Under the pieces are notes generated by a model. The model was not told where the DNA came from and searched no databases. It was given only the letters and a program-made list of their open reading frames with translations. The translations under genes were made by a program, and so were the position numbers. A stretch of DNA of 62,244 nucleotides, the filler included, from Basidioascus undulatus (taxonomy: Eukaryota): NCBI GenBank assembly GCA_000826855.1. It is 16 parts of 16 records of this genome, joined end to end, with 100 filler letters (N's around TTAATTAATTAA, not from the genome) between each part and the next. Parts side by side here need not be neighbours in the genome. Positions count along the whole stretch, not along the records: positions 59,756 to 62,244 come from JTLS01002736.1; 15 more parts are not named here. The stretch is one strand, 5' to 3'. Position 1 is the stretch's first letter. Every line of letters starts with the position of its first letter. Of the stretch, positions 1 to 62,244 are shown piece by piece.

Positions 1-2532
1 GGCGATGAGCTTATCTGCCTGGTCGTAGGAGTTGGTGGAGAGGTAGGAGCGAAGGAGGAGGTTGAGGAGGACGGCGGATGTATGTGGGTTGGTTGATGTG
101 GGTGGGTGGGTGCGCCTGTAAGTGTGGAGGGATGTAAAGTTGGATTAGACGAGAAGGCTCATGGTCGGTCGGGGAAGCTGGACGCCCAACCACAAACGCT
201 CAGTACCACCGCCTGCGCTTCTCGCTCCACGGAAACGACAAGACGCAAGACGTACGCAAAGGTGTAGGTGATCAGACGACAGAGCGGGATATCGAGCGTC
301 CGCGTAAGGGGTTGCTCAGACTGGGGGAGATGGACGAGGGGGGAACGTCAGCGGTGTCGCTCCCTCGTTCGCCGCTCGACTGCCTCGTTCGCAGCCTGTG
401 GCGATCCTGCGCTTGTGGATTCCAGCACGCCCAAACCCCCACCACACCATGTACTCTCTCAACGCAGCACACCGCCACCCCGCCCGACCCCGCGCGCGCA
501 GTACCGCAGCTCACCTGGGAGTAAGTGGACGAGGTGGTGGGCGGCTAGGCGAGTGGGGCGGTGAGGGCTGCAGGATGCAGGAGTGTGTGAATGCGGGTGT
601 GCGGATACGTGGGTTGGTCGATGGGTCGATGGCGAGTCGAGGAAGGAGCGAGGGCGAGGGCGAGGGGAAAGGAAGCGGCAACAACGTCAGCGTGTTGACG
701 GACGAGGGAGCTGCAAGGCTCTTTGAGCTTGTGACCCGCGAGCCGGGCGGAGCAGGCTGCCAATCCCCAAATGCTCGTAACGCCCAAGAAAACATGAAAC
801 AATACGTCGTAGGGAACTGGACTAGGAAGCGGTGTTGTGCGCTCCTTTCACACTGCACAGCCATGTGCCGCAAAGCGCAAGAATCAAAGCCTTGGCAGGA
901 GTGCTCGCTCGCGCACGCTTCTCGCTCTTGCCCTGCTATGCAACACGATGCACTGACCGGAAGCAAAGGACTAATGGCGAGTGTGCTTGTTGTGGGAAGA
1001 GGAGGATGTGGCTGGAAAAAGAGGAGGGGAGGGAGATGTATAAGCAAGCGAGCAAGCGGTGGACGGCGAGCAGGACGATGGGAGAGCGAAGGATCGACGC
1101 GTATGCTGCACGGGGTGCCTCGCTGAAAAGCACGGAGGAGCGGCAGTGGAGGAGAGCCCAGTAACGTTCAATGTGCTATGTCCCAGCGTCACCGCATTGC
1201 CTGCCCCCTCCTTACCCGTGCTACCACACATTCATACACCCACCCACCTCCTGCTTCTAGCTCATAGAACTCACCGTTCTTCCAATCCTCGTTAAAAACC
1301 GCCAAACAACTCCTCTGTCAGCGAAATGCGCTCGGTTCGTTCGTCGGGGGTCGGGCGCGGGTGGGGTTGGTGTGTGAAGGACGAAGACTGGCGAGAGCGA
1401 GAGACCAAGACCAAGACTTTCGTCCGAGGGCGTGGCTCGAGGGCGGGTGCCGCTCACGAGTGGACTGGACTGGACTGGACTCGAGGAGGGGAGGCAACAG
1501 GCAAGGATTCAAATAACGCAGGCAGGCGGCGGGCGGCGGGCAGGCTTGCCGCGGCCGACAGGTCGATCGTAACGCGCGGGATTCGCTACAGGCTTGAAGC
1601 TGGGCGAATGGTGAAGGGGGTGTTGGGATTCGCGAACTGGGCATACTGCTGTCAAGGCATATATTTTCTTTTCCCGGATATGACAGGAATTATGCTGGGT
1701 GGATAATTGCGTAGGCGGATTGCGCGTAAGATCTTCCAGCTGTCCTGGTGCGCTTCAAGTTGGACGTGTGGAGGACAACCGGCGTGCCTACTTCACTCGG
1801 TGCGCATTATTGCTGAAGAAGTTTACCTTCAAGTCCTCGTCCACAAGCCCAAAAGTTCTGCAGACCCGAGGGCTCAAGAGCCTAGGCGAAGCACAAGTCA
1901 TTGTGAGATTGGACCGTCTTCCTGTCCCAAGCACCCAACGCCCCCGCGCTTCGCTATCCGCACACCCCCTCCCCCTCCGAACAAAGCATCACGAAAGCAA
2001 TATCATGAAAGAATGTAGGGCACCAATAGTCAACGACCGCCCCCAGCCCTTGCATCTCTCGACGCACAAGCTCAGCGGTCGTCCGGCTTATTTGCGCCCC
2101 ATCAACCTAAGTCTCTCCTCTACTCCCCAACACTACTTTACCAAACCCTCAAAAGGAGTCAGAGCCTAGTCGCGCCCGCACAAGGCGGAGAACGCTAGTT
2201 GGGGAGGTGGTTTGATTGAAGAGAAAAGACAGGCGAGGAAGACATCCTCCAGGGGCAGAGGGGTAGGGCCGATAGGAAATGGGGGAGGCCGAAAGGGGGA
2301 CTTTTGGGACGGCTCGGCCGGGAAGCGAGAAGATGCGAAGCTCGCACGCGACCACCACCAGCACGAAACGATGCATTTCTCCCAATCCTTTCCGCCTGCA
2401 AGACCAATACTAGCGCTCATCCTAGCGCTCAGGACCAGCGCGGAGTCCACGCGGGGTGTACGGCGGAGCGCGCGCATCGCAGCGCGTCTGCAGCAGCAAG
2501 CGCGGTGGTCGAGCACCTCTACCCCCTCCTCC

Positions 2533-2632
2533 NNNNNNNNNNNNNNNNNNNNNNNNNNNNNNNNNNNNNNNNNNNNTTAATTAATTAANNNNNNNNNNNN
2601 NNNNNNNNNNNNNNNNNNNNNNNNNNNNNNNN
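2533..2632. other. Artificial contig-joining linker (N44-TTAATTAATTAA-N44), first of 15
   Basis: Identical 100-bp spacers with stops in all six frames. The others are at 5165-5264, 7796-7895, 10416-10515, 13035-13134, 15653-15752, 18267-18366, 20878-20977, 44092-44191, 46696-46795, 49290-49389, 51883-51982, 54476-54575, 57066-57165 and 59656-59755. Genes are cut at these points, so synteny across them is meaningless. Confidence 0.99.
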
Positions 2633-4617
2633 CCCCTCGGCGGTCCGGCGGACGAGCTTGGGGAGATGGTTGGGACGGGGACGGGGCGGTGAAAGTGAGG
2701 ATGAGGAGGATTAGAGACTTTTGGTGAGAGGACGCTCAAATATCAGGGATAGAAGCTAGACTTATTGGGTATTTGATTCTTACTTCTTCGCCCCCGTTTT
2801 GCGTTTTGTTTATTTGTGGTTTTGGTGCTCTGGTCAAGAGCGGTTGACAGCATTGCATTCGTCGCCTGCGAAGGAAAGAAACACGACTGTGTGCTTTCCA
2901 GACATCTTCGTTTCTCTGGAGCTCGCGTATGGTTCTGTATCCAAGACAATACCTACAGTCTTATCATACCGGGTTCACCAGCAGTGGGCGGATCCGGTTG
3001 AGTGAAAGAAGACGTAACAAGGGCCTGCACCGCCGTTGCTGGAACACGGCACCACTGCTACGGAAGCCACAGAAGCACGGTCCCTCTACGTTTACACTGC
3101 AAGTATTCCTAGTCGATCCCGTAAAGAACGCCATGAGAGAACATGTGGGTCGTCCAGAATGCCGAGTTGGCACAGCGCCGGGTGGAAGACTGCAGCGCTG
3201 CACGACTGCACGTCTTCCTGACTGCTCTCGGACCTCGGTTCCGATGAAGCCATAGCGGTGGAGCAGGCCCTTAACAAAGTTGACTCGGATGAATGTTGGC
3301 TTGTCGATGGGAGAAAGGGAGATAAAGCGCTCAGGCTGTGGAAGTGCGCGGTGAAAGTTGAAAGAGCGAGACAGCGAGTGCTGTCAGGCGTTGCTGCACT
3401 GCACGCTGCTTCGCTCAGGCCTTCTAGAAGACTTTTCGACTCTCTTTTCACGATAGAATTATTGCTGAAGTTTTATCGTCAAAAACTTTGGTCTGAATGA
3501 CGTTAACGTTGGTGGTCCAAGAAAGAGCGGCGATGGGGGGGCACCAATCTCCGAGGAGGTCTGGGAGGCTCTTGAGAAGGTCAAGGTTCGACGGCGCTGT
3601 CCGCAAGGAGACTATGTGTCTAGTGTCCCACGCCACCAGCGCATACTGTATGTAGCTACCGGAGAAAGATAAGCCGAAGAAAGATAAGCATGTCCATCTG
3701 ACAGCGGCATGCGTAGGGTGCTCATAAGGTTAAAGAGAGTCTCATCCAACATTGCACGCGCGCGGCGATGCTGTCGGCGGCCTTCTCGCTCTCGCCTTGC
3801 AGGCTGACTTCGTCGTCTGGATTCTAACAGAGATGGCTTGCTTGATTATACTTCCTAATCCACGGCACACTCACCCGCCCCGCGTGGCACGCACGCATTC
3901 TAGGCTAATGGATTTATAGTCTAGCTCAGCTCATATACACCTTCGAGGGGTTCGGATCGAAGAGAGGCCGCTTTGCTCCCTTCCTTTCCCACTGACCCAT
4001 CCATCGAGCCATATCGCTCGCCCACACCCGCCTCCTCACCCGCCCGCCCTCTCCCTCTGCAATCTCGCAGCTCAGACGCTCACGCTCACGCTCAATCAAT
4101 TCTGTCCTGCCTTGCTCCAGGTGGGCTGTCTCCTCACCGCGTCGATCGCAGTCACGGCAGCAGCAGATTCCATCCATCCATCACATCTCCCATCTCAGCG
4201 TCCACAACGCTGCAGCGGCGCCCACCCTCATCTCCTCCTCCACCCCGCATCTCATCTCGATCTCCCCCCTACACCCCCGCCCTCGCCCGACGCCTTCTTG
4301 CGCCCCGGCTATCTGAGCGACAGACCCGAGCGGGCACGCCCCGGCCCACGATCGCTGTGCGAGTCTGAGCTCGAGCGGCAGCAGCAGCAATCCAGCCCGT
4401 CTCGTCTGCACCTACCCACCCTTCCTCCCACACACCCATCTCCCCCGATACCCCTCCCCTCCCCACCCGCGTCTGCTCAGCCGGACTGCGCGCCCCACAT
4501 CCGCTGGCCCGGACAAGTGTCCACCTTACGCTCCCTCCCTCCCCGCGTCGCCGGACCGACATTCGTTCAATTCCTCCTCTTCCTACCTTCATAATCTCCG
4601 CCTCTTCTCGTCCCAAG

Positions 4618-5164
4618 ATGGACACCAGCATCTACGCTCCGCCTCCCCCGCCTCTCCATCCCGATTCTCCTACTTACGACGAGACGTACCCGTACAGCGC
4701 GCCCGAGCTCGAGCCGCTCTCGCCCACGTCGATGGCCTCGACATCGATGGCCTCGATGCCGCTCTGGACGCCTCCATGTGACTTTGTATGTCCCTGCATG
4801 TCTACACCTTCCCTTCCTGGCACTTGAGGTCTGACTTTGGGCGATCGGGCCGGCACACAGTCCTCCCCCACGGAGGGAAGCTTCTTCGAGCGCTCGGTCG
4901 ACCCTGCGTCGAGTGAGACGTACTATAGCGCACGCTCGTCTCTGAGCGTCTGGGAGGGGCAGCTGGAGACTGCTTGGTCGGACGGAGCGGGGAACTGGGC
5001 CGACGCGGGCGCGGGAACCGAGCAGCCGGCAGCGCTGGCGATGCCGGTCGTGAAGCTGCAGCCCGTCCCGGCGTCCAAGAAGCGCAAGGGCGCGGGCGCG
5101 GCCTCGACCCCTAGCCTGGCGACGCGGAAGCGGACGCCCTCGACGCCGCTGCTCCTGCAGGTCC
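4618..5164 (+). CDS. Hypothetical Pro/Ser-rich protein, N-terminal part (2 exons, truncated by contig end)
   Basis: ATG at 4618 (MDTSIYAPPP...). A GTATGT...CTGAC...CAG intron at 4786-4860 joins in frame to SSPTEGSFFERS...SKKRKG...RKRTP (NLS-like). No family recognised. Confidence 0.55.
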
Positions 5165-5264
5165 NNNNNNNNNNNNNNNNNNNNNNNNNNNNNNNNNNNN
5201 NNNNNNNNTTAATTAATTAANNNNNNNNNNNNNNNNNNNNNNNNNNNNNNNNNNNNNNNNNNNN

Positions 5265-6051
5265 GCGCTTGCAGGGTTGAAAACGGCCGCGAAAATAAGG
5301 CTCAGGTCCCGCCTTCAAGAGCGGGTCAATAAGGAAGAGGTAGTAGGCGTGCACGGTTGAAAACTATTCGTCTGAGAAGATTGAGCCGGGCTCGCTGTCG
5401 TCCGCTGGGTGGTTGTTGTGCAGCGGTCCGATCGAGTAGCTCCTTGTAGTCTCGAAGCCTTCCTCGTCGCCATAAAAAATGACAGTGCCGATGAGGGAAA
5501 AAGTGAGCCTGCTCAAGTCGGCCATGATGGACGCCAGGGAACCCAGAAAAGCGTTCCTGCGCTGCTCGGTACGCTAAGTAAAGTCGTACCATAGGTCCCG
5601 CATATTCTTCCCCGGAGCCCAGTTGCTCAAGAGGAACGGAACCCCCAGATCATTGCTCCGCGTGGAGCATGAATGGCTGGGATCGGCACGACTGTGCGGG
5701 CCGTGGAAACGTCGTGGCGCATGCGCGCTCGCTGGCAGGCGTTGGCGGAGAGAGAGGGGTGCGAAGATCCCAGCAGACTCCGTCGCAAAACTCGAGCTTG
5801 AACACAGCATTGTAGGAGCCACAGACCAGGTGAGGGGTGGAGACGCAAGTGAGTGGGACGTGGTCGTCGCTGGTGGCAATGGCAGCGGGATCGAAGATGG
5901 CGCTCACGGAGAGTACATGGACGGCCAGACGGGCAGGATTGGGTGCCAGAATAAATTTAGGCAGACCTGAGGCGGAAGTACCAGTGTCGGACGTGACGGG
6001 CGAGAGGCTGGAGAAGAGTGGATACGGTAGCTGAATCGGTGGTAGTGGCAA
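5265..6051 (-). pseudogene. Decayed aminoglycoside phosphotransferase (APH)-like kinase
   Basis: GSYNAVFKLEFCDGVCWDLRTP resembles the APH N-lobe motif. A second frame gives LGVPFLLSNWAPGKNMRDLWYDFT*RTEQRRNAFLGSLASIMADLSRLTF, with an in-frame TAG at 5574-5576. Confidence 0.6.
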
Positions 6052-6384
6052 AGCAGAAAGGGCTTCGGCAGAGCATTTTTAACGGCCTGTTGATTTATGA
6101 AAGAATTCAATAATTTTACATACTAGTATATGCCGCGGGCATGCGGTTCTGTGCTGCTGACCTCTGGTCGTGAGGCTGTGCCCACAGCAAGCTTGCAGGC
6201 GCCCGTCGAGTCACGCATGAGCTGCCCTTTTTTACTTGGCCATCCATCTTCAACCCACTGCGCCCACATTGAGCTTTGGATAAGCAAGCCTACTTTATGC
6301 CAGGGCTACACTTCCAAAAGATTGCACCGGCGCCCATCGAGATGCCGCGTTCCTCGCCCGCAGCCGCCCGTAGTTTCCTTCACT

Positions 6385-7110
6385 CCGGTGCCATCTTCCG
6401 CGGCACGCAGCGCTCCGGTCGATCTTCATACGAATTCGAAGTCTTCCTCAAAGGCGCGCCCTCGGTCGCCATCCCTCCGAAACTCTGCCCTTCCCCTCTA
6501 GGACGTCTCCCTGCCCCACTCCTCCTTCACCGGCTACCTCCGCCATCCAGACCTCACTACCCCTGTTCTTTGGGGAGCCTATAAGTCCCGATGTTGGCTT
6601 TATCACCGCCAAGTGGGGCGCGTCCGAGGCGAACGATCTGAAGCACTGGCAGCGCTTCCCTGCGTTTCGGCAGCTCAGGCCTACGCTGCGCGGGCCCGGC
6701 CCGGGGAGGGGTGGGAGGGGAGAGACACGGTGTTCATGCGGTAAAGAGCAGCTTGTCCTTCCCTATGGTGCAGCTCAGCTGGATGGTGCGGCTCAGGGAT
6801 ACCGAAAGTGCGAGCATCGAGGGTGCGCCTCTTTCGGGTTCCCTCGTTGATTGCTTTAATTTGGAGCGCTGATACATCATCAAAATCGTTTCCAGGTTTT
6901 TACTATGTCTGCCTGGACCTCTCATCCCCCAAGTCCGGACCACAAATCCAGGGGTTTTACTTCTGTACGGTTTTCCGTCGCTATCTTCAATTTGCTTGTT
7001 CTCGTGCGCTTACATGTGCACTGTGTGGGAACGGGGCGGACTCATTCATCGTAATCAGACCAGAACGCAGAGTTATTCCAGTAACTCAACATGCGCTATG
7101 TCCCCAGTCC
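6385..7110 (+). pseudogene. GID4/VID24 (vacuolar import and degradation) family pseudogene
   Basis: Ordered motifs GAIFRGTQRSGRSSYEFEV, FITAKWGASEANDLKHWQRFPAFRQLR, VFMR, IEGA, GFYYVC, IQGFYF and QNAELFQ*LN. TAA at 6742-6744 sits where FMRWKE is expected, and a second TAA is at 7082-7084. Confidence 0.7.
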
Positions 7111-7896
7111 ATGAATGGAGAGTAAGCGCTGTAGGCGTGCAGGGCAGACCGAGCGTCTTTCGTCGGTTTCTCTTTAAGCAATTCTGGGATTACGTTTGCC
7201 ATGCGAGGTCCAAAATCTCGGTGGAAGGCGTGAGCTGTCCGAAAGACAGAGCGAGCTGCGGCATGAAAAGCACGCCTGAAGACGCTGACAGCGGGAATGG
7301 CATCCACACCCCGCCCGCCGTAGAGCGGGAAATGCGGCCATTGCGAACGGACGAGTGTCCGCGAAGTGGCATCTCCCCATCTCAACGAGGACAGTCTCAC
7401 ATGCAAGCACATCCATCCAATCTGAATCCGTTTCTCATCGAGTGCAGATAGGTAAAGTGTGTCCGGATGTCCGCTCTCTAAAAGCCCAAGAAAGTCAATG
7501 CGCACGTGCAAGCAAGCAAGACCTCTTCCCTCTCCCCTCTCCCCTCTGCCCCTCCTCATCCCCCCTCCTTCTCGTCCCCCGGCCCCGCCCCAGCAGCGAA
7601 CGGCACGATCTCCGCCCCATGCGTGGTGATCTCCGTCCAGGGCGGGAAGTACGTCGGCAGCGCGTCCGGCGCGAGGTGCGGGAGGCGCGTGGAGATGAGC
7701 GAGAGGAGGGCGGTGTGGATCAACTGCCGGGGGGGGACCGAGGATGTGTGGACTGGGGGGGGAAAACAGGGGGTGTGGGCGTCTGGGTGGGCTCANNNNN
7801 NNNNNNNNNNNNNNNNNNNNNNNNNNNNNNNNNNNNNNNTTAATTAATTAANNNNNNNNNNNNNNNNNNNNNNNNNNNNNNNNNNNNNNNNNNNNC

Positions 7897-8259
7897 TTAC
7901 GCATCATCCCGACCTCCCGCGACCCCACCCCCTCCCTCGCCCTCTCCTCCCGCAACGCTTACCTCTCCCCCTCCGAGCGTACCGAAATTGCGCCCCTGCT
8001 CTACCGCTCGCTCCGCGCCTCGCAATACGCCTACGAGGCCGGCGCCCGCGCGAGGGATGAGATCCTTGAGGCTGGGAGTAAGGCGCTGAGGGAGGCGGAG
8101 GGACGCGGGGCGAGGGTCGATTATGTTGAGATTAATGATCCGGGGAGCTTTGAGGTTGTGAGGGAAGTGGGGGAGGGCGGGGCGGTGCTTAGTGGGGCCA
8201 TGTGGGTTGGGAAGACCAGGTTGATCGACAATGTCTTCTTGGGGGTGAGGGTGGATTGA
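7897..8259 (+). CDS. PAN6: Pantoate-beta-alanine ligase (pantothenate synthetase), C-terminal fragment
   Basis: My translation: LRIIPTSRDPTPSLALSSRNAYLSPSER...RVDYVEIND...AVLSGAMWVGKTRLIDNVFLG. It contains the diagnostic ALSSRN and RLIDN motifs; stop TGA at 8257-8259. Confidence 0.93.
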   Translation, partial: LRIIPTSRDPTPSLALSSRNAYLSPSERTEIAPLLYRSLRASQYAYEAGARARDEILEAGSKALREAEGRGARVDYVEINDPGSFEVVREVGEGGAVLSGAMWVGKTRLIDNVFLGVRVD

Positions 8260-11164
8260 GGGGGAGACAGATCTTATTTGAATGGATGGACCGAGTGTGT
8301 GTGCGGGGGGAGGGGCGCCCTCGATGCTGGGACGGAGCAGGACGGAGGAGTGCACGGTCGGGCGGGCCGGAGACTGGAGCGTCTGCGAAGCTTGGTGAGG
8401 ACTGACGACGGCTTTATTACGAGCTCGAAATTTCTTTTGATTCAGCTGAAGGTGCAGTAACTGATCTCCGAGAACGACAGCCATGCAGCCTACTCGAACC
8501 CCCAGCGCAGCCGGCGCTGCTGTTTGACACACAAACGCACGACGTTGAGCAAGGCAGGTAGGAACTGCAAAATGATAATCTTCGACGATACAACCTCTAA
8601 TATTTATTACTTTCCAATCACCTCTCCCGTTTCGTCCGCCGCGACTTGCATCGCAACTTCCGATCCGTCACCGCAGCGTTTCAGCTGCCCCCTTTCACCT
8701 CGCAGCGTCGTCAAGGAGCCTCCTCGCCTGCCTTCAAATACGCCCACCACTCTTTTCTTCTCTTGCACTCATCTTTTATCCAGCGCAGGCCGCACTTTCA
8801 TCACCCTTCTTCTTCACTCCCAGTCGCAAGAACGCCGCCATACACGTCCTCCAGTCCACCGTCCTCCTCCTCACACTCCTCCTCCTCCTCTCCCTCGAGT
8901 TCGCGCACGCTGCCCCGCAGCAGAACCAGTGGGTCTCTTTCTTCTGCTCTGCCTCCTCGTCCCCTCTCGGAATGAGCTGGACTGACAGGGAGGGCAGATG
9001 TTTGCCAGGCGCCGCCAGAAGCTCGCCACCCCCGACCAGTTAGTTGACCCGGCCATCTCCCTGACGGAGGGGGCGATGAGGTACATCCCCCTTCCCTCCT
9101 CCTCCTTCCTCTTCCTCTTCCCCCTTCACTCGGACACTCACCGCCTGCCCCTCCCCCTTCCACACAGCGACGGCACCGGCCCCAAGCCCTACAGCGCCGC
9201 AGCCGTGGCCGCCGCGAACTTGGCGCCCGCGCCCGCGGCGGCTGCGAGGGGCCTCACCGGCCCGAGGCCCTACACCACCTACGGCGACACCCTCGACCCC
9301 CCGGTGCGCCGTGCCCCGCGCCTCCCGCTCCCGCACGAAGTGCACAGCTTCGACCATGCGATGGCGGCGAGGACGCTGTACGTTCTCGTATCTGGGTGAC
9401 GGAGGAAGAGAGGTAGAGGACTGACTGAATTGGGAGGAGGGTAGGGAGAATGGGCAGATCGTGGAATTCTGATGAGAGGGAGTGAGATTGGCGTATTGAG
9501 TCACTGGCGAACGTACATTGATGCGTGTGATGTTTCTTGGAAAGTGATTTGGGTGTGGCATGCTCAAGGCTCTTGGACCGTCGTGCCGTGTTCGCGCTGG
9601 CTGTTGTACTACCTCTTTCCTCAGCCTAGCCTCGTTGAAAATGTGTCTGCGTAGGGTTGTTCGGCATAATGAGGATTCGCAAGACGTGCTTCCACGATGC
9701 GTGAGGGTGCGATGCTCGAGCTGGGGTGCCACAGACGCACTTGTCAATGTGCCCAGAGCATTTCCGAATCTTTTTGGAGATTGTCAGGTCGTGGAGAAGT
9801 TTCAATAGACGGTACCGCACTCAGCGTAGTGAGAAGCGTAGCCTGCTGAACAGCGAGGCACACAGCGGCATATGCATCGCACTCCACACAACGCAATCAA
9901 GGGGTACAGGCTGCTGGAAACAGTCGGGCTGAGCAATGTAAGTTGCGCGGAGGACATGCCGTGGTTTGCAATTGTGAGAGTCGCTCTGAGCTGTCCACTC
10001 AAATGGTGTTGCTGGCACCCCTCTAATCTCATTTTCCCCAGAGTTTAGTGATATACTAGGGTTGAGTCTTGGTCAGTCGAACCTTGTTAGCAGCGTGAAG
10101 GGAAGAGGACTTGAGGGCCCGTCGTCGACCGCGACTACAGTACTTTCTCCATCCGGCTGCGTAAGTACTTGCGACATTCCGACTATTTATGATGGTATGG
10201 GAAGAACATATCCTAGCATTTTGGCTTCATACTTTGTTTCGCATTAGCTGGAGGCTGCTCGAAGCACACGGTGCCCAAACCTCGCATTCATTCAGTCAAA
10301 AGATTACACTCGGTCGCGAATGTCTCACCTGAGCCGGACGCGGGCCGGAAGAGTGGCGGCTCCGCTTGTCTACCTACAAACGATGAAACCTAATTCGATA
10401 ACAACAAACAGGAACNNNNNNNNNNNNNNNNNNNNNNNNNNNNNNNNNNNNNNNNNNNNTTAATTAATTAANNNNNNNNNNNNNNNNNNNNNNNNNNNNN
10501 NNNNNNNNNNNNNNNTTCCAACCAACTCAAAACCCAAGCTATTTTCGCCTAAAACAATCCCAGACGTCCACCATCCCCTCATCCCAGACGCTCGCCGCGA
10601 GCACGTCGACCCCGAGGCTGTTCAAGACGCGCCAGCACAACTCGCTCTCGTCCCGGACGATGATTGGGACGTCGTCGTCTGGCAGCCGCCTTGTGCGTTG
10701 ACCGTCTCCCGGGGCACGTCTTCTGTCTGTGAGATGCAGTTCTGACCTTCGACGTTGCGCAGAACAACTGAACGCTCGGGATTTGAACCGTACATTCTCG
10801 TACATTGTTGAAATCTGCCATCGTCCAGTTACACACACATTGCAACCCACCATTCTTCCCTTGTCCTGCGTCCGATCTACGTTCTTTCCGCTTTCCTTCC
10901 ATTCTCTCTTCCGGGGCTCATTTCATACTTTCCACATGCGCATTCAAACGTTCTGGTTCATAGTTCGCACAAGGTTACCCCCCTTTTCATCCTCAACATT
11001 CCCCACCCCCGCATTACGCCCTGCTTGCAACTCTACTTGCTCGCTGAAGGGTGTCATGCCAGTTCTGGTTCCGGCTTGGAGATTCAGGTCAAACGCAGAT
11101 CGGCAGGTTATACATAGCGCCATACAAAGCATTCAATTCAGGCAAGGAGTTTCGTTGTACCGCA

Positions 11165-11700
11165 TCATGCCTCGCGAGCATTCCTCCTCGACCGCGAGCC
11201 CGACTCGAGCAGCTTCACAGGGACAACAATGGCAAACTCGTGTCCGTCGAGCAGAGGTTCGAGAGCACAGTCCTTCTGACCCTCCAGCGCTTCGAGCGGC
11301 TCAGCATGATCGACGAAGAGCTGCGTGTTGGCGAGCGCGATGGGCTGCGTCTCAGCTGCCGCTGCGGGCCTCGACGAAGGCTCGTTTGAAAAAAGGGAGC
11401 CGACGACCGCCTCCGCCTTCAGATACGGCGTTTGGCACGCCTCAATGACCGCGGTAGCATGGTGAGCGATAAAGTCGAGGTCGATGTGATTCGGGCTGTC
11501 ACTGCAGGCGATGAGGGCACGGACAGCGTGCGGGTGGGAAGACACGAGCCCAGCAACGACGGCGTCACCCAGAGCCTCCTTTGCGACCCTGATGAGAGAA
11601 GTCGATCCCAAGGTTGCGATACTGCGGCGCGACGACGAGCTGAGTGATTCAGCAGGCGCAGGGGCGAGTAGTAGGCGTGGACGAGAAGGCGTGCCCGATG
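11165..11700 (-). pseudogene. Fungal GNAT-like acetyltransferase-family pseudogene
   Basis: C*ITQLVVAPQYRNLGI (GNAT motif A-like, with TGA at 11649-11651 where Trp is expected), then a frameshift into GLVSSHPHAVRAL...LFVDHAEPLEAL...LLDGHEF. Confidence 0.55.
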
Positions 11701-12525
11701 AGAGAGGAGGCTCAGGAAGACGGTGGGGAAAATGTGATGAGGGAGCGAAAACACCTTAAGGGGCCGGGACGAAGCTGGCGCGAAGAGCATGAAAGACATC
11801 TGACAGTCGTGACTCGGCACGTGAGTGTTCGAGGGCTCAGTGCACGATGAAATAGTTGTAGTGACGATGTGCCCTTCATTTTGAGTAGATTTCCTTAAGA
11901 ATCCGGGAGGAAAAACAGGGAAACCGTCTGCGATCGTAGCGCGCTTTTCAAGCAACGTTGACTGCTGCAACTACTAACCCGCAGCAAGCTCACCCGAAGC
12001 CGGCCAGACAAAATGAGACGTTTCTTCAGATCTTAGAGTAAAACTGAAGTATCGGACAGTTGGGCTTTCCATTATATAACAAGTCAGTCGAGCGAGGTGA
12101 ACATCCGTAGCTACTTCCTGGCAAGGACAGCGGATGGCGCCAACAATGCATGCCTTCGTGATGTCGGTTGACCGGGGAAGGCATTTGATTATGGACAATA
12201 CACCCGGAAAGTATGCAGGAATTCCCTAACTGCACTGTCAAGGCCGCGGAGGAGCTCATTGGCAAGCGTTAGGAAGCACAGCCTGCGCCTTCACTTGTGC
12301 GCACATAGTCGGACTGGAGTAGGCGTCTTGTGCGGTATGAAATGTGCATGCAGGCGCGTTGGCTGGCGCTTAGATCGACAAGATGTCCAGGGGCGAGACG
12401 GTACAGCGTAGACCTTCGACCGCTCATCGCAACAGACGCAGGCAGGACGAGAATCTCACTCTGCTGTGGCCCACCAGCCGATGCACACGCACACGCAGCA
12501 CCTCTCGGGGGAAATTTTCTTCATC

Positions 12526-12929
12526 TCACGCCCCTTCCCTCGGGCTCCCGAGACTCGGACTCCTACTAACGAACTTCCCCCCTCCCTCCGCATCGCTCCC
12601 CGGGCTGGGACTCCTACTAACGAACCTCCCCTCGCTGGCCGGGCTAGGACTGCGGCTCACGAACCTGTCCTCCCCTTCATCGCCCTCCTCCTCCTCCCCA
12701 TCGCTGTACAGCTTTCCACGCGTATCGCCTTCCTCGCCCATCTCCTCCTCGTCCCCACCGGCGGGGCGGGGGTTGTATCCCTCGTCGAGCGGCGACACCC
12801 GCACGGCGAGGCCCTCGGTGTCTTCCAAAACGTCCCGCCGCGATAGGCGAGGGAGGATGATGTCGCATACGCGCTCGTCCCGGAGGAGGGAGTCGACAAA
12901 TTCGTCCATGTGCGTTAGGTCGTAGCCGG
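12526..12929 (-). CDS. PRP38: Pre-mRNA splicing factor Prp38, last exon
   Basis: YDLTHMDEFVDSLLRDERVCDIILPRLSRRDVLE matches the Prp38 C-terminal motif. Acceptor CAG at 12932-12930; acidic tail with three FVSRSPS repeats. Confidence 0.9.
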
Positions 12930-13134
12930 CTGTGCATGGGTGAGTGACCAGGGGTGAGATACAGGGGAAAAAGTAAGGTGAGGAGGAGGTTCGGCGGCTG
13001 CAGCAGGAGAAGGCGGCGTTGGTGGCTGAAAGGGNNNNNNNNNNNNNNNNNNNNNNNNNNNNNNNNNNNNNNNNNNNNTTAATTAATTAANNNNNNNNNN
13101 NNNNNNNNNNNNNNNNNNNNNNNNNNNNNNNNNN

Positions 13135-14546
13135 GAAGAGTCGGTGTAGAGCTTTGCGGAGCGTGAAAGAGCGTGAGACTGCAGTACGCTAGAGTCAGCG
13201 CCGTGAGACTTTTCACTTGAATGGCGAACGGACGAGGTATCCAAATGTTGGAGAGAATAGTACTGTTGACGAGGGAAATCAGCCGGGCTCAAGAGTAACC
13301 TGCAGCGAGGCGAGCGTACCATCCGAGCCTTCTCCAGCTCCGCGTCGAGCCATTCCCCAGTGATGTTGTCCTGCTTGAGCGAGACCACCCTGCGCCCCGA
13401 CCTTCCCAGGCCCAGGGCGCCCGCCATAGTCGTTGCGGCCTTGACGAGCACGAGCGGGTCGGCCGGGCGCGGCGACTGCGTGTCCTCCTCGGAGGTCGAG
13501 GCGAACAGCGCCACGGTAGTGAGCGCGAGCACCGCAGAGTGCGAAGGTACGGGATTGAGGAGCACCCGACTCAGGTGGTCGCGCAGGACGTTCTGCAGGA
13601 GGTTGCGCGAGGCGGGAGGGAGACGCGAGGGGGCGTGTGAAGACGTGTAGATCGCGAAGAGGGCGGCGGTGTGCAGGAAGGCGTCGGAGGTGAGGTCGGT
13701 AGGGGTCGAGGGAAGATGTGGGATTAGTGGGAGGAGGTGTTCGGTGAATCTGAAAAGGTAAAACGTGATTGTCAGATTCGGCACCGCGTGTCTGGGACCT
13801 GTGCGCCTAACTTACGCCTCGAGGCCGTCCCAGGACGCCTGGGGCGTAACCGCGCCACACGAGACAGGCTGAGAGCCTCCCGTCCCAGCCGGTGCCCATG
13901 TAAGGACACGGGCGAACGTCGGCGGCGCGCCCCATGTCTGGTAGACGCTGCGGTCGTGGTGCCGCGTCAGGACAGCGGCGAGGTCGACGTTAGCCTCAGC
14001 CGGGCGCGGGGTTGGGGCGGCCAGCGCTGGGGGAGTTGCCGTGGCTAGGGGTGTGTTGACTATGGTGAGGTTGTTGGACGCCAGGATGGCCTCGACATGC
14101 GCGAGCCGCGCGCCGAGCGCGGAGTAGTCGCCGGCAGGCGAAGGGGACGGGGCGGAGGACGGCGTGCTGCTGGCATTATCAGCATATGGAAACAACCGCG
14201 ACTTAGTTGAGATTACTGACCGAGAAGCATCGACCAATGTGCTCGACGCAATCTGCGGCGCCACCGAAGGACCGGGCACCTCCTCCTCCTCGAACGAGCA
14301 CGGGCGAATGGACAAGACCGAGCAGCGATGGCACGGGTTCCCGCGCTGCCACTCATCTGCGAGCTCGCAGCGGGTTTTCAGTCGTTTACAAGCTGCCCTC
14401 CCCGGAAAACAACATAAGTAAGCGCGAAGATCGCTCGACGGGTGCCACGACTGGCGACGCGACTGACCCACGCATGCGCGTAGCGCTTTGGGACGCTTCA
14501 CGCCTGCCGGCATGCGCCCTTCGTTCGAGGGGCGCGAGCGCTTCAT
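13135..14546 (-). CDS. Zn(II)2Cys6 fungal transcription factor, N-terminal part (multi-exon)
   Basis: MKRSRPSNEG...ALRAC. Removing a GTCAGT...GGCAG intron gives CVACKRLKTRCELADEWQRGNPCHRCSVLSIRPC (six-Cys cluster), followed by a helical region (FTEHLLPLIPHL...FLHTAAL). Truncated by contig end. Confidence 0.88.
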
Positions 14547-15050
14547 TTGAATCGATTTTGAAGAGGTTCGAAGTGAGTATGAGGATGCGAGGTGCGAGGT
14601 GCGAGAGACCGTAATGTCAGTAGCGAGCAGCGGCGAAGATGAAGGGCGAAGGCAGTTGCCGCTCGGCTGCAGCTGGCAGGTGTGGGGGGGGGGCTGCGCA
14701 GCACTGAGCAAACTACACAGACCATCGCCATACGCCACCGGTTCACAGGACAATCGGCACATAGCAAGCGGTATGCATCTCTAAAACCCAGATGGAGAAC
14801 AGCGGATGACCAGAAAGGGCCGTCTTGCTTTAACAAAGACCGAAGAAAGGATCAGGTGTGCGGCATCTCCGGCGGAAGCACCGCTTTCGAAAAAGACTCG
14901 CGACCTCCTGCCCCAAGTCCCTAAGTCCGAGCGAGCGACAGCAGAGCTGCAGAAGCAGCGATAGGTAGCCGCACTGTACCGCATGAAAGTCAAGGCAGCA
15001 ATCCATTCCCTTTATTCAAAATTGTTCCCCTTTCTCGGGCCTTCCGCCTC

Positions 15051-15507
15051 TCAGCGCACCTGCCACCCCATTTGCTCATGGGTCCAGCCAAAGATGCGGT
15101 CTGCACCGCGAACGCCCTTGACGAGGCGGAGGTGCTTGCCCTCCTTGTTGTGCAAGTCATCGATCGTGCGCATCTCGTCCGAGGTGAGGTTAACGAGCTG
15201 TCGACGGTAACGCCTTAGCAACGTGAGGAGAAGGTGGTATAAGTAGGGAAGAACGCACAGTGATGTTGTCCCTAATCCGCTTAGGGTTACCAGACTTCGG
15301 CACAACAGCCGTCCCGCGCTGGACGCCCCAGCTGAGCAAAACCGTGCCCGTGCTGACCTTGTGGGCGTCCGCGATCGCGGAGATCGCGGAGTCGGAGAGG
15401 ATCGGGGAGTCGTACTGACCCAAAGGGGAGTACGCCGTGAGGAGGATGTTGTGCTCGCGGCAGAAGGAGAGGAGGTCGGGCTGGGGAAGGTAGGGGTGGA
15501 GCTCGAC
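15051..15507 (-). CDS. Aldo/keto reductase, C-terminal exons
   Basis: VELHPYLPQPDLLSFCREHNILLTAYSPLG...VLLSWGVQRGTAVVPKSGNPKRIRDNI, an intron, then LVNLTSDEMRTIDDL...GW. Classic AKR motifs. Confidence 0.92.
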
Positions 15508-15952
15508 CTGCCGGGGAGGGAAGTTGAGCGAGTTGGGGGAAGACAGGGAGGAGGAGAGGGCAAGGGGGGCGGTAGCGAGGTGGGGATGTACTGATGAGAG
15601 AGGACTGTAGGACGCTGGGGGCGGCCGTACTTGCGATGGTGGAGAACTATACNNNNNNNNNNNNNNNNNNNNNNNNNNNNNNNNNNNNNNNNNNNNTTAA
15701 TTAATTAANNNNNNNNNNNNNNNNNNNNNNNNNNNNNNNNNNNNNNNNNNNNAAAGGACCCTCCAGTCCACCTCGGGCGCGCAGGGGGGACGCCATCGTG
15801 CGAGATAGCGAGAACGAGTGGCGGGATGGCGAGGGCAAGGGAAAGAGAAGATCGCGGTCGTGAGACAAGAGCTGAAGGACGAGCCCGAAAAGTCGCGAGA
15901 CGCCGGGCCTGACGTCGGTCTTCCCCCTTCGAACCCGACCCCGCACAGCAGC

Positions 15953-17623
15953 ATGTCCTCGCCCGCACCCACACCGACACTTCTCACCGGCCACTCCGCT
16001 CCAATCGCGCACCTCGCAGCGCACCCCAGCAACCAACATATCCTGGCAACAGCGTCCGGTGCGCACCTCCCCTCCAGTCACTCCGTCCTGGTCTGACCGT
16101 GATCGGGGGACCAGAGGACGGCTCAGCGCGGATATGGGACCTCTCCGCGGGGCGAGCGGTCAAGGCTATTAGGGGGTTTGAGGAGGACGTGGTTAGCTGT
16201 GCGTGGGGGCGCGACGGCGGGGAGAGAGAAGAAGGAAGGTGGGGGACGCTGTTTCTCGCGAGTGGTCGATCGGTGCGTTTCTTCCTTACTCCCTCTCTTA
16301 CTCTCGCACTGCGTGCGTGAATTTATGATGGTGGATAGATCTACGCCTTCAACCCCTCCTTGTCCCCCCTCCCCCTCATCCCGCACTGCTCCGCGCGCAG
16401 CAGCTGGCCCGACCTCGCTGCAGACGATATCAACCTGGTCTGTCCATCCCCCTGCCCCCCCTCGTTCCTTCCCTTCCTCCCCCTTCCTTCCTCTCCCCTC
16501 TCTCCCGTTCCCCTTTCTCCCCGTCCTCCCTCCCTCCCCTTCTGTCCCTTGTCCTCTTCCCCCCCTTCCTTACCCTCTGCCGTTCCTCCCTCCATCCGGG
16601 CTGACGGACCCCCCCCCGCGCAGGGCCTCCCAGATCGCGATCAACGAAAAGGGCACGCATCTCGCCTGGTGCGATGACACCGGCGCAGTGGGCGTCAGTA
16701 CGTCCCCTTCTCCCTGCCTCTCTCCCTTCCCGTCTCCCCTCTTTTCCCATCTCCCTACCCTTCTTTCCTCTTCGTCACTCCCATCCCACTTCTTCCTCTC
16801 ACCCTATCGTCCCGCTAACTCGACCCGCACACAGTCAACCTCTCCACCTCCAAACCCCATCTCTTCCGGCGCAAACACAGCAACATTTCCGCGACCCTCA
16901 CATTCCGCCCAAACAGGCCTTGGGAAGTCCTCTCAGGCGGCTACGACTCCCACTCCATCCTCTGGGACTTCTCCCGCCTCTCTCCCATCTCCTCGCTCGA
17001 CCTCGCCTCACCATCCACATCCGCCCAGCAGCAGACGGACCCCAACGCATTCTCTATGTCGCCCCCGTTTGTGCTCTCCGTCGCGACGAGCGCAGATGGG
17101 CGGGCGCTCGCGCTCGGGGCGGGGGACGGGAGCGTTTGGGTCTCCCCTCAGGTGAAGGAGGGACAGGGGAAGGAAGAAGGAAAGGGGAAGAGGGAGAAGG
17201 AGAAGGGGAAGGGGGGGTTCGCGAGGTTGGAGGATGTAAGGAGGGTGGCCGGGGCGCATGAGGGGCCGGTGGTAGCTGTGTGAGTCTATTTGACTGCCCT
17301 TTACTTTTTCCGTTCTCAGTGGTAGCTGATAGACATCCTGGGCCAATCTGATGGGCAGCGCCTTCTCCCCCACCACCCTGCACCTCCTCACCGCCTCCCT
17401 CAACATCCTGCGGATCTGGCCGCTGCCCCTACCCACTCCCTCCGATCCTCCCACCCGGCCCGCACCGCCGCGCACTCTCACCCCCTCTCCCCTCTCCAAA
17501 ATAAACGCCCTCGCCATCACGCCCTCGCACCTAGTCGTTGGTGGGCTCACCGCCACAGGGCAGGGCGTCGCTGCCGTGTACCCCCTCGCTGAGCTTCTCG
17601 CACATAAAGAGGGGGAGCCATGA
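15953..17623 (+). CDS. WD40-repeat protein, WDR53-like (multi-exon)
   Basis: LTGHSAPIAHLAAHP...ILATAS|EDGSARIWDL; INQIAINEKGTHLAWCDDTG; KHSNISATLTFRPNRPWEVLSGGYDSTSILWDFSR; PPFVLSVA; AHEGPVVAV. The WDR53 assignment is from motif recall. Confidence 0.82.
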
Positions 17624-17766
17624 ACACTCTGCACCATGGAGAAGAGACCAAGAAACGAATGCAATGCTATGCCTAATGACCGGTTGTGGTGTGTGTACTC
17701 GTACAACGAAAGAGACCCTAGAAAAGAAAAGTGGTGACGCGCTATCCCTGCCCGAAAGCACGGTCA

Positions 17767-18115
17767 TTACGCAGCAGCGACAGTCGCTGTTGTTTGAGGG
17801 GACCGATTGAGTTAGTGGTGCGAAAGAGAAGAGAAGGAGAAAGGGGGAAGGGAGAAGGACGCACGGAAGCACTCGGCGAGCGTCTTGTTGTGCTTGTTTT
17901 GCGCGTGCTCCGTGAGCTGAGGGGCCTGGATTCCGACACTCTCTCCATCAGCATGCCGCACACATCCTTCCTCTCTCCTTCCGAAGAACGCACCTTCGCA
18001 GTGTTCATAAACGTCGCGCGGCAGGTCTGTTTCTCCCCTCACTGTCAGCCACATGACACCGCGATGTGCTCGAGGACGCAGAGGAGAGCGTACCTGGCAG
18101 ACGATGCTCAGCGAG
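17767..18115 (-). CDS. Small zinc-finger protein (DUF1909/At2g23090-like), C-terminal exons
   Basis: Three GT-AG introns join SLSIVCQ|TCRATFMNTAK|APQLTEHAQNKHNKTLAECF|PTVAAA*, giving CxxC...HxxxxH. The 5' exons lie beyond the contig end. Confidence 0.8.
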
Positions 18116-18476
18116 CTGTGCCGCCACGCACGTCAGTCCCGAGCCCGGCGTAGGAAGAGGGATCGGAGGAAACAAAAGAGGAAGAGGAGATGGGGGGTGA
18201 GGGAGGGAGGGAGGGAGAGGGGATGGTGGGATGGTGGTGGGATGGTGGGATGGTGGTGGGATGGTGNNNNNNNNNNNNNNNNNNNNNNNNNNNNNNNNNN
18301 NNNNNNNNNNTTAATTAATTAANNNNNNNNNNNNNNNNNNNNNNNNNNNNNNNNNNNNNNNNNNNNCCTCACTCCTCGTCCTCCTCTTCCTCATCGTCCT
18401 CATCTACATGCACCTCCTCCTCTTCTCCATTGCCTCTGACCCCCGAGGAGTGAGCTGATGAGTGATGCGCCACCAG

Positions 18477-18724
18477 ACCTCGCCAGCCTAAACACCGCCC
18501 CCTCCGAGCTGTCCTCCCTCGCAGTGCAGCGCGACCTCGCGTCCGCGTGGGGCGCGCTGGGCGGGCGGGGGGAGGTGCACGTCTTGCCGTCTATCGAGCA
18601 TGCGGTGCGGGTGGTCGAGTCCGCGTCGGAGGGGGAGGTGGACGTGCTGGTGACGGGGAGCTTGCACCTTGTGGGGGGCGTCGTGGAAGTTGCGGGGCTG
18701 GGGGAGGTGGCGCTAGGGTCTTAA
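18477..18724 (+). CDS. MET7: Folylpolyglutamate synthase (Met7-like), last exon
   Basis: LAVQRDLASAW...VHVLPSIEHAV...VDVLVTGSLHLVGG is the FPGS C-terminal signature; the exon follows a CAG acceptor. Confidence 0.88.
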
Positions 18725-19039
18725 ACGTTCGGGGGAGAAGAAGGAAAGAGGATTGATGAAGCTTCTTTGGTTTCGGGAACTCAGAGAGGAGAGGCTGCGC
18801 TGGGGTGTACTATAGAGGCATTGGGCGCGCGGGCTGCTAGTTTTAGCTGAGCGAACGTTTGCGGTTGCGGTTGCGGGTTCGATGCGGTATTGGTTTATGT
18901 GAGTGTTGGCGTGGGAGGAGAGACATCTTGAGGATGAAGGATGGAAGGAAAGCGATGACAACGCGACGGGTTGATTGATGATCGTCGAATGTCCGGCGCT
19001 GGTCCAGGACCAGGATGAGGGCGTTTGATGTGCGGCATG

Positions 19040-19630
19040 AGCAGGCCTGTATCGCCGGTCGAACGTATTAAAACGGAGGCGGCTCCGGCGGCCCGCGGAA
19101 CGGTTTCCCAGTTGTCGCATCGAGCCAAAGAGCGCCTGACGGTAAGGGATCAGGATGGAAGCGAACGGACATTCCCCAGGCAGGAAAGAAACCACATTCT
19201 CCATCCTTTTGTTGAAGATGTGTGTGAACTCAGACCCGCTCAGAGCCGGGCCGAGGGGGCAGTCGTCAGAGAGCCGTGATGGGGCTGACGAGGAGAAAAC
19301 GAGAACCTCGATGTGGTCCTCTTCGAACCCTCCGCCATGGGTGTCGCCTAAGAGGTCCTGGAGTACCGCGCGTGTGATCGATCAAGGCAGCAGGTAGCGA
19401 AGGAGTGCGTATCGCTTCTTGCTCGAAATCGAAAGCGCGGCAACAATCGCTGCCCCGCCGATCTCCTCGACACATAAGCCACGAGTAGGAGAGGCGGGAT
19501 CCACGCTTCCAGCGCAGAAGTTCCAGATAGCCTGGTAGCCCCTCAGATCAACGCCGACATGGGTTGATCTGCCGTCCTCACCTAGCATGGTGCGATCATC
19601 GACGTCCAAGGTGCGAACCTGGAATAGCAT
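19040..19630 (-). pseudogene. Possible decayed GNAT N-acetyltransferase
   Basis: Weak motif resemblance only (VRTLDVDDR...GYQAIW...VDPASPTRGLCVEE...SRLSDDC), broken across frames. Confidence 0.25.
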
Positions 19631-20977
19631 GACGCTATGTCGAGGTCGAATGGGTCAGGGAGAGGCAGCTGAGAGGGTGAGCGACAAAGGGCGTTTCTGG
19701 GAGAAGGGAGGAGGGGTTCAGGGGCTCTCAGCACCCATCGCGCTCCGCACCGTTCGCGTTCAGTTGAGCTTTTCGCACGTTCGGTTCCCAGCAGGCAGGT
19801 CCACCCCCTCAGATAATCCTACTTTTATGTTAGTTGATCATTTCCCTAGATATAACATCCGGCTATTAGAGCTGAGAGTGACGGCGGGACTACCGCGGCG
19901 ACTGTGCGACAGCTGCTTTCACGCCTGGTCGGCGTCGTTGTCGGAGCTTTAGGGAAGAGAAAGCTTAAGGCCCTGCCTGGTCTGTCTTTTGAACTATTCC
20001 AAAATTTCAGAGATAGCACCTTCCAGTCTTGCATCTTCGACGTTAGCAGAATACGAGCAGCCTTCACTGACTGCAGCTTGAGTGCGTGAACCCACGCGGT
20101 AGCTCGAGGCGGAACATAATGAACGGGGGAGGCTGGAGGTGCTGAGCGGAACTTGCAGGAGGCGGAGCGGATGGTGTGTGGTCTTCGGTTTGGCCCCGCG
20201 GATTGTGCTGACGACCTTGCGTTCGCCTACAGAACGCTGACTTGACGGCCCGAGTGGGAGAGCACACCGCGCTGAAGCAGCAGATTGGCGCGCTGTACAA
20301 CCGGATCTTCTCCGGTCCCTCCCCAGGTCGGTCGTCCCATTTGCCTCACTCTCAATCTCCACCTGCTCACCGCTCGCCGACCCCTTCGCGCAGTGTTTCC
20401 CCAAGAAGATCTGCTCGAATCCGCGCTGCATGCCGCCGACCTGGAGTACAGGGATGTGCAGGCTGCGCGGAGAGCCAGGCGGCCGACTTGCTCGCGCAGG
20501 CGGAGAGGACGATGCAGGCTTGCATAGGCAAGATGCGGGAGGTGGAGAGCCATAGCACGATGGGAGCAGACAACGCATGGCCTCCTCGTGTTTAGCTGAG
20601 CTGACCAAGCTGATTTCAATAGGAGTATCATGAGCGACGTGTTCTTCGACAATATCTTCACCGATCTTGGTATGTGTTCCTGTGGAAGCTTGCGCGGAAA
20701 CATCGATGCTGACAGACCGGCAGGATCGAGAGCCTTCCACGGTAGGCTTTGCAGTGCCTGCCGCGATGACCAGTCTCCAACTGTCCGGCTGGACTCACAG
20801 ACAAGATTCAAAACTCCATCCGAAACCTGCAGCAAGTCCACAACCTCGTTCGTTGATGCTTTCATGTTTCTTTGCCTNNNNNNNNNNNNNNNNNNNNNNN
20901 NNNNNNNNNNNNNNNNNNNNNTTAATTAATTAANNNNNNNNNNNNNNNNNNNNNNNNNNNNNNNNNNNNNNNNNNNN

Positions 20978-22165
20978 AGCCCGCCCTCCTCATCCCCATC
21001 CCCGCCGAGCGTGAGCTGCTCCCCCTCGCGCGGCAGCCCTCCGCGAACCCCGACTCGCCCGTCCCCGCACCCGCCGAAGCTCCCGACGCGCCCGCCCACG
21101 CGTCGCGTTGGGCCCCGCTGAAAGCCGTGCTCGACACGCTCGCGACGCCCGTGACGATCACCCTCCTCTTCGCGATCCCCATCTCGCTCGTCCAGCCACT
21201 CAAGGCGCTCTTTGTGGGCACGGAGGGCTGGACGGGCGGGCGCATGCCGAACGCTCCGGATGGGAGGCCGCCGTTGGCTTGGGTGCAGGAAGTACGTGAC
21301 AGTGATGGGGGGTGTGGTGCTTGAAAGAGATGCTGATTTTTGAGGCTGTGCGGACCACAGACCGCTTCGTTCGTCGGCGCCATCTGCGTACCCGGCGCGC
21401 TCATCCTCCTCGGCGCGTCGTTTGCGCGCCTGGAGATTCCGAGGCCGCTTAGCCGTTTACCATTAGGGGCTATCTGTGTACGTTAGACTTTTTGCATTGT
21501 CGCCGTCGTCGGGGCTGACACGAGCGGATGGGGCAGGCCATTACCATGACGAAGATGGTCATCCTCCCTGTCATTGGCGTCGTCTTCGTCCAGAGCTTGA
21601 CGAACCACTCGTCGCTGTATCCGAAGGAGGATAAGGGTGCTTGTTTCGCTCTCCCAGGTTTACGCTGAGGCTGACGTTCACCGATTCTGCGCAGTCCTAC
21701 GCTTCGTAGCGATGTTCTTGAGCGGATCGCCTGCTGCGTGAGTGGTTGTGGCCCATCTTGATCTGCCGCAATGCGTCGCTGAATGGGCCTCCTGTGCTTT
21801 CACCAGAGTTAACCAGCTTGTCATCACGTTCGTCTTCCTCGCCATTTCTCGGGACTTCTCATGAAGTCGCACATGTCTTCTTATTACCTCGTACATCACA
21901 GACAACTACATTCTCCCAACGGACGCGCTGATACTCTATCGGCGTTCCTTCTTGCGCAATGTGCGTCTTTCCGTCCAAGCTTGATCCCACAGACCCGCAG
22001 TTGACAATCTCGCGGCCGTTCAAACAGACGTATTCATGTTCATCAGTTCAGCGTAAGCTTACCTCGCAATTCTCCAAGCGACGCCCCCTCTCAGTGACGA
22101 AGATGCATGTCGGCTGGGATTACATCGATAGTGCGCTCGCAGCTGTCGCGCTCGCTTTGCAATAG
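20978..22165 (+). CDS. Auxin efflux carrier family (Mem_trans, PILS/ECM3-like) transporter, C-terminal part
   Basis: TPVTITLLFAIPISLVQPLKALFV...PDGRPPLAW|TASFVGAICVPGALILLGASFARL|KMVILPVIGV...|VLRFVAMFLSGSPAA|VNQLVIT...LSAFLLAQ|YVFMF across many short introns. Confidence 0.88.
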
Positions 22166-22562
22166 AATCTCGATCCTGGGACGGGATGGAGTTTCACCCT
22201 TTTCTCATCTTTGGTCTCGATCGGACGCTTCATTCGCAAGTGCATGTATTTCTCCCTCTTTCTGTAGCAGTGTCTCGCAGCATGTACCTTCCGTTTCTCT
22301 TCCTCACCTAGATTGACGGATGTCACTAACATTTTCATGCATCATACTCCCATGCCTTGTGCGGCTGTTGTTGAAAGAGGTTGCGGCGCCTGGAGAAACA
22401 AGAAAAAACAAAGGCGCAGACAGGCTCGCGAGGAAGACGTCCCGATGCGGGGACATCGGACCGAGCTCCGGAACAGCGACGCGATGGGACGTCTCGCTCC
22501 AACTCGCTCCCACTTGCCTTAGAACCACAACGCCGTCCTCGAACCTGACCGCTTACTTTACA

Positions 22563-23239
22563 ATGTCACTTCCTGTAGACGCCGCAACCGGCCTCCCAAC
22601 AATTCACCGCTTCGTCACGGCGCACGAGAGCGCCGCGCCGCACCGCGAGACGCACGCCATCTCGCATGCGGTGGAGACGACCCCGTTCTTGAACGGCGCG
22701 GGGCGGGAGGCAGGACTGTGGAGAGTTGAGGGAATACCGGTAGAGAAGGGGGATTTTCGGGAAGGGACCTTGTGCGCTTTCTGTTTCGCGTGTTTATCGC
22801 GACGGACTACTGAAAGGGCGAGGTGGGAGGACAGTAACGATCCGACGGCGCGGCAACATGCCGAGTTCATACCGCCTAACGGTGCAATAATGAGGATAAC
22901 GGAGCTGGCACCGCGTTCTGTTACGCCTATGCACCGCACACATTCGGTACGCTCTCATATGCCTTCCCGACTCTCTGGGTGACACGGGCTCGCTAAGCTG
23001 ACCGCAGATTTGATTGCCTACAGGTCGACGTCAACATCCTTCTGTCCGGCAGCGTTGTGCACGTACTAGCCTCGGGAGAGGAGCAGGTCCTCCGCGCTCC
23101 GGGAGACTCCGTTGTTCAGCGCGGGACGAACCACCGCTGGGACAACCGCACGGACGAGTGGGCGCGCTGGGCGAGCGTACTCGTCAGCGCGGAGGGCGTG
23201 AATGTCGGAGGGAAGGAGCTGCGTGCTGAGGGGTTGTAG
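22563..23239 (+). CDS. Cupin-domain protein
   Basis: IHRFVTAH...RITELAPRSVTPMHRTHS|VDVNILLSG...PGDSVVQRGTNHRWDNRT matches the fungal cupin_2 motifs MHRTxSxD and QRGTxHxWxN. Confidence 0.88.
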
Positions 23240-23784
23240 AGTTATAAATTTGGGTCGATGATGGACTTGGTAATTGTTATTTGTGAACTGGACCAATGGA
23301 CGTGTGAAGCAGGCGCATTGGGCTGCAGGGGGAGTGTCCTCATGAGGCGCTACATCTACAGGAGGACACTGTACTGACGGTTCTTCTTTCCATTGAGGCA
23401 ATACAGGATGCGCAGCGATATTTTCTTTCTGGACAACTGTACGATTGTGAAGTGGGCGTAAAGTCCGGGACTTGCAGATCGCAGCATCGCCTTCAGCGCC
23501 ACGACAGGCCCCCGACCTTGCGTCGCTTATCATCCGACTTCACATCGGTCCATTCTTACACCATCTGAAACTTTAAACAACATGCTGAAACGATACGCAG
23601 ACTCATGAAACTTGCAGAACCATGTACCCTGTAGCAGTGCAGCCAAGCGCACAATCACGTGAAAAACAGGCTCATTACCTACCCCGCACCGGCCGACCGG
23701 TTGCCAGAAATCGCCTCATTCAGTGCCTGCAACGCTTCTTGCGTCCAAACCGCGACCATCTTACGCGCCACCACCACCAAAACC

Positions 23785-24644
23785 ATGCCGCCACCGTCTA
23801 CGCCGCCACCGATCCCGCCCATAGCCTCAGCGTCAACGTCCGCCTCAGCGTCGACCCGATCGAGCCCCAAGACCCTTGGCGGTGTGGGCTGGGGACGGGA
23901 GCTCGATGCGCTGGGCGACGTCGATGTAGCCGCGCTGCGGCTTCCATCGCCGCTTCTCGACTTGGAGGTGGAGAGGAGAAGAAGTAGCAGGATCAGAGCG
24001 AAGGAAGGCGCGGGAGATGAGGAGGGAGACAGCGGCTGGGACTGCCACATCTGGTGCGTCTTCCTCCTATCTCTCCAAAATCAGGATCGAGGACCAACAA
24101 GGTGGGACGATACAGCTTTGAGCCCGCTTCTCACCCAGTCACCACCGACTGCGGACATCTCTTCTGCTGGCCCTGCCTATATACTGTGCGTCCCCACCGA
24201 TCCCTCTGCGCGGCGACTTCCGCAACCGACAGAACCCACCCTCGTCCAACAGTGGCTGAACCGACCGCCGCCTTCACCCGCCTACCCGGGCCTTACGATC
24301 AAAGCCCCGCCAGATACGAACGTCTGTCCCATATGCAAGCATCGCGCGCCCGGCGTGATTCCGCTCTACGCGCGCGGGCGGATGGGCGCGCTGCCCAAAG
24401 ACGTGCCTGAGCGCCCGAAGGCGGTTGCGACCGCGGCGCGGAAGGGCATGGCTGGGTCCAATCTATACGAGGCTGGATTGGGTGCCTCTCTTCGTTCCGA
24501 GAACGGTGAGTACACAGGACTTACACCGGCGGAGTCAGGGCTGACGCCTCCCGCGGCGCAGCGGTGCCAGAGGAGTTTTCAATCGTTCCCCGGTTGCTGT
24601 CTGTCCTGGCGCTGGCGGTGATATTGACGCTGCTATGCAGTTGA
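23785..24644 (+). CDS. RNF5/RNF185 (RMA1)-like membrane-anchored C3HC4 RING E3 ligase
   Basis: WDCHIC|FEPASHPVTTDCGHLFCWPCLYT|WL...CPICK...VIPLYARG, with a C-terminal hydrophobic anchor LLSVLALAVILTLLCS* in the last exon. Confidence 0.85.
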
Positions 24645-27216
24645 CTAGCCGACCCTTTCTATATCTTCGTTATGCTCGTCGATGAGGCCGACGCTTTCTT
24701 CGTTCCTTGATTCTCAGGCGACACTGTAGCTCCCTGTATCTCGGCATCATTTCGCACCATCTTCCCTTATCAATCTACTTTCCTTAACGAACATGTATTT
24801 CTGCTTGTACGAATTTTGGTGTTCTCTACGCTTCAAAGATGCCACGAGGCCACGATCTTCAAAACTCGGGCCTTCAAGTGTGCGCATACGGTACGACAAG
24901 CCGTGGACGATGCCATGGTCAAGTCACCTCAACGATTCTGGAGTCAAAGAGGTACATTAGTGTCTTATTTAATGGACCACTGCCTCCTGTTCGACGATCT
25001 ACGGGTGAGTCAAGTTGATAGGGTAGTGTGTAGCGCATGTTCGACTCAACGCGCATCTCCTTTTAGGCGCTCTGCAGCGTGTCAAGCTAAGTAAGTATTT
25101 GTGCTCTAGGGGTATGAAAAAATTTAGGGTTTTCAGACAAGCTTGGATCTGAGCAGTGCAGTGATTGATGACTCGCACATTGACACCGCATGAGACTGCT
25201 GGCAAAGCCGTTTCGATATTCATCGTGAGTCACAGCAGCGTATTTCAAGGGCAATTTTCTCTATTGCCGTGAAGAAGCTTTTGTTCAACTAGTCTTAGAG
25301 AGCGAGGCCTTGCACTGCGGACTGACAGAAAGTATTGCTGAAAAATACCGGACTGCAGAGCGGACGCTGCAGTCGTTAATCTACCAAAATAGGAAAGCTT
25401 CTTCATCGATAGGTGTGCTGCTCTCTTCTGCGGGACTCAACTGTACCCTCACCGCCTCGCGGTGGGCTACGCAGCGGCGCCCGTCGCAAAGCTGTGTGTG
25501 GATTGCCAAGATGCTGGCAGCTGACCGCGGAGCCTGGAGCTGCTGACCGGGGGATTTGCTGTGTCGAATATTTGCAGCCTCTCAGTTACAACCTTTCCGT
25601 CGTAGCATCTCGGTCCCACAAGGAAAGATATGAGAATGACAGAACGAAGTTGGTGCTGGCAGGGCGCTGGTACTGGACTATCGGTGATTCCTCAAGAAGA
25701 ACCATCCCGCCAGAATCTCGGCGTCTTCAAAACTCTTTACCCCATGGAGTCACTGACAAAATAGGCAGAAGGCTGCGACTGATTCCGTACAGAATTTGCG
25801 TCTGGTGGTTTCCGGCTGGCTGTGTTCAGGCGGTTCTGAGCGGCGGGCCGTTTTATGTTGGTTTTCTTAACTGACATCCTTCGTAGGATTGATATTTAGG
25901 TGCTCTTTCTTTCTAAAAGAATCTTCCTATGGCGTTGGCATTCTTATAAACTTCCTGGTTATGGTCTTCAAGCTCGCAGTTGCTGGAGTATTCGCACGTG
26001 AAGAACGAGCACCTTTCCTTCTCTTCTGTGACAAGAAGCATGTGAAATTTGGACCACGCGACAGAGCATCCATGACGGGTTTGCCCGCGGTTTTGGCGTC
26101 AAGTCGCGCAATGCCGCTGCAGTGCCGTCGTCGCAGCGTCGTTGCGCGACCACACACCGCGTGTGCCTTTGTTTGGTACGCCGCCGCGGCACGGGGTTTT
26201 GGACTCTCAGTAATCCTTTCCCTTCATTCGGGACACGTCGAATTTCAATGTCCTACAAGTTCCGGCCAGATTCACCAAAAGAGGTGTCGGTGAGTCGAAG
26301 CCTGTGATCCCCGGCTTTGTTTGGCTGGCGTCCTTGAGGCCTCGGTTTCGCAGCAGCGAATTGCCACCTCCTCAACTCCTTTGCCTTCCACCATCACCTC
26401 CCAGCCCATGACCGACCCTGTCCTCACTCATCTCGACTCATCCCCAACCCCACGCTGACGTCGTCCAAGTGCCAAACCACGACTCTACGCCTCGAGGCAC
26501 TCATCGTACGGCCGGCTACTGTCCTCGCGCTGTCTGTATTTGCCGGGCTGAATTATAATTTTTCCTTCCATTGTATCTCTATATTACAGCAAGCTCTCCA
26601 ACTGGGATGGAAAGGACGCCCAGCAACCGCCGCAGGTGGCTTCCAAAGCTGTACAGGTGCGTGCGAGGTGCAGGTTGCTGGGTGCAGGGTACGAGTTGCG
26701 GAGGTTGCTTAAGTGCGGGTTCCACCAGTGCTCTGAGCACACCCGACTCAGGGGTGTATTGGTGTTCGGGAGGGACGTGCATGATCTTCAACAAGGTGAG
26801 TAGGGCGATGCTGAAGCGGCAGTCTGACTTTCATCTTACGCACGCTCCACACTACAGCCGGCTGTACGGCGTTTTTTTCTAGGTCGAACACTCTAGAATG
26901 CCCTAGCTCATCGCTTAAGGTCTTCAGTTTGTGGACTACCTCCGACGAACCGAGCCCGCCCAGAAGAAGATTGTCCGCTGGGACACTTGGATTCGCTCCG
27001 CCTCCGTGAGTCCCTCTCGAGGCAATGAAGGTGCTCACCTAGCTCTGATCGTCGTCAATGGCTCTCAAATAGAACTATCACATCAAGAGCCGGCCGTGCG
27101 GCTGCGACTCGAACCGCTACATTCGCGGTCGCGAGGGCGAGACGGTCGTATACGGGCACCCGAAGATCACGAAGGGCAATCTTCCCGAGCCCCACGAGCT
27201 TGAGAAGCGTCCCGTC

Positions 27217-28010
27217 ATGCGCTCGTCGAGGGCCACAGGAAGGTCGGGATCAGTGGAGCTCCCCCCGGCCGCTGAGGGGAAGGGCACGTCCGCGCCGCTG
27301 CCGGAGCCGCCGCACATGAGCAGCTTCGACGAGACGCCCGAGACGACTCCAGAGCCAGAGAACCTCTACGCAGCCCCGGATGGTCTCGGAGAATATGACT
27401 GGTGGACGCACGGGTGGCAATTTTATTCGCATCTGGCACAGTCGGACATTGGGGAGGTGCGTCTTCTTGTCGACATGGTCCGACGCTTGAGATGAAAAAC
27501 TGAGACGATCCTCTATCTTATCACCGAACAGCCCTACACCACCTCGTCAAGACCCTATGTACCTCCTCCGGACTTCCTTGGTGACTTGAATGAGGTACTG
27601 CTTAGATCACTTCATCGCGCCCCCGCGTCGCTTATGACATCCGACCCGCAGTACCAACCGACCTACGATTATTCCCATTCCCACCCGACACACGATTTCC
27701 CCTCTTCGTATCCGACGTCTTACTCTCACGGCCGGACGCGCTCCGTCTCCCGCCGTCCGTCGACGGAAGTCCTCCGCGCGATCACGCCCTCACCGATCGA
27801 AGCACCTGCCCCTACTTTCCAAGACATTCCTGAGTGGGCGGCCGTTGACGGTGCGCTTTCGGTGTTCCCTATAACCCTCTGGGCAGGAAGGAGCTGAACT
27901 GTGCCCTTTCGCCTTCCGGTGCTGCTCAACGGAAGGCCTTCGCGCAATCACGCCCCCTCCGCTTGCCCCTCCTGCCCCAACGTTCGAAGACCTTCCCGAC
28001 TGGGCCGAAC
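27217..28010 (+). CDS. Hypothetical multi-exon protein with an internal duplicated motif (boundaries uncertain)
   Basis: Exon-like blocks with GT-AG boundaries; repeated LRAITPSPIEAPAPTFQDIPEWA / LRAITPPPLAPPAPTFEDLPDWA. Probably begins near 26408. Confidence 0.4.
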
Positions 28011-28952
28011 GTAGGCATTTTATTGTCAGCCTAGCTCTACGAGGGAGAAATAATACCTGGCTCTTTTCCAGACCTCCACCACGCGAACACGTACTAAAGC
28101 TTGGAACGGCCTTCGGCTTGTTCTCGTTTGCCGCTGTTTTTCTCAGTGCTCTGATTCCCTAACGACCCCATGATACTCGTAATCCTAGCTTTATAGTCTT
28201 CGTTTCGGTCTTGCTGCACTTGTTTTCTGCATGTTGACGATTCCGACCTCTCTTTACCTCTTTCTCGCCTGACTGTTTCTTGGTGTATTTGCAACTCGAT
28301 CTGCTGCTCTGCTGCTCGCTGTAACAAAACCTGCTGTTGTACAAGTAAACTATACACTACGTCTGTACAAGTAACCGATGTCTGTCTAATTTCGCTCCAA
28401 GGTTCCGCTCCGACAGTGCGCCAAAGCCAGGTGCATTCTGCGGGTGCCATCCAGTGAAGTCTGCTTGGAGGATTACCTCCGCATCAGTACATCTTATGAC
28501 CGTTTGGAAAGGGTGAAAAATATCTAGGATTTGTGGAGCGCAGCGACTTCGGGGACATTAGGGAGGGCTTCCGGCGCCGGAAGGATAGATGTTCTCAGCA
28601 GGCTGCCACGACCGGGTGGTGCCGACTGGTCTGATTGGTTTTGCCTGTCTTTGAAACAGCCAAACACTCACATTCCAATCTAATTAAGGTAAGAGACAGA
28701 TGGCCAAACGGCAAAACGAGGTCACAGCGTGCGGTGCAGGAGATGTAGCGGCGGCATAGCGGGGGGCATTTCACAAAGCCAACCTAGCATGAACTCTAAG
28801 ATAGGGCAATTCAATCTGTTGGGTATATGAGCATTATGGGGAGTATGGGTCTGTGGTCGTGGTTGATGTCTTGAGTCGCCAAACCGGTACCGTCCGCTCG
28901 TCAAACTCGCAACTTCAGCATCGGTACATCACAATCTACTGCCCGTTGGCCT

Positions 28953-29123
28953 CTAGTAAGGCTTCTGGCCGTAAACCTTATCAAGACTCTCGGGGTGGTT
29001 GGGAATAGAGTGCTCGTGGCGGCGCAGAAGTACATGACGCGCTATCGCCAGCTCCGCCTCCTGGCCGAAGAATGGAGCGGCGCTGGCGGCGGCTGCGAAG
29101 GCAAGGATGGCGATGGGACGCAT
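28953..29123 (-). CDS. Small secreted peptide precursor (56 aa)
   Basis: MRPIAILAFAAAASAAPFFGQEAELAIARHVLLRR-HEHSIPNHPESLDKVYGQKPY*. Signal peptide ending ASA|AP and a dibasic RR site. Confidence 0.6.
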   Translation of the reverse strand: MRPIAILAFAAAASAAPFFGQEAELAIARHVLLRRHEHSIPNHPESLDKVYGQKPY

Positions 29124-29528
29124 CGTGGAGTGTTCAGTTTTGGTTGGATGACGGGGGTGATCAAGGTATACTCTACATTTAGGTGATTGAAGAAAGCGGT
29201 GGTGTGTGGATTGGAGGCGAGAGCTGGCGCTGTGCGCCACATGAAGGCGAACCGGCGGATGTTGTTGCTTCTCACTGGCTTGCCCCTTTGCTATACAGCC
29301 GCGCATATTTCATTCAGAGGAATCTTTTCGCCGTATAAATCCTGGGTTGGCTGTCGTTTCTCGTCTTACGGAGTTGGTCGTTTAACAAGTATACCGGGGG
29401 TCCCAACACATAGCCTTCATGGAGCGTTGAAGACCGCACTTGAGTGTTAAATACTTCTTTGAGGGCCCGATATTCTTCCCCATGCAGGCGGACAGTCATG
29501 TCAAAAGATTAATCGACCCCTGCTTGCT

Positions 29529-30023
29529 TCATTTGCATTGCGCCTGCGAATTGTGTTTTAAATTTCAGCATACACAATCCCACGTAGGATTTAAAGTATT
29601 TCTAAGGGTGTTCTCACTTTTTGGAGCCCCATAGCAGCTTTCCGATCCTGCTCGCTGCACTTGTCCTCCATGCACTGGCGCGCGGCGGCTTGGAACTGCT
29701 CGTTGCTGCAGACGCAGGCGAAGTCGGTACTGGGTTGCGTGAGGAGTCGTTTTAGGTTTCAAAACATACACAACAACCTAATAAATCAAGGGATCTCATA
29801 CGTACATGGCTTGGCACGGTCCTGCCGGGAGGGCGGCGCGGGAGCAGTCCATGACCTGTCCGGATGGGAGGGGTCCTGAGCGTCAGTCTCTGCGTGAGCA
29901 GCTCAAAAATCGTCACTGAAGTAACAAGTCTGATATCCTCACACAGGGCGAGATGCCTTGGGCAAGGGCGAGCGCCGGGAAGGACGCGAGGGCGCCGAGA
30001 GGGAGGAGGTAGGTGAGTTGCAT
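29529..30023 (-). CDS. Secreted CFEM-domain-only protein (about 85 aa, 4 exons)
   Basis: Spliced: MQLTYLLPLGALASFPALALAQGISPC|VMDCSRAALPAGPCQAI|TDFACVCSNEQFQAAARQCMEDKCSEQDRKAAMGLQK|AQCK*. Signal peptide plus eight Cys in CFEM spacing. Confidence 0.88.
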
Positions 30024-30894
30024 GGCGGCGGTGAGTGTGAGAGGTGTGGGATTGCAGCGGATGGCAAGGGGAATAATGAAAAGGAAGGTCGAGAGTGGCT
30101 GAAGGAGCGTGAGTAGCTGTGGGCTTAAAGAGTGCGTAGAGCGGTAGACTTGGGGGTGGCTAGGGCTGTCAGTGTTGAGGAGGCCAGAATGGGTCAAGCG
30201 TTGGTCGCCACTCCTGTTGTATGATGGACACTTTTCCATTCGTCTGATTGATTACAAGAGCACACCCGCGGTGTAGCGTGTACGATAGATGTACATCGAG
30301 AATAATCAGAAGGACTGAGCAACAGCTAGAGGGCAGCCACCGACCAGCCACCTCTTAGTGAGCGAGCAGAGCGCAAAGACTACAGAGGTCCGTGGTGCGC
30401 TAGCAGTTGAGCAGTTCAATGGCCAAAGTTCTCGCTGCCAGGATATCGGCTGCTGCGTGGGCGTCCGAGCAGAGTCGATACTCACAAATGAATTGAGCGG
30501 GAGAAGAGCTTTTACAATATACGCGCGCAGCCGAAGGTTTGCCGAGGCGGTGGTAGAGCGACAAGTGCAATTTGCAGCGAGTCCATTTCAATCTGACATG
30601 ACCAGATCATGCCTGAAAGTGCAAAGCTGAACATGCATATCGATAAAATCTGCATCTGTTTTTTTTTCAGCTGTTGTCGACGAAGTCCTCGGTGCCTGAT
30701 CGAACTCACGTGATTTTATGATTGATTCCGCCCCCCGCGACAGCTTGTCGTGTCCAGCCTTCCAGCCCGGTCCTTGTCCTGCCCATGGAACAAGCTCCTA
30801 CCGCAAGTTTGGTCTCTTCAGGCCTCTCCTGATCCTAGCCAACAAGAACAGGGCTGCCCGGCCTGCTCTAGCCCACTCACCATCACCGCCGGCG

Positions 30895-33800
30895 ATGCGG
30901 TCCCTGATACTCCCCATTCTCCTTGTGCTCAAGGCAACCCTCACCCGCACCCAGTCGACCGAGTGCTTCCAATACGCCTCCCTCAATTCCAGCTCGGAGT
31001 GCGCCTGCCCAGCGCCGTTCGGCAGCAAGGATTGCGCATCTGCCACCTGCGGGGGAAGCGCGCTGCTCCCCTCGTGGGGGCGCAAGCTGGCGCCGGGCAT
31101 CACGAATGGGGATGGCACGGGCGCTGGCGGGGCGGGGGAGGTCTCGGGTGGGGCAGCTAAGGGGAACATCACGGATGCGACCTGTGGATGTAATGATGGC
31201 TGGGGAGGCGTTGGATGTACTGGTGAGTCTTCAGTTTGCTCGGTGGTCCGAAACCAGACGCGAGTGCCGCGAGACTGAACACGAGCGGGAGGGGACAGTG
31301 TGTACCTCTGATAACGCCTGCTCGTCCGCCTTCTCGGCTGCATCGGTCTACTCTTCATTCACCGGCACTCCCCTCGGCACTCTCGACGACCCCTTGACTT
31401 GTCAGACCACTCCCCGAACATACGGTGTCGGATTTCTGTCGTGCAATGTCGACGTATGTTGCACTCCGGCGCTCCTTGAGAAGAAGAGCTGAACGACCGC
31501 TGTTTCCAAAAGAACCCGACTCTTCATAGTCTCTTCCCGCTTCCAGCATCCTTGTCCATTACGAAGTTCCTCGCTCCTTCCTCCGCGCCCGTGCCCAGCT
31601 CGTTCTACGGCGACCCAGGGAATGCAACGGCGATAGCGTCGCTGTGGTACGACGTGCGTTGCGTCGCGCGAAGCCCTCATCGGAGCTTTAGCTGAGAAAG
31701 AGGTCCGATCTACAGGGTGTCGAACAATTCTACTGCGCTGCCGAGCAGTGCGCCCAGACGCTGCAAGGCGATGTCGGTGCGTCTTCCTGTAGTAGGCAGC
31801 AAACGGCTCGACAGCTGCTGACGGTGAAGGTAATGAAGGCTCGGACTATACCTGCGCGAGCTTGAAGTGCACCTGTATTCCAGGCTCGACTTTCTGTGGC
31901 GGCGCTGGTATGGTGAGTTTCCTCCAATCTTTTCCCCGCTGCCAGACTGGACACGAACCGCTGAATGCTGCCCCGCACAGACCTACAACCTGACCAGCAC
32001 CATCAACGACCTCTCTGGCAGTTTGCAAATTTCTTGCGCAGACGCTTCGGGAACGTGCGGGTTCAAGCAGGTACGTGCTCTCCATGTTCTCGTCTTCGCG
32101 TCATGCATCTGAACCTTTCGCTCCCATTAGGACGCGCTCGTCTCCCTCTTCGGCTCCTCCGGACTCTCCCTGACAGGCTGCACGTCCGGCGAGTGCGTCC
32201 GGCAGTCCGTCGTCGACTCCGCAAGCTCCAACTCCGCGACAGCCGGCACGTCCTCGTCCAACTCCCTCTCGGGCGGGGTGATTGCCGGCCTCGCCGTGCT
32301 CGGCGCGTTCGTGCTCGCGGCGCTTTCGCTCCTCGCGCTCGGGCTGCTCGCGCAGCGCCGCGCGCGGAAGGCGGTCGTGCCTGGGGAGGAGGAGAAGCGG
32401 CGCGGCGAGGGTGTCGTGCTGGACTTTGAGGGGATTGGGTACGCGCTGCCGGTGCAGGGGAGCGGGTGGTGGAAGAGGCCGATGGAGGGGGACGAAGGGA
32501 AGGTCCTCCTTGATGGGGTTGGCGGGAAGGTCGCGCCGGGGGAGATGCTCGCTATCCTTGGACCGAGCGGTGCGTTGTTTCTTCTGCGACTGTGGGGGGA
32601 GGGAGCTGACGTCGGAGGAAGGGAACCCCGCACAGGCGCCGGCAAATCGACCCTTGTCGATATCATCTCTGGAAAACGCAAGAGCGGACGTACATCCGGA
32701 CGAATCTCCTTCTACTCCCCTTACTCCCCCAACACTCCCGTCCGCCCGCACTTGGCCTACGTCGACCAAGTGCGTCCTTTCCATCTCCCACACATCTCTT
32801 TCTGCGTCTGCCGTGCCCACTTGCTGACCTTGATTGATAAACAGCACGACATCCTGCACCCCACCTTGACCCCTCGCGAAGCGCTCCTCCTCGCCGCGCG
32901 CCTGCGGCTGCCCGAGTCCGTCGGCGACGCCGAGAAGCGCACTCGCGTGTTCGAGGTCCTTACGCAGCTCGGGCTCGCGGACATCGCGGATGTGCGCATC
33001 GGCTCGGGCGAGAAGCGCGGGATCTCGGGCGGCGAGATGCGCAGGGTCAGCATTGGGCTCGAGCTGGTGGGCAGGCCGGAGGTGCTCGTGCTGGATGAGC
33101 CGACTAGCGGTGCGTCTGTCATATTGGCGGAAATGGCAAGAGGAAGGCGAGGATACTCATTGCGGACGTGATGGTTGGTGTCGAGCAGGTCTGGATTCCG
33201 TCTCGGCTGCGAAGGTCGTCGCGGTTTTGGATCAGCTTGCGAAGGACCCCGTCCACCCGACGACTATCATCGCATCAATCCATCAACCTTCGTAAGACAG
33301 ATATGTAAACATTCGTCCGTCTGAGATCCTCGGCTGACTCTCTACCCTTTCACAGCTCCCGGCTGTACCACTCCTTCTCACGCATCCTTCTCCTCTCCTC
33401 GGGCCGAACTCTCTACTCTGGCCCGGGCGGCTCGGCGCCCGCCGCGTACTTCGCAGCGCGCGGCCAGCCGTGCCCAGAGAACTACAATGTCGCGGACCAC
33501 CTGCTCGAGATCGCGAGCGACCCGAGCCTGGCGCGGAAGACGTCAAGCTCGGACGCGGGCGAGAAGGCGGAGGTGAAGGGGGAGGACAGCGCGTCAGAAG
33601 GGGGCCCATTTGGGGCGGGCCCTTCTGCGGTCGCGGCGGAGGGCAGGGTCAAGCGCGCGAAGGGCGCGCAGGCTACGGCCCTGACGCAGTTTGAGGTGCT
33701 TAGCGGGAGGGAGTGGAGAACGCTGAAGAGGTGCGTTTGACTGTCGACTTTTGAACAGCATGAGCTGAGAAACAGACACTGATACGAGGGGACGTGCGTA

Positions 33801-34961
33801 CAGGGATTGGACTCTATTTTTCATGCACATGGCTATCGCCGCCGTCGTCGGCTTGTTCTGCGGTACGTCTCCTCGTCCTTACGCAGCTGGGAAGTTACGA
33901 TGCTGACGCTCGTCATTCTGGCTTTAGGCGGAATCTACTGGAAGATCGGTATCGATATTTCTGGTTTCCAGGTGCGTGCTAGGAGTTGAAAGTAAAGCAA
34001 GGCCAGGAAATTGACGCGTGACTGCAGAACCGCATCGGCTCGCTCTTCTTCCTTGGCTCGCTCCTCGCATTCTCGTCTCTGTCCGCCCTCCACAATCTCG
34101 TCGAAGTTCGCGCACTCTTCTTGCGTGAGCGCAGTGGCGGGTACTACAGGTGCGCTCCCCAATGCCGAGCACGCGGGAGAGACGCCGGCTTACATGGTGC
34201 TGTGTCAGCCCGGCAATCTGGCTGCTCGTCCGCTGCGTGTGGGATATCATCCCTCTTCGTGTTCTCCCAACGATCTTGATTTCCACTATCGTCTACTGGT
34301 GCGTTATTTTCAGTTACGCTAAGTGCTCCTTCACTGATGAACGGTGGTCGATCAGGATGGTCGGCCTCTCGCACGATGCGGCACGTTTCTTCAAGTTCCT
34401 CCTCATCCTCATTCTCTACAGTCTTGCCTTGACCCTCTTTGTGCGTTGTTTCCCCCTCTTCTGACCCGTGCACTATAACTATAGTGCTGATCTAGTATGT
34501 CCCCGCAATCAGAACTTCATTCTTGCCTGCTCATTCCGCAACGGCGGGATCGCGATCCTCATCGCGTCGATTATCAACCTGTGGCAAATGGTCTTTGCCG
34601 GTTTCTTCGTTTCTCTGTCGAAGATCCCGCCCGTTCTTCGGTGGCTACAGTGGCTCGCGCCGCTCAAATACTGCCTCGAGGCGCTCTCGGTAAATGAAGT
34701 GGGGTCAGGTAAGCCTTCGTTGCTTTCGCCGCCGGCACACCTGTTCCTAACGCCAACTCGTCCTATCCGACAGGCCTCATGATCTCCGACACGCTCCAAG
34801 GCGTGCCCGTCAACGTCAGCGCCGAGCTCATCATGAAGCTTCTCTTCGGGTTCAAGACGAACGCGTACTACCGCGACGTCCTGGTCCTCTTTGCCTTTAT
34901 TGTTGGTTTCGCTGCCATCCTCGTTACCATCGTCTTTTTCCGACTGCGCGAGCAGCGTTGA
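30895..34961 (+). CDS. ADP1: ADP1-like ABCG half-transporter with a Cys-rich EGF-like ectodomain (multi-exon)
   Basis: Signal peptide, EGF-like CACPAPFGSKDC and CGCNDGWGGVGC, one TM helix, Walker A GPSG|AGKST, signature ISGGE, Walker B VLVLDEPTS|GLD, IHQP and an ABC2 membrane domain ending LREQR*. Confidence 0.93.
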
Positions 34962-35419
34962 TTGCGGATGATGCGGCCCTTTCATTTTGTTTCGGTAGAA
35001 ACGTCTTATTTGTAATGCCTTGATCCTGTTGCTTTCGGTTGTTGTGGTATGTTGCGTATCTACGGGATAATTGCCTGCACCTCCCGTCGTTGCTACCACC
35101 GACTGCTACGCAGTGTTATGCGATGGATCGAGGACAGTAACGGATGAACTTTCTCTTGCGCTTTCGCAACGTTACACCCAGTGAAGAGCCCCTAATAAGC
35201 ATTCTTGCATTTGAGTGGGCGAGAGATACGATTCCGGTTTGGATGTTACTCCATCTGCCCCAGGCTGCCCAATCATGCCCCAATCATATACGCTAGCAAG
35301 CTAATTGCTCACCGGGCAACGGTACCAAGCAACATGCAGTGATTCACAAGCAGCGACGATCGATTCAGCAGACACAAACCATGTCACAGCTTCTCGATTA
35401 TGTCCCAAATCTCCCCACT

Positions 35420-36200
35420 AACGATCTTCTCCGTGAGCCAGGTACTCGACCTCGATGTCCCGTATCCCCAACTTGAACACACCCAGCTGAACGGTGATAT
35501 CGAGATGAGACAGAGCCTCGTCGAGCTCGCCCATAAAGCGGTCCCTAATTTTGTCGCTCCGGCTCGATGTGTGAAGTCCGAATGCCAGCTGTTTTAGTGA
35601 AAAGCTTGTTTGCAGAAGGGTCTGCAGACCGCGAATTTGCAGCGCACTCAGGCTCCCGTCGAGCAGATGATGAGGTGGGACAAGCGAGGCATAGCGCGAG
35701 CGCAGCCACGTTATTGAGATATATCGAGGTTACAGCAGGGTAGGCGCTCGAGTTTGTCGAACGTTTTGAGTGGCAATCCGAAAGTGGAACGCCCATTGCA
35801 ATCGAAGGCTAGTTGCGCGGGGCACGCGAGCTCCTGCAGCCGAGTCCCTCTTGCAGGAACCGTGGAAGACATGCCAAGCGGCACCGATGAACAGGCGTTT
35901 GAGTCAGGACATACTACTACGAAGCGTATCTCCGGCGGTTACGAACGTGTGATGGGACCAGGCCAATATACACAGAGTCCTCAAGGAGTGCGTGTGGGTG
36001 CCGAGCCGCGCGTTCGCCGGCACGGTGCTCGCGAGCTTGACCATCTGTTCGATTGAAATCAAAATGATCGGTCGATAAATTAACGGCTCTATGAGCTCCT
36101 TGAAGTCGCGCGACACAAGGCAGAGGGGAGCGAGCGTCGCAGCCTCGCGTAGGCGAGGCGGTGCGATGATCCACCGCCGACGAGTTAGAGAATGATAAAG
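35420..36200 (-). pseudogene. Possible F-box-like protein remnant
   Basis: LAPLCLVSRDFKELIEPLIYRPIIL is typical of the end of basidiomycete F-box-like domains; the downstream frame is broken. Confidence 0.35.
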
Positions 36201-36912
36201 CTTTGGATGTCGAAGGGAAGGGAAAGTATTTTGAACGTGAAAGGTCGCTTGGCTTGAGTGTGATGGTGGTGTTGAAGATGGAGTGAGGCAAGGGCCAGGA
36301 TTGCGGCGGCAAAGTCCAGGCCCGCGACACCCGATCTCTCTGTTTGACACTCATTGAGTTAACGGTCGACAAGTACCTCACAGGCTGTCACATCGACAGC
36401 GCTTCTTCCATCTGTACGTTTTAATTGGTGCTTATCGCCTTAGTATTGGGCGAAAACTGAAGCGGAACGGCTTGCAGCAAGACGCGACTGCATGTTCTGA
36501 GTCTCTTATCGAATTGGAGCCAAATCGCATTGCAGTCCTCCAACAGCTTTCAAACCTTCCCCCACAAATGTCTGCAAGATCATGCATCATACACGACAGC
36601 GGCTACCTTACCTTCCTAGTTCCAGGGTGGACTTATTCGGCCTGTGCAGGATGCCCGGACGAGCTGCTGGGCCGTCCGCAGAGGGAGAACGCTTTGCCTC
36701 GAACTGTGAGCCGGCTAAGCATTGGACGCCGGCCGGCCCCAAAAATTGTCGGCCGGTGGATTACAGAGACTTTTGGTTTATAAAAGCTGCAGGTTTTCTG
36801 TGTCTCATCAAGCCGCCACCGATACATACGGCCACACTTCTACTTCCCCGCGTTCTCCGCACGAGATCGTGGACCCAAAGCTCCTCAACAGTCTTCGCTA
36901 CCAGAGCGCGAG

Positions 36913-38433
36913 ATGGGGGACACGAACGCTTACCGCTATTATCAAGGTCTCATAAGACGTCAAACTCTTGGAAATGTGACGATGAGGTTCGCCGATGACG
37001 TTCTCAGGCCGGAGATTCCAGGCTACAAATGAGGTTTACTCCCTACCAGCCGACGGTAGGCCTGCCTACAATTTTATCTCTAAAGCATCCCATTGACATT
37101 ATTTTGCTCTGAAGACGAGGAGGTCGAACGTTTTGACCTTCAGGTAGGAGCAACGCTTCACGAGTGTAGGAAGCTGTCTGATCTTGGGTGTACGGGGCAA
37201 AACAGCATCGCGCCCTCACACTTCTTCTGGACAAGCCATATTACGGTCCTATTTACGAGGTAATAAAGAGCCAGGTGGATTCCGGGAACACCACGCAGAT
37301 CTTGTAAGTAGGTCCTCGATGAGGGTGGTCCAACATCCCGTCGAGCACTGACATGCGAGACCGCAGAGACGTTGGGACGGGTTCAGGGACATGGTCAGTT
37401 GTGACTTCTAAAATAGACGGAGCCGTTACTGAAACGGCCATGACCAGGGCCGTGGAGATCGCTAAGGAGTTTAAGGAAGCTCAAGTCACTGGGATTGACA
37501 TTGTACCGGTTCTGCGAAAGTGGGTTCTTTCTGAATTGCACAAAGGCCACAAGCACGGTCAACTCAACCATTATACTTCCAGGGACGTTTCGGTCAATGT
37601 CAAGTTCGAGATCTGCGACGTGACCAAGAACCTCGAGCACGACTTTGCTCGCGAGACTTTCGGCGTGGTTCACATCCGCTTTCTATTTCTCGGAGTGAGC
37701 GTCAAGCGCCCTTCCTCTGCGTAAAATTCAGTTACATTAACCGGAACACCTTCAGATCAAAGACTGGAAACTTTTCCTTGACACGTGTCTGCGTCTCGTC
37801 CGGCCGGGGGGTATGGTATCCTGCTGGTTGTCGAGCCCAACCTGGGTGATTTCGCGAAGGCGCTACCAGGCCCGGCCATCAAGGCCTTTTACGAAGCAGT
37901 TTTGTAGTCTGTGGACTGCTCTTGGGGTAGAACCTCCTCCCTGAGGACATCGGTACTCATTCCTTGGCTTCTCCCTTGGTTGCGACGGTTCGGTTGGGAC
38001 TAAATCGTGCTGGTTTCGCAGTGGAACAGCGCTTCGCGATGCTCCAGGCTACAAACAACATTCGACACAGCGAAGTTCGCATCATCAACTGGCCAGTCGG
38101 ATCTTGGCCTGAAGGTGCGTTGATCCAACTCTTCTTTGCAGGAAGCTGCTAAAATCCATGGTGAAGCGGCGTAGACGCACGGCTCAAAGAACGCGGGAAG
38201 CTCGTCGCTCTCGATTACCTCGCCTTCATGCGGTTGAGTTGTGCTTTAAACTCTTACTTACTCGGCAAGCTGATATTGGCTTTTATAACGGCCCCAGGGC
38301 CCTTACTCCCCTCCTTGTCGGCGGCGGGCACTTGGAGGACGAAGCGCAAGAGCTCCGTCCTCAAGCCCGACAAGAATTTGAGTCTTTGCGCCAAGAGGCT
38401 CCGTTGGTGTTCGCATATCCCACGAAGGCGTAA
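36913..38433 (+). pseudogene. LaeA-like class I SAM-dependent methyltransferase, copy 1 (frameshifted)
   Basis: MGDTNAYRYYQ|GRRFQATNEVYSLPAD...DVGTGSGTW|AVEIAKEFKEAQVTGIDI...NVKFEICDV...FGVVHIRFLFLG|IKDW...RPGG. A 5-bp GGTAT duplication at about 37810-37819 shifts the frame. Confidence 0.82.
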
Positions 38434-38775
38434 CATAATTCCCTGGGAACTGGTTTCCGTCCTCTTGTTTTGATCCTGCATGTCACGAACATTTGTCGAG
38501 CTATTGTCGTCTCCGGCCATGACGGCTCTAGTACAGGCCTCGGGGTATAATGCCCGGGCGAGCTGCAACTTGAGCGATCTGCTCACCGGCGCTGCTGCCT
38601 CCGAAATACAAGTCCACGTGGCTGTTAGCAGGGGGTATTTCTGGATGGTCAAAATGCGTTTATAAGGCCTCCATGTGCAGTCATCCGTCCTTACCCACAC
38701 ACAACATTGAGTCCCTCTTGTCCTTCCGCTGTGCAATCCAACAGTCCAAGCCCGAGCCCAGTTCAGAAAAGCATC

Positions 38776-40286
38776 ATGACGGACTCGAACTTATACCGCT
38801 ACGAGCAAGGTGCGGCTAAAGATCTTGGTTTAAACTGCCTTGACAGTCCACTGACGACACGCCGGAGATTCCAGGCCACCAACGATGTCTACACCCTACC
38901 GGCTTATGGTATGTCTCTCTTTGCTTTATCTTCAGGAGAGTGTCTCACGACCTATTTCTGAAGACGAACAGTTTGACCGCCTCGAAACTCAGGTATCTCA
39001 ACCGCACCTTGGGTCCGCGAGCGAGCTGACGTCAGACTCGTGCTCATTGAAACAGTACCAAGCCCTCACTTGGGCAAGCTGTACTTCAGTCCGGTAGACC
39101 AGATCATTGATAACGTTGAATGGTAGGCCGGAGTCCCCAAATATTGTAAGAAGGCCGTTGAATGAGCGCATTCAAACCGGGACGCTGGCATGCTCTGACG
39201 GTGGACTCGCAGGGACGTGGGGACGGGTTCGGGAGCATGGCTAGTCCATTCTACTTGTCTCTGTTTACGGTAATTTGACACCCTTTGTATCAATAGGTCG
39301 GTGAATATGGCGAAGTAGTTCAAGACGGCCGAAGTGACAGGTATCGACGTGGTCCCGGTTCAGCGGAAGACGTCGGTTCTTTTCCTCTTGCGCATGCTTC
39401 ACACACGAGCCTGACTGTTGAGCTACGATTAGAGAGATCCCCGATAACGTCAAGTTCTAGATCTGCGACGTTACACAGGACGCGGAGGAGCGTTTTGGTC
39501 GAGACTCTTTTGATGTCGTTCACGTCCGCTGTCTCGTTCTCGGGGTGCGTGTTCAGGGCCTTTTCTCCGTGCAATGTCGATGTCTCTGCTCACACAAAGC
39601 TCCGTAGATCAAAAACTGGAAGCCCTTCCTCAACGCTTGTCTCTGTCTCGTGCAGCCCGGCAGCATTTTTCTGGTCTCCGAGCCGAATCTCGACGACTAC
39701 GCGGAGGCGCTGCAAGGCCCCGCCGTCAAGGCGTTCTTCAACGCCGTGTGCCCTCCCTCTCTGGACGATTCAACGCGGTGTCGACGTCGCCCCCGGTGTG
39801 ATCAGTAGGCCGTTTCCGCTCAACCATGGTGTTTCCCCCCGGGCCCTGATCTTTTACACTCATTTGGTAGTCGAAGAGCACTTCGCAACGCTCCAAGCAG
39901 AGAGTGGTATTCAGCAGAATGAAGTTCAAATCATCAACTGCCCGGCTGGAGCATGGTCATGGTGGGAGGGTGAGCAGCAACCAAGCTATACAAGCTGTGA
40001 CATGTTCAAGTTGCTGAACTCCCCACACCGAATAGACGAACAGCTCAAAAAATGCGGGCACCTGGTGGCTCTCAACTGCCTCGCCTTTATGCGGTAAGTC
40101 GTGCTGGACAAACCGTCAGATAATTGCGGGACTAAAACTTGAGCCACTGTATAGTGCTCTTACTCCATTCCTTGTCGCTGGCGGGCATTCGGAGGAAGTC
40201 AAGCAGCTTCGCGTTGAGGTTCGTCACGAGTTTGAGACTTTGCGCAGGAGTGTCCGTTCGTCTTCGCGTACGCCATCAGGGCGTAG
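38776..40286 (+). pseudogene. LaeA-like class I SAM-dependent methyltransferase, copy 2 (stops and frameshift)
   Basis: MTDSNLYRYEQ|RRFQATNDVYTLPA...DVGTGSGAW|SVNMAK*FKTAEVTGIDV...NVKF*ICDV. TAG at 39316-39318 and 39458-39460, and a 1-bp deletion near 40247. Exon structure parallels copy 1. Confidence 0.85.
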
Positions 40287-41130
40287 CGCGATCGGGGCTG
40301 CATTTCTTCAATTCCTATAGATTTATCCTTCTTGAATCATGGCTTCAAAAAACATGCAATCCTTCCACTACTGCTCGATGATCTGGGTCGCCGAATGTGG
40401 GTCGCCGAATGATGGGCTGGAGTCAAAAATGCCTCTTCACAGGAAGTCCTCATCCTTCAACTCTGTACCGAGAGGCTGTTGAGAGCATCAGAATCTAATT
40501 TCTACGTTTATTCAAAAGATAAGCGGGAGCTCACCGGCTGGTCATCCTCATCCGGATCGTACTGTCCTTCCCGCCACGCCCGCAGCTCATGCACGAGCCT
40601 CATCTCCACCACGTCGACATGCTCTGGCGGTACAGTAAGGATCTATTAAGGCAGGTCCCATGTCAAGCGCGTGTCAATGCGTGCCTGATTGGGGCAAGGA
40701 CAGCTTACTCGCTCCTCCAAGGGATCGGTTCGAGGAGATTCTCTTTGCGGTTGGTCCTTCGGCGTTTCGCTCCTCAGATCTGATACAGGCGTGTGAACCA
40801 TGAAGGATACAGAAGGGAGGCTGACAGAGCGTTCTAGCATCGTGAGTCAGCGGGTGCTGAACGAGGTGGGTAGGAGATTTGCGACGCATTTTTCGAATGA
40901 CGACACGTCGAGGAGCTTAATTGCTCTTCGAGAGGAACCTCGAAGGGAGTTGGCTATAGAGAACATATCTGATTGCAACTCAGACGCATTTCATTTGAAC
41001 AGCGTTGGCAAGCCATTGACTGAAAACGACACCTGTTTCCGACAGGCGTAGCTGCGATCGCTTTCAAAGACGCGCACATCTCAACCACATCCCCTTTTCT
41101 AACACAACGTTCAACGGGCAAGACTGAAAT

Positions 41131-44050
41131 CTAAGCAGGCTTCACAAACACCCACACGCCCTCCTCCACAGGCCTGGCGCTCTCCGCGCTCCTCCGCTCC
41201 TCCTCGCGCCCCGCTTCGCCCACACCCCCCTTCCCCAGCACCGTAACGCGCACCTCCCGCCCCTGATCCGGCTGCTGCGCCTCCGCCGACCGGCCCACCA
41301 TCTCCCACACCCTCACGCGCGGCAGCTTGACCTCGCCCACCCGCAGCGGGATGACCTCCCACTCGCCCGTCCAGCTCATCCCCAGCAGCAGGCGCGGGAT
41401 CCGGACCTGCCGCGGCCCAGCAAAGACGAACGTGTCGGACGAGTCGACGTGCAGGGAAAGGTCAGCCGTGCGCCGGGTAGAGGAGGCGTTGGTCAGCACG
41501 CAGAGCAGGCGTGTGGGCTTGTGTAGCGTGAGCGGCGCGGGAGGCGGAGTGAGGATGGCGTGGATGGAGGGCGGGAGAGGCGGGACGGGGGGAAGGGGCA
41601 GGCGGGAAGTCGTCGGCTCGGAAGGAGATTCCACAGAGGTGCTCGGTCTGCGAAGATGCGAATCAGTCGGTCAACGTTGTGTAGCGCGTGCGCCTCTCCG
41701 CGCTACGCCATCTCGCTCACCTTCGCCAAACGACCTCCAACCAACCTGGCGAGCCCGCGGGAGCGTCCTCGTCCTCATCGAGTAGCGCCAAGACATATGA
41801 GAACGCGAAGTCTTCGCCAAACTTCCAGCCTAGCCGCCGCCCGACAGTCCAAGCAGCTCTGTCAGTCGTCCGATCCCCAATCCATGTCCGCGACAAGACT
41901 CACGAGCTGGCAGCAGACCGCGCTCATCCCGATCCAGCGACGTTCCCTTCATCCGCACGATGTCTGGGTTGGCCTGCGTCCACGCCGGCCTATCAGCCAC
42001 CGTGTCGCTCTTGCCCGTACTCCTCGGAAGCGACGCACCTCGCAAACGACCCCCACCCGCAAAACTTCCACGCCCTCTCCGCCCGCCGCGGCGCCCAGCC
42101 TCCCAAGGACCTCGACCGCCCCGACCTCCGGCTCCTCCTCCAGCTCCTCCAGCAGCCCCACCGCGCCCTGGGGCGCCTTGACTTTGCTCTCCCATGCAGC
42201 GTGCACAGCGTGCGCGGTGGGGACGGCCAGTGTCCTCAGCGTCTCAGACGCCGTTTCCTCCGCATCCTTCTCCCTCTGCTTTTCCTCCTCGGCCTCCCTG
42301 GCCTCCCGCACCGCGCGCGCAAGGACCGAGATGTCTAGCAGACGCTCGCCGGCGGCTCCCAGCGCGCGGAGCAGGACAGTCTTGGATGCGCGTCCGCCGG
42401 GAGGGAGGACGCCGAGCGCTGAGCCCTTGATCAAGCCCGTGGACGTCTCGTTGTCCAACGTGATGCTGTTTTCTGGTGGTTCCTCATCCTCAGCACCGTT
42501 AGATGCCAATCCGGTTCAAACAAAGCGAGAAAGAAAGACGAAACGGACCGACGTCGTCCTCCGCCGGCTGAAGGAGCACGTCCAAGCTGACCTCCAGCGA
42601 ACGCTCGTCCACGTTGCGCGCCTCCACGACGATCGGGAACTTCTCGCCGAGATACGCGGGCGCGTCGTACCGGAGGTCGACTTCGATCTTGGGCCTGCGG
42701 CGCTCGACGCTGTCGCCCCAGTGTCCACAGTCAGCGGTCATGAGCTTGAAAAAAGAGCAAGCGAAGAAGAAAGAGGCAATCTTACACGGCGAATGCGGGG
42801 TGCTCGAGCTCGACGGGCCGGAGCTTCCCATCCGCTCCGGACCACAAAGCGCGGTCGGTCGACGCCGTCGGGTCATGAGCGATCTCGACTGTCCACCCGT
42901 TCTGCTCGATGATGAACACGGTAGCGGTGATCTGCCCGTGCCATGTCTTTCATCAGCGCTGACTCATCGTCATTTTTCTTCCACACATAAAGCCTGCGCA
43001 CCTTCAGCTCGCCCTTCTGCCTTCCCTCCACGCGCCCCTCAAACACCTTCCTCTCCCCGCTCTCCCACCTCAGATTCGCCTCCCACACCCTCCCTTCCTG
43101 CCCTCCACCTTCTCGAACCCCCAAATCACCCAGCTCAATTACCTGCGCCTTGTCCCCCGCCTCCGCGGCGTGCCGCACGACGACCGGTGCCCGCCCGTCC
43201 GCGAACTCGATGCGCAGCGCGGAGAAGGGGAGGCGGGGCGTGTGCACGCCGGTCGAGGAGGCGATGTGCAGCTGGAAGGGCGTGGAGTCGTGCACTTCGA
43301 GGGTGGGATGGAGGAAGACGGCGGAGGTGCGGACTGTGGGAGGGAGCGGCAGATAAGCGGAAGGCGGGAGAGATGAGGAAGGGGAGAGATGTGACGTACA
43401 GAGCGGAGAGGAGGTGGACATGTCTGGCTTGACCGGCTGCTTGTCCGCTGATGCAGGAGGGGTCTGCGTGCGGACAACGGACAACGCTCAGCTCGGGATC
43501 TTCCGCCGTCCACAACCCGCGCGTCAAATCAACTCACCTCCAGCATCTCCAGCACCTCCGCCTCGATCCGCAAGAGCTCCTCCTGCACTCTCTCCTCGCC
43601 TGTCCACCGCCGCCCACCGCACACCAATCAGCTTCCTTCCTCTCATTTGCCCTCGAACTCCGTCCCTCGCATCCCTCACTCACGTTGTCCGAGACATTCC
43701 ACCCCAAAGCGTACCGCCGTCTCCCTGTCCTCGGTGCGTTTCGCACAGTCGTACGCGCGCTCCAAGATCGACGCGAGGATGGTCGTCCACCCTTCGCGCC
43801 TGTATGTGCGCGCTATGCGGTCGTAGAACCTGTTTATCCGCGCCCCACATAAGTCAGGTTTATTCCCATGCGGCCAAAGGCACGAAAGTTGGGAAGGAAG
43901 GGAGAGAGTGAGCTGGACGCACCGCAGCGCGATCGCGTAGCGCCCCGCATCATAGTGCGTTTCCGCGAGCCGGGCATTGACCAGGAGCGTGAGGCGCTCG
44001 TTCGTCTTCCCCACGCGCTTCAAGACCTCGTACGCCTTCTCATACAACTG
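41131..44050 (-). CDS. TRAPPC11: TRAPP complex subunit 11 (Foie gras/Gryzun-like), C-terminal part
   Basis: LAETHYDAGRYAIALR|FYDRIARTYRREGWTTIL...; PKIEVDLRYDAPAYLGEKFPIVVEARNVD; HVDSSDTFVFAGPRQVRIPRLL...IPLRVGEVKLPRVRV. Confidence 0.85.
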
Positions 44051-44191
44051 TCACCGCACCCCATCGCTTCTCATTAGCTTTGTTTCCTTCCNNNNNNNNN
44101 NNNNNNNNNNNNNNNNNNNNNNNNNNNNNNNNNNNTTAATTAATTAANNNNNNNNNNNNNNNNNNNNNNNNNNNNNNNNNNNNNNNNNNNN

Positions 44192-45543
44192 GCTCGCAGC
44201 TCCCCGCCGCGCGCCCGCCCCCAAAGAAACGTGTGCGCACGTCCGCCCCGCCTGCGCCTGCGCCAGCAAAGAAAGCACGGGCGGAGCAGGCACCAGAGCC
44301 GGCGCGTGCGGACAGCCAGGAGACGGAGGACGGCGTCAGCCACCCCGGTGCACCGCCGCCGCCTGCGCTCCCCGTGGCGGCGGACGGGGACGCCGCGTCC
44401 CCCGCGTACAGGTCGGATGCGTGCACGTCCGAGTTCGAGCTCCTCCGCGGGGAGAGCTCAACCGTCGGTGAAGTACCGGATTCTCGGCTGCTACCGGTGG
44501 GGAAGAAGCTGCCGCGAGTGGAAGGTGAGGATTTGGGGTTGCCACGTGTTTGGCTCGGCATTCCGCGGGAATCTGATCATGCTAGGTGGGCTGCGCTGGG
44601 ACAGTACTCCAGAACCTCCCAAATGTTCTTATGGATGAGCATGACCCCCGCGAGCGCGCACGCCTGATCGTGTGCGCGTGGGAGGGGTGCGAAGTTGTCC
44701 TGGACTCGGTGAAGAAGCTGGAGAGGCATCTGGAGCTGCATCACTGCTGGGGCCAGATGGTGGGTCCGCTTTTATGGTTAATTGTGCGTGGGAAGGGGCC
44801 GAGGGCTGATGTTGCACAGGGGAGGGACAGGTGTGCCGCTGGGCTGGGTGCACTGCGGAGGGGAGGTTTGAAGGCAAGGGCCAGCTGAGCAGGCATGTGC
44901 ATGAGGAGCACCTGGCGCAGTGGGCCTGGCCTTGCATCCACGCCGGTCAGTGCTCTTGCACTGCCTACAGCCCCAAACAGGTACCACTCACAGTGCTCCC
45001 CCTGCATGAACAGGCTGCGAGAAGACCTTCCCCAAGCGCAGCGGGCTAGTGCACCACCTCAAGCAGGTGCACGTACCTTCCAACACACCTGACTCAGCAC
45101 GAAGCACCCCCAACCTGAGCAGCACCCCTGCACTCCAGCTGCGGCCCCTCGTCACGCTCATGCCACGGCTGACGTGCCCTGCCCCACTTCCCCCGCTCCC
45201 AACACTCCCCAAGCAGCCCCTCCCCTCCTACCTGCTCTACACACCCATCTCCTTCTCCCCACACATCCTGCCTGCCCGCCAGACAACTCTCAACCTCTGG
45301 GTTGCACAGCAGACCCGGACACCTGCTGCGGCCCCGCGCAAGCCGCAGGAGAGCATGCTGGGCAAGGAGTGCATGCACCCACTGTATGCTCAGCCCCTTG
45401 TGGACAGGTATGTGGCACTTGCGGTGGAGCTGGAGGAGCGGGCAGAACAGGATGGCAGGGTTGGGAGTGGGGTGCTTGTGGAACGGGAGGATGAGTTTGA
45501 GAATAGCTTTGGGGGGAGGTGGGTTAAGGGTGTGGGGGCATAG
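44192..45543 (+). CDS. C2H2 zinc-finger protein, C-terminal part
   Basis: CAWEGCEVVLDSVKKLERHLELHH; CRWAGC...QLSRHVHEEH; CIHA|GCEKTFPKRSGLVHHLKQVH; stop at 45541-45543. Confidence 0.78.
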
Positions 45544-46052
45544 ATGGTGTGGGCAACTGTCTTTTTGGGGCTGTGCTGTCATTCAGTGTTCTTTTAGGTA
45601 GCTGTCCAGTGGGGATGGGGGTGTGAGAGATCCTGGAGTGAGACACAACCTGCAGGAGGCTCAGTTGAAGCTCAGGTCAACTGTGTGCAGCACACTGAGG
45701 TTGCACACCGAGCATCTGGTGGGGGTCAAGCTTGGTGGGTGCATGGGTGGTGGAGAGCTGGGTGTCTGAAAAGGTAAGTGGAGGGGAGTTCCACACTCAA
45801 GGGGACGGCAAAGGCTGGCTTGTGGGGGTTGCCCTGCTGGGCAGGTGGTCAAGCAGGCAAGGACTGTTGGTGAGCTAAGTGACAGAGGAAAAACAGGAAG
45901 GCCCTAGGGCCTAGGGGCCTCAAAATGCTGTATTGGAGCTAAAGCTGAAGCCAGAGTACTTGGGACAACTTTCCATTGAGCCATACAAGAAAAATAAAGA
46001 AAAAGAGAAGTTTACAAGGTGCACGGATGTGATGAACCAAGACAGCAACACA

Positions 46053-46167
46053 ATTGCCACAGTTTCTAGCAGCTTCCACTCCATTGCCACATTCTAGCAA
46101 GCTCTACCCTATTTGACAGTTGTAGCAAGCTCTACCCCATTGCCACAGTTGTAGCAGTTTCCACTCC
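46053..46167 (+). repeat. Four imperfect head-to-tail 28-30 bp repeats (consensus about ATTGCCACAGTTGTAGCA..CTCTACCCC)
   Basis: Units start at 46053, 46083, 46111 and 46139 with no spacers. TATATAA follows at 46185-46191; the context is CpG-poor. Confidence 0.85.
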
Positions 46168-46974
46168 ATCCCCTCTCTCTTGTCTATATAAGCCCCCTGG
46201 TTAGCTAGCCTCACTCCCCATCTGATCTCTTGTCCCTAGTCCCCACTCTGTCCAGCCCTTGCTCTCTTGTCCTTTCCCCAGCTAACTGCACCCTTGCCAC
46301 CCACCCTGCTGGTAGTCCCCACTGCAGTTCTGCCCCTGCTGAGCTCAGTTCTTGACAACAGATGAGTAGCATGTGAGCACAAGTGCTGGCCTGTCCCAGT
46401 GTCAGGAATCGGACTGGCAGAGGTGGAGTGAGCTGTCCTTCTTGTTGACACCCAGCTCATCCCATTGTCTGCATGCATATATCTGTACATAGGTGATTGT
46501 TGTCATCCTTCTGCCTATGCTTCATATTTCTTCCTTTCCTAGTGCTCACTTTGGGGGTACCTTTGCTGATGGGCCATCACAATAGTGTCTTCCTGTCAAA
46601 AATTCAACTGGGTGGGGCAGACCACAGTGGGGGCTACCAGCTGACGGGGCTTTATGGTGGCAGGGATAGATTATGCAGTGAGGTAGGGCGGGGGCNNNNN
46701 NNNNNNNNNNNNNNNNNNNNNNNNNNNNNNNNNNNNNNNTTAATTAATTAANNNNNNNNNNNNNNNNNNNNNNNNNNNNNNNNNNNNNNNNNNNNGGGGT
46801 GAGGAGGATGAAGGGATGGGGGGGAGGAGAGGAAGGGACGGACTTTGACTTCGAAGAACTGGCACGTCTTGATGCCGAGGTAGATACCGAGCCAGTTACT
46901 GTTTCCCCGTCCGCCCTCCCATCAATTTCAATCCACCCGCTCGCTCTCGCCGTTGCGTCCGAACGCAGGACGCA

Positions 46975-48535
46975 CCAGACGAGCACGTCCATGATCCAGT
47001 GGTCCCACCTTTTATCCCGCCGTCAGTACCAAAGAGACAAAACATGGAAAGGGGAGAGGGAGGGAGGAGAAAGTGAAAGGAGCAGGAAAAAATCCACGCA
47101 CCAGCATTCGTTGAAGTTCGCGAGCTGGTGCTGCAGGCTGTACTCGCAGACTTCGAACATGACGCTGAGTATCTGGGTGCACCCTCCTCCCTGAATCAGG
47201 AATCTTTTCCCAAAAGTTTCTTAAGGAACGGGCAGGGAAGGAGGGTGGGAAGTGGGGGCGAAGGGGTAGGAGGGGACGGACCCAGCAGAACCAGTAGTCG
47301 CGCAGAATGAGCGCCTTGCCGAACCATCCCAGAGCGTGAGCAAGACAGCTGTGTCCCCCTTCCATCAGTTCATCCAGCTTCCTATCCTGAAGAGCACAAG
47401 ACGGAGACGAACAAGATATCGATTTGATCCTTTTACATTACCCCTCATCAGCGACCCGAGGGCGGGGAGGACTGGGGCGGTGGAGGAGCGTGGCATACCC
47501 AGAGGTTCTGCACCGTAAACTCGCACGCGTCGCCGTACGACTTGTCCGGGAGGGGCACGCCGAGCGCGGAGTCGAGGTGCGTCATTAGGTGGCGGGCGGA
47601 TTCGCGGTCCTGCGCCCAGAACATTGTGGTCAGAAGATGTTCCGGCGAGAGTGGCTGTGGAGGGAGGGAAGAGAGAAGAGGAGGGAGGTAGGGCGAGGGA
47701 GGCGGGAGGGAAGTAGGAAGTGGGACGTGGGAGGAGGGAAGAGGGAGGAGGGAGGAGGGACGGACTTGGAAGAGGAGGAAGACGAGCGCGAGCTCGTAGA
47801 GGAGGTTGACGCCGAGGACGATGCGCCAAAATGCGGGGTGGGGTCCTAGGGAGGCGGGATAGTATCAGAGGACAGCTTAAGCGAGAGTTTCGGGAGGATT
47901 GGGTGGGGGACGCACGAATGAAAGGCCCGTCTCTGAACTGGAGCATCGCGAATAGCAAGAAAGCGCCTATGGCGCAGTAGATGCCTCTGCGATTGCGTCC
48001 ATCCCTCAATCTCAATCGCACAGAGGTGCTGGAGGGGGTGCATTAGAGGGAACCCACAATCGCTCCTTGCTCCTTCCCTCAGGCAAAACGTCTGACGACA
48101 TCGCGACCCACGCAAGCGCGACGAGCGCCCCCGCGAGGGCAGTGAGCGTGCGCGGGTCGTAGAAGAACTCGACAGAGGAGTCCATTTTCTCCGAGAAAGG
48201 GACGATACTGCTCCCTCCTTCTCCATGAGCGTCCCTCCCCCATCTCCCCGACACCCGCTCGCGATGTAGCTTACCGGGTATATCGCCTGTTCTGCCCTCC
48301 TTGAGCACGAAGAATGAAGAAGGTGGGGATGGGAGAGGAAAACGCACTTTGAATGATCAGCCTCAAACACCCCCACCGGCTCGCCGTTCAGCCCTGGCCG
48401 GCGCTCGTCCTCGAGCGCGGCGGGGTCGGAGAGGAAGCCCTCGTCCTCGGTGCTCGAGAGCATCGCGGGCTCCGTACGCGCTGGGGAGGGGACCAGTACC
48501 GGCTTGAGTTTGGGGTCTGGGTCTGTTTGGGACAT
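46975..48535 (-). CDS. Base-exchange phosphatidylserine synthase (PTDSS1/2 family), N-terminal part
   Basis: [117 protein letters not shown]. Confidence 0.93.
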
Positions 48536-48810
48536 CGCGGTGGTTGAGGTGATTGAGGGAAGAGTAAAAGCCGGGGAAAGCCTGAAGAGAAGAGGGGAGG
48601 ATTTCGAGTGGGCAGATCGCTGCACGTGCCGGCTACGCGTCGGCTTATGACATTGGTTTCTTGCCGGTCTTCTTGCCCTCTTCCCACAGTCTAGCCAGCT
48701 GAGCGAGTAACAGCGATACCACGCTCCACATTGCTCTCCAGGTTGATCTTCAACCACCACCATCTCCCGATACCCATTCCACAGCGGGGGGACCACACCC
48801 AAAGCCAACC

Positions 48811-49237
48811 ATGTACGCCTAGGCTCTCCCCGTCTTTCTCCTCCCCACTCACCCCTTGCCCCTCCCCAGGTCCTCCTACGTCTCCACCCGCATCCGGGAC
48901 CTCTCGCAGTCCCTCGACTCCCTCCCGCTCCCAACCACCCACACCCAGTCCACACAAGACGCCTCCTCCACCCCCATCCAAAAGTCCCTCGCCGTCCTCT
49001 CCCTCGAGTCCGTGCACCCGCCCTCGCCCGCGCAGCTCACGGGCGCGCTCGCCACGCTGCAGGGCAGGGAGGACGACGAGCTCGAGTGGGTCCTCCTTGC
49101 ACGCGCGACGCTCGGCGCGTATGATGCTGTTGCGCATCGCTTGCTTGAGGATGCTAGGAGGTTGGAAGATGCGATTTGGTATTGGAGGCAGGTGGAGGAG
49201 AACCGCGGGCAGAGCGCGGTGTATCTGGTGCAGAGTG
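48811..49237 (+). CDS. NCA2: NCA2 (nuclear control of ATPase 2)-like protein, N-terminal part
   Basis: AT|G start split by an intron at 48813-48869; WVLLARATLGAYDAVAHRLLEDARRLEDAIWYWRQVEENRGQSAVYLVQ resembles the Nca2 N-terminal region. Confidence 0.7.
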
Positions 49238-50653
49238 CGTTTCCCCTCCTCTCCTCCTTCCTTTTGTCCCTTTTTTTCAGCTGATCTGTNNNNNNNNNNN
49301 NNNNNNNNNNNNNNNNNNNNNNNNNNNNNNNNNTTAATTAATTAANNNNNNNNNNNNNNNNNNNNNNNNNNNNNNNNNNNNNNNNNNNNGCTAATACTGG
49401 GGAGAATGCGCAGATGGGTGATCAATAGGTGGGGAGCTTCATGCTGTGTAGCTTGAATGCCGGATTGTGAGGCCACTGTGGGGAAACGGGACAAAAGTTA
49501 AAGAGAGGAGAGGAACGAAAGGACGCTCGTGAGCTCATTTATCGTTATCTGAGTTGCGTGCGTTCATTCGTTCGGACACCGCCGAGGGGTCGCCGAACGT
49601 TCGCTGCCGAGCGGGGGCGGCACGCGGAGAGGGGAAGCGGGCCGCGAGGAAAATCCGCCGTGTCGTCCTTGTCAATCCGTCAGTGTTCGGCGTCCGATTT
49701 GGGACGGGCGACGGGCGGGTAGGCGGGGGAGCCGTGAGGAGAGTTGGTGAAATTGGTGAAATTATTGAGGACGGGGACGGAGACGGAGGACGAGTTGAGG
49801 GAAGGATGTGCAGCATGAGGCTTGCGTGGTGACGGTCATCGGCGTGCGACGCGGGGAAGGCAGAAGAACGAGAAGACGCGTTCGATCGAATGATTGATCG
49901 AGGGAATGAAACGAACGAGCAGGAACGAGTAGGGACGAAATCTGTTCCTGTAATGGAACATTGAGCGGCCGTCGGACGGGTGTTCGGCCTCTGCGCGATC
50001 CGCTCGCAGTCGCAGTCGCAGTAGATCAGGCGGGTCTTCAGCGTGGACACCAGCATGGGGCGCGACTGGTGAACATGATGTCAGCTCGGCTGCACGAGGA
50101 GTGCAGGATCGGGATCCGCAGACGTACCACCCGTCTGTCATTCCAGGTCCGGGCGAAGCCGAAGTTCGCTCAGGCAGGTGCGTCTGTTTGAAGCACTGTC
50201 AAGCCCTACGCGTGTGTCAAGCGGGAAGAAGGGAGAGATGAGGTCGGACAGGGTGGAGCGGGGATTGAGTGGGTGAGTGGGTGAGTGCGAAGCGAGTGAG
50301 TGAAAGAGATTCGGCGAAGCATCAGTGATCGAACCCGCCGCGCGTATGCGCATCGGACAAATACGGGTGAAAATACGAGAATGTCAGAGTAGAGCGGCAG
50401 CGGAGATGCAAAAGGTGGGCGAGTGAGCATTGCGCATTGTGAGCAGCGATCGAAATGGACATCGAACGCGAGTGGGCGGATGATGAGCGATCCCACCTGC
50501 GTGCCTGTGAACGTCCCCGCTCCCTCACCCTCCCTCATGAATCAGCCCAACCAGACGCGCCCCCACCCTCCCAGCTCTCCCTCCCTCCCAATCCATCCCA
50601 CTCCAAGCCAACCCCACACCGCAACACATTCCAACGCAATGCATGCCCGCCGC

Positions 50654-51219
50654 TCACGCAGCCTTCCTCGGCGCGGGCGTCTTGTTCCCCACGAGGTTGA
50701 GAAGCTCGTGGGTGATGTCTGACGAGTGCTTTTGGTTGAGGTCGAGGGAGAGGGGCGGGCGGGAGTCGGCTGTGTGTCCGTCCATCGGAAGGTCAGCATG
50801 CAGGGGTCCAAGTGCGGGAGAGGGAGAGGGAGGGGAAGGAAAGAGATAAAAGGGAAGAGAGGAGTGGAGGGAGGACAGAAAGACGCACAGAAAGAGACAG
50901 TGAGCTCGGCCTTTGGGGAGCCTGGTACACGCTGGACGTCGACCTGCACGGCGCGGTTGGCGTACAAGATGCGGGGGAGGGCGTCTCTTACGAACTTGCT
51001 GTTACCCACCGCACCAACCCAACGACACCAAATCAGCGTCCTCCCTTCAGTCTCCTCTGAGTATAGAGGGGTAGAAACGCACCGCGCGCCATAGTGCAAG
51101 TTCTTCGGGGAGAAGGTGACCTGCAGGCTTGAGACGGCGGGGACGAGGGGTGCCCCTGCGGCGGGGCCGGAGGTGAGGCACTTGAGGGTGCGGGCGAGGG
51201 AGGTCGTGCGGTTAGACAT
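50654..51219 (-). CDS. MRP49: Mitochondrial ribosomal protein Mrp49/mL61 (L51/S25/CI-B8 domain)
   Basis: Three exons: LQVTFSPKNLHYGAR|KFVRDALPRILYANRAVQVDV...LTVSF|...LDLNQKHSSDITHELL...*. Confidence 0.8.
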
Positions 51220-51428
51220 TTTGAAGCTCGTGAGGTGAACAAAGAGTTGGGATTGAAGATGGGAGGGGGAGATGGAGGACGGTGCTTCGAAGGGAGAAGG
51301 CAGGGCACAGGGCTTTCGGCGTTAGGGAGTGCAGTGGGGCCGCTAGGGAAACCGGTGGACCGGCCCGGAGCAACTCCTGCTCGCCTTGCTCTCCTCTCTC
51401 TTTCCACTCTCATCCACCCTTCACCAAC

Positions 51429-51882
51429 ATGCCCCCCACTTCCTCCCTCCTTCCGCGCACCCTCCTCCTCCTCCCCCTCCCTGTCTCCCTCTCCCCCACC
51501 TCGCTGCTCCCAGTACTGCACCATGTCTCGTCAACCTCCTCCTCCCTCCTAGTCCTGCTCCTCGACTCCCCCACCTCCCCCACCCAGCAGATCGCGCACG
51601 CCTCGTGGCACGCGCTGCAGGCCTTCCTCACGCGCGCGTATGTTGCGCTGCTGCAGGGCCGCGAGCGGAGGTGGGAGGAGGGCGGGTGGTGGGGCGATGG
51701 GGTGGACGTCTGCTTTGCGGGCTTGTGGGACATGCTGCCCCAGGGGCTGGGGGAGGAGGGGTGGGAGAGGGCAGTGAACTTTGAGGGTGGTGCGCGCGCT
51801 TTCCTTTCTTTTGCCTTGATCCTGACTTGCTGACCTCCCCTCCCACAGACACCACCCCCCTCACGCCCTTGCTCTCCCCGCT
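51429..51882 (+). CDS. Probable phosphopantetheine adenylyltransferase (Cab4-like), N-terminal domain
   Basis: SWHALQAFLTRAYVAL...VDVCF resembles the N-terminal region of fungal Cab4. The catalytic motif is not on this contig. Confidence 0.4.
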
Positions 51883-54575
51883 NNNNNNNNNNNNNNNNNN
51901 NNNNNNNNNNNNNNNNNNNNNNNNNNTTAATTAATTAANNNNNNNNNNNNNNNNNNNNNNNNNNNNNNNNNNNNNNNNNNNNCGGCGGCGGGGCGGCGGC
52001 GGCGTTGAGGACGAGTAGTCGGAAGAGAGGGTGAACAGCACGCCCACTCGGACGATCAGCTCCCTTATAAGACGTCGGCGCCGCCCGCAGTTCGATGGCA
52101 AACGGCGCGTGTTAGCGGCCCTGCACCGGTCCCAGGCCTGCAGATTTGATTCAGAGCAGGAGAAGCTGGGTGACGGGCGGGTACTGTACTCGGCCAGTAC
52201 GCCCACGCCGCCTCGAAACAGCAATTTACGCCAGAAACAATCGAGCTTGCTGTAATGTTGGTCTGAGTGTATGCTCAGGGACCGAGTTCGATATCTGGAC
52301 TTCGAGGCACGCCTAGCGAAGTCAGTACGAAAAAAGCCAAAGCGGTATATCGAGCAAGCCAAATGCAGGCGATAAAGACACAACACATCTCACCGACCAG
52401 TCGCGCCTTTTGAGCGCCTCGCCGCCATGCCTCGTCAGCACTTTGCACCGGTCGCGATCGCTCGCGCGTGAATTATGTTGCGTTTTTGACATTCGAATGC
52501 TGCACTAAATTCATTGCATTACAACGCTTGGCCGAGAATAACAAGTACTATTGCATGGAGGCAGGTGGAGCCCTGGACAGGTATTTATTTGACGGCGCCG
52601 CGTTACCCACAGCCGCAAGAACTCGCCGCATTCAGCTCGCCACATCCTTTTTCAACGCTGCGTCACTGGGTACATTGTTATGTATGTGCATACGGAGTAC
52701 AATTTGAGGGGTATAGAGATGTACTTAGAGCTCCAAAGTTGCTTACAGAGACCAGGACAGCCATACAGACCCCGTGTACGACCTCACTCCAGACGCCATG
52801 GAGCTCGTTCCCACCCTCCTACCACCTTCCCACCCAACTCAAAGGCAATGTCGATACTTTTTGAAGGAAACCCAATGAAACTCCGGTCTCATCCTCAGTT
52901 ATGTCAGTGTAAGCCGCGAAGTCTATCATGAGTTTGTTCGCGTACACTCCCTCAACCTCCGAATGAATCGGCCATATTCAAACCCGCCTCGGGCAAGCTT
53001 TTACCCCACGGCGGAAAGGAGTACAATACAACTCTATAACGGGGCATTTAATATCCAACCAACCCAGCAAGAATGGAGCAATACAGGAGTGTGGGCAAGA
53101 ACAGACTGGGCAATACGTACATGAAGGCGGCGCCGGTGGGCTTTCTGCTGTTCGACCTTGGAGGCAAGGAGCAAGAGACGTCAGTAGCCTTTTTTTTTTT
53201 TAATGTGAGATTTGGCCATCTGAAAGTGGTCGCAGTGATGGACTCGACGTGCCGAAAGTTGTCGGTGGACACGGTAGCCGAAAAGAAGTGGGTGTGTTGA
53301 TCGCTATGAACCCTCGTGGAATGGGTCCCAAGTCCAGAAAGAACAGGACAGGTGCCTCTCGGAAGGTCTAAAAAGTCTTCAGGAATCTCTTTCGACCAAG
53401 TCGAAACTCTGTGAACATTGTCTCTTATTCATCCTTCCCCCGCAGGCCCGCAGACTGCACGAGCGGAGGGCCGCCGCCTGTTAACAAAGCGGATCCGTTG
53501 TGTGCATTCAGCGAAGGAGGGACCAATTAACATACAAGAATGGGCGCGTACAGATTCGCCGTCAAGCAATCGTCGAGCGGCATCGTCGCGCTGGGCCTGC
53601 TGGTCAACACCAACATTTACGCTTTGCTGCGCTGGGCGTCGCATTCCATTCTACAGACTTAAAAGCGTACTATTGTATCCTTTAATCCTTGGGGTGAGAC
53701 TATTCATTCTTCCGCGACGGACGTTGCTCTGACCAAGACGCGTGCGCGCCTGGCATTCCCAGGTCGTCGCCTTCATCTCTCTCACGATTCTTTCCGCCGT
53801 ATGCTCGCCGGCGAGAAGTTCGACTTCCACCTCATCATGGTCCTCGCCCGGCAGTTGACGGAGGAGACGCTCGCATTCAAGCTCGCTTCCGCTACGGAAG
53901 CTTCGATTCGGTTCGTTTCGCTGAGCACCTTCGGAATGCTCCCTGCCCTAACTCATCGAATTGATTATACTTTCTCCCACCTCCGCCGCGGATTTCCTGC
54001 TCCCCAGCTTTCCTCCGTCTTCCAACCGCTGCCCGACCAGCCCGCCGACGCTGGCACCGCCATTCGCATCCCCTCCGCGACTCCTTCCCGAAGACGTACT
54101 TCAACACCGTCCTCGTTCTGCCCATACTTTCCGTCTACGTTTCGACTGCCTTTACTCTCTCGCTCAAAGACCTCGAACTTGCCCTCGGCGTGCTCGCCAG
54201 CTTTCTTCCGCTCGTCCTCCTCCCGACGGTGACAGCCGGGATCGCGTTCGTAGCCTTCATCAGGACGAGTGGGACTATGTGTGGGCGTACAGGGAGTAGT
54301 GGGTCGGGCATCGTCCAGCTGGAGCTCTATATGACGGGGCGGACGGCCATGAGAAGGAGAAGGTGGTTGACGCCGCGGCAGCGGAGGAGACGGACGAGGC
54401 TCACCCGGAGGCTGCCGACGTTGACGACGTTCCTGCTGTCGCCCTCAGCGGGTACGTCGTCCGTGAGGCATACTANNNNNNNNNNNNNNNNNNNNNNNNN
54501 NNNNNNNNNNNNNNNNNNNTTAATTAATTAANNNNNNNNNNNNNNNNNNNNNNNNNNNNNNNNNNNNNNNNNNNN

Positions 54576-56975
54576 AAGCAGGCGGCAGAGCCAGAAGAAA
54601 GGAAGAGAGAAGACACACGGGGAGAAGTCGTAGCCGGCCGCGGCGTAAGCCCCGCATCCCAGCTCCTGCGCTGCTCGCTCCCCCTCCGGCGGCGCTGCTC
54701 CTCCTGGTCCCTTGCCAGCTTCCGCTCGAGCGCCAGACTCTCCCCATACATCGCGAGCTGCTCCTCGAGCGCCATCGCACGCTCTCCTACCTCACGCACG
54801 TCCTGCCGCTCCGCACTCTCGAACCCCCCAACGCTGGAGCCCGAGCCGGTCGTGCCCGATCCTGTCCCCGCGGAGGACGGCCGTTCGGCGAGGGAGAGCA
54901 AGTCGCGCTCGACCTGGCGCACCATGCTCGCGGCCTGGGCGTGGCTCGTTGCGGACAAGGTGCGCTTCCGGAGGGGCGTTCTGAACGGCGGTGGAGGGGG
55001 AGGCGGGTCCTCCGCGCCGGAGGAGGCGGAGGAGGCGAGCTTGGAGGGCGGGGGCGTGTAGGACGTGGATGTTGCGGACGTGGAGGACGGGGAGAGCTGC
55101 GTGGTGTACGAGTACCCGCCGAAGGACACGGAGGACATCGTGCTGCTCGCTGTGTTGGTGCGCGGGCGCGTGGTCGAGATTGGCGCAAGGGAGGGCGGCG
55201 GGAGACGGTGAGGGTGAGGGTGAGGGTGAGGTTGAGGAGCAGGAGGAGGAAGAGCGGGAGGGGGGAGAAGACCGCCGTCTTCGTCGTGGTCCGCCCCTTC
55301 GCCGTGCGCGTGCCCCTCCTCCGACCCTTCCGCAAGACGTCCCAAACCCAGCCCGAGGCCCACACCAGCCTCACTCCCGCTCTCGTCGCCGCCTGCGCCG
55401 GCGCTGCCGAGCGTGGAGCTCGAGCGCGAGCTGCGCCTGCGCGCGGTGGAGTGCGAGGACGACGAGCGGTGGCTGTCACGTTTCCTGTTGTGGGCGGGCG
55501 GAGAGGGCGGCTCGGGCGCATCATCATCCTCGTCATCAGCTCCCGCCTCGGACAAGTTTGAGCGCGCCGGGCGCGGTGTACGGCCCCAGTCGGCGTCGTC
55601 GGCGTTGTGCTCGGGGGCGACGGGGCTCGCGAGCGCGGAGCTCTTGCGCGGGCGGTACGGGTCGTCGCGGTCGGTCGCTGCTGAGAGGCTGCGGCTGCGG
55701 GTGGAGGGGAGCGCGTACGCGCGGGGGAAGGAAATCGGGGACGAGGAGCGGCGCGCGAGGGAGGCGGAGGTCGATGGCGAAGCGGAGGAGGACAGGGGTT
55801 CGTCGTCCGCGAAGGAGACGGATGCGGATGACGACGCGGACGACTTGCGCGAGTGCGTGCCACGCGGTCCGGGCCCCGGGCTGCTGCTCGTTGATGTTGG
55901 GGGCGGGGGCGTGTGCGGGGGAAGGTCCTCACCTGATGCGGCACGTCGGAAGAGGGACGCGATGGAGTGCTTGGACGCGAGCTTACGCAGCGGCGTGGGG
56001 CCCGAGGAGGATGCGAACTGCGCCTCGTACTCCTGGCGCGTCATGGGTTCCGAGATTGGCGGGCGCTCGCCCGACAGCGAGCGGCGGCGCAGCGGCGGGG
56101 CAGAGTGATGGGAGTGGGAAGAGTGGGATGAATGGTGGTGATGCAGCACTGCACGAAGGTGCGCAGCGGGCCGGGAAGCCTTCTCGATGATGCTTGGTAG
56201 GCTGGGTCGGCGGGGCTTGACCGAATCGGACGCGCTGCTGGGCGTGGGGGAGACAGGAAGGTTGAGGGGGAGTGAGGACGTGGACGCCTCCGCGTCGGAG
56301 AGGAACACGCTGGGCGGGTCGGCCGACTCGAGCAAGCCCACGACGTAGTCAAACCCCCCCTCGCGCGCGAGGGACGCGGGCAGGACGCCGTGCTTGTCTG
56401 GCTGGGTCCGGTCCGCGCCTGCGCTGAGCAGCAGGCGCACGAGCGACGCGTGCCCGTTCGCAGCGGCGAAGTGCAGGGGTGTCGAGCCGGTCGTTCCGGG
56501 GGAGTGCGTGGAGGACGAGGAGGCACCGCCGCTGGAAGATGAGGAGATGTGTCGGGGCAGTCTGCGGGTTACTCGATCCGCCGCACTCAGCATCCTCCGT
56601 CCACCACACTGAACAGGACGTATGAAGAACGCACCTCGGCGCGTTCACGTCCGCGCCGTGTTCGAGCAGCATGCGCACGACATCCTCGTTTCCGCTAAGA
56701 CAGGCCATATGGAGGGGAAGGACGCCACGGAGGACGCTGTTGGCCGGCTGGCCATTGGCGAGCGCGTACGCGACGCTGCCAACATCGCCATGGAGCGCGG
56801 AGGTGTGCAGGGCCAGATTCGGGTCTGCCCCAACCCCATCCCACCAAGACGTTCCGATGAGTGTTCTGAGATGAATGAGGATGCTGGGTGAGATTGTGGA
56901 CGCACAATCGGTAGACACGTTGAACCTGGCCTCGAGCTTGGCGGAGGATGAGCGCGAGTGGGGGAGGGACGGCAT
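54576..56975 (-). CDS. Ankyrin-repeat protein with a long Ser/Pro-rich tail
   Basis: MPSLPHS...; ALHTSALHGDVGSVAYAL; LPLHMACLSGNEDVVRMLLEHGADVN; GSTPLHFAAANGHASLVRLLLSAGAD. Confidence 0.88.
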
Positions 56976-57399
56976 CCTGCAGCCGTGCACGCTACGCGCT
57001 TCCCTCGGTCTCTTTCGTCGGTCCTCACGCCGTCGTCGTCGGCGGCGGCGGCGTGGCTGAAAATGNNNNNNNNNNNNNNNNNNNNNNNNNNNNNNNNNNN
57101 NNNNNNNNNTTAATTAATTAANNNNNNNNNNNNNNNNNNNNNNNNNNNNNNNNNNNNNNNNNNNNCCCCCCACCTCCGGCCCCTCGCCTCCACAGACGAG
57201 CCTTTGGCCCGTCAACGAGTACGCGAGGTCAGGCGGGCGGGGCCTGTAACTCAGCTTGGCGTGCCTTGTAGGCCTCCTTTTGGTGAACACCCCAAACCCA
57301 TGCAGCCGTGCGCACCACCGCAGCTGCCACGCTTTCGAGAGCGCTTGGAGGGTGCGGAGCGGGACGTCCGTGATGTGTACGATTTTGGGGACCCCAGGT

Positions 57400-59136
57400 A
57401 GTATCCGCTCCGCCCCAAAGGCCAAGCAGAGTCACCTCGAAAGAGCGACTGCGCCACAGACTGCAGCACGCGTGCTTTGTCCGGTAGAATGTCTTCCTGC
57501 TCGAGAATTGACTGGGTTTTTCTTTTGTCATCGGGCCGCCGCTTTATCCTTGATTCCACTGTAATGCTTGCACTCCACAAAGACATGGTGCTCGTCTTCG
57601 ACCTCGCCGCAATGCTGGCACAATGCATGCTGGGGCAGGTCCTCGGACTGCAGACGATCTGCCTCTCGTAGGCGAGTCGCAAGCGAACCCGTGAGTGCTT
57701 GCAGCTGGACCAGCGCTCTATAGGCGCTGACGGCTCTAGTGTAGACGTACTCCGGCGGGGTAGTACTGTCGTGCAGGATTCCACTGACGTTGGAGAGCGT
57801 TTTGGATGGGGGCTGTTCCGCTGTCGACGCACCATGTAATGCTGTCTCCAATCCTTTATGTTGGACTCAACGAAACCATCCCGCTCGTGGAACGGGGTGA
57901 ACGCGTCCATGTGGAAAGTTGGCCAAGGGACCATCAGAGTCGTGTGGTTATGAGCTTCCTTGGCTGTCTGGTCCGCCGCGTCGTTCAAACGGCTGCTTTG
58001 CGTCCCGTGTGCGCTTTCTCGTGTTGCAGCCTTATGTATCGGTAGCGTCGCGACAGGCTTTTCAGCCATGGTAGTAGCTCCTCCCATGCAGTGTGTTCCA
58101 GGTATAAGCTAGTAATCCAGTGTCGCTCGTCTCCGCCAGGATGTTGCATGTGTTGAGGTGGTCAGTGTCTAGAATCGTTGCTGCGGGTTGCGGTCGCTCG
58201 TTCCCCTGTCGCGCAGCAGCATCCATGAGGAAAGCCGCGACAAGGCCGAGCAGCTCGCAGTGTAGGCGCAGGCTGCGCGGCCTGGCAAGGTGAGGGCCAG
58301 TGACACGGGCCCGACCGCTGTTGCAGTTGTAGATCGTCTTCGTTGCGTGCCGCGTCCGACGCGAGGTGGACTGTTTCTTCATCCCGGTACAAGTTTCAGT
58401 TGGGTTAGCTGGGAACAGCTGGATGGCGGTCGTGATGGTGTTCTGCGCAATTTCTTCTCGTGATTGTCGCGGGATTGTGAGCTCGTAGCCTCCGTATGTA
58501 TTATACTCTGCAGCGTGTGAGCCTGCAGCCAGGTGAACAGGGCCTCCATGCGGAAAGCCGCGACTGAGAGTCCGTGCGGGGGGCAGGGCTGGAACACCCC
58601 AGTCAGTCCAAACTTGCCCAGTTGGTGCAGGAAATGGATGTTGCGAGCCCGCAGCATCGGTATGGTGCATTTGAGCTCTGGAGTTGCAGTCCGCAACCTT
58701 CCGCTATGTGAGCAATCGAAACGTTTCCCAGGACTGGTCGGTTGATCGCATCTTCAAGCCGACTTCTTGCATGGCGTGCAGAGCCGTGATCCAACCGGCA
58801 AGCAGCTTTCCCTTCGCCCGCGAGAAGCGAGAGTGGCAGTGGAGCTCCAGGGGCGAGCAGCAGTTATTGAATTGACATTCCCAATCAGCTAGCGTTATGA
58901 GTGCCATGGTCTGCATGGGGCTGAAGATGATGATTGAGGTCGCGCTTTAACCCTCGAATAGCGACTGCTGCGTTGATCATGTAGAACGATGGGAAACCCA
59001 ATCCTCGTTCGCTAATGGGAAGGGAGAGCACGTCGGTTGTGAAAGCAAAAGGCCACCCATAGTATTCCCAGATCTTCCTCGCCAGGCCGCGATCCAGTTG
59101 CTGGGCTTCCTTAAGGGAGGTAGATTGCGCTCGCAT
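57400..59136 (-). mobile_element. Decayed, 5'-truncated non-LTR retrotransposon (LINE) ORF2: post-RT region, RNase H-like domain and CCHC finger
   Basis: LSLPISERGLGFPS (post-RT GxLG motif); HCELLGLVA...TDHLN...LNDAADQTAK (RNase H acidic residues); CQHCGEVEDEHHVFVEC. Multiple frameshifts. Confidence 0.82.
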
Positions 59137-59339
59137 TCGTGCCTCGATCTTGGGACTTATGCACTGCAGTATGTGAGAGGAGAGTCGGCGAGTCTACACG
59201 TGCACCAATTTTTCTTTTCCGGCCTTCACATGCATCGGCGCAAGATCGGCGCGTCTTCCTCGTCTTCCTTCGTGACCTCTTGCCTTCACGGTCCTCACCG
59301 CCTTCCTTCCTACCCTTCTCCTATCGGCCGCAGCCCAGC

Positions 59340-59537
59340 ATGGCCCCTCGGGCGCCCCTTTCGCCCACGCCGCCGCGCTCCACACTCTCTACCCTCACCC
59401 TCCTGACAGTGACCTCCGCCTGCCGGCTCTTCCTGCAGCACGGCACAGGCTCGACGACCGTGCGCGGGCTGCCGCACCTCCTCCGCGCGCTCGAGAGCCG
59501 CCGGGGGGTGTTGACCGTCAGCAACCACCAGGCTATG
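59340..59537 (+). CDS. TAZ1: Tafazzin (cardiolipin transacylase), first exon
   Basis: STLTLLTVTSACRLFL...TVRGLPHLLRALESRRGVLTVSNH is the typical tafazzin N-terminus. Confidence 0.78.
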
Positions 59538-59755
59538 TGGGTACGGTGCTTGTACCACGGGCGTGGCCGAGGAGCAGGGGGGCGGCGAGCTGACTGAGAG
59601 GAGGCGGCCCCTCTTGCTGGGCTGGGCTTCGGCCTGGGGATGAGCAGGCTTTATGNNNNNNNNNNNNNNNNNNNNNNNNNNNNNNNNNNNNNNNNNNNNT
59701 TAATTAATTAANNNNNNNNNNNNNNNNNNNNNNNNNNNNNNNNNNNNNNNNNNNN

Positions 59756-59824
59756 AGTCAGATACTCTACCATTGAGCCAGCCGGCCGTGACCGACGCAG
59801 GGATCGAACCTGCAACCCCCTGAT
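59756..59824 (-). tRNA. tRNA (Trp-like) halves in permuted order: 3' half 59824-59789, 1-nt spacer, 5' half 59787-59756
   Basis: The minus strand reads A-TCAGG-GGGTT-GCAGG-TTCGATC-CCTGC-GTCGGTC-A, then C, then GGCCGGC-TG-GCTC-AATGGTA-GAGT-A-TCTGA-CT[contig end]. Acceptor (GGCCGGC/GTCGGTC) and anticodon (TCTGA/TCAGG) stems pair between the halves. The anticodon itself is missing, so Trp is inferred from the body sequence. Confidence 0.85.
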
Positions 59825-60577
59825 CTCGACTACCACCTGCTTATGCCAAGTGGTGATCGTTGTCTCTCATAAGTCGATTATATCAATTAGCCGCCAGCCG
59901 GAGCCCAGGATTCAGGCAAACATCTTCTTTAACCAACAATCCGGTCGCGACATAAATACTTCTGGAACCGTTGCATGGCGAACGTTATTGTAGGATATAG
60001 CTGCAGCAGGCTCAAGTGTCACCGCAAGCAAGGTGTCAAAAGGCCGCCGGGCCTGGCCATACTGTTGCTCCACCTTGCACAACATTTTTCTTTGGCTTTC
60101 TTCCGTTGCCCCTGAGTCTTTTATTGCGGGGAAGGCACTCCACACACTTGATGTCCGTGTCGGCTCCGACCTGCATCATGCTGAGGCTCATGCCGGAGCT
60201 ATGCGAGACCCTACTTAACTGCAAGCCTTGAGCACGGGATCGGCTTTACATGAAACCAAAATCCTTTCCGTATAAGGGATACGCAGAGCATGTTAGCGGT
60301 TGAGAGTGTCAATGTACAGGCGGAGGCGCACCTAAGCTCCCGTGGACACTTCGTCGGTTTGGAGGAGAAGGACAGTAGTGATGGTAGAAGGGGTCGCAAT
60401 GAACTTGAGAATGTCCTTCTCGACAGGGATTGGAACTGAATCGAAGATGTAACTGGCTTCTAAATCGTTTTTTTGGGGACGACAATGCAGGCAGGGTTAA
60501 GCTGTCGGCTTGAGCATAGTCATCGGCAGTATATCAAGCTGAGGCTGCCCCTTCAAGAGGTTCACGAGTGATAGGGA

Positions 60578-61234
60578 ATGGACTACCAAAAGTGGAAGAA
60601 CCCTGTTTTTTACCCTTTGTCCTGCAGTGTTCTTGAGCTACGACTTGAAAACAAGCAACAAGTGGGCTCGACGTTTCAGTTCGGTGCAGTACACAGCGTC
60701 ATACTGGGGGATACAGCCCCCTCCCCTCCCCCCCCCGCACGTGACCATCGAATTCTGCGACCGAGTGCGCTGTTCCCCCTGCACCCCACCTTTCCATCGC
60801 TGTCTCTTACAATTACCCCCTTATCCCGACAGTGTCGCTGGCTCCACCGCGCAACCTGGACCCAAACCGAGCTCTTCCTCACCTTCCCCCCGCCCGCCCT
60901 GAAGTCCATCTCGCTCGTCTCCCTCAACGCGCCCGAGACAGGCGGGCGCTTCCGCGTATGGCTGGGCCTGGGAGATGGGACGGAGCAGAGGCTCGTGTGG
61001 GACCGGAAGATCGAGGGCGGGTTCCCGGAACTCAAGGTGCTGGTACGTCCCGTTTCCCTAGATTCATTCGCTGGGTGAAAGGAGAATGGGGGACTTATGA
61101 GGAGGGAGAGCATACAGAAGCAGAGGATCAGGGATCTGGTCAGTCCAGAGAAGGAGCTGGGACATTCGGATAAGAAGGAGAAGGACAATGAGGGCGAGGA
61201 GAAGACGAGTTCAGCTTGCCAGTCTGTGCTCTAG
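60578..61234 (+). CDS. Rdx/SelW-family thioredoxin-like protein (Cys-type); start codon uncertain
   Basis: VTIEFCDR|CRWLHRATWTQTELFLTF...TGGRFRVWL...VWDRKIEGGFPELKVL|KQRIRDLVSPEKELGHSDK; the CxxC is formed across an intron. Confidence 0.88.
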
Positions 61235-62244
61235 GTTGATGAATAGTACATTCATATGAATTGATATCGTCATTGTTGTTTTTCCTCAACGCGGCTGCTG
61301 GATCGCTGGAGACATCGACTCTGTTCCTGGGCTGCTGGGCTGTCGCCGGCACTGTCGGGTTGTGGGTAGCCGACTGCAAGTGCAGTTAGGGATGGGCATG
61401 CCTTGGGCATACTCTCATCAAGGGCTCTTGCTGTGCTCAAAATTATGAATGATGCATAGAGATTCAAGCCCAATGCCTTTGCGGGGCGCAGCGCACTCCA
61501 AAGTTGCATGTCGGGACAGGCGACTTTGGATCGTAAACTAGGCAGACCCTACGAACTAGAGACGTCCATCTTCATGGCGAAGTCTCATGCGCGACTGGCA
61601 TTTGTTATTTATCACAGTTTAGAAACGCAATGTCGGTATATTTCCGTCACAAGACATTGGCATATGATTAAATCAAGCAGCCATGACAAGTCTCACAACC
61701 TCGCGCACCCACCTACGTCCACCATGCCCTTTCCCCCGCCCATCTCACAATGTCCCCAACAAAACAGACAGTTGACCTCCCACAAGCACTTCCATTTACC
61801 CCCACAGGGGCCTGTCGGGTCGCATGCCCCGGCGCGCGCCTGCTTGTGGTAGAAGGTAACGGCCCAGCGCTGAGGGCGTAGGTCGACACCCCGCCGAACA
61901 GTCGGCGTGGCGAGTCGGGCACTGCAGTGTTTGAACCGGGTTGTGGCCATGGTTTTGATGTTTTACATTGTGCGAGTGCGGCGAATGGGTGTAGAGGGTC
62001 CAGTAGCTTGGGCGGCCCCGCCTGAGCTCTCGCGAATCGCTGTGACGGTTTCTTGCAGATCGTTGCGCTGAAGGTGCAGGAGGTCGTCAGAAACCATGGA
62101 CGAGGATGGAGCTGAACTGGGTGCCTTACGAGAGCCTCCTCCAGAGGTGCAGAGCTCATCTCGCGCTTTGGGAAGCCGGAAGTGTACGTTGGTTTAGTGA
62201 GATGCTCTGGGGTTTTGGGACCCAGGGTCTGCAAGTCGAGGACC

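Follow-up and report, generated by a model that had tools for sequence, protein, structure and literature searches.

Does the tip of a small contig of the fungus Basidioascus undulatus carry a tRNA gene whose two halves are encoded in permuted order, or are the same two pieces part of something else? The locus had been read in an earlier note as one circularly permuted tRNA-Trp gene with a single intervening base, implying maturation through a circular intermediate. The window analyzed here, that is the whole stretch of DNA (62,244 nt), is composed of 16 contigs, all ~2.5 kb long except for one of 23.1 kb, joined by 15 artificial linkers (N run, TTAATTAATTAA, N run); the linkers are artificial and therefore any feature crossing a spacer is an artefact. 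The permuted halves are located at the extreme tip of a complete 2489-nt contig (59756-62244), the last one in the window. The elements of the region are given below in positions of the window.

59656..59755, no strand: artificial inter-contig spacer (N run, linker, N run), non-biological
59787..59756, minus strand: tRNA-Trp-like 5' half, G1 to U33, cut by the contig end (sequence, Rfam tRNA model)
59788, minus strand: single spacer C between A73 and G1 (sequence)
59824..59789, minus strand: tRNA-Trp-like 3' half, positions 38-73 (sequence, computed pairings)
59825..59843, minus strand: leader common to the repeat family (loose ends of read contigs)
59872..59899, minus strand: possible decayed 5'-half relic, ~47 nt upstream of position 38 (permissive alignment)

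Along the minus strand the 3' half comes first, comprising the 3' strand of the anticodon stem (TCAGG), the variable loop, a canonical T-arm (GCAGG-TTCGATC-CCTGC), the 3' strand of the acceptor stem and the discriminator A (A73 = 59789). It is followed by the single C, which could be C74 of the CCA tail, and then by the 5' half, 32 nt long with position 17 absent, which displays U8, A14, G18G19, a D stem of 4 bp, C32 and U33. This order, at exact coordinates, is the one the earlier note had described, and its remark that the anticodon loop is cut off after two bases by the end of the contig also holds. The complementarity it had claimed between the halves was borne out by computed pairings, with 5 Watson-Crick and 2 G-U pairs in the acceptor stem and 4 Watson-Crick and 1 G-U in the anticodon stem (TCTGA/TCAGG); the D stem has 3 Watson-Crick pairs and 1 G-U. 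Moreover, the B box GGTTCGATCCC (59811..59801) is found ahead of the A-box region TGGCTCAATGG (59780..59770) on this strand. Both pieces are plainly tRNA-derived, and the arrangement stands above chance because of this and because the junction recurs in many copies. In the case of the amino acid, we take the halves to be probably those of a tryptophan tRNA, on the basis of a D-arm, anticodon stem, variable loop and A73 like those of eukaryotic tRNA-Trp.

When ARAGORN was run on the whole window it returned 0 tRNA genes, a silence that is expected because the layout is both cut and permuted. The tRNA model of Rfam matched only the 5' half (model positions 1-32; 17.8 bits, E 2.8), with the match cut at its 3' end. 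The cloverleaf as encoded was calculated at -21.3 kcal/mol vs -22.1 kcal/mol for the MFE, and the MFE of the stretch was no better than that of shuffled sequences (z -0.15).

We then placed the k-mer contigs of read runs on the stretch, the reference being started at 59756. Runs X1 and X2, of ~35 Mb of contigs each, account for 97% of the words sampled from 59756-60755, and the assembly may itself have been built from them. Word depth in the unique part of the contig was 20.8 in X1 and 46.2 in X2, and the summed depth from 59756 to ~59843, which is not to be equated with copy number, was 40-150x that of the unique remainder of the contig, as displayed by the following bins.

59756-59789: summed word depth 1880 (X1) and 5705 (X2)
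59790-59823: summed word depth 3190 (X1) and 7662 (X2), the highest of the stretch
59824-59857: summed word depth 855 (X1) and 1746 (X2)

A total of 47 contigs of X1 and 46 of X2 were placed on the stretch with 90-100% identity, which by classes (>=99%, 95-99% and 90-95%) corresponds to 23/14/10 contigs in X1 and 20/15/11 in X2. Fourteen contigs of X1 and 13 of X2 lie only partly on the stretch, and their right flanks are unlike one another. The right-flank loose ends listed come from at least 12 contigs in X1 and at least 9 in X2 and are found behind 59819, 59834, 59835, 59836, 59839, 59843 and 59844, the copies diverging from the contig locus at 59834-36, 59839 or 59843-44. The stretch is one member of a dispersed family having at least a dozen loci. 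Within the 62,244-nt window no further copies of the permuted stretch were found, nor any repeats common to its 16 contigs.

The A73-C-G1 junction is real DNA, and not a misassembly of the contig tip, because it lies within k-mer contigs obtained independently from two read sets; the earlier note had asked whether reads span this point, and misassembly is contradicted. A junction unitig without differences covers 59766-59818 at a depth of 298 in X1 (~14x single-copy), and another with 1 difference covers 59763-59818 at a depth of 175 (~8x single-copy), their X2 counterparts having depths of 650 and 473. Moreover, a contig from a soil metagenome of a separate study (X3) is identical to 59756-59836 over 81 bases and then continues into yet another flank. 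No loose ends were observed at 59787-59790 or at 59824-59826 among the 14 of 19 listed, thus conventional tRNA-Trp arrangements of the same halves were not seen in well-supported contigs. All four junction unitigs start at 59818, the very point to which a branch at either 59788 or 59819 would shorten them, and they therefore do not speak against other continuations after A73.

A 93-nt contig of set X4 revealed a variant in which 59796..59767 is directly joined to 59829..59767, giving a 63-nt head-to-tail unit whose D loop runs directly into the leader. The word TGGTAG is present in the leader (59835..59830) and in the D loop (59772..59767), exactly 63 nt apart, and slippage or unequal exchange between these two words accounts for the variant; the 63-nt units are devoid of the 5' strand of the anticodon stem and of the anticodon loop. 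On the other side, contigs extend beyond 59756 by 4148 nt (X1 record 1) and 18471 nt (X2 record 9), X1 record 2, with 1 difference in 40 letters, extends 2974 nt beyond the same point, and a 45-nt unitig of X4 runs from 59796 to 4 nt beyond 59756, ending just after tRNA position 37. The end of this unitig, the extension of X1 record 2 and the stop of the contig at 59756 suggest that near-identical copies separate soon after the anticodon loop, which would fit an element of ~100 nt as well as introns or bodies that differ between copies.

From the original proposal of a permuted tRNA-Trp gene, then, the permuted order is retained as real and reproducible; the single gene, and with it the implied circular-intermediate pathway, gives way to a repeat family with 13-14 contigs per run showing differing right flanks, in which the 90-100% identity of the copies and the 63-nt head-to-tail variant point to amplification of a tRNA-derived element.

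The reading we favor, and to which we give an even chance, is that the stretch belongs to a repeat which derives from tRNA-Trp, was recently amplified and is dispersed; its most likely identity is a SINE-like retroposon or a pseudo-tRNA that has been amplified. We consider a single working permuted tRNA gene less likely than a mobile or pseudogene family of tRNA origin. The multi-copy status, the differing flanks, the real junction and the 63-nt head-to-tail variant all support the repeat. We infer that the family is of retroposon nature, that it originated by a template jump and that its copies do not work as tRNA genes. Each copy, on the minus strand, would be made of a short common leader, the 3' half up to A73, one spacer base and the 5' half starting from exactly G1. 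Such a head may have arisen by end-to-end fusion of two tRNA-derived RNA copies, in which a reverse transcriptase at the 5' end of its template (G1) would have jumped to A73 plus the first C of a tRNA-Trp or pre-tRNA-Trp; A73 and C joined to G1 is the product expected from an end-to-end template jump. The fused unit would afterwards have been amplified, and slippage between the TGGTAG words would have yielded the head-to-tail variants. In this scheme it is the repeat, unresolved by the assembler, that made the contig stop within the element.

Both components of this proposal have counterparts in filamentous fungi. Fungal SINE families, as described in the excerpted text of PMC5063351, comprise about 10-160 copies (~100 for Mg-SINE, ~160 for Foxy), and the family studied here resembles Mg-SINE, Foxy and AfuSINE2 in being short and dispersed, with tens of copies and differing flanks, in a genome of fungal size (~35 Mb). 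Unlike them, its tRNA halves are permuted, with the B box before the A box, it starts 48-56 nt upstream of G1 and the part common to its members may be only ~100 nt. As for the junction, the LINE reverse transcriptases of a filamentous fungus fuse RNA copies directly via template jumps, and the Magnaporthe chimeras known as MINE and WEIRD/Mg-SINE/MGL, in the excerpts of PMC2104539, likewise have two RNA-derived pieces of the same orientation joined directly. In the present family an RNA 3' end (A73 + C) closes the upstream piece, and the downstream piece opens with an RNA 5' end (G1). The published chimeras differ in that their 5' part is full-length and it is the 3' part that is truncated, most of them being single events, according to the same excerpts (PMC2104539), whereas in the present case the 5' part is partial and the fused unit has itself been amplified.

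Several features speak against the repeat. The B box precedes the A box, whereas the internal Pol III promoter of tRNA-derived SINEs has them in the reverse order, and the 5' edge is clustered at 59834-59844 rather than scattered as random 5' truncation gives. The short conserved leader is something that a permuted gene would also need; the element, if its common part ends soon after the anticodon loop as X1 records 1 and 2 hint, would measure only ~100 nt, short for a SINE; the lack of conventional tRNA-Trp arrangements of the same halves among the 14 of 19 loose ends listed counts here too; and the partial 5' part departs from the full-length 5' and truncated 3' parts of the chimeras in the excerpted text of PMC2104539. 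A body, 3' tail, target-site duplication or LINE-related end would lie to the left of 59756, beyond the contig, and none was seen. If the tRNA-derived repeat is the correct interpretation, its permuted halves would give a fungal SINE-like element a head of unusual architecture, may be the footprint of end-to-end reverse-transcriptase template jumps on a tRNA, and would constitute a recurring trap for tRNA annotation and assembly.

The same layout would be expected if the family consisted of many working circularly permuted tRNA-Trp genes, which we regard as unlikely; the broader proposal that its members are either such genes or a transcribed, tRNA-shaped RNA of ~100 nt seems to us similarly doubtful. 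Each copy would in that case contain only the leader, the 3' half, one base, the 5' half and a short trailer. The transcript would fold via the anticodon stem, the splicing endonuclease would cut at 37/38, a ligase would circularize the product, and RNase P together with tRNase Z would remove the single spacer base. The likeness to the permuted tRNA genes of Cyanidioschyzon merolae, prasinophyte algae, a nucleomorph and Thermofilum pendens, as given in the excerpted part of a 2014 review (PMC3978253), is seen in that the two halves share a strand with the 3' half upstream, the halves are complementary, the break falls at the canonical 37/38 site and the intervening sequence, of 1 nt between A73 and G1, is inside the range of 1-74 bp, a value of 1 bp having a precedent in the tRNA-Tyr of T. 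pendens. The likeness is judged on the leader, the 3' half and the truncated 5' half; an anticodon, trailer, BHB motif or terminator, which would lie beyond the contig end, was not seen, and this counts against the interpretation. In its favor, the as-encoded cloverleaf is less than 1 kcal/mol from the MFE, the short leader is conserved among copies, the G at -3 could pair with C32 judging from the sequence, a TATAA is present at 59882..59878 in the flank of the contig's copy, and the loose ends listed do not include a well-supported case of the same halves in conventional order.

Nevertheless, a family with at least 13-14 loci, copies down to 90% identity and ragged 5' edges has the look of amplification and decay, and one of its variants is devoid of the anticodon arm. 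tRNA-Trp is normally a low-copy gene, which also weighs against many working copies. The stretch differs from the known permuted genes in being many-copy with sequence variants and in having a host outside the lineages reported in the excerpts of PMC3978253; the 34 permuted tRNA genes counted there belong to six algae and one archaeon, none being fungal, and our literature search on permuted tRNAs in fungi found no fungal case among the titles and abstracts listed. Should the copies be expressed and processed to maturity, fungi would join the lineages that have permuted tRNA genes, and a permuted gene spreading as a repeat would bear on how permuted tRNA genes arise. A tryptophan tRNA, or a mimic of it, would then be made from a spreading element by a route of cutting, circularization and re-opening, and would be without precedent among permuted tRNAs both in lying outside algae and archaea and in being mobile.

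It could also be argued that the 5' half belongs to an ordinary tRNA-Trp gene, probably intron-containing, that the contig end truncates, an orphaned duplicate of a 3' fragment lying upstream and both having spread together; we find this improbable. Introns are frequent in fungal tRNA-Trp genes, which is in keeping with such a gene, and the 45-nt unitig of X4 ends, 4 nt beyond 59756, at the point where copy-specific introns would begin. On the other hand, a second 3' half with a unique trailer predicts loose ends before ~59789 and a conventional 5' flank predicts them behind 59787, and neither is found among the 14 of 19 listed; at least 13-14 loci are, besides, many for tRNA-Trp. The region upstream of the 3' half was searched for another 5' half. 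With strict scoring only a 9-mer matched, and its score was equaled by 25 of 500 shuffles; when scoring was permissive, the 5' half could be aligned over its full length to 59899..59872, with 22 of 32 columns matching, and that score was reached by 8 of 1000 shuffles and by none of 58 control windows taken from this contig. The earlier claim that an intact 5' half is absent upstream is thus upheld, the permissive match being weak and decayed. That match is a weak hint of a 5'-half relic, obtained post hoc with the 9-mer noticed first. Located 47 nt upstream, such a relic fits a decayed upstream copy with an intron, and its weak and post hoc character limits what it lends to the ordinary gene.

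We also considered a contiguous tRNA-shaped non-coding RNA with the module layout of YrlA, that is, not a decoding tRNA at all, and judge it very unlikely. It would consist of a T-arm, a capped acceptor hairpin and a D-arm closed by the anticodon stem, the order that the YrlA RNAs (Rfam RF02553) have in the excerpted text of PMC4201824. YrlA was the best Rfam match over 59756-59843 (33.6 bits, E 6.8e-5, cut at the 3' end), a score below the gathering score of 69; the alignment and the fold contain the elements that make up the tRNA-like module (T-arm, acceptor hairpin, D-arm), and in a near-MFE fold the acceptor hairpin (6 bp, 4-nt loop) persists, as do the D-arm and the closing stem. A full-length locus of YrlA type from the metagenome collection (L001:452-562, minus strand) scores similarly, with 33.0 bits, also below the gathering score. 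Since L001 reaches only this value at full length, the YrlA model responds to the order of the modules and not to the Ro-binding stem. YrlA RNAs are bacterial or phage-borne, their genes being located at most 2 kb from rsr, and in metazoan Y RNAs the tRNA-like module is "not apparent", as stated in the excerpts of PMC4201824, whereas the window is eukaryotic and the stretch is multi-copy; no rsr context was recognized in its contig, of which two ORFs were scanned against Pfam and gave no family, and the 3' strand of a Ro-binding helix would lie beyond the contig end. A functional RNA gene would not, moreover, be expected as many dispersed copies with ragged edges.

That the junction is an assembly artefact, as its position within the last 69 nt of a small contig and inside a repeat might suggest, is hardly credible when contigs of two read sets cross 59763-59818 at 8-14x single-copy depth and that of a third study spans 59756-59836 without a difference.

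Returning to the tRNA-Trp-derived repeat, counterparts were sought in other collections. The exact 27-nt junction had 0 matches in the metagenome collection, in which a loose T-arm..D-arm pattern had 1 match, L001, an unrelated AT-rich locus. The loose pattern gave 0 matches in viral contigs and 3 in prokaryote genomes, all three being ordinary adjacent tRNA genes that were discarded. Literature searches on tRNA-Trp or tRNA-half repeats and on fungal retroposons found no element with the permuted layout among the titles and abstracts listed, and a search with literal sequence words returned nothing relevant. A second module resembling T-arm, hairpin and D-arm was noticed by eye at ~L001:640-700, ~100 nt upstream of the first and followed by an ORF start; two tRNA-mimic RNAs of a phage or a bacterium may lie here in tandem.

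Two other kinds of element were rejected. A primer-binding site of an LTR retrotransposon would show the TGG of the CCA complement, which is missing from the plus strand, and the 36 + 32 nt of the halves far exceed the length of such a site. Termini of Helitrons or of inverted-repeat elements were discarded as well, the sequence having neither a CTRR end nor, at the distance usual for such elements, a hairpin near its end.

In regard to the host context, the window is eukaryotic and a fungal nuclear origin is plausible. A Pfam scan (E 1e-5) of 30 ORFs of the window assigned a family to 0 of them; two of the 30 belong to contig 59756-62244, for which 13 other ORFs are listed, and this 2.5-kb contig carries no recognizable genes. 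The 23-kb contig has few long ORFs. One ORF of the window has an ABC-transporter domain, its nearest Atlas clusters being eukaryotic ABCG/PDR-type, some of them ascomycete.

Some minor observations concern the flanks. The TATAA word at 59882..59878 (minus strand) lies 35-39 nt upstream of the 5' edge of the family, in copy-specific flank, and may be due to chance. The right flank at 59844-59856, compared by eye to the X1 loose-end consensus behind 59843, showed 8 of 13 matches and 5 transitions, and the consensus flanks of X1 and X2 have a short motif in common; homology within one subfamily may extend beyond 59843. Finally, there is a second repeat boundary within contig 59756-62244, at 60708-60755, where contigs of X2 and X4 link 60716 onward to other upstream sequence and the word depth goes up in bin 60708-60741.
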